In this document: piece after piece, positions 1-64,000 of the stretch | Layout: every line of letters begins with the position of its first letter | How positions within the stretch are numbered: position 1 is the stretch's first letter | DNA from: Promethearchaeota archaeon | Lineage (GTDB): Archaea; Asgardarchaeota; Lokiarchaeia; Sigyniarchaeales; SOKP01 | Direction: 5' to 3' | Length of the DNA: 64,000 nt | Assembly (NCBI GenBank): GCA_048939995.1 | Contig: JBHLOY010000010.1 | Coordinates: 81,887 to 145,886 of the forward strand | Position numbers and translations under genes: made by a program | The notes under the pieces: generated by a model | The model's input: the letters and a program-made list of their open reading frames with translations, nothing else | Told to the model about the DNA's origin: nothing | Databases searched by the model: none

Positions 1-2
1 GC

Positions 3-134
3 ATATTTTTAGGAGAATATAAAGTTTATCAATGCGAAAAATGTGGAGCTTATTATCATGAACCTTGTTTAGAAAAAGTCACAAAGGAACTCAGGGGATG
101 TAGGAACTGTGGCGCTCAAATTATTAACTATTAA
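3..134 (+). CDS. 3' end of a RING/PHD-like zinc-finger protein (truncated by window edge)
   Basis: Manual translation of frame 3: IFLGEYKVYQCEKCGAYYHEPCLEKVTKELRGCRNCGAQIINY*; CxxC..HxxC..CxxC spacing. Confidence 0.65.
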   Translation: MFLGEYKVYQCEKCGAYYHEPCLEKVTKELRGCRNCGAQIINY

Positions 135-215
135 AAAGTAAATTTAAAAGAAAGAATGCTTTTTATTAAGCATATTAAAGCTAATTAATGTTTTTATCTT
201 AACGAGTCAAAATCG

Positions 216-2305
216 GTGATTAATTTAAGCAAAGCTCATAAACATAAGTGGATCATTACTAGTGCTTGGCCTTATGTGAACGCAAATATTTCTTGAGAGC
301 TTTAAGAATTAGCGTACTTCCACATCTAGGCAACTTAATAGGAAGCACATTATCAGCAGATGTATTTGCTCGCTTTCTACGAATGAAGGGAGATGAAGTA
401 TTATTTGTATCTGGTTCAGATATGCATGGAACTCCCGTAGCAGTGGAAGCTAAAAAAACAGGTGTTTCAGTAGAAGAATTAGCTATAAAAAATCACAATA
501 AAATTAAGGAATTGCATAAAAAATGGAAAATTTCATTTGATAATTACACTCAAACGCATAATCCTACACATATCGAATTTGTGCAGAAATTTTATTTAGA
601 TATCCAAAAAAACGGATATATCTTAGAAAAAGATATAGAATCCCTTTATTGTGAAAAAGATAACCTTTTTCTTCCTGATAGGTTTGTAGAGGGGATTTGC
701 CCTCACTGTGGAGCTGAGAAAGCGAGAGGGGATCAATGTGACAATTGCCAGAAGTTATTGACACCTCTCGAGCTTAAAGAATCGTACTGTTCGATATGTG
801 GCGCAAAACCTATACTTCGAAAAACTAAACATTGGTATATGGATTTTCCTAGGCTTCAAAATCAATTGAAGAAATTAATTGAAAAAAATGAAATTATCCC
901 TCAAAATGCTCGGCAAATGTGCTTAAACAGTATCGAGGAAGGTCTTCCTGAAAGAGCCATTACGCGAGATTTAGAATGGGGTATTCCCGCACCGTTTAAA
1001 GGAGCTGAAGGAAAAACGATATATGTATGGTTTGAGGCTGTGTTAGGTTATGTTAGTGCTTGTTTAGAATGGGCTGACAAGCTAAAAAATCAACCAAAAA
1101 AATTTGATTACTTTTGGAAAGATAAAAATACCAAATCGGTTTATTTTATAGGGAAGGATAATATCATCTTCCATTTAATTGTGTTTCCAGGACTCCTAAT
1201 GGCATATAATGCCGATAAAAAGGATTCTGATAAATTAGTTCTTCCATATAACGTCTCTTCTACAGAATGGTTAATGCATGAAAATGAGAAATTTTCAAAA
1301 TCTAGAGGAATAGGGATTTGGATTGATGAGGCGTTAGACCTGGCACCATTGGATTATTGGAGATTCAATTTAGTTTATAATCGTCCGGAATCAAGTGATA
1401 CCTCATTTTTATGGTCTGAATTTGAAAATAACATTAAGACTTTAAATGATAACATAGGAAATTTCATTCATAGGACATTAACCTTTATTGATAAACAATT
1501 CAATAAGATCATTCCAGAGAAAGTTGAATATGACAAAGTAGATAAGATTTTTGTTGAAAAAATCAATAGAATAGGCGTTGATGTCGGAAAAAGCTTAGAT
1601 AATTTTAGTTTACGTAAGGCAATACGAGATGTTGTGAGTTTTGGAAAAGAAGGAAATGTTTATTTAAACGAAAAGGCACCATGGCATTTAATAAAGAAAG
1701 ATAAAAAAAAAGCGGGACATGTATTTAATATATGCGCTCAAGCGGTATATGCTTTGGCAGTTCTTTTAAGCCCATTTACTCCTGGGACAGCAAACAAAAT
1801 TATTTCATTTTTGAATGATCCTAAATTATCCGAATCATCTTGGGATAGTATTAATGAAAATGCTGTCAGTGCAGGAGTTAAAATTAAAAGTCCAGAGCCA
1901 ATTTTTCAAAAATTAGATATTGAAGAAATAAAGAATAATTTAAATAAAATCAGAGAAGAAAAGCAAAAGGGAGGAAAAATTGAATTGATATCTTATGATT
2001 ATTTTAAAAAGTTGGATATTAGAGTCGCAAAAATAGAATCTATTGAGAAGGTACCTAAAGCAGATAAACTATATAAATTAGGAATCGATATTGGGAATGA
2101 GAAAAGGACACTCGTAGCAGGTTTAGCGGAACACTATAAAATAGATGAGCTAATTAATAAAAAAATTATAGTGCTAACAAACTTAGAGCCAAGAAAATTA
2201 CGAGGAATTCAAAGTGAAGGAATGCTGCTTGCTGCTGTGGATAATGAAAAGGTATCTATTTTAATACCAGACAAAGAAATTGAGATCGGGGCAAAAGTAG
2301 AATAA
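216..2305 (+). CDS. metG: Methionine--tRNA ligase, intron-containing: join(216..285,318..2305), 685 aa, with C-terminal tRNA-binding OB domain
   Basis: Exon 1 from GTG 216 gives ...KWIITSAWPYVNA; exon 2 gives PHLGN (HIGH), GSDMHG, Zn-knuckle CxxC motifs, YVWFEA, GKDN, KFSKS (KMSKS) and a Trbp-like C-terminus (LDIRVAKI...SEGMLL). The ORF-track start at 266 is an artefact of the intron. Confidence 0.95.
286..317 (+). other. Predicted 32-nt archaeal bulge-helix-bulge (BHB) intron in metG mRNA
   Basis: Central helix ACGC(280-283)/GCGT(312-315); 3-nt bulges AAA(284-286) and ACT(316-318); inner stem TATTTCTTGAG/TTTAAGAATTA; outer exon stem ATGTGA/TC(C)ACAT. Cutting after the 2nd nt of each bulge gives in-frame GCA-ATT-CCA-CAT. 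Confidence 0.88.
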
Positions 2306-2307
2306 AT

Positions 2308-3552
2308 CTATAATTTTAAAGAAAATACTGGATTTAAGCGGGCTATAACTTCTCCTAGATCTAGTTGTAGCATTTTTAAGATTACGTCTCTTCCTCGATA
2401 TTCAAATTGTAATTCTTTAACATTCTTAATTATTTTTAATTTATTACGATCTTTTACTAACTCACACACAAAATATCTCTGGTCATTGTATTCCAATATT
2501 TTTTTCACATTTTGAATATCTGGCAAATTATAGCCTCCTCCATGTGCTAAAATATCTACATTTCTCAATAATTCCAATAATTCCAATTTTACCGCTCTTT
2601 TTAAAAAATTATTATTTTTTAAGGTTATCTCTGAAAGATTTTTCTGTCCCATAAATAGATAACAAGCCATATCTGCTCTAAGAGCGGTAGGAAAAACATT
2701 GGAGGTGATATACTTACAATTGAGATCAGTACAATTACTCCCTAAATACATATTATTATAATCTTTTAAAAACTGGTGTGGTTGATTGCAAATTATTTGA
2801 AAATCATTACCAAATAGATGATTTGCAATGAGTAATCTTTTTCTGCTTGAAAAATTCAGAGCTTTTTTATTAAAATCTAAGTACTCATCAGCCTCAGAAT
2901 CAATAAGGATATATTGTTTTCCAAAAATGGTATTCTCTTCTAATGCATGTTCTTTTAATGTTTTAGATTGATCAATATACAAACCAATTCCATGTTTATC
3001 ATCTCTGAATTCTGGAGCAGAACCATGTATAAAAAAAGTATATGGTGGAAAATCAATATCAGTTAGATTTTTAGTTTTAAAACAATTAATGAAATGGTTT
3101 GAGATCCCATAGTCCCAATTAATTAGAATGTCTTTATAATATAATTCTGTGGATTTTATTTCATCAATCTTCTTAATAAGATCATAGGGGTCTGGTAGTT
3201 CATATAATCCTCCACATAATATACCACAACAATTAGGTTTTATATTTAGAAAAATTAATTTTTCATTTCCAGATCCCCAATTTAATCTACCGCCATATCC
3301 GAGACCAGAATTCCATCTGAAATTATTTTTTGATATTGTTTCATCTGGAGAGGAGATAAATGCTGCTTTAGGTTCAAACCCATATTTTTCTTGAATAAGT
3401 TGAAATTGAGCAAGTCCATACTTCATATTAGCTCTACATAGTTTTGAAGCGCCATCATTTAAACCAGTTGAAAAAATAAACTTTTCTGCTCTACTTAGTA
3501 ACTCAACTTTATCCATTTGAGATAAATTCTCAGAAATACTAGAGGTCGCCAT
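2308..3552 (-). CDS. Divergent RtcB-family RNA ligase
   Basis: RtcB motifs in order: SPD, NCCG, SNHF, IHGS, EYL..ALNF..KR, PHQ, AHGGG, EYR..V..VIARLNPV..LK. Confidence 0.75.
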   Translation of the reverse strand: MATSSISENLSQMDKVELLSRAEKFIFSTGLNDGASKLCRANMKYGLAQFQLIQEKYGFEPKAAFISSPDETISKNNFRWNSGLGYGGRLNWGSGNEKLIFLNIKPNCCGILCGGLYELPDPYDLIKKIDEIKSTELYYKDILINWDYGISNHFINCFKTKNLTDIDFPPYTFFIHGSAPEFRDDKHGIGLYIDQSKTLKEHALEENTIFGKQYILIDSEADEYLDFNKKALNFSSRKRLLIANHLFGNDFQIICNQPHQFLKDYNNMYLGSNCTDLNCKYITSNVFPTALRADMACYLFMGQKNLSEITLKNNNFLKRAVKLELLELLRNVDILAHGGGYNLPDIQNVKKILEYNDQRYFVCELVKDRNKLKIIKNVKELQFEYRGRDVILKMLQLDLGEVIARLNPVFSLKL

Positions 3553-3575
3553 AGAATACGAAAATTTCTTCTTAT

Positions 3576-3605
3576 TAAACCTAAATTATATAAACCTAAA
3601 TTATA
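3576..3605. repeat. Perfect tandem 15-bp direct repeat TAAACCTAAATTATA x2 upstream of the rtcB-like gene
   Basis: 3576-3590 and 3591-3605 are identical. Confidence 0.8.
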
Positions 3606-3692
3606 ATAATTATTTCGTTGATATATAATATTAATGCATGTTAGTTTCAAATTTAATCATATGATCTATTAAATATTACTCTGCAAAACACT

Positions 3693-4310
3693 ATGAATAT
3701 TCTATACGATTCATTAAAAAGAATAAAAATGAATGGAGATTTTGAAGGTTCGATCATTACTAAATGTAATGACAAACCTAATTCATTAATTTTCTCAGAC
3801 AATATGAAAGTTACAGATAATGAAGGGATATTCATAACAAAAGGTTTAAAAGTCGGCTTTGAAAAGGCTTACAATAAAAGGTCTGCCTACTCAAAAGTAA
3901 TGGATTTTCACTGGAATGAAAACCTATCAAGAATTCAATACTGTGTCCAAATCCCTGAGGATATAATGCATCTCTATTCCGAAGGTCAGTTTTCGGATAC
4001 TTTTCCTTACACATTGACTCTTCTTCATACCGCAGCATTATTTTTAGATGATTATGAGTCAAAGATTAATCATTTGGAATTTTTCAAAGGTGAAATACTT
4101 AAAAATCCCATTTGCCTTATAATGAATGGAATTTTAATTGCTGATAGAGTTGTTATTAATCATAGAGGAGATCCAGTTTTTTATGATTGTCTAATTATCG
4201 GAAGGGATAAAAATGATGATTTAAAAATAAGCTATGAGCCTTTAACAAATGTTGATGATAAAGTAGTCAAATACATAATAATCCTCGGTATTGAAGAATT
4301 AAGAATTTAA
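3693..4310 (+). CDS. Hypothetical protein
   Basis: 205-aa ORF 4 nt upstream of the ATPase gene; no recognised motif. Confidence 0.7.
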   Translation: MNILYDSLKRIKMNGDFEGSIITKCNDKPNSLIFSDNMKVTDNEGIFITKGLKVGFEKAYNKRSAYSKVMDFHWNENLSRIQYCVQIPEDIMHLYSEGQFSDTFPYTLTLLHTAALFLDDYESKINHLEFFKGEILKNPICLIMNGILIADRVVINHRGDPVFYDCLIIGRDKNDDLKISYEPLTNVDDKVVKYIIILGIEELRI

Positions 4311-4314
4311 AGCG

Positions 4315-5556
4315 TTGTTTATGTTATTATTTGAAGATAAAAAACGGATGGTCCTCAATTTCTTAAAGACAGGGATAAATCCCTTTGAAAAGTTTGTAAG
4401 TACTGGTGAAATTAGAGAAGATTTAAGTTTGGTTAATTCCAGAAAAGACTTATTAGAATCAATTATCAATGTTATAGAAAAAAAGAAAAACTTCATTTTA
4501 CCTATAATTGGTGATGTAGGAATTGGAAAAACCCATTTATATTGGGCTTTAAAAAATAGTCTTTACTACTTCAATACGATTCATATTTCACTTGAAAAGG
4601 TATATAAGAAATTCTTTTATAATACTTATTCAGAATTCATTGAAACGATTGAAGTTGAACCATTGCGAAACATTATTAATCAACTTTGTAATAGCTGGGG
4701 GGCATTAAAAAGAAAATATGGATTCTTTCATGTTGCAGACCTCGAAAAAGTGAAAAGAGAAGCATATGAAAAATTAAATGAAAATTTTTCTGCAGATGAG
4801 AAATTAGCATTATTTGATGTAATCACAGGTATAACCACACATCAACTAGATCCTTATAAAAGAATTGAAGCGGAAAGATGGTTATTAGGCGAACTGATGA
4901 ATGTAAGAGAGTTAGCTCACCTTAATCTAAAATCTGATCTAAGCAAAAGCAAACATGCTTATATAATGCTCAAAATACTAATTGAAAATTCGAAGTTAGG
5001 TACAGTTTTATTTATTGATGATTTTGAGAAGATTATTTCAATCCCAAAGTTATTGGGAGCAGATGATGATGAGGATGAGGTTTTTGACAGAAGTTGGCTC
5101 TATGGTAAGAAACAATCACCCGATGAGTTTGTAACACAAAAAGTTCTCGAGAAAATTCTTAAATTACAAAGAATCGAAGATCTACGTATATTAATTGTTT
5201 TAAGATCACTCGAATCATTAGAACAAGTTAAAAAAAAGATAAAGAAAGCTAAAACTCCTTTGACTTTGGAATTCCTAGAACCATTTCGACTACAAAATTT
5301 TACTAGGGAAGATATTGATGAATTTTATCTAAAGACTATGGAGATCTTCCTTCAAAATTTTAATTATTTACATTTTTATGATGACTTCCCAAATTCTATC
5401 TTTCCTTTAACTGAAGATATTTTAGAAACCATCTATTCCAAAACAAAAGGTAATCCAAGGGGAATATCCAAATTTCTCATAAAAATTTTCAATGATATTA
5501 TTTCTTCTCATGAAGGACTGAATATAATCTTACAAAATTATAAAGATTCTAATTAG
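4315..5556 (+). CDS. P-loop (AAA+/BrxD-DUF2791-like) ATPase
   Basis: Walker A GDVGIGKT, Walker B VLFIDD, C-terminal GNPR sensor; AERWLLGE resembles the BrxD family. Confidence 0.7.
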   Translation: MFMLLFEDKKRMVLNFLKTGINPFEKFVSTGEIREDLSLVNSRKDLLESIINVIEKKKNFILPIIGDVGIGKTHLYWALKNSLYYFNTIHISLEKVYKKFFYNTYSEFIETIEVEPLRNIINQLCNSWGALKRKYGFFHVADLEKVKREAYEKLNENFSADEKLALFDVITGITTHQLDPYKRIEAERWLLGELMNVRELAHLNLKSDLSKSKHAYIMLKILIENSKLGTVLFIDDFEKIISIPKLLGADDDEDEVFDRSWLYGKKQSPDEFVTQKVLEKILKLQRIEDLRILIVLRSLESLEQVKKKIKKAKTPLTLEFLEPFRLQNFTREDIDEFYLKTMEIFLQNFNYLHFYDDFPNSIFPLTEDILETIYSKTKGNPRGISKFLIKIFNDIISSHEGLNIILQNYKDSN

Positions 5557-5560
5557 GAAT

Positions 5561-6295
5561 TCACTTTCTATTTAAAAGTATTCTTTGAAAAGATTCTATC
5601 TCTTTTACGAATAAATTTTGATATTCATCTATCCAATCAGCCTTCAATACTTTTTCTTTAAAGGTCTCCAAACTAGTTATAAAATCAAAATATTCAATTA
5701 AGAGAGTTCTAAATGAGTTTTTTGTTAATAATGTGTAATTTCTATTGGTATTTAATATATTAAATAAAGCGATCTCATCCTTAATATGATTCTTTAATAC
5801 TCGAATACTGTACTCAACAATTTCTAAATTGCTGACATCAATTACTTTAATTATGTTTTTAATAATGATATTTGGTACATGCTTTAACCTTCTTAGGAGT
5901 TTTAATGCATTCATTTTAGTAGGGATATAATCTTCAAGTACAGCATAAGCTAATATAGTATAAATCTCACTTGAAACCTCATGTTTATCAACAATTTTCC
6001 CTAGACTTTGAATAATTTCATTTCTAATCCATCGATCAGAATCAAAATAAGACTTTATCAAATATTCTATATACTTACTTTCAAGAATATTATTCTCTCC
6101 GATTTCGCCTATAAGATAAATTAGGTTTAACTTAACTTTCTCTAAAAGTGAACCTTTTGCGTTTTCAATAAGATAATCAAAGTAAATTAAATCTTCTCTT
6201 TTGGCCCTTCTACTTGCTTCAATCAAAAGATTATTAATTGAATCAAAATCCTCATTTTTTATAGATTCTAAGAAGAAATTGTGTTTTTCTAGCAA
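5561..6295 (-). CDS. HEAT-repeat protein
   Basis: DSDRWIRNEIIQSLGKI and similar helical repeats. Confidence 0.6.
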   Translation of the reverse strand: MLEKHNFFLESIKNEDFDSINNLLIEASRRAKREDLIYFDYLIENAKGSLLEKVKLNLIYLIGEIGENNILESKYIEYLIKSYFDSDRWIRNEIIQSLGKIVDKHEVSSEIYTILAYAVLEDYIPTKMNALKLLRRLKHVPNIIIKNIIKVIDVSNLEIVEYSIRVLKNHIKDEIALFNILNTNRNYTLLTKNSFRTLLIEYFDFITSLETFKEKVLKADWIDEYQNLFVKEIESFQRILLNRK

Positions 6296-6419
6296 AATTT
6301 ATCTTTTTTAATTAGGATTAATTTATATTGGAGAAAATTATTCTATAAGATTTAAATATGCTTTAATAAATATTAAAAAAATTGACCAAACAAATTTAAA
6401 TATTTAAATCTCCATTTGA

Positions 6420-6713
6420 TTTACAAATTTCATATCTTACAATACTGCTAACTTTAATAATCTTGGAGTTTATTTGGATGCGAGTAATGACAATTTTATC
6501 TTGTATAATAACGTAGCAAGCAATATAGTTTGCTTCAATGAAACTGGAGGTACGGGAAATATATTCGAGGGGAATACATGTATTGCTATTGCACCTGCTA
6601 TGGATCCTTTTGTACTTGGACTTATTATAGGTCTAGTAGTTGCTGGAGGAGCTTTCGGAATTGCGATTGGTGCAACTTTTTTTATCAGAAAAAAAAAAAG
6701 AACTAAAGAATAA
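6420..6713 (+). pseudogene. 3' remnant of a parallel beta-helix (NosD/CASH-like) surface protein with C-terminal membrane anchor
   Basis: Frame open from 6420 (stop at 6417): NFISYNTANFNNLGVYLDASNDNFILYNNVASN beta-helix repeats, then a TM helix and RKKKR; no signal peptide or N-terminal part. Confidence 0.55.
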
Positions 6714-6752
6714 ATTCGAAATTTAAATTTTCATTTTTTTCTTAATAAATTT

Positions 6753-7328
6753 TTAGCTTTCATAACCAATTGGTATAATATATAGAGGCTCAATATCCTT
6801 TGGAAGACTTAAAACTTGCTTGACACTTTCATCGTTATAGGCTCCAATTGGTACAGAGGCTAAACCTAAAGCAACTGCTTGTAAATGTATATTCTGAGCA
6901 CAATGCCCCACTTCAATTAAAACATATCTTACTCCTCTTTTGCCGTATACTTGAGTAGTTCTTGAAAATCGAGCGCAGATGATTATGTTAACATAAGCCT
7001 CTGCTATAAAATATTGGTCTAAAGATGCCTGAACTAATTTTTTAATTAAAAAGTTATCAGTTAACATTTCTAACATATGCTTTTCAATATTATAATGGAA
7101 AAGACCTTTATCTCTCAAAGTAACATAAATTTCTAACGGATATGTTGCTCCTGCTGAGGGAATAGTTCTCTTTGTACCCTTCTTTCCCTGTGCTGCCCAT
7201 AATATTTGAGAAATTTTCTCTATTTCGATCTCTTTGCTTCTAAATCTCCTTATACTTTCTCTCTCATAAATAGATCTTTCAAGACTAACAGTACCATCGA
7301 GTTTTGGAGATGGAAGTGTGATATTCAT
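6753..7328 (-). CDS. SagB/ThcOx-type nitroreductase family protein
   Basis: RESIRRF, PSAGATYPLE, EVGHCAQN motifs. Confidence 0.9.
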   Translation of the reverse strand: MNITLPSPKLDGTVSLERSIYERESIRRFRSKEIEIEKISQILWAAQGKKGTKRTIPSAGATYPLEIYVTLRDKGLFHYNIEKHMLEMLTDNFLIKKLVQASLDQYFIAEAYVNIIICARFSRTTQVYGKRGVRYVLIEVGHCAQNIHLQAVALGLASVPIGAYNDESVKQVLSLPKDIEPLYIIPIGYES

Positions 7329-7401
7329 TTTTAATAAGGAATTATTAATTATTTCTATGATAATAAATGTATTTTATTCTAATAAACTAATTAATATTCT
7401 T

Positions 7402-7764
7402 ATGAGCTCAAAATTAAATTTAGAAAAATTATTCAAAGAATGGAATGAGTTAAACTCTTCTGCTGAAGAATCTTTCGGACAATTCAATTTCTCAAAAATT
7501 AAGGAGATTAGGGCAAAGCAGAAAAAACTTGAGGATACAATATATGAAATACTGATACAAAATGCTCCAGATGAATTTAAAGCTTTATTACCAGATGACT
7601 GCGGTCAATTGGAAGTAGGTTATGATACAGAAGGAGATATTTTTTATTTTGTAATGATGGACCCAAATCTAAATGGTGAAGATGCAATTAAACTAATTGC
7701 TTTCACTATTGATATTGAAAAAAATGTGAATCGTATTAATGATTTCAAAATAGAAGATTCTTGA
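7402..7764 (+). CDS. Hypothetical protein (ATG 7402 more likely than GTG 7318)
   Basis: ORF track 7318..7764; the upstream part overlaps the divergent gene and an AT-rich promoter. Confidence 0.7.
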   Translation: MSSKLNLEKLFKEWNELNSSAEESFGQFNFSKIKEIRAKQKKLEDTIYEILIQNAPDEFKALLPDDCGQLEVGYDTEGDIFYFVMMDPNLNGEDAIKLIAFTIDIEKNVNRINDFKIEDS

Positions 7765-7766
7765 TT

Positions 7767-7919
7767 TTTGGTCGGAGATATAGGATTCACAGTGCAAAGC
7801 ATGATATTCTTAATCATTTTATATCATGATCCTACTTTAGATGTGATCCAACAAATTTTTTCACTGACTTGTTGGAAATTATTATCTGTATTCTATTAAT
7901 TATCCAATTTCTGATCGAA
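7767..7919 (+). ncRNA. Candidate structured RNA (multibranch with pseudoknot), family unknown
   Basis: 13-bp closing stem with 4 G-U pairs, two internal hairpins, and CAGTG/CACTG bulge-loop complementarity. Confidence 0.45.
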
Positions 7920-7957
7920 TACTTCAAAAATAAAAAAAATAGAATAAATATACAAAT

Positions 7958-9487
7958 TTAAAACTTATCTGAATCTTCATACCAGTCGGGGTACCATTCA
8001 TAATATTCTCTTGGAAATGAATCCTTTAAACCAGTATAGGTTGCTTTAACTAATATAACTTTACCTGATTTATCTCGATGTGCGACTATAAGCTTTTTTT
8101 CCTCTAAAATTTCAAATATTTTTTTAATAGCTGAACGGCTTCCTCCAATATCTTCCCTTACATCTTCAATAGTCATATATAATCCTGGATTAACTTTGTA
8201 ATCATGAGCAATTACTTTTAATACATTTTCCTCATTCACTTCCATTCCATTAAATTGTGACTTTTTCTTAGAAATAATTGGAGCGTTGACTTCATCATTC
8301 CATCTAATTCTCATTGAAGCATTATAAGAAGGAAGCATGGAAGAAAATCTATAAACTATCATTTTTTGTATTTCTGTAGTCCCAGCTACAATTTCCCCTA
8401 TTTTACCCTCTCTTACCAAACGCTCCATCGGATAAAATCTAGTAAGCCCATCTCCTCCCATGATTTGAACTGCTTTAGTACCTGCCTCTCTAATATATTC
8501 ACTGATCACCCATTTTGCGACTGAAGCGTCAATCATGGGCTCAAGACCGTCATCTAATTGTTTAGCACAATTATAAGCAAATAATCGTCCCATTCGATAT
8601 TTAGCAATAATATCCGCAATCTCATTTTGAATTCCTGAGAATTGATTTGTAGTCTTATTAAATTGAACTCTCCTTTGAGTATAATAAAATAAAACCTTAA
8701 TAATATCCATTAGAGTGCCTACATATACAGCACCTGCTATCAAGCGTTCAAAATTCAATCCCGCCATCATTACATTCCATCCTTTCCCAACAGGACCAAT
8801 TCTGTTTTCATCAGGAATTCTAACATCTTCAAAACTTAAATAACCATTTGGTACATTATCAAATCCGACGAGTGGATTGATTCGTTCCAAATGAAATCCT
8901 GGAGTTCCTTTTTCAACAATAAAAGAAGTAATATGACCATATTGTTTCCTTAGACTTGGATCTTCGCTAGTTTTAGCATAAATAAAATATCGATCTGAAA
9001 CTCCTGCCCCTGTAATATATCTTTTTTTACCGTTTATTACCCACTCGTCTCCATCTTTTATAGCAGTAGTCATGACATTTGCTGCATCAGATCCCGCGTA
9101 TGGTTCAGTAATACATACGGCTCCTAGTTTATCCCCTTTAGCTAACTGTGGCAACCATAACTCTTTTTGTTCATCTGAAGCATACCTTAAAATTTGCTCC
9201 AACCCTGCAAGCATACTAACAACAAAAACGTGTCCAACAGCGTATAATCTTCCTAATTGCTCTGCTACTATACAGGCTCCAGTAGCCCCTAGCTCAAGTC
9301 CCCCATATTGCTTTGGAATTCCTGCACCAAAATATCCTTCTTCAGCTACTTTCTTAACTAATGGCCAAGGAAATTTTTGTTTCCAAAAATAATATTCCGC
9401 ATCTTCAAATAGATTATCCGCAAACTTTTCAACTTTTAGTGCGAATGCCCTTTGTTCTTCATTCCACCAAAAAAAAGGCTCAGACAT
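7958..9487 (-). CDS. Acyl-CoA dehydrogenase with C-terminal winged-helix-like extension
   Basis: ITEPYAGSD, INGKKRYIT, RVQFN, VQIMGGDG, GTTEIQK; ~120 extra C-terminal residues with an HTH-like pattern. Confidence 0.9.
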   Translation of the reverse strand: MSEPFFWWNEEQRAFALKVEKFADNLFEDAEYYFWKQKFPWPLVKKVAEEGYFGAGIPKQYGGLELGATGACIVAEQLGRLYAVGHVFVVSMLAGLEQILRYASDEQKELWLPQLAKGDKLGAVCITEPYAGSDAANVMTTAIKDGDEWVINGKKRYITGAGVSDRYFIYAKTSEDPSLRKQYGHITSFIVEKGTPGFHLERINPLVGFDNVPNGYLSFEDVRIPDENRIGPVGKGWNVMMAGLNFERLIAGAVYVGTLMDIIKVLFYYTQRRVQFNKTTNQFSGIQNEIADIIAKYRMGRLFAYNCAKQLDDGLEPMIDASVAKWVISEYIREAGTKAVQIMGGDGLTRFYPMERLVREGKIGEIVAGTTEIQKMIVYRFSSMLPSYNASMRIRWNDEVNAPIISKKKSQFNGMEVNEENVLKVIAHDYKVNPGLYMTIEDVREDIGGSRSAIKKIFEILEEKKLIVAHRDKSGKVILVKATYTGLKDSFPREYYEWYPDWYEDSDKF

Positions 9488-9598
9488 AATATATTTCTCT
9501 TAATATAATAATTTTAATAGATTATATTGAGTCATAATAATTATTAAATCTAAAACTTTAGCATCTACTTTAATGTAAATTTTGTAGAAAAAAGAATT

Positions 9599-10312
9599 TC
9601 AATGATGAGCTCCTTTCTTTAATTTCCTGACTTCATAATAAGTAAAAGTTACAACTCCGATAAGAGTAAACCATATGAAGTAACCTCCAAAAGGAATAAT
9701 AACGATAATATCATTTTTTACTAATTCCCATTTAAATATAGTAGTTCCATTTGTTTTTTTTTCTATAGAAGTCGAGATGCCTTCAGAATTGTACACCACC
9801 TCAATAGTGGTTGCATTAAAATAATCTAACAATAAAGTATTAGAGCTAATTTCAGTTGCGTTTAAAAAAGTTTTCTCAATAATAGCATTACTAACTAAGG
9901 TAAGATTGATTGGAATTGGAATTACTAATGGATATCCCTCAAAAAACACAACTTTTGACCAGTTCAGGTAATTTAATGAGAAATTATAAGAAAGGTAAAA
10001 AGCATTATCATCTTCTAAACTCTTTTTAATCCATGCAAAATTATGGTAAAATTCTAGAGTATAATTTACTATCAAATATCTGTTTAAATTAATACTTGCA
10101 TTAAATACGTCTGTTGCAGTAAATCTTATGAACTCGATTTCTTCATAGTAAGGTTCAGTTGCATTAACAGTCTTCCATCTTATGGATTCATCTTTTTCCA
10201 ATGGAAATGATGAATCTCCTAACGTGATATCACCAATAGTAGGTGTTAAAAAACTGCATAATGTTATTAGGCAAATAAGCAATGGTAAAAGTATTTTCTT
10301 ACCAGTATTCAT
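9599..10312 (-). CDS. Secreted, C-terminally anchored hypothetical protein
   Basis: N-terminal signal peptide, many N-x-S/T sequons, C-terminal TM helix and basic tail. Confidence 0.7.
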   Translation of the reverse strand: MNTGKKILLPLLICLITLCSFLTPTIGDITLGDSSFPLEKDESIRWKTVNATEPYYEEIEFIRFTATDVFNASINLNRYLIVNYTLEFYHNFAWIKKSLEDDNAFYLSYNFSLNYLNWSKVVFFEGYPLVIPIPINLTLVSNAIIEKTFLNATEISSNTLLLDYFNATTIEVVYNSEGISTSIEKKTNGTTIFKWELVKNDIIVIIPFGGYFIWFTLIGVVTFTYYEVRKLKKGAHH

Positions 10313-10498
10313 AATTTATTATCGAAAGTTAGTTGTCTACTATACAATAAAATCTTTAGATATTTAAGTTTTTGAATTTAAGTTTTCTTATGTTGCCTAA
10401 CAATAACTTGGATAGACTTTATATATTTTATAATTTTCAAAAAAAGTAATTGGAAACAATAAAAGATGGAGAGAATACAAAATAAAAAAAGATTAACT

Positions 10499-11188
10499 TT
10501 ATTCTTTATTTTTCTTATCTTTAAAGAAGTTTAAGGCCTTACTTTCTAAACGTTTCGAGTATTCTTCCCAATGATCATTTTCGCCCAATTTTTTCTTTGT
10601 AATTATAAACAAGCAAGTTTCAGCTCCTGCAGGAATAGTACTTTTAAACTGAATTTGGTATTCATTTCTCAGTTTTCCAGAATCTTTAAATGCTGCTATT
10701 ATACCTTGTACTAAATATCTTTGCACTCGACAATCGAATGCACTATATATGTCTTGGAGTGGACACCAAAGTATATCAAATGAACATTGATTTTCATTAT
10801 CTATCCGTGGATTCTCAAGAGAAGTCCATGCTTGGGTATTAATTATTGTAGTTAAAAAACTCATTAATTCAATATCAGTAATATCGTCTGGAATAATACT
10901 ATTTGAAATTATTTGATTCCCCATTTCATATCCAGTTTTAATTAAAGCATCTATTACGATTTTTTGTCCCTCTTTCCCTAAATTTTTTTCAACTTCCTTT
11001 AAAATGTTAATAATTCCCCTTGACATGAATAATCCAAATTGTAATAAAGACGTTGGATCAAAATCATTTCTCTCTAAGATTTCTTTTCTAAAACGATCTA
11101 GAGCTTCTTTATATGGCTCCCCAAATTTGGTTCTCTCCCATATGGGTTCTTTTCGATTTGCTCCTTTTAAAATTCCTTTGGCTTTCAT
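10499..11188 (-). CDS. V4R/ATC-hydrolase-like Cys-containing protein
   Basis: WCP...DC...GAETCLF pattern. Confidence 0.45.
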   Translation of the reverse strand: MKAKGILKGANRKEPIWERTKFGEPYKEALDRFRKEILERNDFDPTSLLQFGLFMSRGIINILKEVEKNLGKEGQKIVIDALIKTGYEMGNQIISNSIIPDDITDIELMSFLTTIINTQAWTSLENPRIDNENQCSFDILWCPLQDIYSAFDCRVQRYLVQGIIAAFKDSGKLRNEYQIQFKSTIPAGAETCLFIITKKKLGENDHWEEYSKRLESKALNFFKDKKNKE

Positions 11189-11301
11189 TTTTAATTGTTT
11201 TTGAAAGATTTATTTGTATTTATTATATATAACATAAAATTTAACAAATTTAGATTATTAAAAAATATATTAGGAATCATAAAATTTGATTTCCAAAAAA
11301 G

Positions 11302-12057
11302 TTGATGTTAATGCATGTTTTGGTACTTTTAAGGCATGGAGAAAGTATTTGGAATAAAGAAAATCGTTTCACAGGCTGGACAGATGTTGATTTAAGTGAA
11401 AAAGGAATCGAGGAAGCAAAAAAAGCAGGACAATTGTTAAAAAGTGAGGGTTACACGTTTGATATTGCTTTTACTTCTGTATTAAAAAGGGGAATTAGAA
11501 CTCTATGGATAGTATTAGATGAATTGGATTTAATGTATATCACAGTTGAAAGAAATTGGAGGTTAAACGAAAGACATTATGGAGCTTTACAAGGCTATAA
11601 TAAATCAGAAATGGCAAAAAGTGTAGGGGAAGAGCAAGTGTTAATTTGGCGAAGGAGTTACGATATAAGGCCCCCTGCTTTAAAGACTACAGATCCACGA
11701 TATCCTGGTAATGATCTGCGATACAAAGATTTAAATCCAAAAGATATTCCTTTAACTGAATGTTTGAAAGATACAGTTGAGCGATTTTTACCTTATTGGC
11801 ATGAAGTAATCGCTCCAACGGTTAAATCTGATAAAAAGGTGCTTATTTCAGCTCATGGTAATAGTTTAAGAGCTCTTGTTAAATACTTAGATAATTTATC
11901 TGAAGAAGAAATAGTAAAATTAGATATACCTACAGGAATCCCTCTCATTTATGAACTTGATAATAATTTAAAACCTTTAAAGCACTATTATCTCGGAGAT
12001 CCAGAAGAAATCGAAAAAGCAATACAAGTAGTTGCTGATCAAGGTAAAGTCAAGTGA
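11302..12057 (+). CDS. gpmA: 2,3-bisphosphoglycerate-dependent phosphoglycerate mutase
   Basis: [36 protein letters not shown]. Confidence 0.97.
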
Positions 12058-12140
12058 AAAAATACGATTGAAATACCTTTATTTTTTAAATTTTCTAATA
12101 TAAATAACTTTAATGTAAACCATTAATAATTGAATTTATC

Positions 12141-12929
12141 ATGAAAAAACACGTGGTAATAGATAACCCTGTAGTTTCCAATATCGTGTTCTACCCTCAA
12201 AAAAGTCCTATACCCTTAAATCTTGATTCAAATACAGAAATTTTGGAATTTCAAGTGGAAAAAAATGTGACTATTGGCGGATTTTTTTTCTTAAATGACA
12301 TGAGTCTTCCTACCATCCTATTATTTCACGGAAATGGGGAAATTGCGATAGATTATAGATCTCTTGCTCCTCTCTTTTTTGAATGCGGGGTTAATTTAGC
12401 TGTGGTTGATTATCGGGGGTATGGATTTTCTTCGGGAAAACCATATTATACAAGCCTAATTAATGATGCTCCAGTTATTTACGAAAATTTTATTGATTGG
12501 ATAAATAAAAGGGGGTTAAATAATTCTATTTTTATTCAAGGGAGATCATTAGGAAGTGTGTGTGCTGCTGAGATTGGATCTAATAATCCTAAAAACTTAA
12601 AAGGCATTATTTTTGAAAGTGGTTTCGCCAGCCTTTATAACATTATGACTTACTTATTCAGAGTATCTAGCTCACAAGTAACACCCACATCTCTGATTAA
12701 ATATTCTAATGATACGAGAATAAAACAATTCAAAAAACCAGTTTTAATAATTCATGGAACTTCGGATTTTATAATCCCTAGCAGTGAAGGGGAGTTGATT
12801 TACGAAAGTCTACCTATTGATATTGATAAAAGTCTTGTTTTAATAGAAGGAGCTGGTCATAACGATATCTTATTGTATCATGATAAATATTTTGACCCTT
12901 TAAGTGAATTTATTGAAAAATTTAAGTAA
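12141..12929 (+). CDS. Alpha/beta hydrolase (ABHD13/17-like)
   Basis: FHGNGE, DYRGYG, GRSLG nucleophile elbow, HGTSD, GHND. Confidence 0.9.
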   Translation: MKKHVVIDNPVVSNIVFYPQKSPIPLNLDSNTEILEFQVEKNVTIGGFFFLNDMSLPTILLFHGNGEIAIDYRSLAPLFFECGVNLAVVDYRGYGFSSGKPYYTSLINDAPVIYENFIDWINKRGLNNSIFIQGRSLGSVCAAEIGSNNPKNLKGIIFESGFASLYNIMTYLFRVSSSQVTPTSLIKYSNDTRIKQFKKPVLIIHGTSDFIIPSSEGELIYESLPIDIDKSLVLIEGAGHNDILLYHDKYFDPLSEFIEKFK

Positions 12930-13026
12930 GCTTTAATTTTCAAATCAAGTATTGGACTAAAGATCATTTTAGTATAATTTAATCTTCATTCTCATATCTA
13001 TAATATAATAAAAAAAAGTTCTTAAT

Positions 13027-13311
13027 ATGATGAATTTTTGTCCCTATTGCGGTTCTCAACTAAATAAAGAAAGAAAAGGTAAGCTTAATTTTTGCCCGTA
13101 TTGTGGAGAACAATTAACCCCTCATCTTAAAGAATTTAAATGCACAATCTGCCACCAAAAAATAAAACATAATCAAACATCTATAAATTGCGCATATTGT
13201 GAAAGTCCATATCATTATAATTGCGTGGTTAACTGGTTATCAACCTATAATTCTTGTCCCACGTGTCAAAACACCTTTCTTAATCCTTACTTAAAGATTC
13301 ATAAAAATTAA
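13027..13311 (+). CDS. Double zinc-ribbon plus RING-finger protein (E3 ligase-like)
   Basis: FCPYCG x2, then CTIC...CAYC...HYNC..W....SCPTC. Confidence 0.75.
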   Translation: MMNFCPYCGSQLNKERKGKLNFCPYCGEQLTPHLKEFKCTICHQKIKHNQTSINCAYCESPYHYNCVVNWLSTYNSCPTCQNTFLNPYLKIHKN

Positions 13312-13334
13312 TTAACATTTAAATACCATTTATA

Positions 13335-13556
13335 CTATCGGTTTTTCGGTTCCCTTTTATCTTTATCGTAGGCCATCGTGATTATGAGGATTAACATACC
13401 CAATGCAATCCGAGCTATTAGTGAGTCATAGGGAAGCACTCCAACGAATAATAAGCTTTTTAAATAAAAATTTTTATTTTCAATGACAAAACCCAGAGGA
13501 GTATAATCCTTTAATCCAAATTGACTCCAAGATGAGAATAATATCGTTATAGTCAT
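13335..13556 (-). CDS. Short membrane ORF or gene remnant
   Basis: 73 aa with one hydrophobic segment; weak support. Confidence 0.25.
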   Translation of the reverse strand: MTITILFSSWSQFGLKDYTPLGFVIENKNFYLKSLLFVGVLPYDSLIARIALGMLILIITMAYDKDKREPKNR

Positions 13557-13634
13557 TTAACATAAAAATATATGTGACGGTTAATTATTTAGTAGAAATA
13601 GCTGTTTTTTAATAAAAAAATTAAAAAAAAAAAG

Positions 13635-14276
13635 TTATTTCTTCTTTAACATATAAATACCATTTTCAAAAAACCAAAATAGATTAGCAAAGAGAAATAA
13701 CCATTCTGTAAAACTCTCAGCCTCGGGAGTCAGACCATGTATTATTCGATTTAGAATTAAAAGCACTAAATAAAGAAGAAAGAAAATTACGACTAAAGTA
13801 TTGAATATTGCCTGAGATCTGGGAAATTCAGATGACTTTAATTCTAAATAAGTGTAGAGAAAGAGATAAAGAATCCCTGTAACAAAGAAAAGTAATTCAA
13901 ACATTAAATGTGCTAGATAAATAGTATCTGAATTAAAAATTGCCATCCCCATGATTCCAATTGCTGAAAGTATTCCCAGAATGCATGTTATCAATGAACC
14001 TTTAGAGCTAATATTCTTTTTCTGTAAGTATCTTGTAAAGCCGAGAAAGAACAATATAATAAAAATTGCAGTAACAAACCAGCAAATATTGAATAATATA
14101 TGTAATGGATTTGAAGGCGTTCCAAGATGACTAATATGAGTAACAAAGAAGCTAAAATCTGGGTGCATTAAAATTGACGGAATAAGTCCAATAAAAAAAA
14201 TTATCAACCCAATGAATGCAAAATAACTAGCATTTACTTTTTGATACATTCTATCGAATTTTTGCATAGCAATCAT
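13635..14276 (-). CDS. DUF998/Frag1-DRAM-Sfk1-like membrane protein
   Basis: About 6 TM helices; ISHLG, AH and EW motifs. Confidence 0.7.
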   Translation of the reverse strand: MIAMQKFDRMYQKVNASYFAFIGLIIFFIGLIPSILMHPDFSFFVTHISHLGTPSNPLHILFNICWFVTAIFIILFFLGFTRYLQKKNISSKGSLITCILGILSAIGIMGMAIFNSDTIYLAHLMFELLFFVTGILYLFLYTYLELKSSEFPRSQAIFNTLVVIFFLLYLVLLILNRIIHGLTPEAESFTEWLFLFANLFWFFENGIYMLKKK

Positions 14277-14619
14277 TTTTAAAGAATAATTTAAGATATT
14301 AATTCGTTAAACTCTTATTTATAGATTTTTAAGTAAAATAAGTTATTTTTGGGTCTTAAAGTTGTATTACCCGAGAATTCCACATTAAACATCTTTGTCT
14401 CGGTTATTTTTTATTATAATGCAAAAAAGAAATGATTAAATCTGCAATTTCAAGATTATACACACAATGATTAAACCTAATTTGGTTTTTAATTACTTCT
14501 GAATTCATTTTTTTTCTGACTTTTTATGAAATGATATCACAAAAATCCATTTAAAATGATTGAGTTGATAAAATTAGTCATTTATAAAAATTTAGAGATT
14601 TTTGAAAGAATAAGTTAGA

Positions 14620-15510
14620 TCATACTAAAATTCCTTGGGCTACCATAATTACTTTACCCCCAACGGCAATATAAAATTTGCCTTCTTTTTGTTCGGCTCT
14701 TAATAATAAAAGAGATTTTCTACCAATTTCATAACCTTGCTCTACTCTAATATTAATATTTTTGGTATTGAAATAATCATTCTTAACTAGATAAGCTGCT
14801 AAACAACCATTTGCTGAACCTGTTGCGGGATCTTCAGGTACACCTAAATAATCTGCAAAAAAGCGTACATTTAAATCATTATTTTGATTATAGGTTTCTG
14901 GACAAAAGACTAATATAGATTTAGCTTGCGTATTTTCGATCATTTCATAATATTTCGCTTTATTAATGTTTACTTTTTTTATTGCTTCAAGTGATTTCAA
15001 TGGTATTATTATTGTTGGAACTCCAGTTGAAACCTCTTGAATTTTGAAGCGCGCATCAATATCCTCCTCATCTATATTTAGTATCTCTGCTAATAAGTCA
15101 GGAGCAAAAAATCCATGAAAAGATGGTTCCTTATGTTCTATCCAAATCTCTGTTAACATGCTTCCTTGATACTTAAATAGAGCTGCGATTTGGCCTATTT
15201 TTAGATTCATTAATATAGTTTTTACCTTTTCTTTAATAAATTCTTTCTGAAAGATGAAGGCAGCACCCAGGGTGGGATGACCTGCAAAAGGTAATTCAGT
15301 ATCGGGGGTAAAAATACGGAAACTAAAATCTTCAGTTGAAGTAATAAAAATAGTTTCAGAAAAATTCATCTCTTTAGCAATCCTTTGCATAAGTTCTGTC
15401 TTTAAACTTTTATCATCAATAATTACAGCAAGTTGATTACCTTCATACTTACTCTCAGCAAAAACATCCACAATATAAAATTTCAAACCTTCTGGCAGAC
15501 TTTCCTTCAT
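14620..15510 (-). CDS. PhzF/PhzC family epimerase-like protein
   Basis: VDVFA..GNQLAV, FSET, ELPFAGHPT, EDPATGSA. Confidence 0.93.
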   Translation of the reverse strand: MKESLPEGLKFYIVDVFAESKYEGNQLAVIIDDKSLKTELMQRIAKEMNFSETIFITSTEDFSFRIFTPDTELPFAGHPTLGAAFIFQKEFIKEKVKTILMNLKIGQIAALFKYQGSMLTEIWIEHKEPSFHGFFAPDLLAEILNIDEEDIDARFKIQEVSTGVPTIIIPLKSLEAIKKVNINKAKYYEMIENTQAKSILVFCPETYNQNNDLNVRFFADYLGVPEDPATGSANGCLAAYLVKNDYFNTKNINIRVEQGYEIGRKSLLLLRAEQKEGKFYIAVGGKVIMVAQGILV

Positions 15511-15624
15511 ATTATTGCACTTTCGAACTTGGGATTACTTTAATAAGGATATTCATTTAAATCTTTTAAGATTCAATATCTATGTAGACTATGTTTTTAA
15601 ATAAATTTTATTAATTTTAGTTAT

Positions 15625-16779
15625 ATGAAATTTAGGGAACAAGACACAAAATCGGCGGCTCAAAAGAAATTCTCAATAAGAGAATTAGGAGGTGCTTTTG
15701 GTGACTGGGGAACCTTAATCCCTTTTATTATTGGTTATGTTTCAATTGTAGGTTTCAATCCTGCAGGTATCTTTTTAACCTTAGGAATTACTAATATCAT
15801 TTTAGGGATAAGATTTAATCTTCCATTACCTGTTCAACCTCAGAAAACTATTGGGGCAATTGCCCTCTCCCAAAAATGGAGTACAAACCTTGTAATTTCA
15901 ACTGGATTTGGAACTGGAATAGTTTGGGCCTTATTAGGATTTTCAAAAATACTTAATAAAATTGTTAAGAAAATACCAACAATAACGGTTAGAGCTATCC
16001 AACTTGGGTTAGGGCTTATTCTCGGTTGGACAGCCATCATTCTCATTGGTGATAATTTTTTCTTAGGACTCATTTCAATGATAATAATAATCCTCCTTAT
16101 GAATAATAAAAGAATTCCCTCTGCAGTTTTACTTGTATTGCTAGGTATTATTCTTTTATTTATTACTAGTGAAATAATTTTGACAGATATTAAATTTAAT
16201 ATCCCTCATTTTGATTTCTATATTCCTGATTGGTATAATATCATATTTGGAATGATTTATGCAGGTTTTGCTCAACTGTTCTTAACGTTAACCAATGTTA
16301 TGATTGCCACAATAGTATTAATAGGTGATTTATTCCCTGAAAAAAGAGCCAAGATAAGCGCAAATTCTTTAGCGTTAAATATGGGAGTAATGAATTTAAT
16401 AAATCCTTTTATAGGAGGTATTCCCTTATGCCATGGGTCAGGGGGTTTAGCCGCACAATATGCATTTGGGGCACGTACAGGTGGATCAATGATATTAGAA
16501 GGGATATTAGAATTAGTTTTAGGTTTGTTTTTTTCCGATACCCTCTTTCTAATATTTAATAAATTCCCAAGTGCTATTTTTGGAGCCATGTTGCTCTATA
16601 CTGCATATCTATTGGTGAACATATCTTTTAAAGATTCTAATAAAAAAACCTTACCGATCATTGCTGTCTCTGGTCTAATTTGTTTTATTTTTAATTTTAT
16701 AATTGGTTCCTTTAGTATTACATTAGGATTTTTCATAGCTTTTATCTTATATTTTATCTTTTCCAAAAAATTGAATTGA
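15625..16779 (+). CDS. MOT1-type molybdate/sulfate transporter
   Basis: ELGGAFGDWGT, PLPVQP.K, PLCHGSGGLAAQYAFGARTG. Confidence 0.88.
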   Translation: MKFREQDTKSAAQKKFSIRELGGAFGDWGTLIPFIIGYVSIVGFNPAGIFLTLGITNIILGIRFNLPLPVQPQKTIGAIALSQKWSTNLVISTGFGTGIVWALLGFSKILNKIVKKIPTITVRAIQLGLGLILGWTAIILIGDNFFLGLISMIIIILLMNNKRIPSAVLLVLLGIILLFITSEIILTDIKFNIPHFDFYIPDWYNIIFGMIYAGFAQLFLTLTNVMIATIVLIGDLFPEKRAKISANSLALNMGVMNLINPFIGGIPLCHGSGGLAAQYAFGARTGGSMILEGILELVLGLFFSDTLFLIFNKFPSAIFGAMLLYTAYLLVNISFKDSNKKTLPIIAVSGLICFIFNFIIGSFSITLGFFIAFILYFIFSKKLN

Positions 16780-16819
16780 ATTAATTTAGTTATATTTTTA
16801 AGTTTACACTAATTACTTT

Positions 16820-18268
16820 TTGAATAAAAAAGCACCCTCACTTTTTGAAAACCGGGGATCAAAAATGGTAAGAAAAAACTTTTTTGTAATTTACATATTA
16901 ATCGGTATTGTGCTCGGAGCCACAATTCCTACTCTTTTTATATACAGAATATCAAACGATCTCTCTGGTTCATATCGAATCACAACTAATATTTCTGAAA
17001 CTGATATTTCTGAAGTTCAAATTTATAATGAAATTCCAGTAGGTAATATAAAATTTATCCCAGTAAGTAGCGAAACTACGATTATAAAAGCAGAATGGGC
17101 AATGTCTTATGTAGGAATTTATGATCCTCAAAAAATTATAGTAACTACATGTGAAATAATTCAATCTCGCTTAGTATTCTCTATTTACAGCAAAATAGAT
17201 AAATTGGCTTTTATCAATTCAATCTTAACCTTAGATATCACCATTTTTTTTAATCCTAGTTATGGAGTTTATGGTTTCGTATCTGATAGTGAAAAAGCCA
17301 ATATTGATCTCTTAGTTTATAACCTCAATTTCAGTAAATTTGATTTTAAATCCAGTTCTGGTAATATTAATATTAGACTTGATTATATAAATATGTTTGA
17401 TGATTTTAAAATAACCACGAGTTCAGGTGACATATATTTAATTATCGATCACACATATTTTGCTAAAGATTTCATATGTACTACAAGTTCTGGATATCAA
17501 AATTTTGATTTCTGGAATATTGGATTTGATGGAAAAGCTAACTTCTTGGTGACTTCAAATACAGGAAGGATATATATCTTATGGGCCAATCATTACCTTA
17601 AATCTCACAGTTTAAATGTTAAATTTGAATCTAACAATGATATTTATCTGAAATTTTGGTCTCCCAAAGAAATTATACGGTCTTATTTCTCATTTGAAAC
17701 AATTGATGGGACAACTCGTTTTTCAAAACCATCAGGTATTTTTCAAGAAGTTGATGAAAATCATTATATAGCATATAATATTAATGATACATCTGCAGAT
17801 CCTTGCAATATTACAATAATCTCTAAACATGGTTATGGTTGGGTATTCTATGTCGATTGTTTTAAGTGGCAGCGATTTTGTACATATGGAGATATTAAAA
17901 TAAGTTATGTTACAAAATCAGGAAGTTATTCAATTTCCGAGACATCTTACAATATTACTGCAGTAGACTTTTCTAATAAGAAATATGTCTATTTAAATAC
18001 CTATCGACTTTTACCACTAAAAATTGAGCCTCTTCCTGTATCTAGTGAGAATCTAATATATGTAGTTTGGAATTTAAAGTATTTAAGAGGTCAAAATATA
18101 GGTGTAGGATCAATTAGTTTATCTCTATCGCACAAACAAAATGGTGATAACCTAGAAGTAAATCTAAGGCTTAGCTTTATAATAGATGAAATAAAACCTA
18201 CTTTTTCAATTTGTAATATTACTTTATTTTATCACCCCAGTTATAATTTTAATAATTATACAATTTAA
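16820..18268 (+). CDS. Membrane-anchored protein with DUF4097-like beta-strand repeats (probable start ATG 16865)
   Basis: N-terminal TM helix; KSSSGNI, TTSSGDI, TTSSG, TSNTG repeats. Confidence 0.6.
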   Translation: MNKKAPSLFENRGSKMVRKNFFVIYILIGIVLGATIPTLFIYRISNDLSGSYRITTNISETDISEVQIYNEIPVGNIKFIPVSSETTIIKAEWAMSYVGIYDPQKIIVTTCEIIQSRLVFSIYSKIDKLAFINSILTLDITIFFNPSYGVYGFVSDSEKANIDLLVYNLNFSKFDFKSSSGNINIRLDYINMFDDFKITTSSGDIYLIIDHTYFAKDFICTTSSGYQNFDFWNIGFDGKANFLVTSNTGRIYILWANHYLKSHSLNVKFESNNDIYLKFWSPKEIIRSYFSFETIDGTTRFSKPSGIFQEVDENHYIAYNINDTSADPCNITIISKHGYGWVFYVDCFKWQRFCTYGDIKISYVTKSGSYSISETSYNITAVDFSNKKYVYLNTYRLLPLKIEPLPVSSENLIYVVWNLKYLRGQNIGVGSISLSLSHKQNGDNLEVNLRLSFIIDEIKPTFSICNITLFYHPSYNFNNYTI

Positions 18269-18320
18269 TCCCTTTTTATATACAATCACACGATTTAAAT
18301 TGAGTACTAATTTTTGATAT

Positions 18321-19103
18321 TTGATTAATATGAAGAAAGATGAAGAAGTAAGACGGCTAATTATTAATTTAATGAATTCCTGGCCCTCCAAAGACTATTT
18401 TTTTCATAAAGGATGGATTTTACGTTTTGATAATGGAGTAACCTACCGAGCTAATTCAGTATTACCTCTTGATTATTATGGTAGTAGAAGAACGTTTAAT
18501 AGAGATCTAGATCTTGTAGAAAAAGCTTATCAAATGTATAATCTACCTCCAATATTCACTATGCATGATTTTTATAAGCCTAGTTATCTTTGCAAAGAAT
18601 TACTTGACAAAAATTATCGAGAAGTAGCCTATACAGTTGCTTTAGGTGGTAGAATGATTAATATTACTCATAAAGATGTTAATGAAAATTATGAATATTC
18701 ATTTCAGAATAAGAGAAATGGTGATTTTTCATATTTCCTTTCAAATCATTCATCTAGATCTGAAGAACAACAGAAAATCATAAATCGGATTACTCAAAGG
18801 ATTAAAATTCTTAATAAATGTTTTATAGTTGTAAAATTTCAAGACTTAATAATTGGAACATTAATGGGTGTTCTTGATTTAAATGGTTATTTATATCTGG
18901 CTGACATTTTTGTTGATCCAAATTATCGCAGACAAGGTATTGCAAAATCAATGATTTATAAGATTATTTATGAATGGGCAAATCCTATACGCATAAATAT
19001 GGTTTGGTTACAAGTTGAAATCGAAAATAAGCATGCTATTGACTTATATGAAAATATTGGGTTAAAAGAATTATATAGTTATTATTATCTAACAAATTCT
19101 TAA
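18321..19103 (+). CDS. GNAT acetyltransferase
   Basis: YRANS; VDPNYRRQGIA motif A; NKHAIDLYENIG. Confidence 0.88.
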   Translation: MINMKKDEEVRRLIINLMNSWPSKDYFFHKGWILRFDNGVTYRANSVLPLDYYGSRRTFNRDLDLVEKAYQMYNLPPIFTMHDFYKPSYLCKELLDKNYREVAYTVALGGRMINITHKDVNENYEYSFQNKRNGDFSYFLSNHSSRSEEQQKIINRITQRIKILNKCFIVVKFQDLIIGTLMGVLDLNGYLYLADIFVDPNYRRQGIAKSMIYKIIYEWANPIRINMVWLQVEIENKHAIDLYENIGLKELYSYYYLTNS

Positions 19104-19168
19104 ATTGAATCATTTTAATATTGTAAAATTATTTTATAGAAAATTTTTATAGTTTCAATCCATTTAAA

Positions 19169-19813
19169 GTGAATATGGAAAAAATAGAATCGATTAACAC
19201 AATTATCTTTGATTTAGGTGGAGTTTATTTTACAAAAGGTACGATGCTTGCATTAGAAAAATTTAATGATATTTACAATATTAGTTATAAGGATCTTTTT
19301 CAGTTTTTTGGAGATATTAAGGGTAGTGAAGGCTATTTAATTAGATTGGGATTAATAACTATGGATGATTTTGAAGAAAGATTTTTTTCTAAATTTAAAA
19401 TAGAAGAGAAGAATAAAAAAATAATTAGATATATTTGGTTTGGATCCTATGTGCCTTATTATGGGATGAAAGAAATTATCCAACAATTAAAAGCAGAAGG
19501 TTATAATTTAGTGATTTTTAGTGGAAATATTCGAGAACGAGTTGAATTTTTGGATCAAAGATATAACTTCTTAAAATATTTTGACAAAGCAGTATTTTCA
19601 TATGATTTAAAAAAAAATAAAAGCAATCCAGCTTTTTATAAAGAATTAGCTAACCAGGTTGGGTGTAAACCCCAAGAATCAATCTTTATTGATGATGAAC
19701 ATAAAAATATTGAAATGGCTAAGACTTTTGGATTTAATTGTTTGCCTTTTTATTATACTGAACAATTATTAGAATATTTAAATAAATTTGGAATTGATAT
19801 TAGATTAAAATAA
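19169..19813 (+). CDS. HAD-family phosphatase
   Basis: FDLGGV motif I, FIDD motif IV. Confidence 0.9.
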   Translation: MNMEKIESINTIIFDLGGVYFTKGTMLALEKFNDIYNISYKDLFQFFGDIKGSEGYLIRLGLITMDDFEERFFSKFKIEEKNKKIIRYIWFGSYVPYYGMKEIIQQLKAEGYNLVIFSGNIRERVEFLDQRYNFLKYFDKAVFSYDLKKNKSNPAFYKELANQVGCKPQESIFIDDEHKNIEMAKTFGFNCLPFYYTEQLLEYLNKFGIDIRLK

Positions 19814-19822
19814 GTTAAAATT

Positions 19823-20059
19823 TCACTTCAAAGATTTAAGATAATCTCTCATTGCTGTCTCAAATTCAATTTTCATTAAGCTTTTAAAAATAGGATTTTT
19901 ATTTTTAAATGGAATATTTTCATTTCCAGAATAAATATATCTTGTAATAGGATTCCTTATTATTTTAGAATAAGGTATAACAAACTCGGAAATACTACTA
20001 CTCACATTTGAATTATTATTTTCAATTATTTTGGAAGTTTCTGATTTTTGATAACTCAT
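19823..20059 (-). CDS. Small hypothetical protein
   Basis: 78-aa ORF 9 nt downstream of the RHH gene. Confidence 0.55.
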   Translation of the reverse strand: MSYQKSETSKIIENNNSNVSSSISEFVIPYSKIIRNPITRYIYSGNENIPFKNKNPIFKSLMKIEFETAMRDYLKSLK

Positions 20060-20068
20060 TGAAAATGC

Positions 20069-20530
20069 CTATTCTTTATAAATATAACCTTCTTTAACTT
20101 TTAAGTTAAGTCCAAGAGATTTTAATTTCTTTCCATGAGTATAAAATATTTTTTTAATTGATTTTATTGGAACATCAAAATGATCTGCTAAATCAGTAAT
20201 ACTTACTGATTCAACCATTTCAAAAAATGTTGGTAATTCCTCGATAATATCTTTTTCGATTTGTTTGAGAGTTTTATCATAAGATAAACTGGCAGTCTCT
20301 AGAATTAGTTCCTGAGTAATTTCTTTAAAATCAACACCGTAGTTTTCCTTAAGGATATCTGGATTTGATTCAATCCATTGATGAACAATATTGTTTATTG
20401 ATTTTGATAATGAAATGTTTCGATTCTCTGCCATTTTATTTATAACTTTATAATCGAATTCATCTAATTTGACACTGATCCTTGGAGTTTTTTGTTCTAT
20501 CTCTTCTTGATCTTTATTTTCAGAAGGCAT
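20069..20530 (-). CDS. Ribbon-helix-helix plus C-terminal HTH DNA-binding protein (ATG 20530 preferred over 20614)
   Basis: RISVKL..DYKVINKMAENRNISLSKSINNIV (RHH); SITDLADHFDVPIKSIKK (HTH); TATA TTTATAAA at 20576-20583 lies within the longer ORF call. Confidence 0.65.
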   Translation of the reverse strand: MPSENKDQEEIEQKTPRISVKLDEFDYKVINKMAENRNISLSKSINNIVHQWIESNPDILKENYGVDFKEITQELILETASLSYDKTLKQIEKDIIEELPTFFEMVESVSITDLADHFDVPIKSIKKIFYTHGKKLKSLGLNLKVKEGYIYKE

Positions 20531-20606
20531 TTTAAACCGACAAAATTTTTCTTGATCAGATAATACACAAATCTGTTTATAAATCTTTGCTTTTTTTATA
20601 CTAAAG

Positions 20607-20624
20607 TGCATCACAAGTGATGCA
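20607..20624. promoter_or_regulatory. Perfect palindrome TGCATCAC-AA-GTGATGCA, candidate operator
   Basis: 8-2-8 inverted repeat in a divergent promoter region. Confidence 0.6.
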
Positions 20625-20709
20625 ACAATTTAAATATGAGGATGTTGATCTATATAATATCAAAATATCACTAGCATATTGCTTATAAATTTGTGTAAGA
20701 TAAAATAGT

Positions 20710-21360
20710 GTGTGTAAAATGTTAGAACTTTATTCCCCCCAACTTGAAATTTTAAACACTCGAGAACGAATAACGGTTGATTTAATAAAAGATGGGCAGG
20801 ATTATCTAAAAAAATTTGAAATCAATGAAGATTTCTTATTAGATACAATCTCTCTTGTATATAGATATTTACGAATTAATAGGAGGATTCCACATAATCT
20901 TTATAAATTTTTTATCGCCGCATACTACATAATTTCTCGGCACCCTTTTGCTTTTCCAATGCATGAACCGAAAAAAAAATTTTGTAAGAGATTTAATATC
21001 CAGGAGAGTTCATTAGAGTATTGCATAAATAAAATTACGAGTACTTTAGATTATATACGGATATTAGATGACATGAATTTTCCATATTATATTGATCCAA
21101 AACGTGATATGAGTTTAGGGATCATAAAAAAGATGATTAAAGATAAGGTTGATAAAAATATGATGAAATTTTTACTTTATCATCAACCAATCAATTCACA
21201 AATTTTAACAGAAGAATTAGTATGTGAAGTAATTTTTGAGCAAAAAGCTTTTCCTGAAGAATTATTTCGTCAATTATATGAGATAATAATAATATTTGTA
21301 GAGAAAGAATTTTTAGAATACAATGAATATGTGAAATTGCAGCAACAATATTTTATTTAA
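20710..21360 (+). CDS. Cyclin/TFIIB-repeat-like helical protein
   Basis: FIAAYYIISR...KFCKRFNIQESSL resembles cyclin-fold helices 3-5. Confidence 0.45.
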   Translation: MCKMLELYSPQLEILNTRERITVDLIKDGQDYLKKFEINEDFLLDTISLVYRYLRINRRIPHNLYKFFIAAYYIISRHPFAFPMHEPKKKFCKRFNIQESSLEYCINKITSTLDYIRILDDMNFPYYIDPKRDMSLGIIKKMIKDKVDKNMMKFLLYHQPINSQILTEELVCEVIFEQKAFPEELFRQLYEIIIIFVEKEFLEYNEYVKLQQQYFI

Positions 21361-21365
21361 AGGTA

Positions 21366-22364
21366 TTAATAGCCGAATCTAATTAGTTGTAATGTAATCA
21401 GAAAATTCTGGTTTGAAAAGAGTCGATGCTTTATCTTAACCGGATCAGCATATTCAGCTTCTTTAAATAAATAACTTCTAAAGAAATCTTCATTCCATTC
21501 ATTTATTGCCAATGCGATATTCAGGAATTGTTTTTGAAAGTTAGTTGGACCTGAAAACTCTCGGAAATGTAGAAATGGATTCAGTTCAATGCTTGCCTTT
21601 CCTTTCCTGGGGAGCCAGCGCACCTCCGAGATTTTAGTGTGGACAAATTTACCATCTCTATTAAATTTTGAGCAAAGACGATTTGATGTTAAATAAATCC
21701 CTACTAAATTTGGATCATATCCTCGTTTCTTTCTTAAGCGATAATGAAAATCGAATAGTATTGATAGATTTGGTTTGAGTTTTACAATGAATTTGTCGTT
21801 AAGAAAAATCCAGCTAATTGGTAATGCAATGCTAATTATTAGATATAGGACAATGAAACTTTGAATGAAACCACTAAACTGACTGCCATCAAATTGAATG
21901 ACTCCAAAATCAATATAAAGCAATAAAGCAATCGCGCCTGTATTCAACATTATAAATAATAGACTGCTAGTAAAACGTTTTTTAACTTCAAATCCGACAT
22001 TTTTCACTTCTTTTTTAAGGAAACATATTAAAGAAGGAGTGAACTTCAAACGGATTAACTTAATCAGATAAATAATTACAAATAAAGATATACTGAAGAA
22101 AGCCCAGCCGACCGTTAAGTTAAATGAGTAATTTCTAATTGTAGAAACATAAACTTCGTTATTTAAAATTATATTTGGTTGAAAATAGAGGATTAAGTAA
22201 ATGAGATAAATACCTAATATTAACACGATACTTATAAATGCTTTAATTGCTTTTCGGTAATACTCTGCTTTAATTATCTTTAATGAATCTACAATACGAT
22301 TCTCATCCTCAAAATCAATATCTACATAAGTTTTTTCATTTTTACTAATCATATACCCGTCCAC
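21366..22364 (-). CDS. 4-TM membrane protein with soluble C-terminal domain
   Basis: Hydrophobic segments in the ORF translation. Confidence 0.7.
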   Translation of the reverse strand: MDGYMISKNEKTYVDIDFEDENRIVDSLKIIKAEYYRKAIKAFISIVLILGIYLIYLILYFQPNIILNNEVYVSTIRNYSFNLTVGWAFFSISLFVIIYLIKLIRLKFTPSLICFLKKEVKNVGFEVKKRFTSSLLFIMLNTGAIALLLYIDFGVIQFDGSQFSGFIQSFIVLYLIISIALPISWIFLNDKFIVKLKPNLSILFDFHYRLRKKRGYDPNLVGIYLTSNRLCSKFNRDGKFVHTKISEVRWLPRKGKASIELNPFLHFREFSGPTNFQKQFLNIALAINEWNEDFFRSYLFKEAEYADPVKIKHRLFSNQNFLITLQLIRFGY

Positions 22365-22813
22365 CTCCTAGTTTTTTCACTTTCTTCTTGTGGGGTTAAC
22401 CAATATTTCTGTATAATTTCTCTAAATATTGTTAAATCTGGATTATCCTTCTCATTTAGAGATACAATATGGAATTTTTCTGTTTTTTTCTCAATATTGA
22501 TATAGTTTTCTTTTTCTAGATATTCAAAAGCATGGAATAATTTCTCCAAACGATCAATATTCAAGCTATGCATAATGTCTGTTTTATTGATAACGGTATT
22601 CTCTTTCTGAAGTTTTGCTAAACTCATTAGTACTTGTCCCCCCCTAAGGGAAGCAATGTTAGTCAATTTGTCAAAAATTCTTGATATCACCTTCAATAAA
22701 TTGTCAAAATCATTATAGAAGTCAATTTTTCCTTCTCCTTTCAATTCTAACTTATCATTTATATTAGCTAAGCGGTATTTATTAACAAATTCTTGATATG
22801 AAAGTGTCATCAT
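22349..22813 (-). CDS. Winged-helix-like protein
   Basis: KTDIMHSLNI..LFHAFEYLEKENYI pattern. Confidence 0.55.
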   Translation of the reverse strand: MMTLSYQEFVNKYRLANINDKLELKGEGKIDFYNDFDNLLKVISRIFDKLTNIASLRGGQVLMSLAKLQKENTVINKTDIMHSLNIDRLEKLFHAFEYLEKENYINIEKKTEKFHIVSLNEKDNPDLTIFREIIQKYWLTPQEESEKTRRWTGI

Positions 22814-23006
22814 ATAATGTATGTCTTACCTCTTATAAAAAAATACCATTTTATTAAACTTAATTACTGAAAGGGATACTTTTAATACTATACTACGGGA
22901 TTATTGTAATACTTTTCCGAGTATTATTTTCAATAATAGGATTTAGGTTCTTTTTTCAACTAATAGAAAGAAAATTAAAAAAAAAAAAAATTAGTTATTT
23001 TATATT

Positions 23007-24701
23007 CTATGCTCTATATGTAGGATAAAATCTTAAAGCTCCATAGGCATTATACCATAATCCTTGAATGTCTGCCGAGTGAACTGTTGTTACTTTTCCG
23101 TGATAGCCAAAGCAATGAGGATATAATCGATTGGCTAAATACCATTGAATATTTTTATAGATATTGTTTCTAGCAGTATCGTCTGTAGTGGCTAAGGCAG
23201 TCGCCATCATATTATTTAACTTTGTATCATCAACTTGAGCAGAGTTAGCATATGATCCAGGATTAAATAATGGATCAAGCATGTTAAATGGATCCTTATA
23301 ATCTGGACCCCATCCGATCCAAAATAGGCCTAATTCATCGTAATCGCCAAATAGCTTTCTGAGATAAGCACTCCAGGTTACGCCATCGTCAACCACACTT
23401 ATACCTATAGCTGGAAGCCAATTATACAGAGCATCAAACAAATCTTCTCTCATAGAGTTTCCCACATTATAAGTATAGTTAACAGTAAACAAAGTTGCTC
23501 CTTGCCATGTAGCATCAAGAGGGTCATTATTTACTGGAAACCCAGAAGCTGCAGGGACAGTGTCAACAATAGTTTGCCGAGCAGTTATCAAGTCGTAATC
23601 TGCTGCAACATTGGAAGAATTATATGGCGCTCCATAGCCAGGAGAGACAGGTCCATTTGCTCTAACTGCTAAACCAGCCATTATTTCTTCAATAATGTAG
23701 GTATAGTTAATAGCATAGGAGATTGCTTTTCTCCAGTTAAGGGGAATATCCAAGGTATTCATACCAAGATACTGGTATCCTAAACCAGGAATGCCAGTAT
23801 CATCAGTAAAGTGCTTGGCTGTAATGCTTGGTTCTGCATCATAGGTTGTAATTAATGAAGGGATAATACCTTGTATCCAGTCGATTTCATGCCCTAACAT
23901 AGCGTTGTTTCGCGTGGTAGGATCATTAATGAATACCATAACTACTTGTTCCCAGAAAGGTGCTCCTCTCCAATAGTATTCAAAACCCCCAAGTCTCACT
24001 TCGACGTTTGGAACATAGTATTCGTAAACAAAGGGACCAGTTCCAATAAGTCTTCCATAAGTGAGTGAGATAAAGTCATCCTCTGGAGTTGAAGTTGGAG
24101 ATAACATAGCACCTGCAACATAGCATAATAAGTCTATAAAAGGAGCATAAGGAGCATTTAGAGTAATTGTAACATTATAAGCCCCATCGGAAACGACATT
24201 ATTTATGATAGGAGTTACTCCATCCGGGAAGAAGTATAATGAGGATGGATCTCCAGGAACCATTGTATCGGGAAGTGTTCCAGTACAATTGCTTAAATAC
24301 AACAGTCTGTCTAAGTTCCATTTAGTTGCATTGGCATCAAAAGGAGTTAAATCGTGAAATACGATACCTTGTCTAACTTGTATGTGAAGGATTGTATCAG
24401 ATTCCCACCAATAACTTTGAGCAAGGAGGTTATATCGAGGTAGAGCATAATCAGACCAATTATAAGTAAAAAGGGTTTCAACTACTTGTTCAAGTACGTT
24501 ATTAGAAGCCTGATCCCATGAGTTTGCAGGATCAAGGACGTGAGGCGGTGATGCGCTACCGAATACAAGGCTTACATTTGGTGGCGCAACGAATTGAGCA
24601 CCTTGAAGTCCAAGTATAATGTTACCTACTCCCGATGCCGCTAAGGCAATAGCGAGTACGATAATGGCTACATTTTTTTTTTCCATTTCCATTTTTTTCA
24701 C
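23007..24701 (-). CDS. ABC transporter substrate-binding protein, family 5 (OppA/DppA-like), paralog 1
   Basis: LDPA, VFHD.TPFDA, IGTGPF, RKAISYAIN; N-terminal membrane anchor. Confidence 0.92.
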   Translation of the reverse strand: MKKMEMEKKNVAIIVLAIALAASGVGNIILGLQGAQFVAPPNVSLVFGSASPPHVLDPANSWDQASNNVLEQVVETLFTYNWSDYALPRYNLLAQSYWWESDTILHIQVRQGIVFHDLTPFDANATKWNLDRLLYLSNCTGTLPDTMVPGDPSSLYFFPDGVTPIINNVVSDGAYNVTITLNAPYAPFIDLLCYVAGAMLSPTSTPEDDFISLTYGRLIGTGPFVYEYYVPNVEVRLGGFEYYWRGAPFWEQVVMVFINDPTTRNNAMLGHEIDWIQGIIPSLITTYDAEPSITAKHFTDDTGIPGLGYQYLGMNTLDIPLNWRKAISYAINYTYIIEEIMAGLAVRANGPVSPGYGAPYNSSNVAADYDLITARQTIVDTVPAASGFPVNNDPLDATWQGATLFTVNYTYNVGNSMREDLFDALYNWLPAIGISVVDDGVTWSAYLRKLFGDYDELGLFWIGWGPDYKDPFNMLDPLFNPGSYANSAQVDDTKLNNMMATALATTDDTARNNIYKNIQWYLANRLYPHCFGYHGKVTTVHSADIQGLWYNAYGALRFYPTYRA

Positions 24702-24795
24702 TTAACTTTGAATTGATTTTTTTAATAGATAAGTACTTAAATTACTAACTAAATTTGTAAACTTATAAGTCTTGCTCTTCAAATACGGCACTGAA

Positions 24796-24810
24796 TACAT
24801 ACTTTATGTA
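24796..24810. promoter_or_regulatory. TACATA-N3-TATGTA operator-like palindrome, copy 1
   Basis: About 27 bp upstream of TATA CTTATAAG (24762-24769). Confidence 0.65.
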
Positions 24811-24887
24811 ATACAACTCATATAATATGTAAATGACTCCAGTTAGTGACCATCTCCTTTTAAATACTATTTTATTTATAATTAATT

Positions 24888-25012
24888 GAAGAAAAAAGCG
24901 ACATTTTTCTTTCCGTAGGATTTAAATAGAGAGCTTAGACCAAAGAAAAATTAACCGCACTATTTAAATCCTATTTTATCTTAAACCTTATCGGATGTCT
25001 TTATAAATTTTC
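24888..25012 (-). ncRNA. Candidate structured leader/sRNA with its own BRE-TATA promoter, copy 1
   Basis: GAAAATTTATAAAG promoter (24999-25012, minus); 14-bp stem 24916-24929/24960-24973; second hairpin 24888-24912. Confidence 0.4.
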
Positions 25013-25159
25013 ATATACGAAAATGATTAGTTTCACAATTATAATTAAGAGGATCAAAATTCGAAATTTAAAGTAAATTTTTCCTCGCAGAAAAAGCTGA
25101 TTTCAAATAGTTTCTTAACGAATATAATATAAAAAAAAAAAAAGTTAATTATTTTGAAT

Positions 25160-26854
25160 CTATACCCTGTAAGTAGGATAGAATCTTAGATTACCCTGAG
25201 CATTATACCATAACCCTTGAATATCTGCTGAGTGAACCGTAACAATTTTTCCGTGGTATCCAAAGCAGTGAGGATATAATCGATTGGCTAAATACCATTG
25301 AATATTTTTATAAATAACACTTCTTGCTGTATCATCTGTAGTGGCTAGGGCAGTTGACATCATAGAGTTTAACTTTGCATCATTAACTTGAGCAGAGTTA
25401 GCATATGATGCTGGATTGAATAATGGATCAAGCATATTATATGGATCTAGATAATCTGGACCCCATCCGATCCAATATAGCCCTAATTCATCGTAATCGC
25501 CAAATAGCTTTCTGAGAAAAGCGGCCCAGGTTACGCCATCGTCTACCACACTTATACCTATAGCTGGAAGCCAATTATACAGAGCATCGAACATATCTTC
25601 TCTCATAGAGTTACCGATATTATATGTATAATTAACAGTAAACAAAGTAGCTCCTTGCCAAGTGGGATCAAGAGGGTCACTATTTACTGGAAACCCAGAA
25701 GCTGCACCGACAGTGTCAACAATAGTTTGTCGAGCAGTTATTAAATCATAATCTGCAGCAACATTAGAAGTATTATATGGAGCCCCGTAACCAGGAGAGA
25801 TAGGTCCATTTGCCCTTACGGCTAATCCTGCCATTATTTCTTCAATGATATATGTATAATTAATAGCATAGGAGATAGCTTTTCTCCAATTAAGGGGAAT
25901 ATCCAAGTTATTCATACCTAAGTATTGGTATCCTAAGCCAGGGATACCATATACGTCAGTAAAATGCATGGCAGTAATAGTTGGATCCGCATTATAGGTT
26001 GAAATTAATGAAGGTATAATTCCTTGAATCCAATCAATTTCATGGCCCAACATAGCGTTGTTTCGGGTGGTAGGATCATTGATAAATACCATAACTACTT
26101 CTTCGAAAAAAGCTGGACTTTGCCAGTAATAATCAAAACGACCAAATCTTACTTCGACGTTTGGAACATAATATTCATAAACAAAAGGACCAGTTCCAAT
26201 AAGTCTTCCGTATGTAAGTGAGATAAAATCATCATCAGGAGTAGATGTGGGAGATAATATAGAGCCAGCAGTATAGCATAATAAGTCTATAAAGGGAGCA
26301 TAAGGAGCATTCAGGGTGATTGTAACATTATAAGCTCCATCAGACACTACGTTATTTATGATAGGAGTTACTCCATCAGGGAAAAAGTATAATGAGGAGG
26401 GATCTCCAGGAACCATTGTATCGGGAAGTGTTCCAGTACAATTGCTTAAATACAATAGTCTGTCTAAGTTCCATTTGGTTGCATTAGCGTCAAAAGGGGT
26501 TAAATCATGAAACACAATACCTTCTCTAACTTTTATGTGAAGGATTGTATCTGATTCCCACCAATAATTTTGAGCAAGAAGGTTTATTCTAGGTAGAGAA
26601 TGATCGGAATAATTGTATGTAAAAAGAGTTTCGACTACTTGTTCAAGTACGTTATTAGACGATTGATCCCATGCGTTTGCAGGATCAAGAGTGGCAGGTG
26701 GTGATGCTTGACTGAATATGAGGCTTACATTTGGTGGTGCAACGAATTGAGCACCTTGAAGGCCAAGTATAATGTTACCGATTCCAGATGCTGCCAAAGC
26801 AATAGCGAGTACAATAATAGCTACATTTTTTTTCTCCATTTCCATGTTTTTCAC
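25160..26854 (-). CDS. ABC transporter substrate-binding protein, family 5, paralog 2
   Basis: Same length (564 aa) and motifs as 23007..24701. Confidence 0.92.
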   Translation of the reverse strand: MKNMEMEKKNVAIIVLAIALAASGIGNIILGLQGAQFVAPPNVSLIFSQASPPATLDPANAWDQSSNNVLEQVVETLFTYNYSDHSLPRINLLAQNYWWESDTILHIKVREGIVFHDLTPFDANATKWNLDRLLYLSNCTGTLPDTMVPGDPSSLYFFPDGVTPIINNVVSDGAYNVTITLNAPYAPFIDLLCYTAGSILSPTSTPDDDFISLTYGRLIGTGPFVYEYYVPNVEVRFGRFDYYWQSPAFFEEVVMVFINDPTTRNNAMLGHEIDWIQGIIPSLISTYNADPTITAMHFTDVYGIPGLGYQYLGMNNLDIPLNWRKAISYAINYTYIIEEIMAGLAVRANGPISPGYGAPYNTSNVAADYDLITARQTIVDTVGAASGFPVNSDPLDPTWQGATLFTVNYTYNIGNSMREDMFDALYNWLPAIGISVVDDGVTWAAFLRKLFGDYDELGLYWIGWGPDYLDPYNMLDPLFNPASYANSAQVNDAKLNSMMSTALATTDDTARSVIYKNIQWYLANRLYPHCFGYHGKIVTVHSADIQGLWYNAQGNLRFYPTYRV

Positions 26855-26951
26855 TTAATTTTCTTGTTTTGTTTTTTTAATAAATATATAGTTAAATTAC
26901 TAGCTGAAAACGTAAACTTATAAGCTTTCCTCAGTAGAGTCTGACAAAGAA

Positions 26952-26966
26952 TACATAGATTATGTA
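26952..26966. promoter_or_regulatory. TACATA-N3-TATGTA palindrome, copy 2
   Basis: About 28 bp upstream of TATA CTTATAAG (26917-26924). Confidence 0.65.
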
Positions 26967-27045
26967 ATTCTATTCATATCGTGTGTAATTGACTCCAAAT
27001 AGTAGACAATGTTCTTTTTAAATACAGTTTTCCTATTAATTAATT

Positions 27046-27183
27046 GAAGAAAAAAAGCGACATTTTTCTTTCCATAGGATTTAGATAGAGAGCACAAAAC
27101 AAATAAAGCGAATGAAGAAAAGTACTTATCCTATTTAAATCCTATTTTTATCCAGATTTTAGGAAGTTTCTTTATAAGTTTTC
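27046..27183 (-). ncRNA. Candidate structured leader/sRNA, copy 2
   Basis: GAAAACTTATAAAG promoter (27170-27183, minus); stem 27074-27088/27131-27145; conserved GAAGAAAAAA..GCGACATTTTTCTTTCC. Confidence 0.4.
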
Positions 27184-27215
27184 CTAAGTCATATCCCTCC
27201 GAGTATGAGGAATAA

Positions 27216-27230
27216 TACATTCATTATGTA
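27216..27230. promoter_or_regulatory. TACAT-N5-ATGTA palindrome, copy 3
   Basis: Lies between the upstream minus-strand promoter and the small HTH gene. Confidence 0.55.
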
Positions 27231-27418
27231 TTCCAACTTAGGATTTATGTATTTGATTCCATTAGACAAACATCTCTTCTTTTATAGTAGCTCTAATAAA
27301 ATATAATCAATAGAAAAACAATGGGAAAACACTCCCGAGTTATGATTAAAGAGAAATATTTTCAACACAATCAAAAAAACCTTTTTAATAGCACTAGTTT
27401 TGATATTTCTCATAAAAT

Positions 27419-27652
27419 GTGGAGGGGATAATAATAAAAACAAAAGCATGTTTTAGAACTTTTGAGGAAATGTGTTTGGAAAAATTAGCTGAAATTGGTA
27501 TAGCTTCCGCCGAAGAATGGGCTTCTGCTATGGGATATGAGTATCGTGCTTCCTTGAATAAAGTTATCAGAAGAATAAAAGAGAAATACCCTCATAAAAT
27601 TAAAATCTATTACGAAAAAAAACCCCGGAAATATGAAGCTTTAATCAAATAA
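27419..27652 (+). CDS. Small winged-HTH protein
   Basis: SAEEWASAMGY..RASLNKVIRRI followed by a beta-wing. Confidence 0.6.
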   Translation: MEGIIIKTKACFRTFEEMCLEKLAEIGIASAEEWASAMGYEYRASLNKVIRRIKEKYPHKIKIYYEKKPRKYEALIK

Positions 27653-27666
27653 TCTAATTTTTTCTT

Positions 27667-28518
27667 TCATTTTTTATATAAATTTAAGTTGGAAATAATA
27701 GAATTCAATTTTGAAAACACCCCCATCGTCAGACTTAATTCCTTTTTTGTTATGATTGCTCTTTCAAAAATATTTTTAAATGCGAAAAGTACATTCTCCT
27801 TTTTATGAGTTCTAATCTTTAACTCCTTTATTAAATTTTCGATGATAGAATAGAAAATTAAGCGATCTTCCTTATCAGCTAATACAATAGGATTTATTCC
27901 TCTTCCCAAGGTAATATAATTAATTTTTTTAAAAATCTCATAAAGAACAATTCCACAGGCATGAGAAAGGTTTAATGAAGGGTATATATTCCCCGTTGGA
28001 ATACGTAACAAGATATCTGCAATCTCTATTTCTTGGTTGGTTAAACCCCTTGATTCTTTCCCAAATAATATTGCAATTTTGAGGGGCTTATCCGATATTG
28101 GAAAATCTAAATCGTCAGGGAAAATTGCAATTCGTCTAATATTTCGATAACTCTTTCCTTTTGAAGTCGTAGCAATGACTAAATCGTAATGCGCCATTAA
28201 AGTTTTAAGTCTTGAGAAATGTTCTTCTTGATTTTCTAGAGATATTATATTAGAATTTAGGAGGATATCTTTTCCGTGCATTGCAAATCCTTGTGTTTCA
28301 TAACTAAATATAGTATCTTCATTTTCTACTGGATTAAAGATAATTAAATTATTGAAATTAAAATTCTTCATTACTCGAGCAATTGATCCAATATTACCTG
28401 AACTTTCAGGTCGAACAAGTACTATTGTAAAGCTGATATTGGAATATTGTTCATATATTTTAATTTTCTGAAATGAATTGATTGCGGTTCTTAAATTTTT
28501 CTTATTTATGGAAATCAC
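27667..28518 (-). CDS. TrmJ/TrmH-family SPOUT RNA methyltransferase
   Basis: VLVRP..GNIGSIARVMKNF, FGKESRGL, YPSLNLSHA. Confidence 0.9.
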   Translation of the reverse strand: MISINKKNLRTAINSFQKIKIYEQYSNISFTIVLVRPESSGNIGSIARVMKNFNFNNLIIFNPVENEDTIFSYETQGFAMHGKDILLNSNIISLENQEEHFSRLKTLMAHYDLVIATTSKGKSYRNIRRIAIFPDDLDFPISDKPLKIAILFGKESRGLTNQEIEIADILLRIPTGNIYPSLNLSHACGIVLYEIFKKINYITLGRGINPIVLADKEDRLIFYSIIENLIKELKIRTHKKENVLFAFKNIFERAIITKKELSLTMGVFSKLNSIISNLNLYKK

Positions 28519-28912
28519 TTCCTATTTAAATGATCCAATAAATACCAGAAGAAGGATTAATTTAAAAAATTGATATTTAATTTTTATAGATTTCTAGTCT
28601 TTTCTTTTTTTTTTAGATGCAGTTTTTCTATTTCAAGCTTAATTTCTTTACACATTTCCTTCGTAATTGGGAAAGGCTTCTTATGAGAATTTGAGAGCCA
28701 TTTTGAGAGCAACTAAAATCTCTGGGAAATATCCAATAAAGGAATAGCTGGATGCTTAATCCTTTTTTTTTTTTATGAATTTAAGATGTAATATATAAAT
28801 AGGTGAAAAATTTTTATTATTTATATAAAAAAATACATCTGGATCTATTAAAAGTAAGAATAATTGAGAATTTTATTGAAAATTTAATCTTAGCCATAAT
28901 AAACTGATCAAA

Positions 28913-29506
28913 ATGCTGAGTCCTGAAAGAATAATCCAAAATCTAGAATTTATTAATATTAGTACTGATGAATTCACAATTTTTGAATGGAAACCACCAA
29001 GATCATTCAAAAGCTTCGTTTTAGATCTAAATATTTTGAAACAAAATCCTTCTAGCGATATATTCTTTCACTTACATAAAGGGAATATGAAAATCGCTTA
29101 TATAAGAATGGAAAATCTTATATATTCAGCAGGTTCTGATACAGAAATTCAATTTCAATTATTGGAAGCGTTAATTGAGGAAATAGCAAAAAAGTTTCTT
29201 GAAAGGTATGATATTGAATCATATTTATCATATGGCAAATTTTCATCTAATTTATTCGATGATTTTAAACCATTTGTTAAAAACATAATATTCAATTTTA
29301 AATCTCTTGATCTAGTGAAAGAGATAAAAGTCCCATGTGCTGTTTGTGACAAAGTATTACCTCTGATTATAAAGAAGAGTTTTATTGAAAAAGCAGATTC
29401 TTATCCAGTTCCTATTGTCTATAGTCATTTAGGACACTCTATCCTTTGCTTTATTGATGTGAACTACAATGTACGGGGCGTAGAATTAGTAAATATAACA
29501 GGTTAA
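28913..29506 (+). CDS. Longin-like domain plus C-terminal Zn module
   Basis: Beta-beta-helix longin-like N-terminus; CAVC...H..H....ID...VRG. Confidence 0.5.
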   Translation: MLSPERIIQNLEFINISTDEFTIFEWKPPRSFKSFVLDLNILKQNPSSDIFFHLHKGNMKIAYIRMENLIYSAGSDTEIQFQLLEALIEEIAKKFLERYDIESYLSYGKFSSNLFDDFKPFVKNIIFNFKSLDLVKEIKVPCAVCDKVLPLIIKKSFIEKADSYPVPIVYSHLGHSILCFIDVNYNVRGVELVNITG

Positions 29507-29527
29507 TGACATTAATATTGATTTTTT

Positions 29528-30574
29528 ATGACAGAAAATAATAATCAGGATGACAAGAATTTATTTGAGGATATAATTAAAAAAACTAAAACTGGAATAA
29601 CCTTCCCAAAAGATTTAAGAGAAAGTTTATTTCAAGAGGATAAAGAAGTATATTTTCGGATTATTGTTCCAAAAGAGAAAGATAAGATCATCTTGGAGAT
29701 TGTCGAACAAGAGGAAGTGAAGGAAATAACACAGAAGCTAAAAGAGAAAAAGCCAAAAGCATCACTCGAAAACTTAAAAGAATTACCCGAGAAGCACTTA
29801 AGTTATAGTCCTAATTGGGCTAATTATTTTGTATATGATTTTAAAAACTTGGAAAAGGTAAAACCAATTTTAGAATCAGCATTCTATAAGTTTGCAGAAA
29901 AACCGATTAACTTAGAAGATGCTATGGGTCGAGTCAAATATGCCCTAGTATCTTTCTTGACATCTACTAAAACAGAAAATGCTAAGTTATATTATTCAGT
30001 TATTAGATTTCTGCTAGATATAATCGAAAAATTTAATCAACCGAACTTATTAGATTGGATTTTTGAAAAGGTGATCCCTAATATTGAGAGCAAATTTCTT
30101 TATGAATTAGCTCTCTTAGACATTATTGAAATATCGCTCAAAACAAAAAGATGGGAAAAGGCAGAACTCTATATTTTTTATGTATTAAAGAATATAGATG
30201 AATATCCTAGTTCTGAAATGTATAATATTATGAATAGTTTTAAGCAACTAGTTAAGAAAGTAAAAGATGTAGAGCGAAGTAATAAAATAGACATATTACT
30301 TAAAGAAAAACTAATGGAATATGCTAAAAATATTATTAAGGAAGACATCGATTACAAGATTCAATTAATAGAGTTTCTAGAGGATTTACAATATATTGAA
30401 CTTGCATACAACCTAGCAAAGGAACTAAAAGATAGTCTACCTCCTGAAAGTGTCAGGAATGATGAAATCCGTAAAATTGTAAAGAGGTTATATATAGCCC
30501 CTATTGCTGAAAATAAGCCAGAATCTAGCTTGGATTTTGAAGAAATTAAAGAGGAGAAGGAAGAAATAAAATAA
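29528..30574 (+). CDS. AbrB-like N-terminus plus helical-repeat protein
   Basis: GITFPKDLRESL (AbrB-like); all-helical C-terminus. Confidence 0.5.
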   Translation: MTENNNQDDKNLFEDIIKKTKTGITFPKDLRESLFQEDKEVYFRIIVPKEKDKIILEIVEQEEVKEITQKLKEKKPKASLENLKELPEKHLSYSPNWANYFVYDFKNLEKVKPILESAFYKFAEKPINLEDAMGRVKYALVSFLTSTKTENAKLYYSVIRFLLDIIEKFNQPNLLDWIFEKVIPNIESKFLYELALLDIIEISLKTKRWEKAELYIFYVLKNIDEYPSSEMYNIMNSFKQLVKKVKDVERSNKIDILLKEKLMEYAKNIIKEDIDYKIQLIEFLEDLQYIELAYNLAKELKDSLPPESVRNDEIRKIVKRLYIAPIAENKPESSLDFEEIKEEKEEIK

Positions 30575-30577
30575 GAG

Positions 30578-31825
30578 TCACGATTTAGAATTATCTCTTT
30601 CTTGTTTTTCTTCTAAATCTTTAATCCGTTTTTCCATTCTTTTTAACTCATCTTCTACAATTTTTTGCTTTTGTTCTTCAATTTTCTTTTGTTGCAATTC
30701 TAATTCCACTACAGAAAGTTGACTCTCTTTTTGAATTAATTCCTCTCTACGTTTAAGCATTTCTTCTTTTTTCAATATCTCTAGTTCTTGGATTTCTTTT
30801 TCTTTTGAATCTAATTCTAATTTTTTTTTTTTTAGTTCTAACTCTTTTTGCCTGAGTTCAATTTCTTTATCTAAAATTTCAGATTCTTCTTTTTGTATTT
30901 TTTTTTTAATTTTCTTAGGAATATCAGCTAATTCTTTTTCAGATCTTATTAACATTTCTTTATCAATTATTTCTTCCTTCATTTTTAGGGCTTGATCTTT
31001 TTCAATGATAATTTTTTCTTCTAATTCCTTTTCTCTCTGTTCCAATTCTAATTTTTTTTTTTTTAATTCAAGTTCTTTCTTTTTCAATTCAATTTCGCGA
31101 TCAATTATTTCTGTTTCTTCATCTTCTAATTTTTGCTTTTCGGATATTTCCTTTCCCTCATCTTCAACAATTTCTTCAATTTTTTCAATTGATACAATTG
31201 ATTTTAAGATATTGTCTACTGAGGTTTTAATTTTATCATCTTCAGGATTTTGCTTAGCATAATTCTTAATCACTTTTGTTACCATGGATGGATTATTTTT
31301 ACCTATGGCTTTTAGGGCCTGAATTGCCTTCTCCACTACAAAATCCTTTTGATCAGATAATTTTTCAGCAATTTTATTTATTAAGGATTCATTTTCAAGA
31401 GGAGTATCCCCTCCGGCCATAAAAATTATTAGTTGTAAATCTGCTTCACGTACATTTGGGTCTTCAGAGTCTAATAAATCTTCACTAAATGGGAAAAATA
31501 AATCTTGTTCATTCTCACATATAGATTTAAGTAAAAGCAAGAATGAATAACGTAAAACAGAATCTCTTTTCGATAAATTTTCTAATAATGAAGGGATATC
31601 AATAATTAACTGTTCTATTAGAAATCTTAATACTGTACGACCTCCATGCAGAGTTAAAAGAGTCTCTATAATATCCTCCAAACGGTCTAGGTAATCCTCA
31701 TCAGTAGAATCACCTAAATAAAGAGCAATTATTTTTGATGCGTCATCAAATCTTTCATCCTTGATAAAATCTTTAATCTTTAAAATTTCTGGATTTTCTT
31801 GTTCCTTTTCACTCATAATATTCAC
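30578..31825 (-). CDS. HEAT/ARM-repeat plus long charged coiled-coil protein
   Basis: LLDSEDPNVRE, LSDQKDFVVEKAIQAL; duplicated EIELKKKELELKKKKLEL. Confidence 0.7.
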   Translation of the reverse strand: MNIMSEKEQENPEILKIKDFIKDERFDDASKIIALYLGDSTDEDYLDRLEDIIETLLTLHGGRTVLRFLIEQLIIDIPSLLENLSKRDSVLRYSFLLLLKSICENEQDLFFPFSEDLLDSEDPNVREADLQLIIFMAGGDTPLENESLINKIAEKLSDQKDFVVEKAIQALKAIGKNNPSMVTKVIKNYAKQNPEDDKIKTSVDNILKSIVSIEKIEEIVEDEGKEISEKQKLEDEETEIIDREIELKKKELELKKKKLELEQREKELEEKIIIEKDQALKMKEEIIDKEMLIRSEKELADIPKKIKKKIQKEESEILDKEIELRQKELELKKKKLELDSKEKEIQELEILKKEEMLKRREELIQKESQLSVVELELQQKKIEEQKQKIVEDELKRMEKRIKDLEEKQERDNSKS

Positions 31826-31834
31826 CTTTTATAA

Positions 31835-32767
31835 TCATACCCATAATACATAAAAATCATTATATAACCGGAAAATAATATTAAATATTAGTCTTAAATC
31901 TCTATATCTCAACCTTAGAAATTCAACCCCTATGTATAATTCAATCACAAGATTCTCACGATTATCTAGAAATAAATGAATTTCTTCGCAAAATTGGCTT
32001 AAAGCATCCAAATCATTTGGAAATGTATTCCATAAATAAAAACTTCTTTTATTATCCTCATTTTCGGGTGGGATTTCTCCTACTTCTGAAATAACTTCTT
32101 TAGGGATTATATTTATTACATCAACATGGTTATTTTGATTAATTTTTATCTTAACTTCGGGAAAAAAGATTTTTGAGTAAAGATCAATTAAGCATTTTAG
32201 TAACTCAAGATTTTCGATTTCTTCTCTATTAGCATTACAAAGCACATAGCCCTTATCAACAAAAATTACATGCACTTTATCCTCAAATTTAAAAACCATG
32301 AAATTTTCATCTTTTGAAATCAAATACTGGAAATCTTCATCACGATTGTTAATTCGATCATTAAAAATCTTAACTGCATCTTTGAATTCTTTTTTTGAAA
32401 TGAATTTATTTAATTTTCTATAATCTCCATGGAAAAAAACATCTAAAAAATCTATTAAATATAGATAGGAATCTAATGGTCTGTATACTACTGTTTTATT
32501 TCGGAAATCACGTAAAACAATATTTTTATGTACACTATAACAAAATTTCGGTTGATCTTCTATTGTTAAACCACTCAATATTCTTAACTTTAATAAAAAT
32601 CTCCGCGAACATAATGGTGATAAGGTGCATAATATACGATCTACTTGACACTCTTCAAAACATAATCTATTAATTCTTTTATTGAGTAAATCTAATAATT
32701 CAAATCTGTTTTTTGTTTCTGAATCATGATCCAAAAATCTGTTGATATGTTCTGGTTGCAGTGGCAT
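31835..32767 (-). CDS. Hypothetical protein with N-terminal Cys cluster
   Basis: CFEEC..C..C..C. Confidence 0.65.
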   Translation of the reverse strand: MPLQPEHINRFLDHDSETKNRFELLDLLNKRINRLCFEECQVDRILCTLSPLCSRRFLLKLRILSGLTIEDQPKFCYSVHKNIVLRDFRNKTVVYRPLDSYLYLIDFLDVFFHGDYRKLNKFISKKEFKDAVKIFNDRINNRDEDFQYLISKDENFMVFKFEDKVHVIFVDKGYVLCNANREEIENLELLKCLIDLYSKIFFPEVKIKINQNNHVDVINIIPKEVISEVGEIPPENEDNKRSFYLWNTFPNDLDALSQFCEEIHLFLDNRENLVIELYIGVEFLRLRYRDLRLIFNIIFRLYNDFYVLWV

Positions 32768-32962
32768 GATTTATAATAGTTAATTCAGTTTAAATTCCAT
32801 TTAAGTATTATATTCCATAGAATCTAAAATTTGTCATATTATTTAATTGGATTAATAGAAATATCAAAATTAAAAGTAATGATATTAAAATATATTAGTA
32901 AGCAATTTTTATATTTTTATTAAGAATTAACGAAGGATTCTTAAAGAGATAGAATAGATAGA

Positions 32963-34471
32963 ATGTTAAGACAATTTCACATTTTTCACAAGGGAGAACC
33001 AATTTATAACTTTACATACGCAATGGCTCTTGGAGATGAAGAATTAGAAAATGTTAAAAAAACTATCAAATCATATTTGGAGATACCTACTCCAGGGAAG
33101 ACTGTTCAGAAACCATTAGGAGAATATCAAATCTTTCATAGGGGAATCGGAGCATCCTTATTTTTATTAGTTACTGACTTAGTAGATACTCTTGAACAAA
33201 TAGATGGAATAATAGATAAAATTATTGATAAATATAAAAAAACTTATTCTGATCCGCTATTAATTAAGAAACAAGATTCAATTTTATCAGAATTTGAATC
33301 ATTTCTTAGAGAAATCCAATATGAATTACACTCGAAGATTTGTATAATCGGCCCAATATCTTCAGGAAAAACTCAATTATATACCCTTTTAAGAGGTAAT
33401 GGTGAAAAAAATATCTTAAGTTTTGCAAAATCTTCAATTTTTCAAATTGATCAATTGAGATTTGATATCTGGGATTTTCAATTAAAAGATAATTTTTCAT
33501 TATTATGGGCTAAATTTATTAGTGGAGCAGATTTAACTTTACTTTTATTTGATTTATCTAATTATCATTTAAGGGTAATTAATCATTTCTTGGATTTATA
33601 TCGAAAAGAAGCTAAGCTCTCGAAATTATTAATCATTGGTACTAAGCGTGATCTAGTTCAAGATATGGATCTTAAAATAATTAAGAATGAACTCGGACTT
33701 CCTGAATTTAAAGATATTTCTCTTTTAGATACTGACGCCAAAAAAAAATTAATCCAAATTATATCATCAGCATTAAAACTCAAAATTTCGCTTCCCTCTA
33801 ATTTTGAAATCTTAAGGAAAGAGGCAGAAAGACTGAAAAATCAAGGAAACTTTATTCTTGCTATTGCTAAATATAAGGAACTAATTAATATTTGTAATGC
33901 TTATCAAGATTTTAAATTCATAGCCTCATTTAAACAAGACTTAGAAGAACTTCAGAAAAAAGTAGAAAAAGAAAAAAGAATCAGGAAGCAGATTGATAGT
34001 AAAAAGAAGTTTGAAGTTCCCGGTCAAATTAAATTCACAGACAAAATTACCGTACAACCTTTACCCAAAGATAAAACTAAAATTCTCCCTAAAATAATTC
34101 CCAACATAGAGATCCCAAAAAAAGAGTTTGAGGAATCTAAAACCGAAGAAACGAAAATTGGAAAATTAACTTTATTTAAATCCTCTAAAGAAAAATTAAG
34201 GCCTGAGAAAGACGTTTTGAAGCCTGAAGATATTAAAATTGAACTAAAAGGACCATCTACAGAACCAACATCCATATCTCCAAAAGTTAAGTCATCTGGA
34301 GTACAATTTCCAAGACAACTTCAAACTATTATCGAGAAGAAAGGAGGTAGCTTAAGTTTAAAATTATGTGAGCATCTTGTTAGCGAATTAGAGACTACTT
34401 TAGGAAGACCCTTGACAATTGAAGATATTGAAACTGCTGCTAACATTTTCATTAAACAAGAGAATTTATAA
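32963..34471 (+). CDS. Longin-like plus small GTPase-like multidomain protein
   Basis: N-terminal MLRQFHIFHKG longin-like start; G1 GPISSGKT, degenerate G3 WDFQ, G4 TKRD; TPR-like helices and Pro/Lys linker. Confidence 0.7.
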   Translation: MLRQFHIFHKGEPIYNFTYAMALGDEELENVKKTIKSYLEIPTPGKTVQKPLGEYQIFHRGIGASLFLLVTDLVDTLEQIDGIIDKIIDKYKKTYSDPLLIKKQDSILSEFESFLREIQYELHSKICIIGPISSGKTQLYTLLRGNGEKNILSFAKSSIFQIDQLRFDIWDFQLKDNFSLLWAKFISGADLTLLLFDLSNYHLRVINHFLDLYRKEAKLSKLLIIGTKRDLVQDMDLKIIKNELGLPEFKDISLLDTDAKKKLIQIISSALKLKISLPSNFEILRKEAERLKNQGNFILAIAKYKELINICNAYQDFKFIASFKQDLEELQKKVEKEKRIRKQIDSKKKFEVPGQIKFTDKITVQPLPKDKTKILPKIIPNIEIPKKEFEESKTEETKIGKLTLFKSSKEKLRPEKDVLKPEDIKIELKGPSTEPTSISPKVKSSGVQFPRQLQTIIEKKGGSLSLKLCEHLVSELETTLGRPLTIEDIETAANIFIKQENL

Positions 34472-34578
34472 TATTTTATTCTAGTTCAGCTATAGTTCAT
34501 ACTTACTTCTTTTAAAGTAATAATACATTAAAATAGGCAATAATAAAATTTTTATCAAAAAAGCAGTGATATTAAAAA

Positions 34579-36072
34579 GTGAATGCAATAAAAGAACTAT
34601 GGGAATATTTTAATGAAATAATGCGATTGAATTACATAAGCGCCCTTTTGGGATGGGATCAACAAGTTTATATGCCAAAAGGATCAGTTAGAGGAAGAGC
34701 TGAACAATTGGCTCTTATGCAGAAGCTAATTCATAGTAGTATCAAATCTGAAAAAACTGGGAAATTAATTAAAGACGCTGAAAAGGAACAGAATCTAAAT
34801 GAAATTGATCGAGCTATGATTAGAGAAGCAAAAAGAGAATATGAGCATGCAACCAGGATACCAGATGAATTGGTCATTGAAATCGCTAAAACTGCCTCTT
34901 TAGGTCACGTAGAATGGGAAAAAGCAAGGGAAAAAAGCGATTTTTCCATATTTAAACCTTATCTTGAAAAAATGATAAAATTACAGATTGAATTGGCTGA
35001 AAAATTAGATACAGGTCCTACATTATATTCTACATTAATAGACCTATTTGAACCTGGAGCTACTTATGAGTGGATTTCAAAAATCTTTAATAATCTAAAA
35101 ACTAATTTGGTTAAAATAGTAGATAAATTAAATCAGTCTTCTGATAAACCTGACGAATCCATTCTAAAGAAGTATTATCGTCCTGAAAGCCAATGGCAAT
35201 TAAGCCTTGAAATCGTTAAAAAATTGGGTTTTAACTTTAATATGGGAAGGCAAGACAAATCCACTCATCCTTTCACTACTTCAATATCCTCAATAGATAC
35301 TAGAATAACAACTAGGATTATTGAAAATTTCCTTTCACCTTGTATTTTTTCAACTATTCATGAATGTGGTCATGCTCTCTATCAAATGGGATTTAAAGAA
35401 GAACTTCATGATACATTATTAGCTGATGGTTCTTCACTTGGGATTCATGAGAGTCAATCAAGAATGTGGGAAAATATTGTGGGAAGAAGTAGAGAGTTTT
35501 GGGTATACTGGTACCCTCACTTTCAAAAAGCCTTTCCAGAAAATTTGAAAAATTATCCAATGGAAGAATTTTATAGAGCTATCAATGTAGTTCAACCTTC
35601 CTTTATACGAGTAGAGGCAGATGAAGTAACTTATGCATTACATGTTATCTTAAGATTTGAATTAGAGAAAATGATAATTGAAGATAATTTGCAAGCAGGT
35701 GAATTACCAGAATTATGGAATAATAAAATGGAAGAATTATTAGGAATTATTCCTCCTAATGATGCACAAGGAGTTCTACAGGATGTTCATTGGTCAGGGG
35801 GGGGATTTGGATATTTTCCCACATATGCTTTAGGAAACCTTTATGCAGCTCAAATCTATAATGATGCATTGAAGAAATTACCTTTTCTACCAGAAGATTA
35901 TAAAAAAGGAGAATTTAACAACCTTTTGGATTACTTAAAAGAAAATGTTCATCAACATGGCAGGATTTACAGAGCTTCTGACTTAATTAAAAAAATTACG
36001 GGAGAAGACTTGAATCCAGATTATTTCATTAAATATATACAAGAGAAATTCTATCCCATTTATGGGCTTTAG
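34579..36072 (+). CDS. Carboxypeptidase Taq (peptidase M32)
   Basis: HPF, HECGH, HESQ, IRVEADE, QDVHW, YFPTY. Confidence 0.95.
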   Translation: MNAIKELWEYFNEIMRLNYISALLGWDQQVYMPKGSVRGRAEQLALMQKLIHSSIKSEKTGKLIKDAEKEQNLNEIDRAMIREAKREYEHATRIPDELVIEIAKTASLGHVEWEKAREKSDFSIFKPYLEKMIKLQIELAEKLDTGPTLYSTLIDLFEPGATYEWISKIFNNLKTNLVKIVDKLNQSSDKPDESILKKYYRPESQWQLSLEIVKKLGFNFNMGRQDKSTHPFTTSISSIDTRITTRIIENFLSPCIFSTIHECGHALYQMGFKEELHDTLLADGSSLGIHESQSRMWENIVGRSREFWVYWYPHFQKAFPENLKNYPMEEFYRAINVVQPSFIRVEADEVTYALHVILRFELEKMIIEDNLQAGELPELWNNKMEELLGIIPPNDAQGVLQDVHWSGGGFGYFPTYALGNLYAAQIYNDALKKLPFLPEDYKKGEFNNLLDYLKENVHQHGRIYRASDLIKKITGEDLNPDYFIKYIQEKFYPIYGL

Positions 36073-36156
36073 ATTTTTTCTAAAATCACTTTTTTTCTCT
36101 CTTTTACATAAGCTTTGGGAATTTAAGCAAAAAATTCACTGATTTAAAAATTATTA

Positions 36157-37293
36157 TTAAGTCCTTAATTTTGGGGGAGGCACATAAATTTTCCTCAGTT
36201 CTTCTTTAAGTGAAATGGCATTCTCTGGACAAAAATAAGCACACACTCCGCATCCAATACAGAACTCAATATTGACTTCTGCTTGATTATTATTTAATTT
36301 GATAGCATCCACAGGGCACTTCTCAACACAGGTTCCACATCCAATACAATTATTGTTAATACTAGCTAAATAATGGGCATAATTAATCATTGCAATCATT
36401 CCAGTTTTCCACCATTCAAAAGTGCCACAACAATCTTTACAACAATTGCAAATGCTTGTTTCTTCTTTAGTTATATCTGAATGAGGATGAAATGTTTTAT
36501 GAACTAACCCAGCTTCCTCACTCTTTTTTAAGATAGTTAGAGCTTCTTGTTTATTGATCATTCTTGCGAAGCCTTGTTCAACAGTATATCGCGCTGATTT
36601 CCCAAAAGTAAAACAATTCTCCGTTAAGTTAGTTTGCTTACATGGTTGACCCAATAAAGCTTTATGATGTCTGCAAAAGCAATGTCCAACGGCAATGTCA
36701 TCAAATTTATCTATTAGATTCTTAACTTCTTTTGATAATAAAATATTTTCATTTGGGACAGTAATTTCTTCATTAACTATAATCTTAATTTCTTTATCAT
36801 TTACAGTTTTACCTATTATTGGAATGGTTCTATCATAAGGAGCCATGTTCTCAAATATTGGCATTATTGAGTCATACCCATTCTGAATAAAATCTCTTAG
36901 CTCTTCAAATAACTTGGAGAATAACTTTGCTAGAGCTTTTTCTTCTGGAGTATGTTTAATTTTTTTCATATAAACATATTCAAACAAGCCAACCATTACT
37001 AAAGGCATTAATCTATAGATAATTGGTCCCTTTGAGCTAGGTTGATTAAAAATTAATCCAACTTTAGCTAATTTTTGCACATGAAAGTTAATTTCTTCTT
37101 CCGACATCTTACTAGCTTCCTTTAATTGCTCCAAAGTCATTGAGGTTTTTCGTTTAAAAGCCATAATAAAATCAAGGTCTTCTTCTTCGATGACCATTTT
37201 TAGAATTCTAATTAAAGTCTCATTTATGGGAAAGGGAAAAATGCCAGCTTTTACAATGATACGAGCAGCCTTACGATATTTTTCATCAGACAT
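36157..37293 (-). CDS. 4Fe-4S dicluster protein with N-terminal HTH
   Basis: CFCR, ICNCCKDCC, two CxxCxxCxxxCP motifs. Confidence 0.85.
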   Translation of the reverse strand: MSDEKYRKAARIIVKAGIFPFPINETLIRILKMVIEEEDLDFIMAFKRKTSMTLEQLKEASKMSEEEINFHVQKLAKVGLIFNQPSSKGPIIYRLMPLVMVGLFEYVYMKKIKHTPEEKALAKLFSKLFEELRDFIQNGYDSIMPIFENMAPYDRTIPIIGKTVNDKEIKIIVNEEITVPNENILLSKEVKNLIDKFDDIAVGHCFCRHHKALLGQPCKQTNLTENCFTFGKSARYTVEQGFARMINKQEALTILKKSEEAGLVHKTFHPHSDITKEETSICNCCKDCCGTFEWWKTGMIAMINYAHYLASINNNCIGCGTCVEKCPVDAIKLNNNQAEVNIEFCIGCGVCAYFCPENAISLKEELRKIYVPPPKLRT

Positions 37294-37533
37294 TTTTGTA
37301 TTTTTTTATGAAATTAGGTAATTCATTATAACTATAAATTTAAAATGTAAATTGATTTAAATCTTTTAACCTTTTTCCCTAAACAATATAAGAAAGGGAA
37401 GATATTAATCAAATAAAATAGAATATGCTATGATAATTATTGGTTAATAGAAATTTTAAAATTATTCTAAAATAAACTAAAATAAATTAACACTTTTAAT
37501 CAAAATAAATTATATCCTTTAGGTTAGAAAAAG

Positions 37534-38853
37534 ATGGTAAATGTCTTAATAGTGGGACACGGAGCTAGAGAACATGTAATTGGGGAAACTTTAGTTAATA
37601 GTGGGGCAAAACTATTTGCATTCATGAGTTTTAGAAATGCTGGATTAGATGAATTAAGCGAAGGAAGATTTAAAATTAATTCTGAGACAGATTTTAAAGA
37701 AATTATTAAATATTGCCAAAATAATAAAATTGATTTTGTAATCATCGGTCCTGAAGCTCCTTTAGTAGTCGGAATAGTTGATGCACTCGAAAAAAGTGAG
37801 ATTCCATGTGTAGGTCCTAAAATTGAAGCTGCCCAACTCGAGGGTTCAAAAATCTTTACAAGAGGATTATTAGAGAAATACAAAATATCATCAAATGTAT
37901 TTAGTAAACAATTCTATTCTATGGAGGGGATTGAGAGTTATGTTAAAGATATGGGAGAAGAAAATATCGTGATTAAACCTGACGGTTTAACTGGTGGAAA
38001 AGGTGTTAAAATTTACGGTGAACATCTCTTTTCAAAAAAGGACATTATTAATTATTGCAAAGAGTTGATTCAGAAGAAAAGTGGATTTTTATTAGAAGAA
38101 AAATGTGAGGGAGAAGAATTTACTCTTCAGACTTTTGTTGATGGAAATAAGGTTGTAGCAACACCGCTCGTACAAGATCACAAAAGAGCTTATGAGGATG
38201 ATACAGGTCCAAATACTGGAGGAATGGGATCATATTCATGCTCTGATCATCTTATGCCATTTATAGATAAAGGAGATGTTAATAAAGCTCTTATGGATAT
38301 GACAAAAGTAATAAATGCTGTTAAAAAAGAAACGGGGATTGAATATAAAGGATTTTTATATGGGCAGTTCATGAAAACAGCTAATAATATCAAACTAATC
38401 GAGTTTAATGTAAGGTTTGGAGATCCAGAGGCCATGAATGTATTACCGTTATTAAAGAATAATTTTACAAATATTTGCATGGACATAATGGATGGTAATT
38501 TATCATCAAATATTGAATTTGAGAAACAAGCAACAGTATGTAAATATCTAGCTCCTGAAGGATATCCAGAATCTCCAAAAAAAGATATGATGATTGAAAT
38601 AGATCACCAGAATCTAGCTAAGGTCGGTGCAAAGTGTTATTACGCCTCAGTTCATAAGGATGGAGATAAAATCTATACGACCACATCTCGGGCAATAGGA
38701 ATTTTGGGTATTGCTGATAACTTAAGCAAAGCTGAAAGCATTTCTGAGCAAGGAGTAAATTGTATAAAAGGAAGATTGTTTCATAGAAAGGATGTTGGTA
38801 CATTGAAGTTATTACAAAAACGAATAGATCATATAAACTCCTTAATGAAATAG
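37534..38853 (+). CDS. purD: Phosphoribosylamine--glycine ligase
   Basis: GAREH, GPEAPL, QDHKR, GPNTGGMG, EFNVRFGDPE. Confidence 0.97.
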   Translation: MVNVLIVGHGAREHVIGETLVNSGAKLFAFMSFRNAGLDELSEGRFKINSETDFKEIIKYCQNNKIDFVIIGPEAPLVVGIVDALEKSEIPCVGPKIEAAQLEGSKIFTRGLLEKYKISSNVFSKQFYSMEGIESYVKDMGEENIVIKPDGLTGGKGVKIYGEHLFSKKDIINYCKELIQKKSGFLLEEKCEGEEFTLQTFVDGNKVVATPLVQDHKRAYEDDTGPNTGGMGSYSCSDHLMPFIDKGDVNKALMDMTKVINAVKKETGIEYKGFLYGQFMKTANNIKLIEFNVRFGDPEAMNVLPLLKNNFTNICMDIMDGNLSSNIEFEKQATVCKYLAPEGYPESPKKDMMIEIDHQNLAKVGAKCYYASVHKDGDKIYTTTSRAIGILGIADNLSKAESISEQGVNCIKGRLFHRKDVGTLKLLQKRIDHINSLMK

Positions 38854-38924
38854 TTTTTATGAAGCAAAAACTAAATTATGAAATATAAAAGCTAGATTAT
38901 AATAAAATCTCTTCTACTTCTTAA

Positions 38925-39428
38925 TTGAAAATGTCAAAAGAATGGCATGAAAAAAATGCTCACTTTAATTCATTAATTAAACAATTATTTCATGATGGGA
39001 ATCATGAGAATAGAGCTAAAGCTGCAAGGCAATTAGGATTTCTAAAAGACGGTCGAGCCGTAAATTTATTATGCCGTGCGCTAAAAAGGGAGTATGATGA
39101 TTTAGTAATAAATAGAATTATTGAAGCATTGGGATTAATAGGTGATGGAAGGGCAACCCTAGGAATTTTAGAGAAGCTAAATGACGAATTATCTAAACCA
39201 GAAATAGAAATGGATAAATTGAGAATAACTTTTATAATTGAGAGTTTAATAGGTCTTAAGGATAAAAGAGCTTTATCATCTATTGGTCGATTATTAGAAT
39301 CCCATGATGAAAGATTAAAGATTCTGGCTAAACAAGCATTTAATGAGATTGAACCAAATTGGCGTAATATTGTTGAGAAAGAACATCAAAAGAAATCAAT
39401 TCAGGAAATCTTTAAGATAAAACTGTAA
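38925..39428 (+). CDS. HEAT (PBS-lyase-like) repeat protein
   Basis: RAKAARQLG..RAV, IEALG.IGD.RA repeats. Confidence 0.8.
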   Translation: MKMSKEWHEKNAHFNSLIKQLFHDGNHENRAKAARQLGFLKDGRAVNLLCRALKREYDDLVINRIIEALGLIGDGRATLGILEKLNDELSKPEIEMDKLRITFIIESLIGLKDKRALSSIGRLLESHDERLKILAKQAFNEIEPNWRNIVEKEHQKKSIQEIFKIKL

Positions 39429-39465
39429 TATTGTGCAATATTTTGTAACCTTATTGAATATAATA

Positions 39466-40074
39466 CTATTTGCTAGAAAATTGATGAAAATATTTTTGTC
39501 CTCTGTGAATATAATATAATTTTCTCACGTAATAAAAAATGAAATATGTTAGAATAAATACCCAATATCCAATAAAAATTATAAAAAATTGAAACATAAC
39601 TGGTAGAAATACTAGTAGAACTAAACTAATCATTATTAAAATTATTAAACATTCAAATGACAATAAAAATGAATACTTTTTTTCTGAAGTTATTTTTCTA
39701 AAATTTTCAATTAAGCTATTTTCTTTTATATTTTCATAGCAATTACAGCATATTAAAGGCATATCAATGTTATATCGTTCTTTTACATATAGCTTATGAA
39801 TTACAGTAAATATTCGGTGGATCAAGTTACCACATAACTTACAACGAAACTGAGCTTTAATTCTATCTGATTCAATTTTATTGATTTCTAATGCTGGAAA
39901 ATAACAATCATTTTCTCTGTAATGTTGACAAGTTTTGCATGTTAAGATTTTTTCTAGATATTCCTCTTCTGAGCTCGTTTTCCCAGGTTTAATAAAAAAA
40001 GCATATTGACTATGATACTGACAAAGTACACGTCCTTTATGATCAATCTCAAAAGAAGGTTCTACAAATGACAT
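39466..40074 (-). CDS. Cys-rich zinc-binding protein with two C-terminal TM helices
   Basis: CQYH, CKTC..C, CKLC, CCNC; hydrophobic hairpin. Confidence 0.65.
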   Translation of the reverse strand: MSFVEPSFEIDHKGRVLCQYHSQYAFFIKPGKTSSEEEYLEKILTCKTCQHYRENDCYFPALEINKIESDRIKAQFRCKLCGNLIHRIFTVIHKLYVKERYNIDMPLICCNCYENIKENSLIENFRKITSEKKYSFLLSFECLIILIMISLVLLVFLPVMFQFFIIFIGYWVFILTYFIFYYVRKLYYIHRGQKYFHQFSSK

Positions 40075-40280
40075 TATTCCTAATAATGAATCTATCGATA
40101 ATCAGATAATCATAATGGTTTATTTATTTAACGATTTAATTTAATAAGATCTCTTTAATTAAATTTTTCCTATTAAAGTTATGTTATTGGTTTTAAAAGA
40201 AAAAATTAATCTTTAGTATATGATTATTTAGGTTATAAAAATTCATTTCATTCTCAAATTTCATGAGGGTAAATTAAAAT

Positions 40281-43200
40281 ATGACCATTTCAAATGAAAA
40301 TTATAATTTAATTGATATTATCTCGAATAACATTGATGACTTATTGTATATTCTTAATAGTTATTTCGAATGTGAGTACGTAAATGAAAAGGTTCATTTA
40401 AATACAATTGGATATTCTTGTATGTCAAAAAATTTCACAGAATACGTTTATCTGGGGGATAATAAAAAAGCTATTGAATTTCTAAGGAAAACTTTAAGAT
40501 CCGGACAAGCTCTTGAGGAATTTCGGATATTAAGTGAAAATGCCTATAAATATTTTGAGGTGCAAGGAAAGAGATTCTTTGACAAAAATTACAACGCGAA
40601 AATATTTCTTATATTAAAAGATATTTCTAAACTCAAGGAGTTAGAAGACCAATGGATGAAAAGAACTGAAAAATTAAAAGAGATGACGCAGAGTTTACCA
40701 GAGTTGAGATTTTGGAAACTTTTACAGACTAGAGGGTCAAAGACAGCTATCCAAGAAGCACATCAAATGTTAGATTTGGTTATAGACAGTATTCCTCAGT
40801 ATATTTTTTGGAAGGACATTCATTTAAATTATTTAGGTTGTAATAAAAATTATGCTCAAGTTAATGAATTAAAAGATTCTAACTTCATAATTGGAAAAAG
40901 AGATGAGGATTTACCTTGGCCTAAAAATAATTTGTCTCATATTCAAGAAAAAGAGAAGAATGTGATTGAAGTTAATCAAATTGAGCATTCAGTAGAACTA
41001 TTAATCTTACCCAGTGGAAATAAGGGTTGGTTTGAAGTAAATAGAATTCCACTTCATGATTTGGATAATAAAATAATTGGGATTTTATCATCATATAATA
41101 ACATTACTGATCGAATAACAGCTGAACAAAAGTTAAGTCAATCAGAATTGAAATATCGCAGTATTCTTGAAAACATAAAGGAGGGATACTTTGAAGTCGA
41201 CTTAAAAGGTAATTTTACTTTTATTAATAATTCTTTCTGTGAGATTTATGGATATAATGAAGATGAGATCCTAGGACGGAATTACAGACGGTTTGCAGAC
41301 GAGAAGAATAGAGTAAAAGCGTATGAATCATTTAACCAAGTATATAACACAGGTATTGGGCAGAAATATTTACGATTTGAATTTATGAAAAAGAATGGAG
41401 AGATCATATTTCTTGAAACATCAGCTTATTTAAGATATGATTCAGATGGAAGAAAAATTGGTTTCTATGGAATGGTACATGATATAACCGATAAGTATCA
41501 TTTAGAACAAGAGTTAAAACAATCAGAACAAAAATATAGACTAATTTCTGAAAATGCTTATGACTTCATTTGCATAATTAATCAAGAACTCAAATTTGAG
41601 TATGCTAATGAACAACCTATTTTCAACATTCTAGGTTATAAAATCGAAGAAGTAATTGGAAGTTCAGTACTAAGCATTGTTAAACCTGAAGATAAAAAAT
41701 TAGCTCATAATGCTTTAATTCAAGGTTTTAAGGCTGGAGGAGGTACATTAGAACTTAAGATAAAGCATAAATCTGGTAATTGGATCTGGATAGAAGCTAA
41801 AGGAAAAACGTTTATTGATTTGGATGGCGAAATTAAGGGGATAATAATCGGGAGAGATATTACTGTGAAAAAGATGGCAGAAGAGAAACTGAAAAAGTCT
41901 GAAAAACGATTTAGGCATTTATTCGAGAGTTCGCCATTTACTATTTGGTTATTGAATTCAAATGGGATTGTTATTGACTGTAATCCAACAATGAATAAAT
42001 TACTTTCAAAATATACTAAAGAGGATATAATAGGTAAGCATTTTACTGAAGTTCTATCAATGTTTGAAAGACCTGAATACTTCATCCCATATTTCAAGAA
42101 AAGATTTGATGCCTTCATTAAAGATGAAAAAGTTGAACCTCTTGAATTCCAGATGACAAGAGGGGATGGGAAAAGTTTATGGTTAACCTTACAAAGTTCT
42201 AAAATAATTTTAGGCGATGAAACTCTAATACAAGTTATCATTCAAGATATAACTGAAAAAAAGAAAGCGGAGGATGATTTAAAGAAGTTAAATAAAGAAC
42301 TTGAAGAAATTATCCTTGAAAGGACGAAAGAGTTAAGAGAATCAGAAGAAAAATTCAGAACTATTGCTGAACAGACATCACTAGGTATTACCATAATTCA
42401 AGAGGGATATGTTAAATATACAAATCAAGCTTTATCTGATATCATAGGTTATTCGAATGATGAGATAAAAAATTGGTCAAGAAATGAATTTATTAAGAAT
42501 ATACACCCAGAAGATTTACCTTTTGTTTTAGAACAACTACAAAGGAAATTGGGTGGAGAAAATACTTTATTATCTCATCATACAGTTAGAATATTCACAA
42601 AATCTGAAGAAATGAAATGGGTAGAATTACATTCAAAAGCAATTAAATATCAGGGAAAGATAGCAGATTTCATAACATTTATAGACATAACAGATAAGAA
42701 AATAGCTGAACAAAAACTGATTGAATCAGAAGAAAAGTATCGCCACTTATTTGAAAATTCTCCTTATGGTGTTGTATTGATTGATTTTAATGGAACTATA
42801 ATTGATATTAATACTACTACTCCTAAGTTATATGGTTATACAAAAGCGGATTTACTAGGGAAAAACTATCTTGATCTTAAGGAAATATATCCATTAGAGA
42901 CAAAATCAGCATTGCGTAATATCACAAGTTTACTAAATAAAGGTGACTTTATATTGCCAAAGATGAAGCCCCAATTGATCAAAATTTATAAGAAAGATGG
43001 GACAACCGCTTGGGTGGAATCAGAGTTATCTTCAATTAAACTTGGTGATCAAATCTTCATACAAATAATTATTCAAGACATCACAGATAAGAAAATAGCT
43101 GAACAAAAATTAATTGAATCCGAAAAGAGACTCAGAGAACAAAATATAGAATTAAGAGAGTTGGATAAACTTAAGACTGACTTCATCAGCATTGCGGCTC

Positions 43201-43862
43201 ATGAATTAAAGACACCATTAATTTCTATAGGGGGATATGTAGATTTGATACTTATGAGAGATAAAGATCTAAAAAGTGAAATAAAGGAGGATCTAAAAAG
43301 AGTTTTAATCAATGTTCAGAGACTTGAAGATTATATTAATAGATTAATGGATGTAATGAAAATTGATGCTAAGAAAATGGAATTAGACTTTGGGGAATAT
43401 AATGTACTTCAGATCATAGAAAATACACTCTCAGAATTAAGTTTTCAAATTAATCAAAAAAGTTTGAGAATGAAAGTAGAAGTTGATAAAGAGTTTAAGA
43501 TGACACTTGATTCTTCTAGGATTTATCAGGTTTTTTCCAATCTTATTTCAAATGCAATAAAGTTTTCTAATCAAGGAAGTACAGTTGAAATCTCTGCTAA
43601 AATTAAGGATAAAAATTGTTTATTTTCAATAAAGGATTATGGAAAGGGTTTAAGCGATAATCAATTAAAGAAGTTATTTGGCAAATTTGTAACCATTGGA
43701 GTAAGTTCAGATAATTTTTCAACTTTTGAGAAAGGAAGTGGATTAGGATTATATATCGCTCGAGGGATCATTGAGGCTCATGGAGGAAAGATATGGGTAA
43801 AGTCAGAAGGATTAAATAAAGGCGCTGAATTTAAATTCACAATACCAATTAGAAGTTATTAA
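40281..43862 (+). CDS. Cytoplasmic multi-PAS (about 7) sensor histidine kinase
   Basis: Repeated PAS/PAC units ending in DIT; H-box AHELKTPL, N-box NLISNAIKF, G-boxes DYGKG and GSGLGL. Confidence 0.95.
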   Translation: MTISNENYNLIDIISNNIDDLLYILNSYFECEYVNEKVHLNTIGYSCMSKNFTEYVYLGDNKKAIEFLRKTLRSGQALEEFRILSENAYKYFEVQGKRFFDKNYNAKIFLILKDISKLKELEDQWMKRTEKLKEMTQSLPELRFWKLLQTRGSKTAIQEAHQMLDLVIDSIPQYIFWKDIHLNYLGCNKNYAQVNELKDSNFIIGKRDEDLPWPKNNLSHIQEKEKNVIEVNQIEHSVELLILPSGNKGWFEVNRIPLHDLDNKIIGILSSYNNITDRITAEQKLSQSELKYRSILENIKEGYFEVDLKGNFTFINNSFCEIYGYNEDEILGRNYRRFADEKNRVKAYESFNQVYNTGIGQKYLRFEFMKKNGEIIFLETSAYLRYDSDGRKIGFYGMVHDITDKYHLEQELKQSEQKYRLISENAYDFICIINQELKFEYANEQPIFNILGYKIEEVIGSSVLSIVKPEDKKLAHNALIQGFKAGGGTLELKIKHKSGNWIWIEAKGKTFIDLDGEIKGIIIGRDITVKKMAEEKLKKSEKRFRHLFESSPFTIWLLNSNGIVIDCNPTMNKLLSKYTKEDIIGKHFTEVLSMFERPEYFIPYFKKRFDAFIKDEKVEPLEFQMTRGDGKSLWLTLQSSKIILGDETLIQVIIQDITEKKKAEDDLKKLNKELEEIILERTKELRESEEKFRTIAEQTSLGITIIQEGYVKYTNQALSDIIGYSNDEIKNWSRNEFIKNIHPEDLPFVLEQLQRKLGGENTLLSHHTVRIFTKSEEMKWVELHSKAIKYQGKIADFITFIDITDKKIAEQKLIESEEKYRHLFENSPYGVVLIDFNGTIIDINTTTPKLYGYTKADLLGKNYLDLKEIYPLETKSALRNITSLLNKGDFILPKMKPQLIKIYKKDGTTAWVESELSSIKLGDQIFIQIIIQDITDKKIAEQKLIESEKRLREQNIELRELDKLKTDFISIAAHELKTPLISIGGYVDLILMRDKDLKSEIKEDLKRVLINVQRLEDYINRLMDVMKIDAKKMELDFGEYNVLQIIENTLSELSFQINQKSLRMKVEVDKEFKMTLDSSRIYQVFSNLISNAIKFSNQGSTVEISAKIKDKNCLFSIKDYGKGLSDNQLKKLFGKFVTIGVSSDNFSTFEKGSGLGLYIARGIIEAHGGKIWVKSEGLNKGAEFKFTIPIRSY

Positions 43863-43996
43863 AAAAATTAATTAATGTTTACCTATTTCATCTTAAGTAA
43901 AATTTATTTAAAATCGATATAATTTTTCTTTAAAAGAAATTAGAGTTAATACCCTCTGATTATACTTAAATCGAAGCTTTATTATTTTAAGATTCA

Positions 43997-46162
43997 ATGT
44001 CTACAATAATAGTTTCTGAAAAAAATAAGGCCGCTAAAGCAATTGCTGAGGCTTTAGGGACAGTTAAAACCATAGCTATATCAACAAAGATCAAAATTTA
44101 TTATGTTCCGGCAAAAAATTTATATGTTATTCCTCTTAGGGGACATATACTTGAATATAGGAATTCCCCCGCGTTTAAAAGTTGGACAAAAACTAATCCT
44201 CGTGAGATTATAACTAATCCTACTGCAATTGAGAAAGTGCCAATAAGTTATTCAAAACCTTATATTAAATTGTTAAAAGAATATTCTCAAAAGTCAAATT
44301 ATTGCATAATTGGGACTGATGCAGATATAGAAGGGTGCAACATTGGACTTTTTGATGCCCTCCCTTTTATACTGAACGCAAAACCTAATATTAAAGTATC
44401 TCAATTATGGTTAAGTTCATTAGAAAAAAGTGAAATTATACAGAAATTTCATAATCTTATTAATCCAAAGTATAATTGGGGAGAATCAGGAGAAGCTCGT
44501 GCTATAATTGATGCCTTTATAGGGTTTTCAGCTACTAGGGAGATAACCAATACTCTTAGCTCTTTATTAAGTAAGTTTAGGGTAAAATTTACATCAATTG
44601 GAAGAGTTCAAACCTCTCTTCTCTACTTAATTTATTTAAGAGAACAAGAAATAGAAAAATTTGTACCTGAACCTTATTTCACAATTGAAGCAGTTCTACA
44701 ACATAAACATGGAAATTTTAAAGCATACCATTTATTGAATCCTTTTAAAAAACAGGACGAGACAAAAGCTAAAAGTATTTATGCCAAAATCAAAAATGAG
44801 AAAATTGCTATGATTATAGACCTCGCCAAGGAATTAATTAAAAGATTTCCTCCTACTCCATTAAATACTTCGAAAGCTTTGATTCTTTTAACCAAAAATT
44901 TGAAAATATCTGCTCATACGGCAATGAACACAATGAATTCATTATATCTCAATAAAATAATCTCTTATCCTAGAACTGAAAGTGATATATATAAGAAAGA
45001 TTTTGATCATAAGGTGAAATTGAATCAATTTAAAAACCACACTAAATATGGTAATTATACCTCTAAATTAATAAAATATAATAAATTAATACCAACAAGT
45101 GGCAAAATCGATGCTGGAGATCATCCTCCTATTACTCCAATAATAGGTTTGGAATTAGAAGATAAGAAATTTGAGAATAATCTTCAAAAAAAAGTATATG
45201 ATTTACTCGCACGACATTACCTTGCTTTATTTGGTGATTATGCTACTGAATCAAAACAAACTTTAAACTTATTAATCAAAGATGAGCGATTCACTGCTCA
45301 AGTAGTCACATTAATTTCAGAGGGTTTTTTGGAGATTGCACCCTTCCTCCGACCTAAATATGATACTGAAATTCAAATTGTTGGTGATCAAATTCCTATC
45401 GAGAAGATATTATTTAATGAAAAAGAAACTAAACCACCACCTAGATATACGGATACTACTCTTCTAAAATTGATGGAAAAAAACCATCTTGGTACAAAAT
45501 CAACCAGGCCCATAATAATTAGATTACTCCAAACTAGAAAATTGACTCAGAGAGTCAAATACAACTATATCATAACCGCTTTAGGAACTTTTATTATAGA
45601 AAATTTAATTAAAATATGGCTTCCCTTTTTAGAACCTAGTTTTACTAAGAATGTTGAATTAAAACTTGAAGAGATCAAATTAGGAAAAAAAAAAATGCAT
45701 AACGTAATCCAGGAAGTTAAGGATGAATTTTTAAATTTATTTGATAAATTGCTTGCTAATAAGAAAAACATAATAGCTAATATTGATAGTTTTAAGAAAA
45801 AATTAGATCTTCAAACTCCTAAACCAATTCCTGTAATGACTAAATCCTTCTGTCCCTATTGCTACAGTTCTCCCATGAAATTTATAAACCTACCAAAAAA
45901 GAGATTTCTTGTATGTTCAGGTGAAAGTTGTAAGAAATTCCTCTCTCTCCCTAAAAAGGGTAAACTAGAGTTGTTAGCTACAAAGTGTTCTTTATGTGGA
46001 TTCAATATTTTTAAAATTTCTACTTATAAAAATAATAGACTTTTTACATATTGGCTTTGTCCAAAGTGTTGGAATGAAGGTTTAAATGAAAAGACTGGTC
46101 AAGGTTTTTGCTCTAATTGCGAAGGTTATAGAATTATAAATAATAAGTGTATGAAAAAATGA
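43997..46162 (+). CDS. topA: Type IA DNA topoisomerase with C-terminal Zn ribbons
   Basis: SEK, GH, TDADIEG TOPRIM, SIGRVQT, ISYPRT catalytic Tyr, HPPITP, GTKSTR. Confidence 0.93.
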   Translation: MSTIIVSEKNKAAKAIAEALGTVKTIAISTKIKIYYVPAKNLYVIPLRGHILEYRNSPAFKSWTKTNPREIITNPTAIEKVPISYSKPYIKLLKEYSQKSNYCIIGTDADIEGCNIGLFDALPFILNAKPNIKVSQLWLSSLEKSEIIQKFHNLINPKYNWGESGEARAIIDAFIGFSATREITNTLSSLLSKFRVKFTSIGRVQTSLLYLIYLREQEIEKFVPEPYFTIEAVLQHKHGNFKAYHLLNPFKKQDETKAKSIYAKIKNEKIAMIIDLAKELIKRFPPTPLNTSKALILLTKNLKISAHTAMNTMNSLYLNKIISYPRTESDIYKKDFDHKVKLNQFKNHTKYGNYTSKLIKYNKLIPTSGKIDAGDHPPITPIIGLELEDKKFENNLQKKVYDLLARHYLALFGDYATESKQTLNLLIKDERFTAQVVTLISEGFLEIAPFLRPKYDTEIQIVGDQIPIEKILFNEKETKPPPRYTDTTLLKLMEKNHLGTKSTRPIIIRLLQTRKLTQRVKYNYIITALGTFIIENLIKIWLPFLEPSFTKNVELKLEEIKLGKKKMHNVIQEVKDEFLNLFDKLLANKKNIIANIDSFKKKLDLQTPKPIPVMTKSFCPYCYSSPMKFINLPKKRFLVCSGESCKKFLSLPKKGKLELLATKCSLCGFNIFKISTYKNNRLFTYWLCPKCWNEGLNEKTGQGFCSNCEGYRIINNKCMKK

Positions 46163-46167
46163 GAATT

Positions 46168-46554
46168 TCAGTCTAGTTTAAATTTATACTTATTAAAAGC
46201 AGCACGAGTTAGTCCAACATAATTGTCACTAATTTTATAATATAATTTTCCATCCATTATTCTCCTTTCAACATAATCATTTTTCAAACATGCATTTAAA
46301 GAATTTATCATGGTTCCTAAAGTAACTGCACCCATATATTTTTGCTGACGTTTAGCAATTCGTACTAAGTCTAATTCTGAATGCCATTCTCCATCTGATA
46401 ATCCTATTAGGATTTCATTCTTAACAGGGATCTTAATATTTTTGATCTTATTAAACAATGCTGAATAATCTGGTTTATAATACTTTTTCAATATTTGAGT
46501 GGATTCAGTTCTACTATTTTGAAAATTTTGTTCCATATTTTGTATTAACACCAC
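46168..46554 (-). CDS. Winged-helix-like protein
   Basis: ILIGLSDGEWHSELDL...YVERR...YYKIS. Confidence 0.55.
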   Translation of the reverse strand: MVLIQNMEQNFQNSRTESTQILKKYYKPDYSALFNKIKNIKIPVKNEILIGLSDGEWHSELDLVRIAKRQQKYMGAVTLGTMINSLNACLKNDYVERRIMDGKLYYKISDNYVGLTRAAFNKYKFKLD

Positions 46555-46640
46555 AAACTATCTTATTTATAGTATAATATCGGAATAATATTTTTAATCA
46601 AGTGTAATACGCTAATAACATCTACAAAATATTGAGGAAA

Positions 46641-47756
46641 TCATAAAAGATTGTCTGGAATTCCTTCATTATAATATTTCGCACGCGTTACCCATAAATT
46701 TTGGAATTCTGGCAATAATGATAAAATTGATCCGCCAACCCATACTGAAAAAACGCGCTCTCTTGGAGCGATTATTTTAACATTTTGTTTCTTTTTCTTT
46801 CTTTTAATTAATTCTACTTCTAACTCTTGATGAATTCGTGATTTTAAATTAGGAAACATCGAAGAACCTCCACTCAAAAATATATTATTTAATAAATCTG
46901 GGCGAATATCGACATCGCATTCCTCAATAACATCTATTATTGCTTGAGGTAATGGATCCTCTTCTAATTCCATAGTAGGATTGAACAATAATTCTGGAAC
47001 TTTAAATCTCTCTTCACCTAATTTAATTGTTGAGCCATCTGGTAAAGAATAGGGCTTTTCATACTGCTCAGCTCGCTTAAGATCTTCCTTAAAATCTAAA
47101 GACACAAAACATGCTTTTTCTTTCAAAGCTCTTACTAATTCTCTTCTAATTGAAGAATCCGCTGAGAATCCTATCTCTCCAAGGATTTTTTCCATATATC
47201 TTGTTAATACTTTACCTCCTAATTCAAGTATTCTTATGGCATGATCTATTTTGTATCCCTCATAGATGGGAACTATTCTTGTCAGGCTATCACCAATTTC
47301 AACTACTAAGCCCGTTTGGAAACCTCCCGAATATAAAGTTAACATTGAATCTAATACGGGATAAAAAGCCATACATTGATAGTGTTCTAAAAACAATCTA
47401 AATAGTCGTGCTAAATCTTGTTTAGGAAATAATGGATGGACTGCAAATAGTATATTAACTAGACTGGGGTCAACTCGAAGGTTATAAAAAATATAATCAA
47501 TAATTTTCTCAAAGGTTATCCAATCTTGAATTCTGCCTTTCTCTATAGGATAAAGAATTTTGAATAGGCCTAGGGATTGTATTTCATCTCCTACATAAAA
47601 TTCATCTTTCTTAGCGCTCCCATAATCAAAATCAATTTGTTGATATTTGGGTGTTCCAACAATAGTAAAGAAAACCTGTGAAGGAAAATCTTCTCCAGCA
47701 TAGCCCGCTTTACTTGCAAAACTTCCTAAGTCAAGAACAACAGTTAAATTTCCCAT
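46641..47756 (-). CDS. Asgard actin-related protein (Arp-like)
   Basis: DLGS..KAGYAGED.P, YPIEKG, VPIYEGY, LPDG, PELLFNP, LSGGSSMFP, SVWVGGSIL. Confidence 0.93.
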   Translation of the reverse strand: MGNLTVVLDLGSFASKAGYAGEDFPSQVFFTIVGTPKYQQIDFDYGSAKKDEFYVGDEIQSLGLFKILYPIEKGRIQDWITFEKIIDYIFYNLRVDPSLVNILFAVHPLFPKQDLARLFRLFLEHYQCMAFYPVLDSMLTLYSGGFQTGLVVEIGDSLTRIVPIYEGYKIDHAIRILELGGKVLTRYMEKILGEIGFSADSSIRRELVRALKEKACFVSLDFKEDLKRAEQYEKPYSLPDGSTIKLGEERFKVPELLFNPTMELEEDPLPQAIIDVIEECDVDIRPDLLNNIFLSGGSSMFPNLKSRIHQELEVELIKRKKKKQNVKIIAPRERVFSVWVGGSILSLLPEFQNLWVTRAKYYNEGIPDNLL

Positions 47757-47820
47757 AATGCAAAATTAATATTAGAATTCTAAATCGTTTTGATTTTATA
47801 ATCAATTAACTTATTTATTT

Positions 47821-48567
47821 TTATATTAATAAAATTTTTAATGGAGTGTAAGTTGTCTCAGGAATATAAGCTTCTCCATAAGGAGAACTAATTGAATTTC
47901 CGTTTAGAGCTGCTGTGGATTCTGCCCAATCAATTACTCGTTCTAGTACTTCATTTTGTGATTCATAAACATGGTAAAAAATCTCTTTTTTCTTTTCCCA
48001 ATATTTTCTAATATCAACAATAACAAAAACAGCAGCATCAATATATTGAAACTTACAAGATGGAGATTCATAATAGTATACTCCAAAAGGAATCCACTGT
48101 CTTTCATGACCACCATAAGCTTTTCCACTTGAGCAGTGATAAATTGCCTCACGAACAATTAATGATAGATTACGATGAACACGATGAAAATCGGAAAAAT
48201 GAGGCATTAAAATGACCTGGGGTTGATATTCTCTAATTAAATTAGTGATTTTAGAGATCTTTTTTCTTTCGATCACCATATCTGTATAATTTAAATCAAT
48301 TATTTTTGATTTCAAAGCGCTTTTCACTAACTTCAGTTCAATTTTTCTCTGTTCCAAAATTTTTTCTTTATATAAAGTCCTTGCATAACCTCCTAACCCA
48401 CTTGTAGCCACAACTATAAAAACTTCAGACCCTAAATCTCTGTATTTAAGTATTGTTCCTCCACATGATATAACTTCATCATCTGGGTGTCCTGCAAAAA
48501 TCATTAATCTTTTAGGAACTACAATAGGTATGCTATCTTCACAAAGTAAGAAATCTTTTTTTTCCAT
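47821..48567 (-). CDS. PIG-L/LmbE-family N-acetylglucosaminyl deacetylase
   Basis: HPDDE..GGT, DFHRVH. Confidence 0.88.
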   Translation of the reverse strand: MEKKDFLLCEDSIPIVVPKRLMIFAGHPDDEVISCGGTILKYRDLGSEVFIVVATSGLGGYARTLYKEKILEQRKIELKLVKSALKSKIIDLNYTDMVIERKKISKITNLIREYQPQVILMPHFSDFHRVHRNLSLIVREAIYHCSSGKAYGGHERQWIPFGVYYYESPSCKFQYIDAAVFVIVDIRKYWEKKKEIFYHVYESQNEVLERVIDWAESTAALNGNSISSPYGEAYIPETTYTPLKILLI

Positions 48568-48646
48568 TTATGATATTTACTTCTCAAAATCAATAATAAA
48601 CTTTTGGAAATTGTAAAGAATAACAAAAAATAAGAAGAAACTGACT

Positions 48647-49336
48647 TTATTCTCCTCTCATTATTTTCTTAAGCCGATTTAATTCTTCAAGCATTTCATC
48701 TCTTAAGGAACTTAAACCACCACCCGCTTTAGGAGCCATTGTGGGAGTTATCGAAGGGGTAGCTCCAGGAGCTCTTGGTGGTCCACTATTGGGGGCAGTA
48801 GGTGGTCCAGGGCGTTTTGCGAAAGTTGGAGCTTGAGTCACTCCCCCACTTGGTGCTGCAGGAGGCGCACCACTTCCAGGTGCTGGAGGCAACTTAGGTG
48901 CTGGTGGTAAACCAGAACGTTTCGGAGGTCCTCCTCCTGAAGCTGGAGGTGCTCCGCTTGGAGGTGCGGCTGGAGGTCCTCCACTTGGTGCTTTAGGCGC
49001 TCCCACAACAGGAGGTTTAGGAAGACCTAAACTCGCGCTTGCCGTTGTTGATGCAGTAGCAGGTGCTCTCCCACCACTCAACAAATTGAATAATGTACTT
49101 GCTGCAGCAGTCTTAGCGTTACCTGTAGTTGGTGCTGCAATCATTTTAGAGGAGGTACTAACCGTTTGAACTTCTTCAACAACAACTTCCCTTAAATCTT
49201 TTTGTGCTTTATTTAACGACTTGACAAAATCATTAATCCCTTTAACGGTTTCCTCAAGATCATCTGATAAAGAAGTCAATCCCTTTTTCATGAAATTAAT
49301 TACGCGTTCTAACTTTTTTTGTTCTTTTGAAACCAA
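48647..49336 (-). CDS. Coiled-coil, proline-rich protein with WH2/VASP-like C-terminal helix
   Basis: N-terminal heptads; GLPPAPKLPPAP-type linker; GGGLSSLRDEMLEELNRLKK. Confidence 0.7.
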   Translation of the reverse strand: MVSKEQKKLERVINFMKKGLTSLSDDLEETVKGINDFVKSLNKAQKDLREVVVEEVQTVSTSSKMIAAPTTGNAKTAAASTLFNLLSGGRAPATASTTASASLGLPKPPVVGAPKAPSGGPPAAPPSGAPPASGGGPPKRSGLPPAPKLPPAPGSGAPPAAPSGGVTQAPTFAKRPGPPTAPNSGPPRAPGATPSITPTMAPKAGGGLSSLRDEMLEELNRLKKIMRGE

Positions 49337-49599
49337 GGTTTATTCAAATCCTCTAAATTATTTTCAAAAGTAGAATATATATATTTATAATGATAATTCA
49401 ATTATATTAATTTATATTTTTGCTTTTATCTCTTTTATAATTTGTGAATAAATCACGACTAAAACCTATTCTATTATAAAAAATCTTGAACCCCAAAAAA
49501 AAATAATAATTAAAAAGGCTAAATCTAATAATATTATATATCATATTTCATTTGTATTTTTTAACAAGTATCTTCTAGTATTAAAAGGTGTAAAACCAC

Positions 49600-49866
49600 A
49601 TGCCTAAGCGCGAATTATTTATTAAAAGAGTGTATGAGATCGTCAACGAATTAAAGATTCCATTAATTGATGAAAGAGTGTATGATAAGGTTAATTTTGG
49701 CACAAGTGCCGCAATTGCAAAAATTGTATTCAAATTTGAGGAGGATGAGTCAGTAATTCGCGGATTTCTTGGTTTAGCGGAATACTTTCATACAGTGGTT
49801 ATAAAGAAGGGCGACCAATTTTATATACCCCATGCTTCTATTCTCTTTCAATTAGTCAGCTCTTAA
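49600..49866 (+). CDS. Small hypothetical protein
   Basis: 88-aa ORF with AGGTG SD-like sequence upstream. Confidence 0.7.
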   Translation: MPKRELFIKRVYEIVNELKIPLIDERVYDKVNFGTSAAIAKIVFKFEEDESVIRGFLGLAEYFHTVVIKKGDQFYIPHASILFQLVSS

Positions 49867-49911
49867 TTTCCCATTTTTTTTCTACTTTTCTTTTTCTCAA
49901 CACTTTAAAGC

Positions 49912-50625
49912 TCAAATAATTTTATCAATATAACATTTTGATTTTCTCAGAGTTTCAATCACTTCAGATTCAGGAACATCATACCAGTTTTGATAAGCAT
50001 CAGCTACTGCAAACCAGGTAGTATTTTTGATATTAGGACAAAATATTTCGTTTACATTGTTTTGTATTCGCAATACAGTATGATATGGAGCTGTAGGAAC
50101 GGCTACATATACTTTTCTAGGGTTATAGTTATTAATCATATGAATTGCAGCTAACATTGTGTAACCCGAGGCTAAGCCATCGTCCATAAGAAAAATAAAA
50201 TTATTTTCTATTATCAATCTAAATTTTTTTTGGATTTCTGTATCCTTTTTTTTGTAAAATTTTAGACGTTCATTGATTTCTTTTTTTGTTCTATTAATAG
50301 AATCATCAATTTGTGATTGAGATAAACTTAGGCTTTTTAAAAGTGGCTCATTTAAGAAAGTGGTTCCATCAGTAGTAATTGAACCGAAACCAGCTTCTGT
50401 ATTATAGGGAATTTTAATTTTACGCACAATGACAATATCATATTGTATCTTTAATCGATCACAAAAGCCCTCTGCCACAGGAACTCCCCCATTGGGTATT
50501 GCAAAAGAAAAACATTGTTCTGAGTCCCTATCAAAAATATTTTTTAGAGATTTATTTTTATCCAAAATATAATCTGCTAAAATTTGGCCTGCTTGATATC
50601 TGCTTTCATATTTTTGAAATTTCAT
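49912..50625 (-). CDS. Type I phosphoribosyltransferase-family protein
   Basis: IPNGGVPVA, VRKI, MDDGLASG PRPP loop, AVP. Confidence 0.9.
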   Translation of the reverse strand: MKFQKYESRYQAGQILADYILDKNKSLKNIFDRDSEQCFSFAIPNGGVPVAEGFCDRLKIQYDIVIVRKIKIPYNTEAGFGSITTDGTTFLNEPLLKSLSLSQSQIDDSINRTKKEINERLKFYKKKDTEIQKKFRLIIENNFIFLMDDGLASGYTMLAAIHMINNYNPRKVYVAVPTAPYHTVLRIQNNVNEIFCPNIKNTTWFAVADAYQNWYDVPESEVIETLRKSKCYIDKII

Positions 50626-50892
50626 CTCTATTACTATACTAGAATGCTTTGAATTAAACGATTAAGCTATGATTATATAAAATTATTTTTAGGTATGTCT
50701 AATTAATTTAAAATGTGTTATAAGAGATTTCGTTTTTCTTTTATCCAATAGACTATTTATTCAATTTTATAACATTAAATAAATTTTGTAAAACATTAGA
50801 AAATTTTTAAATTAGTTTAAACCTTAAATAAATAATAGAAAAATGTTGGAAAATTCTACTTCAGAATCATCAGATATAGATGGTGATGGTAT

Positions 50893-51447
50893 ATGGAGGC
50901 TCAAGATACAAAAGGTAAAATTATTAGAGAGACTTTTCCATCTGAAGTTATATCTATCGTAGGAGATATTTTTGCGGGGATAATTCTATCAATTTTAATC
51001 TTACCATTTGAAAGCTTCCTCCTTTTAATTTTAATAATCCCTCCTTTATTATCTCTAAGAGGTAATATTACTGCTCCTTTTATCGCAAGAACGGCACGAG
51101 ATTTAATTATTGGAGAATTCAATATTCGAAAATGGTTTGAAAACGTGTTGGCAACCTACTTCCTTTCATTAATTACAGCGACCCTTATTGGGTTTATTAG
51201 TTTATTATTAGACTTAGTGTTTTTTAGAATATTTCTCTTATCGATTCCTATCATGATCTTTATCCCTGTAATTTCTATATCTTTAACACTCTCAATTTCT
51301 ATCCCAATATCTACTATTCTCAACTATTTCATATTTAGATATGGTTTAAATCCTAATAATATAGTAAATCCTGTAATGACCGCGATTGGAGATTTCTCCA
51401 TGGTGATTTGTTTTTATCTAACCATAATAATTTTAGGGGTGCCATAG
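50893..51447 (+). CDS. MgtE/SLC41 integral-membrane half 1
   Basis: LRGNI..AR; NPNNIVNPVMTAIGD. Confidence 0.85.
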   Translation: MEAQDTKGKIIRETFPSEVISIVGDIFAGIILSILILPFESFLLLILIIPPLLSLRGNITAPFIARTARDLIIGEFNIRKWFENVLATYFLSLITATLIGFISLLLDLVFFRIFLLSIPIMIFIPVISISLTLSISIPISTILNYFIFRYGLNPNNIVNPVMTAIGDFSMVICFYLTIIILGVP

Positions 51448-52005
51448 ATGGACTATTTTAAGAAGATATGCAAGGAGTCTATAATAATTGTAATTCTTTC
51501 TTCTATTATTGGGATATTTTCTGGCTCAATATTATCTACTAGTCAAGAAATTTTATATAGTTTTCCCATTATCCTTTTAATTCTACCAGCATTGAATTCC
51601 TTAACAGGGGATATAGCAACAGTTTTAGTATCCCGTTTAACAACCCATTTATATATCGGCATTATACCTCCTAAAATTCAAAAATCCAAGAGATTAACTA
51701 GTGACTTTATAGGTCTGCTACTCACTCTTATATTAAGTTTAATTGCTTTAATTATTATAGGATATACACTCGGATTTTTAACAGGTATTCAAATCGTGAA
51801 TCCATTTTTAATTATTATGATTATAACTATTAGTATATTAATCCTATTTATATTGATGTTCATTCTTTTATTTATTAGTTCAATAGTTATATTTAAGAGA
51901 GGGAAAGATCCAAACAACTTTCTTATACCACTCACAACATCCTTAGCAGATTTTTTAACACCTTTACTCTTAATCATTTTTATCAAAATATTTATATTTT
52001 ATTAA
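51448..52005 (+). CDS. MgtE/SLC41 integral-membrane half 2
   Basis: LTGDI..SRL; DPNNFLIPLTTSLAD. Confidence 0.85.
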   Translation: MDYFKKICKESIIIVILSSIIGIFSGSILSTSQEILYSFPIILLILPALNSLTGDIATVLVSRLTTHLYIGIIPPKIQKSKRLTSDFIGLLLTLILSLIALIIIGYTLGFLTGIQIVNPFLIIMIITISILILFILMFILLFISSIVIFKRGKDPNNFLIPLTTSLADFLTPLLLIIFIKIFIFY

Positions 52006-52035
52006 AATTAATGAAAATTTAGAGATATCGTAAAG

Positions 52036-53280
52036 ATGCCAGTAAAGAAAAAGAAATTTAAATACAAACCTTTATCCTTAAAAGACATTTTAAGGGAAAT
52101 GAAACAGAATATAGATCTAATGATAGATTTAGCATATAGCGCGATTAAATTTGGAATTAGGGAAATTGCTGATGAGACTTCTAAAATTGAAAGACGTATA
52201 CATGAATTAACATTTTTACTAAATTTGCAAATCATTCAAGCTCAAGCTGGAGGAATAAAAGAAGCAAAAAAGCTTGAACCAATCGTAGTGATGGGTTATT
52301 CTATAGATAAAATTTCTGATGCTCTTGCGGATATAGCAAAAGTGGTCTATATCAATAGTGATATTCGCGATTTTACTCAATTATTTTGGAATGATGTACC
52401 TGAACCAATAGTAAAACTAACCGTTAATGAACCGTGTGAATTTATAGGACAATCGCGTCATGATATCCATTTTCGTTCTAGATATGGAGTGGACTTAATT
52501 GCAATTAAAAGAGGAGAAAAATGGTTATTTAATCGAGATCAAGTAATTGAAAAAAGTGATATCTTAATTATTAAAGGAGAACTTGAACCAATTAATGAAT
52601 TAAAGAGATTGGTTTTTGATGCTCAAGCTATCTCTTTTCAAATTGATGAGGAGATTACTGAAAGTGAATTTGATTTAAATAATCCTGAAATATTAGAATA
52701 CATCCAAGAACTAAAAAAAGATTATGTACTGATTACTGATATTTCCGAAACAATGATTGAATTAGCTTTAGCTTCATTATTTTTCAATAGTTATGAGGTT
52801 GCAGAGGACGTCTTAGAGATGGAGGAGTTAATGGATGGTTTAAACATCACTTTTGAAAAAGATCTTTTAGATTTTGCCCAACTGGTTGAAAATCCTCGAA
52901 ACTTAACAGGAATAATGAGAATAGTTTTTTCTTGTGAACAAATAGCAGATGGTGCTGCCAATATCGCTGAAAATATCTTAAAAGGTTTTGAGCCTCATGT
53001 AATTTTACAAAAGGCAATCGAAGAAACTCAAGAAGTTGTAGTACGTGAAACTTTATCAAGCGATTCTTACTTCAAAGGCAAAAATTATGCTCAACTACAA
53101 GACAAGCGATATAAAAGAGGATTTCATATCATTGCGATGAAAAGAGAAAACAAATGGATCTATAGCTTTAAACCTGACTTTATATTTCAAGAAGGGGATC
53201 TTTTAATTGGTTTGGGACCAAAAGAAACTCTGGATCAATGGAGGCGTTGCGTTCATCCAGAAATTTTTAGAGAGGAATAA
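52036..53280 (+). CDS. Tandem (PhoU plus TrkA-C/RCK_C) x2 regulator
   Basis: LMIDLAYSA..DKISDA, then IAIKRG; repeated as TMIELALAS..EQIADG, then IAMKRE. Confidence 0.85.
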   Translation: MPVKKKKFKYKPLSLKDILREMKQNIDLMIDLAYSAIKFGIREIADETSKIERRIHELTFLLNLQIIQAQAGGIKEAKKLEPIVVMGYSIDKISDALADIAKVVYINSDIRDFTQLFWNDVPEPIVKLTVNEPCEFIGQSRHDIHFRSRYGVDLIAIKRGEKWLFNRDQVIEKSDILIIKGELEPINELKRLVFDAQAISFQIDEEITESEFDLNNPEILEYIQELKKDYVLITDISETMIELALASLFFNSYEVAEDVLEMEELMDGLNITFEKDLLDFAQLVENPRNLTGIMRIVFSCEQIADGAANIAENILKGFEPHVILQKAIEETQEVVVRETLSSDSYFKGKNYAQLQDKRYKRGFHIIAMKRENKWIYSFKPDFIFQEGDLLIGLGPKETLDQWRRCVHPEIFREE

Positions 53281-53292
53281 AATTATATTGTA

Positions 53293-53889
53293 ATGAAGAA
53301 GATGAAATATCAAGAAAGAAAAATAAGGCTTTTAAATACCATTAATGAAATATCTAATAATCTCATTAAGAATAGTGAAACAATAAATTTTGACAAAATT
53401 AATGAATTAATAGATATGATTGTAAGAACCTATGCTAAAAATTATATGATCTTCATTTATGGAGCAGGAAGATCTGGGTTTATTGGCAGATGTTTTGCTC
53501 AGCGACTAATGCATTTAGGGATAAAATCTTGTTTTATTTCTGATGCTGTTACATATCGTTATCATTCTTATGACTTATTAATTATTATTTCTGGGAGTGG
53601 AGAAACTACTTCCCCATTAGCACTCGTACAGAAGGCAAAGGAGATAGGAGGTAAGATAGTATTAATAACTGGTAATCCATATAGCACAATGGGTAAATCC
53701 TCTGATTTAATTATTCAAATTGAAGGGAAAAGAAAAGATAAAGCAATTAATGAAGAAACCTTGGCTCCATATACCACTTTATTCGATATTGCAGCATTAA
53801 CTATATTAGATTCAATTGGAGGGATTTTAATGAAAGTTTTAGGGGTAAAAGAAAAAGATATTGATCTAAGACATGCCTCAATAGAATAA
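53293..53889 (+). CDS. hxlB: 6-phospho-3-hexuloisomerase (SIS domain)
   Basis: GAGRSG, FAQRLMHLG, SGSGET, RHASIE. Confidence 0.88.
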   Translation: MKKMKYQERKIRLLNTINEISNNLIKNSETINFDKINELIDMIVRTYAKNYMIFIYGAGRSGFIGRCFAQRLMHLGIKSCFISDAVTYRYHSYDLLIIISGSGETTSPLALVQKAKEIGGKIVLITGNPYSTMGKSSDLIIQIEGKRKDKAINEETLAPYTTLFDIAALTILDSIGGILMKVLGVKEKDIDLRHASIE

Positions 53890-53920
53890 TGTTCTTACAA
53901 ACTCTTAATATTATTAATTA

Positions 53921-54325
53921 GTGAAAATTATGCATAATTATATTGAAGTAAAATTTATTTCTGATAAAAAAGGCAGAGGTGCATTTGCTAAAAAGTCAAT
54001 TAAAAAGGGAACTCTAATTGATGTGGCACACGTTATACCTCTTCCCAATAAAGATTACGAGAAAATCTGTAATACTATTTTATACCATTATTGTTATGTC
54101 TGGGAAGATCCTAAACATTTACCCGAGTTTGAGAATGCCATAACGCTTAGTGTAAGCCAATTTATGAATCACTCATATAAACCCAATGTAAAATACTTAT
54201 ATGATTATGATAAAAAAGCAATCGAATTTACAGCATTAACAAATATCGCAGAAGGGGAAGAGTTGACTATTAATTATAATGGTATAGTCGGTGATAAAAC
54301 TCCTGTATGGTTTGATGTAGTGTAA
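53921..54325 (+). CDS. SET-domain protein-lysine methyltransferase
   Basis: GRGAFA, FMNHS..PN, GEELTINY. Confidence 0.9.
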   Translation: MKIMHNYIEVKFISDKKGRGAFAKKSIKKGTLIDVAHVIPLPNKDYEKICNTILYHYCYVWEDPKHLPEFENAITLSVSQFMNHSYKPNVKYLYDYDKKAIEFTALTNIAEGEELTINYNGIVGDKTPVWFDVV

Positions 54326-54327
54326 AT

Positions 54328-55194
54328 TCATTGTTTTCTTAAAGAGTTTAAAATTGCCAAATTCATTATATCCTCTTTCAAATCTTTTCCTTTTGGTGTT
54401 TCTAATATGCCGGGATGTTCTTTAAATCTGTTATCATTAATAAAGAATCCAAATGGGGCCTTTCCAATTTTTCCTTGACCGATATGGATATGACGATCCA
54501 CTCTAGATCCTAATCCTTTTACAGAGTCATTAAGATGAAATGCATAAAGGTAAGTTAGTCCTATTTGATTATCAAAATCATCCCACATTTCATCATATTT
54601 TTTCTTGGTAGTGAAATCATATCCGGAGGCAAAAGCATGACAAGTGTCAAAACAAACTCCAACTCTTTCCTTGTTTCCTATTTTATCAATAATAAATTTC
54701 AAATGATGAAATTTTCGTCCTAAATTATGACCTTGCCCTGCAACAGTTTCTAATAAAATTTTTACAGTAGAATTCTTAGTATTTTCTATCAACTTATTTA
54801 TTTGTTCGGCAATTCGAATTAATCCGGTCTGTTTATCTTCATTTTTATCTTCGACATTAAACGTCCCCGGATGAATCACAACATAATCTAATTTAAGCTG
54901 TTCAGCTTTAATTAATTCATCAAGCATGGCTTTGTATGATTTTGTAAGCTTCTCTTTATCTGAAGTTGCTAAATTAATCAAATAACTATTATGAGATAAC
55001 AATGGCCAGATCAGATTTTGATTTTCCTTCCTCTTTTGTAAAAAATCATCGATTTCTTTTTGTTCTAAGGGTTTTGATGCCCAACCTCGAACATTTCGTA
55101 TAAACATCTGAATTGATTCACAACCGAGCTCTCGTCCGCTTTCTAAAGCCATATATTTGCCCCCACTTACAGACATATGAGCTCCGAGTCTCAA
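54328..55194 (-). CDS. nfo: Endonuclease IV
   Basis: GAHMS, HNSYLINL, HPG, ETVAGQG, DTCH, HLNDS, DRH, LETP. Confidence 0.95.
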   Translation of the reverse strand: MRLGAHMSVSGGKYMALESGRELGCESIQMFIRNVRGWASKPLEQKEIDDFLQKRKENQNLIWPLLSHNSYLINLATSDKEKLTKSYKAMLDELIKAEQLKLDYVVIHPGTFNVEDKNEDKQTGLIRIAEQINKLIENTKNSTVKILLETVAGQGHNLGRKFHHLKFIIDKIGNKERVGVCFDTCHAFASGYDFTTKKKYDEMWDDFDNQIGLTYLYAFHLNDSVKGLGSRVDRHIHIGQGKIGKAPFGFFINDNRFKEHPGILETPKGKDLKEDIMNLAILNSLRKQ

Positions 55195-55356
55195 ATTGCT
55201 TACCTAAAATTAATTATTTTAATGATATTTTAAATAAAATTAAAAATCTTATATATTTTGATAGTAACAATACAGCAATATATATTGCTAATTACAATTT
55301 TAATCATCTTAATCATAAAAAATTGTAATCGTTAATAAATTTAAGAAGTTATAAGA

Positions 55357-56355
55357 ATGTCAGAAAAGAACTCTAGAGATAATATAGAGCAGTTAAAATC
55401 AGAATTGATATTAAAAAATAAAGAAATAAGTAACCACTTAGAAAGGATAGAATACCTCGAAAATTTGATTATGGAACTTGAAGCATCTTTATCTGAAAAA
55501 ACCGGTAAGACCAATATGGCTCTAATAAATATCAATTTAAAAGATTTGAAAAGAAAGAATCAAGAATTGAAGGAACAAATGAGTTTTTTACGATTAGAAA
55601 ACATAAAGCTAAAACAAGAATTAGAAAAAATCAAAAAGGGATATTTTGACATTTCATCGTTAATTCAAGTTGTAAATGATAAAGCAATTAAAAGTAAATC
55701 AGGAAATGAAATTAGAATAAATGAACATCAAATTTCTAAAGAGGAATTATTTAAATATGTACAAATAAAATGCCCTAAATGCGATATGCCAAAGAGTTTA
55801 AAAATTCCTACTCAGATTGTAAATCAAATGCAAAATGTAACTAGTATTAATATTCCTAGAGGAGTTGTTTGTGATCACAGTTTTCAAGTAATTATTGATA
55901 AATTTTTTACCGTTAAAAGATATGAAATAGTCACTTTTGAATTTCAGGATATAGAGTATGCTAAAACTGATGATATCGAAAAAAAACGAATGAATCAAGA
56001 TATAATTAATGTTTTAAGATCTAGTATAGATAATAGAGATATTCTTGGAGCTGCTATTTTTTCAGAAGATGGTATGGTAATATATGCTTCAATACCGTCT
56101 AATATTTTATATAACATTCTTAATGAATTTCAAGTCAGAAAGGAAAAACAACTTCAAGAAATGACAAAGATGTTTATAGAATTGAGAGATAATCAAAAAT
56201 TCTTCTCAGAAAGTATAAAAATTCTTAATGAAGAGGTAAATATTGTGCTAATTTTTTCTGAAAGAGTTACTTTTGGAATGGGAACTTTGTTATTTAAAGA
56301 TATAAAAGATAAGTTACAAAAATTCACTATAAATCATACTGAAGGCTTGAGATGA
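55357..56355 (+). CDS. Coiled-coil plus Zn module plus roadblock/longin-like domain protein
   Basis: N-terminal heptads; CPKC...CDH....ID..VKR; ILGAAIFSEDGMVIYAS (roadblock-like). Confidence 0.6.
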   Translation: MSEKNSRDNIEQLKSELILKNKEISNHLERIEYLENLIMELEASLSEKTGKTNMALININLKDLKRKNQELKEQMSFLRLENIKLKQELEKIKKGYFDISSLIQVVNDKAIKSKSGNEIRINEHQISKEELFKYVQIKCPKCDMPKSLKIPTQIVNQMQNVTSINIPRGVVCDHSFQVIIDKFFTVKRYEIVTFEFQDIEYAKTDDIEKKRMNQDIINVLRSSIDNRDILGAAIFSEDGMVIYASIPSNILYNILNEFQVRKEKQLQEMTKMFIELRDNQKFFSESIKILNEEVNIVLIFSERVTFGMGTLLFKDIKDKLQKFTINHTEGLR

Positions 56356-57218
56356 ATCTCGCCTTTAATTAAATTTGATATAATCTTATTAAATTCATTA
56401 TAGTAATTTTTAGACTGTTGCAAACTCTGTAATGCTGTTTTATATTTATCTATTTTATCCTTAGAGATATTTTGTTTGAATGGTGAAATTTTAACTACTG
56501 ATGGAAACAGTGTTAAAATGATTATCTCTAAACAAAAATCCAGAGCTTTTTCTAAATAAGGTTTTATTGCCTGCACTATCTTTTCGATTGACTTATTATC
56601 ACCCTCCCCCTTTAAAACTAAATAAATATTGTTATTGGAATCTACGTTTAACTTTACATAGTAATAACGAGTTAATTTTTGATTATCTTTAACTTTCTTA
56701 TATAGTTCTGCCATATCTAACATTGATATATTCTCATCACTTACTTTGAGAAGACTAGATTTATATTTTTCATTTCCTGTGATAATAAATATTTCTTTAA
56801 TCCCCTCTATTTCTACTTTTTGAAATAGGGCAGTTAATTCCAAATAATTTAATAAATCATTTGAAAAAATCATTTGTAATGTTTCATTGGTAGGATTCTC
56901 AATCGCTTTATAGAGATTTCGTTGCAAAAAGGGATCTAAATTATCAAATTCTTCCTCCTCTTCAAAAATTATTCCTAGTATGCCCTCTTTTTGACTTCTA
57001 CGATCAAGATTTCCTGTAAAACAGGATATACTTCTAAAATTTTCAAATTTTACTTCAATATGAGAAGAGGATTCAAATCCCGCATGAGACATGTACAATT
57101 TTGATATAAATTCTTTGCTTAAATTTATTTGATTTTTAAAATAAGAACATTTAACTTCTGGTCCCATTATCTCATCATGTATTACTAAAAACATTCCTAT
57201 CGGCATAACAAATATCAA
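56334..57218 (-). CDS. Longin/uDENN-like protein
   Basis: IGMFLVIHDEIMGPEV matches the hhhhhF[DH]..GP.h start of uDENN/NPR2/FLCN longin domains. Confidence 0.55.
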   Translation of the reverse strand: MIFVMPIGMFLVIHDEIMGPEVKCSYFKNQINLSKEFISKLYMSHAGFESSSHIEVKFENFRSISCFTGNLDRRSQKEGILGIIFEEEEEFDNLDPFLQRNLYKAIENPTNETLQMIFSNDLLNYLELTALFQKVEIEGIKEIFIITGNEKYKSSLLKVSDENISMLDMAELYKKVKDNQKLTRYYYVKLNVDSNNNIYLVLKGEGDNKSIEKIVQAIKPYLEKALDFCLEIIILTLFPSVVKISPFKQNISKDKIDKYKTALQSLQQSKNYYNEFNKIISNLIKGEIHLKPSV

Positions 57219-57222
57219 CCTC

Positions 57223-58422
57223 TTAATCTAACCATAATTGTTTAATTTGTAGAGCAACTTGTCTCCCGACATCTTCAATCTCTTTCAACTTTTCCTTATT
57301 AAACGCTGCCGAATTAAGAATAATTACAAGCATTAAATCTCTAGTAACATTTGTCATTAATAGGTAATTCGATTCGGTTTTTAATCTGAATTCTTTAAAA
57401 CTTTCAAACCTCATATTTTTAGTAACTTTATCACACGTAACTATTAGTAGAGAAATCATACCAATAACGATTTCCTCATCAGAGGGTTCTAATGTTGATC
57501 CACAAGCAAGACCACTTTTCTTCTCAATTAATATGGCCTCTTTAACACCTTCTTGATCCTTTAATGATTTCAATATGGATTGGATAAATGTAGATTTTGG
57601 AGAAATATCTCGAATTATTCCACTCCATGCAGTAAATAAGGATTCGTCAAATACAGAGGTAGGATAGAAGCGGATTTCGGAAGATATATTCTGGGCTAAA
57701 TAATTCTTAAGATAATTAATTACTGCGATTTTATCATTTATTAAATCTATTTTATGAAGAAATACATTTATTATGGAAGCTCTATTGTACATCAATATCT
57801 CATTTACACTCCATTCAAGTTCATTTCGAGCATTCTCATACCTCTCTACATCAGAAGCATCAACAACATATAGTAAAACAGAGGCTTTTTTAAATATACG
57901 TTTCTTTAGTGGTCCATGATATTCATCTAGATATTGCTGTTGTCCGCCCAGATCCCAAATCATCGGTTTAGATACAGTCCCAACTTCATAATTTTTATAG
58001 TTAATTCCTTTCGTTGCTGTGGATTTCATTAATTCCCATGGCTTTTTTCCTTCAAATACTCGTTCATAAATACACGTTTTTCCAGCATTAGAGAGACCCA
58101 TCAACACTATTTTTTTAATATCTTCAGAGGGTTTTTTTTGAAACTCACCAAGAATTTCAGAAACCGATCCTTCGATAAAAGTAATATCGTCAGCTGGAGA
58201 TATATCTTTTAATTCTTCTTTTATAATCCAAGCTAATCTATTACTTGGAATAAATAAATTTTTCGTTTCAAAAAATAACTGGACTGTATCTAAAATCTCG
58301 GTCTCTAATAAACCTGTTTTTTCAAAAACTAACTCATTTTTATACCAAATGTTAATTTCTATTTTTCCTGTTTTAGAATTCGTAAGTCCAAAGTGATATA
58401 ATGTTCCAGGTATCTTCTTCAT
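57223..58422 (-). CDS. Rag/Gtr1-like GTPase with C-terminal roadblock domain
   Basis: KIVLMGLSNAGKT, AT, WDLGGQ, HKID, TSVFDESLF.AWS.I; C-terminal AILIEKKSGL roadblock. Confidence 0.88.
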   Translation of the reverse strand: MKKIPGTLYHFGLTNSKTGKIEINIWYKNELVFEKTGLLETEILDTVQLFFETKNLFIPSNRLAWIIKEELKDISPADDITFIEGSVSEILGEFQKKPSEDIKKIVLMGLSNAGKTCIYERVFEGKKPWELMKSTATKGINYKNYEVGTVSKPMIWDLGGQQQYLDEYHGPLKKRIFKKASVLLYVVDASDVERYENARNELEWSVNEILMYNRASIINVFLHKIDLINDKIAVINYLKNYLAQNISSEIRFYPTSVFDESLFTAWSGIIRDISPKSTFIQSILKSLKDQEGVKEAILIEKKSGLACGSTLEPSDEEIVIGMISLLIVTCDKVTKNMRFESFKEFRLKTESNYLLMTNVTRDLMLVIILNSAAFNKEKLKEIEDVGRQVALQIKQLWLD

Positions 58423-58487
58423 AATGTGGTAATTTTACTAAATCATTTTATTTTTTCTTTTAAAATTATCTTAAATAATATGTTTTT

Positions 58488-58535
58488 TACAGACCCGTAA
58501 AAATAGTGATAGTAGAATTTTATAAATCTATTTAT
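58488..58535 (-). promoter_or_regulatory. Promoter cassette shared with 63894..63941
   Basis: TACA(G/A)ACCCGTAAAAA-N12-AATTTTATAAATCTATTTAT, containing TTTATAAA. Confidence 0.7.
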
Positions 58536-58716
58536 TTGAAAAAAATTGAATTTAAATATTTCATCTTTAAATCTAGCTTAAATGAGATTCTATCTCATAC
58601 TCTGATAAGGAAAGTAATACTCTATACGACCCTACAAAAGTTGTGAAAATTATCTTTTAATTTTAAAAAACTCCTTCTATTTCAAAGAAATTACATATAT
58701 AATTGTTATATTATTT

Positions 58717-61700
58717 CTACTTTTCAGCTAATTTTTGAAAAGATTCAAATTTTTTATTTTTAAATTTATCAATATTAGTTATCTCATTTTTATTAAAATT
58801 CATTAATAATTCTGAAATTTGTTCACACTTCTCAAACTTGTGAATTGATTTCTCATATTGGCCATTAATTACCGATAGTTCTGCTTGTTCTTCTAAATCA
58901 ACCCTATGCTTTTGGATTTCAACCAATTTAACATTATTAGCACTAAAGAAATCTACCATTTCTGATTTGAACATATTTACTGCATCAAACTCTCTTAACT
59001 TTTTAGAAATATTGATTATATCTTGATATAATTCAAATATTTTTATTGAATTTCCCTCAATTTTCTCTTTATCTAAAGCCTCAATTCTTATTTCGCGCTC
59101 TTTAATTAGGGCATTAATTCCATCAATTAATTCCGAAAATAGTTTTACATCATCTTGTCTTCCTAGTTTTCTGGATACTTCCTTTGCATACTCAAACTGT
59201 TTAATCGCTTCTAAATATGCACCTTCCTCAAATAATTGTTCTCCTAGAATTTTAATTTCTTTTATATTGGGCTCTAATTCCATTTTATCTAACAACTTTT
59301 CTCTATCAGTATTTTGAGCATTTTGCTTTTGAATATTTAACTCTTGAATTTCTCTCTCATCTGATGCAACGAATGAGGAAGAAATTTCTTTGATATGTGA
59401 AAGAACTAATTTAAGAGGAATTTTTTTTCGGTGAGCCTTCAATTTTTTCTGAGACCTTTTTCTTATAATAATAATTCCTGTAATAGATCCTAACACGCTT
59501 ATTACAGCAATGATAATAACTATATAAATCATGAGGTCATTGTTTTGATACACATTTATTGTAAAACTGCCCATTGTATAATCACTCTGAAGCCCTGCTC
59601 CATCTATTTGAGCTATGAAATAATAATACTTACCTGTTGGAAGAGTATCAGTTAATTCATAATAACTAATCGTAATATTTAAAAAGTAAATATACCCTGG
59701 GGTAATCAAGGGATTTTCTTCATTATCAATTATCAATATATAATAAGAAATACCTGAAGGATCAGAACCATCTAACCAATCAAATACTATGCTACCAGTG
59801 ATATCACCACTTGGAGGGTTATTTAAGATAGGGGCTGATGGGGGTATGGTATCTTGAACTGTGATAGTTCCAGTGGTTAAATTCCAATTTCCACTATTAT
59901 CCTCCATAAAAATCTTATACTGATATACAATATCATCGTTTGGTATCCATGAATCATATTCCCATAAATTTCCACCAATATTTACCATTGAATGGTTATT
60001 TCCTTCAAATTCTATCAATGTTCGATTAATGCCTGCAAAATCACTGACAGTTATCCTTATATTAACAGGATTACCTAATTCTAATGGATTTTGATCTTCA
60101 ATTAAGTCTCTGTACACAGGAGCAATAGAGTCGTAGAACATTATTGAATCTGTAGTGAAATTCCAATTATCATAAATATCTCTCATATGTATTGTATAAG
60201 GGTAAGTCCCTATTGTATTAGGCAGCCATTCATCGTATCGCCACAAATCTCCACCAAAGTAGTCCATTGAATGATTATTTCCTTCAAATTCTATTAATAC
60301 TTGATCAACATTGGATAAATCAGTACTAATAATTGTTATAATTAAAGGAGTACCTAATTCAACTGGATCAGCACTTTCAACCAAATTCGAATAAATTGGA
60401 GGAGATGTGTCATGTACTAAAATCGAACCTATAGTATAGTTCCAGTTATTGTAATTGTCCTCGATCCATATCTTATAGGAATAATTACTAACGCTAGATG
60501 GAGTCCAGGAATCATATTGCCATGTATCTCCGCCAATATTTGACATTGAATGGTTCAATCCTCCAAATTCGATTTTAACCTGTTTGATTCCTGTTAGATC
60601 GGTGCAATTAATAGAAATAATCTCAGTGCTTCCGAATTCTAGGGGATCTGCACTCTCGGTTAGTGCAATGAAATTAGGCGAAGTTGTATCCACAATATCG
60701 AAACTGCCACTTAATGAATTCCAGTTATTATCTGTATCATTTGCATATATTTTATAATTAACAATTCCAACGAAAGATCGCGTCAAAGTATATTCATAAG
60801 AATATCCTCCAATATAGTTCATTGTATTATTAACACCTTCCAATTCAATGAATACAGTTGATACATTTGTCTCAATATCATACACATCCACAGTTATTGT
60901 GATATTATCCCCTAATTCTAATGGATCTGCGCTTTCGGTAAGATTTTCTATAAATGGCGCTGTAGTTGATATCACTGTGATTGTTCCCGTTGTTATATTC
61001 CAATTATCCTCCAAATCTTGCATGTATACTTTATAGAGATAATCTCCTCCGAGTAAAGGCTTCCAATTACTCCAACTCCATGTGTTTCCACTGATTAATT
61101 TCATTGTATGATTGAAGTATGTTCCAGAAGGAGTATCTGCATATTCCAAAAGAACCTGATTTACCCCAGAACCCGGAGAGTCGTAAACCTTGATAGATAT
61201 AGTCTCATTTTGTCCGAGTTGTAAAGGATTCGCACTCTCAATTAAATTTGAATAGGTTGGTGGAGTAGTATCAATTACTTCAATAGTTCCTATGGTAGAA
61301 TTCCAATTATGATAATTGTCTTCCATCCATATCGTATAGGAGTAATTACCAACACTAGATGGAGTCCAAGAATCATATTGCCATAAAGTTTTGGAGATAT
61401 TTGTCATGGAGTGGTTAGTTCCTTCAAACTCGATTTTAACTTGGTTAATACCAGAGGGATCGGTGACATTTATAGTAATAACTTCTATATCTCCTAATTC
61501 TAATGGGTCTGAACTCTCAATTAAATTTGTATAAGTAGGAGGTGAGCTATCTGGAATTTTTTCCGAACTTACATTATAAAAACTATGTGGATTCCTTTGG
61601 TTGTTATATTCCGTTGCAATCCAATCTGCTGATCTCACTATTTTAGACAATCGAATCTCGCTCAAAATTGCATTAAGGCTACGATCACTAAATATTGCTC

Positions 61701-63852
61701 CACCTGGTCCGTCTGAGGAGTCATCTAAAGTACCAATACTTATAGTATTCCAAGTCATATGGGTTCCAGTTAATGGGGTATTATCTTCATTTTCTAATGT
61801 TCCGTTCACATATATCTGATGAAGACCATCACCTACTCCGTCCCATAAACATACAATATGCTCCCATGTCCCCACTGCTTTTGTAAAATCTCGATTTGTT
61901 TGAATATAGGAGGATGATGTGGTATTTGTTTCAAATTCAAATTCCTTATAAAAGCAAAGACTTGGAGCGATGGCATTACTATCGTCACTAGATATTGGTG
62001 CCATAAGAACATCTCGTAATGATGGCCCTCCATTAGGAAACTTTATCCAAAATTCAAACATCATTTTATCTGTTGGACCATCAAATCCTTCTGATAACGG
62101 CAGATACAAGAAATCATTACTCCCATCAAATTCAATTGCTTTACCTGTTTGTCCATTAACTAGGTCATCTGAAGTCATACCTCCTGAAACTTCAACATTG
62201 AAATCAAAACCATTTGAAGTACTGTCAAGAATATTGGATGATGAAGGATCTTGATTCATATGAAGAACAAAGCAATAATTTTCACCCCAAACTCCCCAAG
62301 CATCCTGACGGGAACTCATAGAAGAATTTCCATAATACATTGTTATGTTAGTATTTGTAGCAGTTGATAAAGATGGAATTCTAACCCATGCTACTAATTG
62401 AGCATGTGTTGAATTATAAGTTTGATTAAAGATCTCAATTTCATGAGCTAAGAACGCGCTTCCATTATAAAAGACTATGTCATCACCATCCGGTTGAGCG
62501 TGATTATGTAAATCTGAATCGTAAAGAGAAATTAGGAGTGGAAAGTTGATAAGATCGCTTAATCCAGAGATTTGGTTATGATCAATAGTAATTTCTTTAT
62601 AATAACTAAAATCATTTATAGAAAGCGGATTAACTTCCATAGCCTTGCTAACTGTATAAAAAGAATTTGGATTATACTGGTTATTATATTCTGTTAAAAT
62701 CCATTCAGGAGACCGTGAAACATTAGAGATGCGAACCTCGTCAATTCCACCATCCCATTCCTGCTCTATAATTCCAGAACTTCTTCCAATATTTAGGAAA
62801 TGAATACCTGTTTGTGAACTCCCACTATATGAGGCATTATTTATTTCAATTCCATCAATATAAATTCTTAATAAATTATTGGTTGAATCTGCCACTCCAA
62901 TTACATAATGCCAATTATTATCATTGATCAAATTCAGATTAACCTTCACATCCTCAGTAGAATTAACATAAAAAGCAAATTCATTTTGATTTATCTTCCC
63001 AAGCCAGTAATTTTGATTGCCAAGATTCAGCGACCATTTCGTTATTATGCAATTCACATATTGATCAGTATTATCAGTTTTTACCCATCCTGAAACAGTC
63101 ATATCTTTCGCTAATTGGAGACTAGTATGGTCTGAAACATTTATACAACGCTCATTAGAGTCATCAAAAACAATACTTCCATCAATCTTTCCATCTACTT
63201 GATTTGAAGAAGATAAAGAAACAGCTGTCCCATTATTGTTATATGAGCTGCTATCTTTGAATTGAGGTGGAGAAATAGTAGGATCTTCTTTTAAGTGCCA
63301 CACACCCTTATAATTAGAATCCCAAACTCCCCAAGCATTTTGACGGGAACTCATAGAAGAATTTCCATAATACATTATTATATTAGTATCTGTAGAAGGT
63401 GATAAAGAGGGGAATCTGATCCATGCAATTAATTTAGCATGAGTTGTATTATAATTTTTATTGAAGAGCTCTACTTCATGATCAAGCCATATCGTACCAT
63501 TTGAAAAGGCTATATCATCACCATCATCTTGAACCTTATAATGCAAATCACAATCATAAATAGAGATTAATACTGGAAAATTCACAAGATTAGTTGTTCC
63601 AGAAACTTTACTATGATCAATTATTATTTCTTTATAATAACTAAAATATTTTTTTTTAGGAGGATTATTTGAGGATATTTTAATATTAGAGGGAATCTCT
63701 TCAAATCTTTCTTTATATTTATCACACTGACTGATGTCGCTTGCTATATTAATTATAGACACTAGATTTACGATCAAAATAATAGAAATAAAAAAAACAC
63801 ACACTAAGCGTCTAACTAAGATATTTTTCCTCATTAAACTTTCCTCTAACAT
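58717..63852 (-). CDS. Giant cell-surface protein: (DUF2341-like plus LamG) x2, six ~90-aa Ig-like repeats plus one FN3-like domain, TM helix, cytoplasmic TPR-like domain
   Basis: N-terminal signal/anchor; YYKEI.IDH..FP.LIS..MYYGN x2; IDEVRIS; D..PP..NL.ES.DPLELG x6; TM IYIVIIIAVISVLGSITGIIII followed by RKR. Confidence 0.85.
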   Translation of the reverse strand: MLEESLMRKNILVRRLVCVFFISIILIVNLVSIINIASDISQCDKYKERFEEIPSNIKISSNNPPKKKYFSYYKEIIIDHSKVSGTTNLVNFPVLISIYDCDLHYKVQDDGDDIAFSNGTIWLDHEVELFNKNYNTTHAKLIAWIRFPSLSPSTDTNIIMYYGNSSMSSRQNAWGVWDSNYKGVWHLKEDPTISPPQFKDSSSYNNNGTAVSLSSSNQVDGKIDGSIVFDDSNERCINVSDHTSLQLAKDMTVSGWVKTDNTDQYVNCIITKWSLNLGNQNYWLGKINQNEFAFYVNSTEDVKVNLNLINDNNWHYVIGVADSTNNLLRIYIDGIEINNASYSGSSQTGIHFLNIGRSSGIIEQEWDGGIDEVRISNVSRSPEWILTEYNNQYNPNSFYTVSKAMEVNPLSINDFSYYKEITIDHNQISGLSDLINFPLLISLYDSDLHNHAQPDGDDIVFYNGSAFLAHEIEIFNQTYNSTHAQLVAWVRIPSLSTATNTNITMYYGNSSMSSRQDAWGVWGENYCFVLHMNQDPSSSNILDSTSNGFDFNVEVSGGMTSDDLVNGQTGKAIEFDGSNDFLYLPLSEGFDGPTDKMMFEFWIKFPNGGPSLRDVLMAPISSDDSNAIAPSLCFYKEFEFETNTTSSSYIQTNRDFTKAVGTWEHIVCLWDGVGDGLHQIYVNGTLENEDNTPLTGTHMTWNTISIGTLDDSSDGPGGAIFSDRSLNAILSEIRLSKIVRSADWIATEYNNQRNPHSFYNVSSEKIPDSSPPTYTNLIESSDPLELGDIEVITINVTDPSGINQVKIEFEGTNHSMTNISKTLWQYDSWTPSSVGNYSYTIWMEDNYHNWNSTIGTIEVIDTTPPTYSNLIESANPLQLGQNETISIKVYDSPGSGVNQVLLEYADTPSGTYFNHTMKLISGNTWSWSNWKPLLGGDYLYKVYMQDLEDNWNITTGTITVISTTAPFIENLTESADPLELGDNITITVDVYDIETNVSTVFIELEGVNNTMNYIGGYSYEYTLTRSFVGIVNYKIYANDTDNNWNSLSGSFDIVDTTSPNFIALTESADPLEFGSTEIISINCTDLTGIKQVKIEFGGLNHSMSNIGGDTWQYDSWTPSSVSNYSYKIWIEDNYNNWNYTIGSILVHDTSPPIYSNLVESADPVELGTPLIITIISTDLSNVDQVLIEFEGNNHSMDYFGGDLWRYDEWLPNTIGTYPYTIHMRDIYDNWNFTTDSIMFYDSIAPVYRDLIEDQNPLELGNPVNIRITVSDFAGINRTLIEFEGNNHSMVNIGGNLWEYDSWIPNDDIVYQYKIFMEDNSGNWNLTTGTITVQDTIPPSAPILNNPPSGDITGSIVFDWLDGSDPSGISYYILIIDNEENPLITPGYIYFLNITISYYELTDTLPTGKYYYFIAQIDGAGLQSDYTMGSFTINVYQNNDLMIYIVIIIAVISVLGSITGIIIIRKRSQKKLKAHRKKIPLKLVLSHIKEISSSFVASDEREIQELNIQKQNAQNTDREKLLDKMELEPNIKEIKILGEQLFEEGAYLEAIKQFEYAKEVSRKLGRQDDVKLFSELIDGINALIKEREIRIEALDKEKIEGNSIKIFELYQDIINISKKLREFDAVNMFKSEMVDFFSANNVKLVEIQKHRVDLEEQAELSVINGQYEKSIHKFEKCEQISELLMNFNKNEITNIDKFKNKKFESFQKLAEK

Positions 63853-63893
63853 TATTTTCAGTTAAAATATTCTTATAAATAAAAATAACAATC

Positions 63894-63941
63894 TACAAAC
63901 CCGTAAAAAATATGAAAGAAAAATTTTATAAATCTATTTAT
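63894..63941 (-). promoter_or_regulatory. Promoter cassette shared with 58488..58535
   Basis: Same two blocks with identical 28-nt offset. Confidence 0.7.
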
Positions 63942-64000
63942 CTTAGAAAAGGGGATTATAAAATTAGGAGAATTGCATACCAAGTCTATGAAGTTTAGAT

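What the first reader, a model, noticed from the sequence alone, without database searches (positions are those of the whole stretch)
216..330. BHB intron interrupting metG mRNA just before the HIGH motif
Seen: the conserved MetRS N-terminus (KWIITSAWPYVNA, from GTG 216) is out of frame with PHLGN and hits TGA at 294-296 after 26 codons. The intervening sequence folds into a BHB: 4-bp helix ACGC/GCGT, two 3-nt bulges on opposite strands (AAA, ACT), an 11-position inner stem with one mismatch, and an exon-exon outer stem. Established: archaeal EndA cuts after the 2nd nucleotide of each bulge. Applying that rule with no adjustment removes 286..317 (32 nt) and gives VNA-I-PHLGN, the usual spacing, and a 685-aa protein. 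BHB introns are normal in archaeal tRNA and rRNA, but in mRNA are known mainly from crenarchaeal cbf5. Inference: an essential aminoacyl-tRNA synthetase in an Asgard archaeon depends on tRNA-type splicing, and gene callers mis-start the gene at 266 and hide this.
Basis: partly seen in the sequence, partly recalled or inferred. Interest (0 to 1): 0.95.

Follow-up and report, generated by a model that had tools for sequence, protein, structure and literature searches.

The report
tRNA-type intron splits Asgard metG gene
The only gene for the enzyme that loads methionine onto tRNA in this Asgard archaeon is broken by a 32-base insert shaped like the introns archaea cut out of tRNAs, so its messenger RNA very probably has to be spliced, which in the papers I could search is shown inside a coding sequence for only one archaeal gene (cbf5).

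Summary
Observation confirmed. Removing 286-317 by the standard BHB rule rebuilds a 685-aa MetRS (WPYVNAIPHLG), the four-residue spacing of 108/108 intact homologues. It is the only metG found in a 98%-complete Lokiarchaeia-type (Promethearchaeota) genome, which also encodes two EndA subunits and RtcB.
It is not an assembly error or pseudogene. The insert recurs in independent assemblies and across one clade (dS about 0.8-1.4, dN 0.04-0.10). Synonymous sites at the junction are frozen (0/8 variable versus 138/209). An unrelated 31-nt insert sits one base downstream in a second lineage, and the same rule restores its frame.
I verified five more such inserts in this genome (EF-1alpha, fwdA, purA, mvk, rpl11).
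Limits: no spliced RNA or protein was found. Congeners keep only 3 of 4 central-helix pairs, the metG alignment has no two-sided compensatory change, and the motif alone is unspecific genome-wide. The neighbouring RtcB-like gene also flanks intron-less metG, so a dedicated XBP1-like switch is unsupported.
This scan has reported the same phenomenon in other Asgard genomes (unchecked AI notes); my literature searches found no report. Verdict: EndA/RtcB-spliced mRNA intron, about 0.92; new variant of the cbf5 kind.

The parts
216..285 (+). metG exon 1 (23 codons plus the first base of the Ile codon); encodes the first Rossmann-fold strand and the AWPY motif before HIGH
   Evidence: homologues and solved MetRS structures carry this segment; start codon inferred
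286..317 (+). 32-nt BHB-type intron; shifts the frame and contains the stop TGA 294-296
   Evidence: absent from 26 intron-less alleles, present at the same length in 6 distinct alleles of one clade
318..2305 (+). metG exon 2 (HIGH-equivalent PHLGN to stop)
   Evidence: Pfam tRNA-synt_1g matched from profile position 14 onward, plus Anticodon_3 and tRNA_bind; purifying selection
280..283 (+). 5' strand of the BHB central helix (exon, ACGC)
   Evidence: pairs 4/4 with 312-315
312..315 (+). 3' strand of the BHB central helix (intron, GCGU)
   Evidence: 3/4 pairs in G019 and G010
284..286 (+). 5' bulge AAA; predicted cut 285/286
   Evidence: cut rule from PMC2738675
316..318 (+). 3' bulge ACU; predicted cut 317/318
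287..311 (+). intron hairpin (inner stem 287-297 with 301-311)
   Evidence: 95% of cells paired over 6 alleles; changes fall mostly in the loop or are G-U type
274..279 (+). 5' arm of the exon-exon outer stem
   Evidence: 5/5 Watson-Crick pairs with 321-325 in 8 of 9 intron-bearing alleles and 0 of 26 intron-less alleles
319..325 (+). 3' arm of the exon-exon outer stem
266..2305 (+). mis-called 679-aa ORF from TTG 266, with a spurious N-terminus; not the inferred product
   Evidence: P0121; this frame has a stop at the intron's 5' end in a conspecific allele and in congeners
2308..3552 (-). convergent neighbour, 414 aa, at most a distant RtcB-like protein; adjacency to metG does not depend on the intron
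   Evidence: no Pfam hit; Atlas third-ranked cluster has RtcB in 13% of members; BLAST to the genome's RtcB E=0.10; also next to intron-less metG in G032 and G008

Best explanation
286-317 is a short tRNA-type (BHB) intron in the pre-mRNA of the sole metG found. Shown in sequence: exon and intron can fold into a 4-bp helix flanked by two 3-nt bulges, with an intron hairpin inside and an exon-exon stem outside. Inferred from established EndA chemistry: the two-subunit EndA cuts at 285/286 and 317/318, and RtcB joins the exons to give a 685-aa MetRS. Unspliced mRNA gives a 26-aa peptide. The intron was probably gained once in a small clade; an unrelated 31-nt intron occupies the neighbouring phosphodiester bond in another lineage. 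It persists because it sits beside the HIGH motif, where only exact loss is tolerated. It is one member of a scattered set of micro-introns in Lokiarchaeia protein genes. It is most likely a tolerated, near-neutral passenger of permissive tRNA splicing rather than a dedicated regulatory switch (this last step is inference).
For: Single metG in a 98%-complete genome. Invariant 4-residue spacing in 108/108 intact homologues. EndA subunit with Tyr/His/Lys motifs, a His-less partner subunit, and RtcB; Asgard two-subunit EndA carries the L1 loop linked to relaxed motifs (PMC5829648). Same 32-nt length kept across alleles with dS 0.8-1.4 and dN 0.04-0.10. Junction codons show 0/8 synonymous variation versus 138/209 distally (Fisher p=2.4e-4; kin are not independent), and the exon-exon stem is 5/5 in 8/9 intron-bearing versus 0/26 intron-less alleles. 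A motif-free pattern scan found an unrelated 31-nt insert in three other MAGs with a 4/4 helix; the same rule gives VNAIPH, and an AU test rejects one clade for the two sets (p=0.0004). In a motif-free census of about 500 loci, the only two convincing broken genes (fwdA, metG) both had a 4/4 BHB. EF-1alpha (33 nt), purA (30), mvk (31) and rpl11 (37) fit the rule. The mvk intron shows a two-sided exon-intron change (C-G to U-A in G010). rpl11 keeps the same boundaries at 37 and 38 nt and has a second site of 28/29 nt in relatives.
Against: No spliced transcript or full-length spliced protein from this clade was found. In G019 and G010 the central helix has one mismatch (A.A or C.A), and the metG alignment has no two-sided compensatory pair; the shuffle control there is uninformative. 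The BHB motif is common by chance: a genome-wide motif-plus-ORF scan showed no excess of frame-restoring lengths over offset controls. Only two independent origins underlie the exon-stem contrast.
Confidence: 0.92

Rival explanations
1. Translational recoding: the ribosome frameshifts or hops over the insert, and the RNA is never cut.
For: A hairpin and an early stop follow the 5' segment, as at recoding sites. Known cbf5 introns were once confused with frameshifting (PMC2738675).
Against: No slippery heptamer in any clade-A allele. The 32-nt and 31-nt inserts would need opposite shifts at the same site. A shift would add about 11 residues where 108/108 homologues allow none. rpl11 inserts of 37 and 38 nt share boundaries but differ in phase.
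Confidence: 0.03
2. Downstream initiation at TTG 266 or TTG 293 gives a truncated but working MetRS, with or without a separately made exon-1 peptide.
For: In this allele the exon-2 frame is open from 266, and databases call it so.
Against: That frame has a stop at the intron's 5' end in a conspecific allele and in congeners, and G010, L088 and L034 have no ATG/GTG/TTG in it. The product would lack the first Rossmann strand and the PY motif seen in solved MetRS structures. Exon 1 stays conserved.
Confidence: 0.02
3. Pseudogene or assembly artefact, with the working metG missing from the bin.
For: The genome is a MAG (98% complete, 5% contamination).
Against: An identical insert occurs in a separate NCBI MAG and a Logan assembly, and a two-base variant in another Logan assembly. 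dN/dS is below 0.15 in exon 2 across species. Each of the three intron-bearing species shows one metG with this query.
Confidence: 0.01
4. Spliced as above, but as a dedicated regulatory switch (XBP1/HAC1-like) run by the neighbouring RtcB-like gene. This concerns function and is compatible with splicing.
For: The intron shifts the frame and gates an essential enzyme; a possibly RtcB-like gene lies 2 bp from the metG stop.
Against: The neighbour is equally adjacent to intron-less metG. A canonical RtcB lies elsewhere. Only 3 of 42 genomes of the genus matched the intron pattern. Similar introns are scattered over unrelated genes and come and go between species.
Confidence: 0.1

Closest known systems
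cbf5 pre-mRNA intron of Desulfurococcales and Sulfolobales (Watanabe 2002; Yokobori 2009, PMC2738675)
   Same: Short intron (21-38 nt among the cbf5 rows I read) in a coding sequence at a catalytic motif; often relaxed BHB; cut between the second and third bulge bases by a hetero-oligomeric EndA; patchy among relatives; causes mis-annotation.
   Different: Different gene (an aminoacyl-tRNA synthetase, not an RNA-modifying enzyme) and lineage (Asgard). Two unrelated introns at adjacent bonds rather than one ancestral gain. One of many such genes per genome, while cbf5 of this genome and three relatives showed no insert. No cDNA proof here.
BHB intron in the 5' UTR of Haloferax HVO_1309 mRNA (PMC7714728)
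   Same: mRNA substrate of the tRNA-splicing endonuclease.
   Different: It lies in the untranslated leader and does not break a reading frame.
Non-canonical BHB tRNA introns of Asgard archaea (PMC11291895; bioRxiv 10.64898/2026.10.13.758758)
   Same: Same motif, repeated independent gains, two-subunit EndA as a permissive background. ARAGORN marks introns in 13 of the 20 tRNA genes it finds in this genome.
   Different: Those studies treat tRNA genes; the preprint's main text does not contain the word mRNA.
IRE1/RtcB splicing of XBP1 and HAC1 mRNA in eukaryotes (own knowledge; named in PMC13149111)
   Same: Protein nuclease plus tRNA-type ligase removes a short structured intron; in XBP1 this shifts the frame.
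   Different: Different nuclease and motif, stress-regulated; no evidence of regulation here.

Membership tests
Archaeal BHB (EndA/RtcB-spliced) introns | 4-bp central helix between the 5' exon end and the 3' intron end | tested here: met
   4/4 in this genome and its conspecific allele and in all three lineage-B alleles; 3/4 (relaxed) in G019 and G010
Archaeal BHB (EndA/RtcB-spliced) introns | Two 3-nt bulges on opposite strands with flanking helices | tested here: met
   AAA 284-286 and ACU 316-318; inner 9/10 pairs, outer 2 pairs plus a 5-bp exon stem
Archaeal BHB (EndA/RtcB-spliced) introns | Cutting after bulge base 2 on each strand regenerates the uninterrupted host sequence | tested here: met
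   Gives VNAI or VNAV plus PHLG in all 9 distinct alleles of two unrelated introns
Archaeal BHB (EndA/RtcB-spliced) introns | Host encodes EndA with the Tyr/His/Lys triad and an RtcB ligase | tested here: met
   L031 carries the three motifs, L032 lacks the His (structural subunit), L033 is RtcB
Archaeal BHB (EndA/RtcB-spliced) introns | Structure conserved by covariation | tested here: inconclusive
   metG: 94.9% of cells paired versus 28-38% when slid, but 0 two-sided changes; one two-sided change in the mvk intron
Archaeal BHB (EndA/RtcB-spliced) introns | Spliced RNA exists in vivo and EndA cleaves the substrate | not testable with these tools
   No RNA reads available; protein searches found no spliced product of this clade
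cbf5 intron family (orthologous intron) | Located in cbf5 at the catalytic Asp codon | tested here: not met
   Host gene is metG; no insert detected in cbf5 of G000, G019, G010 or G021
Group I/II self-splicing introns or catalogued Rfam RNAs | Ribozyme core or match to a curated family | tested here: not met
   Only 32 nt; no Rfam match at E<=1 in 1-1000
Programmed -1 ribosomal frameshift site | Slippery heptamer conserved upstream of a stimulatory structure | tested here: not met
   None in clade A; one in a single lineage-B allele

The most novel reading that the evidence does not exclude
Lokiarchaeia routinely splice protein-coding mRNAs with their tRNA-splicing enzymes. Tens-of-bases BHB introns repeatedly invade the catalytic motifs of core genes (MetRS, EF-1alpha, uL11, PurA, Mvk, FwdA), sometimes twice per gene or twice at one site. 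The closest prokaryotic relatives of eukaryotes would then have a genome-wide, actively spreading mRNA intron system that standard annotation hides.
Probability: 0.85. Interest if true: 0.88.

Novelty: new variant of a known kind. Interest (0 to 1): 0.8.

Why it matters
Papers I could search confirm coding-sequence splicing in archaea only for cbf5, plus one 5' UTR case (PMC7714728, PMC2738675); eight searches found no Asgard mRNA intron, though most subscription papers are not searched. If true, translation itself (MetRS, EF-1alpha, uL11) depends on mRNA splicing in an Asgard lineage. That bears on where intron-split protein genes and IRE1/RtcB-type splicing came from. Two unrelated introns one base apart, with intron-less sister lineages, give a clean system for the open question of how BHB introns arrive. 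In practice, public Asgard protein sets contain truncated or mis-started core genes (P0001, P0002, P0004-P0006, P0010, P0121), which affects phylogenomics and metabolic reconstruction.

Tried and rejected
Genome-wide ab initio BHB plus ORF scan: 386,159 raw motifs, and frame-restoring lengths no commoner than +1/+2 offsets, so it gives no support and cannot count introns; it did yield the EF-1alpha lead. Search for a spliced product among full-length and short proteins: none from this clade, which is uninformative without RNA assemblies. One search was wasted on wrong coordinates; some searches were input slips. Pattern hits L037, L040 and L041 are chance matches. The covariation shuffle on metG is uninformative. 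The promoter scan models sigma-70 and is irrelevant. No Rfam match. The XBP1-like module with the neighbouring gene was rejected on synteny. The first rpl11 comparison picked wrong query frames and was redone. The dnaG, PurM-like, phosphatase and CoA-transferase introns noted by other readers were not tested.

Full report
Observation. The reading frame from GTG 216 encodes the MetRS N-terminus up to AWPYVNA and stops at TGA 294-296; PHLGN and the rest of the enzyme lie in another frame. The junction can form a bulge-helix-bulge: helix 280-283/312-315, bulges 284-286 and 316-318, an inner stem with one mismatch, and an outer exon-exon stem. Cutting after the second base of each bulge, the rule documented for cbf5 (PMC2738675), removes 286-317 and gives a 685-aa protein with WPYVNAIPHLG. 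All 108 intact homologues have exactly four residues between WPY and PHLG, and VNAI is the second commonest. Shuffled inserts reach this quality of motif in 0.08% of trials, a looser motif in 16%.

Genome context. tblastn finds no second metG in the 3.75-Mb, 98%-complete genome. It encodes two EndA proteins, one with the Tyr/His/Lys motifs and one lacking the His, and a canonical RtcB. This is the two-subunit architecture reported for Asgard archaea, with a loop linked to relaxed substrates (PMC5829648; bioRxiv 10.64898/2026.10.13.758758). I did not check that loop in this enzyme. Close homologues come mostly from records titled Promethearchaeota.

Not an artefact, not a pseudogene. The identical insert is present in a separate NCBI MAG and a Logan assembly, and a two-base variant in another Logan assembly; one of those changes closes the U.U mismatch. 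A 32-nt insert of diverged sequence is at the same position in G019, G010 and three further assemblies. These form one clade (100/99) whose sister group has no insert; 3 of 42 genomes of the genus matched the insert pattern. Exon 2 is under purifying selection, with dS about 0.8-1.4 and dN 0.04-0.10 between species. The eight synonymous-capable codons around the junction show no synonymous variation, against 138 of 209 further downstream. That is what an RNA structure built partly from exon bases predicts, although five related sequences are not independent.

A second intron at the same site. A pattern scan that made no structural assumption found an unrelated 31-nt insert in three other MAGs. 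Its helix UGCG/CGCA pairs 4/4 in a register one base downstream, and the same rule yields VNAIPH. The two sets of alleles are not one clade (AU test p=0.0004; two changes on the tree). Given their unrelated sequences, two independent gains are the simplest reading, though the tree cannot itself tell gain from loss. The exon-exon stem AUGUG/CACAU is perfect in 8 of 9 intron-bearing alleles from both lineages and in none of 26 intron-less alleles.

What weakens the case. In G019 and G010 the central helix has only three of four pairs, and the six-allele alignment has one-sided but no two-sided changes. Relaxed motifs are the norm for cbf5 introns, so this is compatible with splicing but is not support. 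The motif is unspecific on its own: a genome-wide scan found no excess of frame-restoring motifs over offset controls. No spliced product was found in protein collections, and I had no RNA data.

Wider system. A motif-free spliced alignment of relatives' ORFs against about 500 loci of this genome returned two convincing broken genes, fwdA (30 nt) and metG; both have a 4/4 helix at the exact insert length. Following one lead of my own and leads from other readers, I confirmed against intron-less orthologues: EF-1alpha (33 nt in the P-loop, this genome only of five), purA (30 nt, four of five), mvk (31 nt, four of five, with a C-G to U-A exon-intron change in G010) and rpl11 (37 nt here, 38 nt in G010, same boundaries). 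A second rpl11 site (28 nt in G008, 29 nt in G010) turned up from a frame break and also has a 4/4 helix. The chance of 4/4 at one placement is 0.024 in this genome. Only fwdA, the second metG intron and the second rpl11 site were found without reference to the motif. Two of about 500 loci suggests on the order of ten to twenty such genes per genome, a rough figure from two counts.

Rivals. Frameshifting or hopping fails on the lack of slippery sites, the opposite phases of the 31- and 32-nt inserts, and the invariant spacing. Downstream initiation fails because three alleles have no in-frame start and the product would lack the first Rossmann strand. A dedicated XBP1-like switch with the convergent neighbour is unsupported: that gene is at best a distant RtcB relative and flanks intron-less metG as well.

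Comparison with what is known. It works like the cbf5 intron and meets every BHB-intron feature testable from DNA, but it is not the cbf5 intron: no insert was detected in cbf5 here. A 2020 paper counts cbf5 and one Haloferax 5' UTR as the mRNA cases (PMC7714728); the 2009 cbf5 paper notes that introns in other genes had been predicted but not confirmed. Asgard intron papers cover tRNA genes. Searches for Asgard mRNA introns returned nothing relevant, within a library that lacks most subscription papers. This scan has already filed the same phenomenon for other genes in other Asgard genomes, one note claiming spliced RNA assemblies for cdhA; those are AI notes that I did not check and do not count as evidence.

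Verdict. A real 32-nt insert, very probably an EndA/RtcB-spliced mRNA intron (0.92), in an essential synthetase. New variant of a known kind; interest 0.8.

Noticed in passing
L101 (G000:C11, minus strand, near 167345): EF-1alpha P-loop GHIDHGKS is interrupted by a 33-nt stop-containing insert with a 4/4 helix and 8/8 inner pairs; absent in G019, G010, G021 and G008.
   Followed up: yes
L034, L035, L038: Unrelated 31-nt BHB intron one base downstream of the window's intron site in metG of another lineage; weaker outer closure.
   Followed up: yes
L114, L113, L112 (rpl11 of G000, G010, G008): Two intron sites in rpl11: G000 has site 1 (37 nt), G008 site 2 (28 nt), G010 both (38 and 29 nt).
   Followed up: yes
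L107-L110 and L121-L124: purA 30-nt and mvk 31-nt BHB inserts shared by G000, G019, G010 and G021 but not G008; mvk shows a two-sided exon-intron change.
   Followed up: yes
G000:C17 minus strand near 377452: fwdA carries a 30-nt stop-containing insert with a perfect BHB, found without using the motif.
   Followed up: yes
G000:C23 minus near 175447 and G000:C7 plus near 20329: Two further 30-nt BHB candidates in long ORFs (junction peptides GFHVTRAA and VRGHPQLT) from the ab initio list; not checked against orthologues.
   Followed up: no
window 2308-3552 (-): 414-aa protein without a Pfam hit, conserved at 73-88% identity in the five congeners searched and usually tail-to-tail with metG; possibly a very divergent RtcB-fold protein of unknown substrate.
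   Followed up: partly
window 215-227: GGTGA overlaps the GTG start and could be a ribosome-binding site; intron-less relatives have ATG or Leu three codons later, where this clade has TTA. The true start codon is not settled.
   Followed up: no
G000 genome-wide: ARAGORN finds only 20 tRNA genes in a 98%-complete genome, 13 with introns, suggesting further tRNA genes hidden by multiple introns.
   Followed up: no
G022:C224:2089-2520 and G006:C171:6689-7120: A paralogous class I synthetase match has an internal TAA in two congeners; possibly another intron or a broken gene.
   Followed up: no

What the first reader, a model, noticed from the sequence alone, without database searches (positions are those of the whole stretch)
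216..3552. Intron-split metG next to a divergent RtcB ligase: candidate mRNA-splicing module
Seen: an RtcB-like gene ends 2 nt from the metG stop codon (convergent). Established: RtcB joins the 2',3'-cyclic phosphate and 5'-OH ends left by EndA, and in animals RTCB ligates XBP1 mRNA after IRE1 removes a 26-nt frameshifting intron. The 32-nt metG intron also shifts frame (32 mod 3 = 2). Inference: this may be a non-spliceosomal mRNA-splicing switch coupling MetRS output to RNA endonuclease/ligase capacity, with a dedicated ligase paralog. The adjacency could also be coincidental.
Basis: partly seen in the sequence, partly recalled or inferred. Interest (0 to 1): 0.88.

Follow-up and report, generated by a model that had tools for sequence, protein, structure and literature searches.

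The report
tRNA-type intron splits Asgard metG
The only methionyl-tRNA synthetase gene of this Asgard (Lokiarchaeia) archaeon is broken by a 32-base tRNA-style intron that very probably is cut out of the messenger RNA, which I found published for only one archaeal coding gene (cbf5), but the RtcB-like gene next door is an old neighbour, not a dedicated splicing partner.

Summary
Both parts exist; the module does not hold up. metG, the only copy, carries a 32-nt insert (286-317) folding as a canonical bulge-helix-bulge (BHB); cutting by the archaeal rule restores YVNAIPHLGN, as in intron-less relatives. The insert recurs in independent assemblies and two related species; an unrelated 31-nt intron lies one base downstream in another genus: two separate gains. 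No spliced RNA was seen. The neighbour has the RtcB fold (Z 20.8) and keeps four of five metal ligands and the nucleophilic His, but has no Asp95 counterpart. Five genomes where it was not found still have interrupted dnaG, rnhB or EF-1alpha and canonical RtcB. This genome has RtcB, archease, two EndA subunits and more such inserts (EF-1alpha, dnaG, rpl11, MoxR). Best reading: a cbf5-type mRNA intron handled by the ordinary tRNA-splicing enzymes. The scan already reported such introns in other Lokiarchaeia genes, and this RtcB-fold family, on other DNA; no earlier metG case came up.

The parts
216..285 (+). metG exon 1 (probable GTG start; 23 codons plus 1 nt; first Rossmann strand, WIITSAWPYVNA)
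   Evidence: aligns to residues 1-23 of intron-less relatives; missed by public gene calls, which start inside the intron
286..317 (+). 32-nt BHB intron (type A), frameshifting, with TGA in the exon-1 frame; inner hairpin 287-296/302-311
   Evidence: conserved in G011 and G022 and in independent assemblies
274..325 (+). BHB motif: outer exon helix 274-279/319-325, central helix 280-283/312-315, 3-nt bulges 284-286 and 316-318, predicted cuts after 285 and after 317
   Evidence: cut rule from established knowledge of archaeal EndA
318..2305 (+). metG exon 2 (HIGH-motif PHLGN onward, zinc knuckles, anticodon domain, C-terminal tRNA-binding domain); spliced product 685 aa
   Evidence: P. abyssi-type MetRS 1rqg, E 1.6e-169; single copy in the genome
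2308..3552 (-). Divergent RtcB-fold protein, 414 aa; old syntenic neighbour of metG, not part of the intron's machinery as far as the comparative data show

Best explanation
The 32-nt insert is a cbf5-type archaeal pre-mRNA intron. The metG transcript folds into a BHB; the cell's ordinary two-subunit splicing endonuclease cuts after the second base of each bulge; the canonical RtcB (with archease) joins the exons; this restores the frame and the loop just before the HIGH motif. Shown: sequence, geometry, conservation, presence of the enzymes. Inferred: cutting, joining and which ligase acts. It is one of several such introns gained patchily in conserved genes of this Lokiarchaeia family, most likely tolerated because splicing is efficient rather than selected as a switch. 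The RtcB-fold neighbour is a separate, ancient family; my best guess (about 55%, inferred) is a metal/GTP-dependent His-guanylylating enzyme acting on nucleic-acid phosphate ends (repair or capping); its position beside metG predates the intron.
For: Only BHB-compatible excision restores the homologue-length motif; metG is single-copy and otherwise intact; three species share the intron, with 95.7% of cells paired against 31-42% for slid controls; a 99.7%-identical strain has 2 of its 12 differences inside the intron, both compatible with pairing; a second, unrelated 31-nt intron one base downstream in genus g7 gives the same peptide under the same cut rule and forms a separate clade. Two EndA subunits, canonical RtcB and archease are present. 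Other motif-splitting BHB inserts in this genome: EF-1alpha, dnaG, rpl11, MoxR. RtcB-like gene linked to 53/63 intron-less metG and not found in five genomes that have such inserts and canonical RtcB. Precedent: cbf5 (PMC2738675); Asgard EndA is of the broad-specificity two-subunit type (PMC5829648).
Against: No spliced transcript or peptide was seen. Only four distinct type A sequences, with no two-sided compensatory change. G011 and G022 each have one mismatch in the central helix, and type B introns do not fold better than shuffles, so they depend on relaxed recognition. The five genomes lacking the RtcB-like gene are draft MAGs (92-99% complete). My motif-only genome scan did not beat its decoy except in the top tail.
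Confidence: 0.8

Rival explanations
1. One reading: metG intron plus the adjacent RtcB-like gene form a dedicated, XBP1-like splicing module.
For: Stop codons 2 nt apart; all 6 intron-bearing metG genes have the neighbour; RtcB fold with His337 nucleophile kept.
Against: Same linkage in 53/63 intron-less metG; linkage older than the introns; genes are convergent, so not co-transcribed; family present in 56/121 genomes across the phylum and beside unrelated genes elsewhere; canonical RtcB plus archease present; other introns in the genome have no such neighbour that I saw.
Confidence: 0.03
2. The RtcB-like protein is a general second ligase or end-healing enzyme that shares the load of tRNA and mRNA splicing in intron-rich Lokiarchaeia, without being specific to metG.
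For: Present in 113/126 genomes of the intron-rich family; Cys109, Asn152, His153, His176, His259, His337, Lys413 match RtcB Cys98, Asn202, His203, His234, His329, His404, Lys480.
Against: No Asp95 counterpart by sequence (Pro106) and the HRKG lysine is missing; not found in five genomes with interrupted essential genes; present in family f2 (10/13), where metG and dnaG were uninterrupted in all genomes checked.
Confidence: 0.08
3. The intron is spliced by the general enzymes but is used as a regulatory valve that ties MetRS (and EF-1alpha, uL11, DnaG) output to splicing capacity.
For: Two independent gains at adjacent positions in the same essential motif; other introns also hit translation and replication genes; unspliced RNA cannot encode intact MetRS.
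Against: 83 of 89 evaluable relatives lack it; patchy gains across many unrelated genes fit drift; exon sequence at this site already supplies half a BHB, which can explain the hotspot; motif-splitting inserts are also the ones easiest to detect.
Confidence: 0.05
4. No splicing: MetRS is made by frameshifting, ribosome hopping or an internal TTG start, or the gene is a pseudogene or an assembly error.
For: In this genome the exon-2 frame is open back through the insert, with TTG at 294; public gene callers use it.
Against: An internal start loses the first Rossmann strand (ITSAWPYVN); a frameshift would add about 10 residues beside the HIGH motif, seen in none of 83 relatives; G145 has stops in both frames inside the insert; no second metG; independent assemblies agree.
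Confidence: 0.04

Closest known systems
cbf5 pre-mRNA intron of Sulfolobales and Desulfurococcales (Watanabe 2002; Yokobori 2009, PMC2738675)
   Same: Short BHB intron inside a coding sequence, at a catalytic motif, must be removed for a working enzyme; host has a two-subunit EndA; patchy presence among relatives; missed by gene callers.
   Different: Different phylum (Asgard) and gene (essential aminoacyl-tRNA synthetase); two independent gains one base apart rather than one gain with losses; one of several such introns in the genome, while cbf5 here is uninterrupted; splicing shown experimentally for cbf5, not here.
HVO_1309 5' UTR BHB intron of Haloferax volcanii (PMC7714728)
   Same: EndA substrate in an mRNA.
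   Different: Lies outside the coding sequence and does not shift the frame.
XBP1 (IRE1 + RTCB) non-spliceosomal splicing (PMC10630183)
   Same: Short frameshifting intron (26 nt; both 2 mod 3); end chemistry expected to be the same, joined by an RtcB.
   Different: XBP1 is cut at two stem-loops by a stress-activated nuclease and joined by the same RTCB that splices tRNA, not by a dedicated paralog; no regulated nuclease or switch is evident here.
Canonical RtcB (PF01139; P. horikoshii 4dwq, T. thermophilus 2epg; PMC9745838)
   Same: Fold (Z 20.8, 305 residues, rmsd 3.5), Cys98, Asn202, His203, His234, His329, His404 and C-terminal Lys counterparts.
   Different: 13% identity, about 75 residues shorter, no Pfam hit, no Asp95 counterpart by sequence, HRKG lysine missing, Glu206 position variable; coexists with a canonical RtcB.

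Membership tests
Archaeal BHB pre-mRNA intron (cbf5 type) | 4-bp central helix flanked by two 3-nt bulges with inner and outer helices | tested here: met
   canonical in this genome; one central mismatch each in G011 and G022
Archaeal BHB pre-mRNA intron (cbf5 type) | Cutting after the second bulge base on each strand restores the homologue-length reading frame | tested here: met
   (YVNAIPHLGN; 685 aa without stop); same for the type B intron
Archaeal BHB pre-mRNA intron (cbf5 type) | Intron-less alleles exist in relatives at the same site | tested here: met
   83 of 89 evaluable metG loci are intron-less
Archaeal BHB pre-mRNA intron (cbf5 type) | Host encodes a splicing endonuclease (two-subunit type) and an RNA ligase | tested here: met
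   two EndA genes, one with the Tyr/His/Lys triad motifs and one without the His motif; RtcB and archease
Archaeal BHB pre-mRNA intron (cbf5 type) | Spliced mRNA and EndA cleavage demonstrated | not testable with these tools
   no read-level RNA data; homologue searches returned no near-identical full-length protein
RtcB family (PF01139) | RtcB fold | tested here: met
   model pLDDT 96.4; Foldseek top 16 all RtcB; Z 20.8 against next 4.9
RtcB family (PF01139) | Match to the curated family model | tested here: not met
   no hit; 1 of 83 family members at E 0.007
RtcB family (PF01139) | His404 nucleophile and metal ligands Cys98, His203, His234, His329 | tested here: met
   His337, Cys109, His153, His176, His259 invariant or nearly so in 83 sequences; numbering from PMC9745838
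RtcB family (PF01139) | Asp95 metal ligand | tested here: not met
   KPNxCG instead of DIxCG; Pro106 at that spacing; conserved Asn107 might substitute, which I could not check on coordinates
RtcB family (PF01139) | GTP/Mn-dependent joining of 3'-phosphate and 5'-OH ends | not testable with these tools
   needs biochemistry
   6/6 against 53/63
   not found in G021, G066, G071, G142 (profile search) and G115 (single protein), all with interrupted dnaG, rnhB or EF-1alpha; draft genomes, so absence is not proven

The most novel reading that the evidence does not exclude
In this Lokiarchaeia family, endonuclease-dependent mRNA splicing is a genome-wide layer that reaches essential translation and replication genes (MetRS, EF-1alpha, uL11, DnaG), and the cell uses its rate to throttle their output, possibly with the divergent RtcB-fold protein as an accessory: a prokaryotic counterpart of IRE1/XBP1-type regulated splicing in the eukaryotes' closest relatives.
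Probability: 0.1. Interest if true: 0.9.

Novelty: new member of a known kind. Interest (0 to 1): 0.6.

Why it matters
In the papers I could search, cbf5 is the only archaeal coding sequence with an endonuclease-spliced intron (PMC2738675, PMC7714728); a 2026 census of Asgard introns covers tRNA genes only (10.64898/2026.10.13.758758). A frameshifting intron in the single, essential metG, gained twice at adjacent bases, plus similar inserts in EF-1alpha, dnaG and rpl11 of the same genome, means pre-mRNA splicing must be routine in these Asgard archaea, and that public annotations of these genes have wrong N-termini. Because MetRS is essential, junction reads must exist in any active population, which makes the claim directly testable. 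The RtcB-fold neighbour is a separate open question: a widespread, unmodelled family with an altered metal site.

Tried and rejected
Dedicated ligase and module: rejected by linkage census and by genomes lacking the gene. G025 was dropped as a control because its metG was not found either, so the whole locus may be unassembled. Assembly artefact: rejected. First structure model from a shallow alignment was poor (pLDDT 56) and its fold search uninformative. Single-sequence Pfam and PDB searches missed RtcB. Motif-only genome scan: 1045 real against 1045 decoy candidates; only scores of 37 or more separate (4 against 0), so I give no genome-wide intron count. Metagenome pattern scans gave no new intron-bearing metG: first none, second 74 matches of which three were metG, all intron-less. 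Search for a spliced-type protein from transcript assemblies found none. Rfam: no match. Promoter and terminator scan: chance level, and not built for archaea. Neighbours of distant RtcB-like homologues show no shared context. The Myxococcus RtcB3 paper was not held, so I could not compare with that paralog. No complex prediction was run. Literature search for a metG BHB intron: 0 papers.

Full report
Observation. The window comes from a Lokiarchaeia (Promethearchaeota) genome, judged by the names on close homologues. metG begins at GTG 216, reads WIITSAWPYVNA and stops at TGA 295-297; the rest of the enzyme, from PHLGN on, is in another frame up to TAA 2303-2305. A 414-aa ORF on the other strand ends at 2308, two bases away.

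The insert is a BHB intron by every test I could run on DNA. Eight placements of a 32-nt excision restore WPYVNxxPHLG. Only 286-317 has BHB geometry: central helix 280-283/312-315, bulges 284-286 and 316-318, a 10-pair inner hairpin with one U-U mismatch, and an exon-exon outer helix. Cutting after the second base of each bulge, the established EndA rule, gives YVNAIPHLGN, which is the exact motif in many intron-less relatives. The spliced frame is 685 codons with no stop. There is no second metG. The insert is present in an independent MAG and in a Logan assembly. In the Logan strain 2 of the 12 differences in 4 kb fall in the 32-nt insert; one repairs the U-U mismatch and one turns U-A into U-G. 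Over four sequences 95.7% of cells pair, against 31-42% for slid controls, but there is no two-sided compensatory change, so covariation is weak evidence.

Distribution. Of 90 metG loci from the class, 6 have an intron, 83 do not, and 1 is cut off. Three (G000, G011, G022) share the 32-nt type A intron. Three of genus g7 carry a 31-nt intron of unrelated sequence, one base further downstream, which gives the same peptide under the same rule; its hairpin is weaker and does not beat shuffles. In a MetRS tree the two groups are separate, well-supported clades, and type A is sister to four intron-less genomes (quick method, midpoint root; one row under 400 aa left out). With different sequence and different phase, two independent gains is the simplest reading.

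The neighbour. Pfam and single-sequence PDB searches see nothing. A profile of 83 homologues reaches RtcB weakly, and the model built from it (pLDDT 96.4) matches only RtcB: Foldseek top 16 hits, and Z 20.8 to TTHA1785 against 4.9 for the next entry. Cys109, Asn152, His153, His176, His259 and His337 correspond to Cys98, Asn202, His203, His234, His329 and His404 of P. horikoshii RtcB (PMC9745838). The Asp95 position is Pro, and the HRKG lysine is missing. It probably still binds metal and GTP (inference); whether it ligates RNA is open. The family was found in 127/151 genomes of the class and 56/121 of the phylum, and distant homologues sit beside HD and HAD hydrolases, radical SAM enzymes, a tRNA methyltransferase or an aldolase, one fused to a kinase domain: no common splicing context.

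The module test. The RtcB-like gene lies tail-to-tail with all 6 intron-bearing metG genes, with 53 of 63 evaluable intron-less ones in the same family, and with 0 of 15 outside the family. The linkage is therefore family-wide synteny that predates both introns. The genome has an intact canonical RtcB tail-to-tail with archease on contig C19, and two EndA subunits. It also has other motif-splitting inserts with BHB geometry: EF-1alpha (33 nt, in GHIDHGKST), dnaG (34 nt, in GAIFGQTEGLL), rpl11 (37 nt), a MoxR ATPase (30 nt) and two unnamed genes; cbf5 and rnhB are uninterrupted. dnaG, rpl11 and rnhB were leads from earlier notes of the scan; EF-1alpha came from my own scan. Five genomes (92-99% complete) in which the RtcB-like gene was not found all have canonical RtcB and at least one such insert: G021 and G071 in rnhB, G066, G071, G142 and G115 in dnaG, G066 also in EF-1alpha. 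These are drafts, but in G021, G066 and G142 the metG locus is assembled and lacks the neighbour. So the paralog seems dispensable for this kind of splicing.

Mechanism. Shown: the geometry, the frame restoration, the conservation and the presence of the enzymes. Inferred: the pre-mRNA is cut by the two-subunit EndA, which in Asgard archaea carries the loop linked to relaxed specificity (PMC5829648), and joined by canonical RtcB. Unspliced RNA would give a 26-residue peptide. An internal TTG start or a frameshift cannot give a normal MetRS, and the type B intron of G145 has stops in both frames. Patchy gains in many unrelated genes favour tolerated, near-neutral introns over a switch, but regulation is not excluded.

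Relation to what is known. This works like, and by the testable features belongs with, the cbf5 intron of Crenarchaeota (PMC2738675), described in 2020 as the only other mRNA BHB intron besides a Haloferax 5' UTR case (PMC7714728). I found no paper on a metG BHB intron or on Asgard coding-sequence introns; the library lacks most subscription papers, and the 2009 paper notes that introns in other archaeal coding genes had been predicted. Earlier notes of this scan report the same kind of intron in other Lokiarchaeia genes and the same RtcB-fold family on other DNA; these are leads, not support.

Verdict. The intron is real and very probably spliced (about 0.9 for splicing by EndA, 0.8 for the whole best explanation); the dedicated-ligase module is rejected (0.03). 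Interest 0.6: it rests on the intron and on what it shows about mRNA splicing in Asgard archaea, not on the adjacency.

Noticed in passing
G000 C11:167313-167345 (-), locus L144: EF-1alpha is split in its P-loop by a 33-nt BHB insert with stop codons; G025 has nearly the same insert and G066 a different 32-nt frameshifting one at the same site.
   Followed up: partly
L145 (dnaG), L146 (rpl11), L149 (MoxR): 34-, 37- and 30-nt inserts with 4/4 central pairs restore conserved motifs; the dnaG intron varies from 29 to 43 nt across family f1 and was not seen in the 13 genomes checked outside it.
   Followed up: partly
G000 C17:377423-377452 (-) and C23:175418-175447 (-), loci L147, L148: The two best-scoring BHB candidates of my scan (44 and 41), each a 30-nt in-frame insert with a stop codon, in genes I did not identify.
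   Followed up: no
P0277-P0279, P0289, P0291, P0292: Public gene calls for the intron-bearing metG start inside the intron or downstream and lack exon 1.
   Followed up: yes
P0142: An RtcB-like homologue fused to an APH-type kinase domain in a cluster with radical SAM enzymes, an aminotransferase, an SDR and HAD hydrolases, which hints at small-molecule substrates in part of the family.
   Followed up: no
(e.g. G027, G041, G044, G049, G196, G234): Some Asgard genomes have a second or third, much more distant copy of the RtcB-like family (26-29% identity).
   Followed up: no
L151:3843-5021 (immediately upstream of metG, just outside the window): A 392-aa vWA/Ssl1-like protein with C-terminal cysteine-rich fingers precedes metG on the same strand in this genome and in two relatives.
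   Followed up: no
whole genome: ARAGORN finds only 24 tRNA genes, 15 with introns, in a 98%-complete genome, suggesting many heavily interrupted tRNAs are missed.
   Followed up: no

Follow-up and report, generated by a model that had tools for sequence, protein, structure and literature searches.

The window analysed here, a stretch of 64,000 nucleotides, belongs to a genome of the Promethearchaeia (Loki) of 3.75 Mb and 98% completeness. The following genes and protein segments have been identified around a proline-arm adaptor gene, referred to below as PRP:

46168..46554, minus strand: conserved ORF of 128 aa, family unassigned, in the same family-level gene block
46641..47756, minus strand: actin paralogue (Arp) with 43-44% identity to the lokiactin of the genome
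47821..48567, minus strand: PIG-L/LmbE-family deacetylase (PF02585, E 5.6e-22)
48647..49336, minus strand: PRP, 229 aa, soluble form of a pan-Asgard family
48659..48715, minus strand: PRP tail helix (residues 208-226), the near-invariant family signature of 19 residues
48725..49078, minus strand: disordered Pro/Gly/Ala/Lys arm of PRP (residues ~87-204) with PP dipeptide repeats
48884..48910, minus strand: conserved Leu-Pro block of PRP (residues 143-151), loosely MIM2-like
49079..49117, minus strand: conserved short amphipathic helix of PRP (residues 74-86)
49178..49327, minus strand: PRP head helix (residues 4-53), heptad-type amphipathic, AF2 pLDDT 78-92
49600..49866, plus strand: u88, a protein of 88 aa, the neighbour most widely common to the loci

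The minus-strand genes are arranged in the order PRP, PIG-L deacetylase, actin-family gene and 128-aa ORF, with gaps of 79, 64 and 86 nt, which confirms the sequence-only reading that placed PRP two genes upstream of the Arp, on the same strand and at short distances. A T-rich tract (48620-48646) lies directly after the adaptor stop and a TATA-like octamer (47794-47801) some 38 nt ahead of the Arp start; these signals, weak in a genome of 30% G+C, suggest that the adaptor and the Arp are separate transcripts. The Arp is one of four actin-family genes of the genome, and the true lokiactin is located on another contig. Compared to lokiactin, the phosphate-loop and hydrolysis-site residues of the Arp (46641-47756) are altered and a basic insertion is present close to residue 320; the hydrophobic character of the cleft is retained. 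On the plus strand, the family-level block also includes a multi-PAS histidine kinase (window 40281-43862), a topoisomerase IA with a zinc-ribbon tail (43997-46162) and a run (50893-55194) read as split MgtE-like, PhoU/TrkA-C, SIS, SET and endonuclease IV genes.

Searches of Pfam, PDB and Atlas with the whole PRP protein, its head and its tail returned no family; nevertheless, 210 homologues have been found, and the gene is therefore real and conserved. Its TTG start recurs in homologues. The AF2 model, built from a 19-row alignment, contains helices at residues 4-53, 74-86 and 208-226, the remainder being disordered. The N-terminal helix proposed from the sequence is thereby recovered; it is likely a coiled coil, and its PDB matches are generic coiled coils only. 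The short helix 74-86, in which L82 and L86 are invariant in Lokiarchaeia, had not been listed before. The Pro/Gly/Ala linker proves to be a disordered arm whose longest proline run is two. The final helix is likewise present as quoted, with most positions 96-100% conserved among 120 close homologues. It is composed of two near-repeats of 11 residues, forming a straight hydrophobic stripe flanked by conserved opposite charges.

Since both layout and conservation hold, the description of PRP as an adaptor or scaffold stands. The sequence-only reading had gone further and seen in the succession of oligomeriser, polyproline and actin-binding helix the layout of a eukaryotic actin assembly factor; the helical head, proline-rich arm and conserved terminal helix are there, but the WH2- or VASP-like actin reading found no profile match. 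In five genomes, the PF02205 (WH2) profile gave nothing at the PRP locus at E <= 10 and the PF08776 (VASP_tetra) profile did not pick it, and PRP has no EVH1 domain; the likeness to VASP is not supported. The WH2 signature is a leucine and a pair of basic residues, with threonine or valine next (PMC9433394). L-K-K-T/V occurs in none of 39 pan-Asgard PRP tails, the third residue of LKK is a lysine in 18 of them, and the LKK of PRP lies inside the one continuous helix 208-226 of the AF2 model, contrary to the supposed helix plus LKK; the motifs thus do not support a WH2-type actin binder. Nor did a profilin-ligand-like character emerge: runs of five prolines are present in 0/19 Lokiarchaeia members (5.1 expected from shuffles) and in 2/14 members of the membrane form described below (1.6 expected). 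The profilin profile, too insensitive for a presence/absence comparison, matched 11 of 42 genomes, and none of its matches is in the genome studied here. The last 40 residues of 33 PRP members lack tryptophan, and thus an acidic Trp tail for Arp2/3. What PRP has in common with the WASP/WAVE WH2 proteins and Ena/VASP is the rough succession of a helical head, a middle part rich in proline and a helix at the end; it differs from them in every one of these motifs. The tail was also considered as a membrane-binding amphipathic helix and rejected, because acidic residues occupy one flank and the conservation appears too strict for a lipid ligand.

A profile of the last 34 PRP residues matched 231 of 301 Asgard genomes, mostly in single copy, and a broader profile picked up missed genomes of five further families. 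The carriers include MK-D1, L. ossiferum (UYP44328.1, placed through the genes on either side), H. repetitus, Sigynarchaeum, Helarchaeota, Odinarchaeum, Baldrarchaeota, Atabeyarchaeia and Heimdallarchaeum aukensis. PRP is thus a real adaptor of most Asgard archaea, and the expectation of a C-terminal motif conserved across Asgard genomes is borne out, while that of a conserved Arp linkage holds for a single family (see below). No description of the family was found in the literature searched, the asCOG tables lying outside that search. A GTDB-wide pattern scan for the tail yielded 71 loci, almost all labelled Asgard or uncultured archaeon. Three bear other labels (L166, Nanopelagicaceae; L221, Deferrimicrobium; L212, Bathyarchaeota), and two of them are clearly Loki-class DNA: L166 carries the full f1 gene block and L221 is a Loki-class contig, so that these labels look wrong.

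Members of the family possess one arm and tail behind two alternative heads. The soluble form, with a long and a short helix, is encoded by Lokiarchaeia, Odinarchaeum and families f13, f17, f24 and f26. The membrane form, with one to many transmembrane (TM) helices followed by a helical hairpin, is encoded by f9, f10, f12, f18-f21, f27, f30 and f32, and with diverged tails by f11 and f14. Members of f27 (L101, L107, L109, L111) have a large multi-pass membrane region, and G252 holds two tandem copies. The two forms are taken as orthologous because they have tail and arm in common, occur once per genome and lie near the same kind of neighbour, a probable tRNA endonuclease gene. Their heads gave no significant alignment (hhalign 3.8%), and the membrane-form hairpin profile found nothing at E 0.001 in the genome studied here. 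The best matches of this hairpin are the Vps23 steadiness box (SB) and CdvA; an SB-type hairpin is absent from the PRP of the window, which has a single head helix in the AF2 model. In the lokiactin tree, the membrane form is present in both halves and the soluble form in one, which indicates that the membrane-anchored form is probably ancestral. Two adjoining genes of L233 (G102, f25) end in SHOCT/SB-like hairpins and have neither arm nor tail.

The tail helix also recurs inside other proteins, joined to domains of the small-GTPase, zinc-finger, TIR or repeat type, and two or three copies at intervals are common; one copy (L110) lies in the genome studied here. A zinc-finger-like domain (CxxC ... 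CCxC) follows one to three tail helices in L110:1384-1824, P0125, P0126, P0133, P0145, P0167, P0171 and P0173, often in a fusion that a small GTPase precedes. In P0157, P0160, P0170 and P0172 the helix takes a second form with Leu-Phe at its end, and in P0143 a whole soluble-form adaptor is joined to a hydrophobic segment on its N-terminal side and to a TIR-like domain on its C-terminal side. Such a portable, repeated helix behaves as a docking motif for a multimeric hub. A Vps4 hexamer, an actin filament and self-association would all be compatible with this portability, which therefore does not decide among the three.

With regard to gene order, the Arp lies within 5 kb downstream of PRP in 40 of 43 loci of f1, the family of the genome studied here; topoisomerase I (36/43) and u88 (39/43) show a comparable linkage, so that it is the whole block which is conserved in f1. 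The PIG-L deacetylase is a passenger that several genera have lost from the block, which leaves PRP and the Arp directly adjacent in nine loci. Outside f1, no actin gene was found in the loci examined, and a lokiactin gene is present in none of the PRP loci examined. Orthologues of the Arp were found only in f1 and f2, and in four f2 genomes (MK-D1, L. ossiferum, H. repetitus, G042) the Arp is 44-272 kb from PRP. In L. ossiferum and MK-D1, the Arp is about 10 kb from u88 and the adaptor gene has moved away. Searches found no Arp orthologue in Helarchaeota, Odinarchaeum, f13, f17, f24 and f26, all of which carry PRP. As the tail is conserved phylum-wide, its conservation is not owed to this Arp, which would be a family-level neighbour and not a partner. 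The common neighbours of the membrane form are genes read as rpiA, PIN-ATPase and tRNA endonuclease, and that of the soluble form is u88, a conserved alpha/beta protein (UYP44135.1 in L. ossiferum) with no Pfam, PDB or Atlas family. It turned up in 8 of 9 genomes with the soluble form and in none of 13 membrane-form families searched, often adjoining PRP in varying orientation.

The published Lokiactin co-IP of L. ossiferum (10.1101/2025.11.30.690169) has also been consulted. According to its identifier table, UYP44328.1 probably corresponds to GNAMCCOK_00620 (range 00614-00620). None of these tags is among the co-IP proteins listed, with log2 ratios from 10 to -1.06, which do include actin and gelsolin. 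The orthologue is also absent among the upper proteome rows listed (by estimate ~1,900), which makes the co-IP absence a weak negative. Most gelsolins and profilins rank in the top 500 of that proteome (10.1101/2025.11.30.690169), which suggests that the PRP orthologue is scarcer than they are. Four proteins enriched above Lokiactin (GNAMCCOK_00333, 02751, 04250 and 04085; Supplemental Table 2 of the same study) are not named in the identifier table and may be unrecognised Lokiactin partners or antibody cross-reactions.

A near-universal protein with a near-invariant tail of 19 residues must have an equally conserved partner. The PRP tail, an amphipathic helix at the C-terminus, follows the register of MIM1-type ESCRT-III tails, and its residues 212-224 align with those of Asgard ESCRT-III. 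In reciprocal matrix tests against the latter, the likeness held in both directions, with 78% in the top 1%, compared to 6% of control coiled-coil tails. A relaxed MIM2-like pattern is present in 15/19 soluble members (3.2 expected), being enriched in this form only, and strict MIM2, (L/V)Px(V/L/I)P, in 2/19 soluble and 3/14 membrane-form members, not above shuffles. As in the MIM1 tails of Asgard ESCRT-III (PMC7240154), the hydrophobic/charged register extends over 13 positions after a proline-containing linker. In contrast to these proteins, PRP has no ESCRT-III (Snf7) core fold, and its tail of 19 residues has extra hydrophobic turns and stronger conservation. A 1,651-aa protein (L281-L284, G000:C24:4434-9386) shows four weak MIT-like matches, and its own C-terminus scores like an ESCRT-III tail.

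A close counterpart in architecture is CdvA of Sulfolobales (PMC12818579; PDB 9S9G), consisting of a helical hairpin, a flexible linker and a C-terminal recruiting peptide; the hairpin of membrane-form PRP relatives superposes on it at an rmsd of 0.7 A over 69 residues. However, PRP has a TM anchor or a plain head helix in place of the PRC barrel, its tail is a helix and not an E3B peptide, its gene lies outside any cdv or ESCRT operon, and the soluble protein of the window lacks the hairpin. The putative SB-type hairpin of the membrane form recalls ESCRT-I Vps23/TSG101 and the SB fusions, which are numerous in Asgard genomes and are proposed to link to ESCRT-I (PMC11188069; 10.1101/2023.07.25.550441). 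PRP differs from the SB proteins in lacking UEV, PH, zinc-ribbon and winged-helix domains, and the combination of TM segment, SB, proline arm and tail is not among the architectures described in the text consulted. The SB fusions are patchy, whereas PRP is near-universal.

Taken together, the TM anchor of the membrane form, the Vps23-SB/CdvA-like hairpin preceding the same arm and tail, and the MIM1-like score of that tail point to PRP as an ESCRT/Vps4-recruiting adaptor of Asgard archaea. This is the preferred reading, a tentative one that falls somewhat short of an even chance: the anatomy is observed and the binding is proposed. The head would place and oligomerise the protein; for this the membrane form would rely on its TM anchor and on pairing of the hairpin, the soluble form on a coiled coil, perhaps together with u88. 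The flexible arm would give reach, and the tail helix would dock in the groove of an MIT domain, the simplest candidate being that of Vps4, like the MIM1 helices of ESCRT-III. PRP would thereby bring Vps4 to a membrane site or modulate it there, much as CdvA or IST1 does, acting as a low-abundance, CdvA-like upstream adaptor of the Asgard ESCRT system.

Other explanations of the tail have been weighed against this ESCRT adaptor. The helix could be a short self-associating coiled coil resembling the VASP tetramerisation helix, with PRP a scaffold that is cross-linked through its two ends and the helix serving other Lokiarchaeia proteins as a tag for joining it. The two near-repeats with their stripe and flanking charges fit such a role, as do a conservation exceeding that of ESCRT-III tails and the recurrence of the tail, frequently doubled or tripled, in proteins of no relation; tandem copies, however, would equally suit the ligand of a multimeric partner. 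Nineteen residues are short for a stable bundle, PF08776 misses the locus and no PDB oligomerisation domain matches, so that self-association is unlikely, if a serious contender. Docking on another conserved hub, neither actin nor MIT, with the soluble form pairing with u88, is improbable as well. The distribution and frequent adjacency of u88 favour it, and so do the portable tails, but no candidate hub emerged, u88 cannot explain a tail that is conserved in lineages where u88 is lacking, and the soluble-form families occupy one half of the lokiactin tree, so that the u88 match may be a single event.

Three further proposals involve actin. The tail may bind the hydrophobic cleft of lokiactin (not of the Arp), as arcadin-2 does with crenactin, and PRP would then tether or regulate actin at the membrane; this is rather unlikely. 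Residues 212-219 fit the WH2 helix pattern, which counts in its favour. The families in which no PRP member was found are the three with the most divergent actin (51-54%: f16, f22, f25), PRP stays beside the Arp in f1 even where PIG-L is lost, and lokiactin is as widespread as the PRP family (PMC9834061). Arcadin-2 of Pyrobaculum (PMC5173319; PDB 5LY3) likewise consists of a core, an unstructured linker and a small conserved C-terminal helix and is encoded near an actin homologue; yet the likeness is one of layout, arcadin-2 places a tryptophan in the cleft and no PRP tail has one, and the actin linkage of PRP is confined to one family. The missing WH2 match, L-K-K-T/V and polyproline, the absence of lokiactin genes from PRP loci and, as a weak negative, the co-IP stand against lokiactin binding. 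A bolder version, in which the PRP family fills the place of the missing assembly factor for Asgard actin, ancestrally membrane-anchored, with an ESCRT-I-type hairpin and a tail gripping lokiactin, is a long shot. Finally, the sequence-only reading had suggested a primitive nucleation-promoting factor feeding profilin-actin to the co-oriented Arp. Asgard nucleators are undiscovered so far (PMC9433394), and the proximity of PRP to the Arp in f1 agrees with this role; the comparable linkage of topoisomerase I and u88, the distant Arp of the f2 genomes, the PRP lineages devoid of an Arp and the lack of polyproline, of any WH2/VASP match and of a Trp-bearing acidic tail make it very improbable.

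PRP bears on how Asgard archaea place ESCRT-III/Vps4 on the membrane and on what nucleates or anchors lokiactin, and its orthologues are present in the cultured strains MK-D1 and L. ossiferum (UYP44328.1). If the family were the actin assembly factor, a link of the actin cytoskeleton with both membrane and ESCRT would predate the eukaryotes, and Lokiarchaeia would have put the helix to further use on GTPases and zinc-finger proteins, as a tag resembling WH2. If it is linked to ESCRT, as preferred here, PRP would be a candidate CdvA-like upstream adaptor in the archaea most closely related to eukaryotes, where the known SB fusions are patchy.
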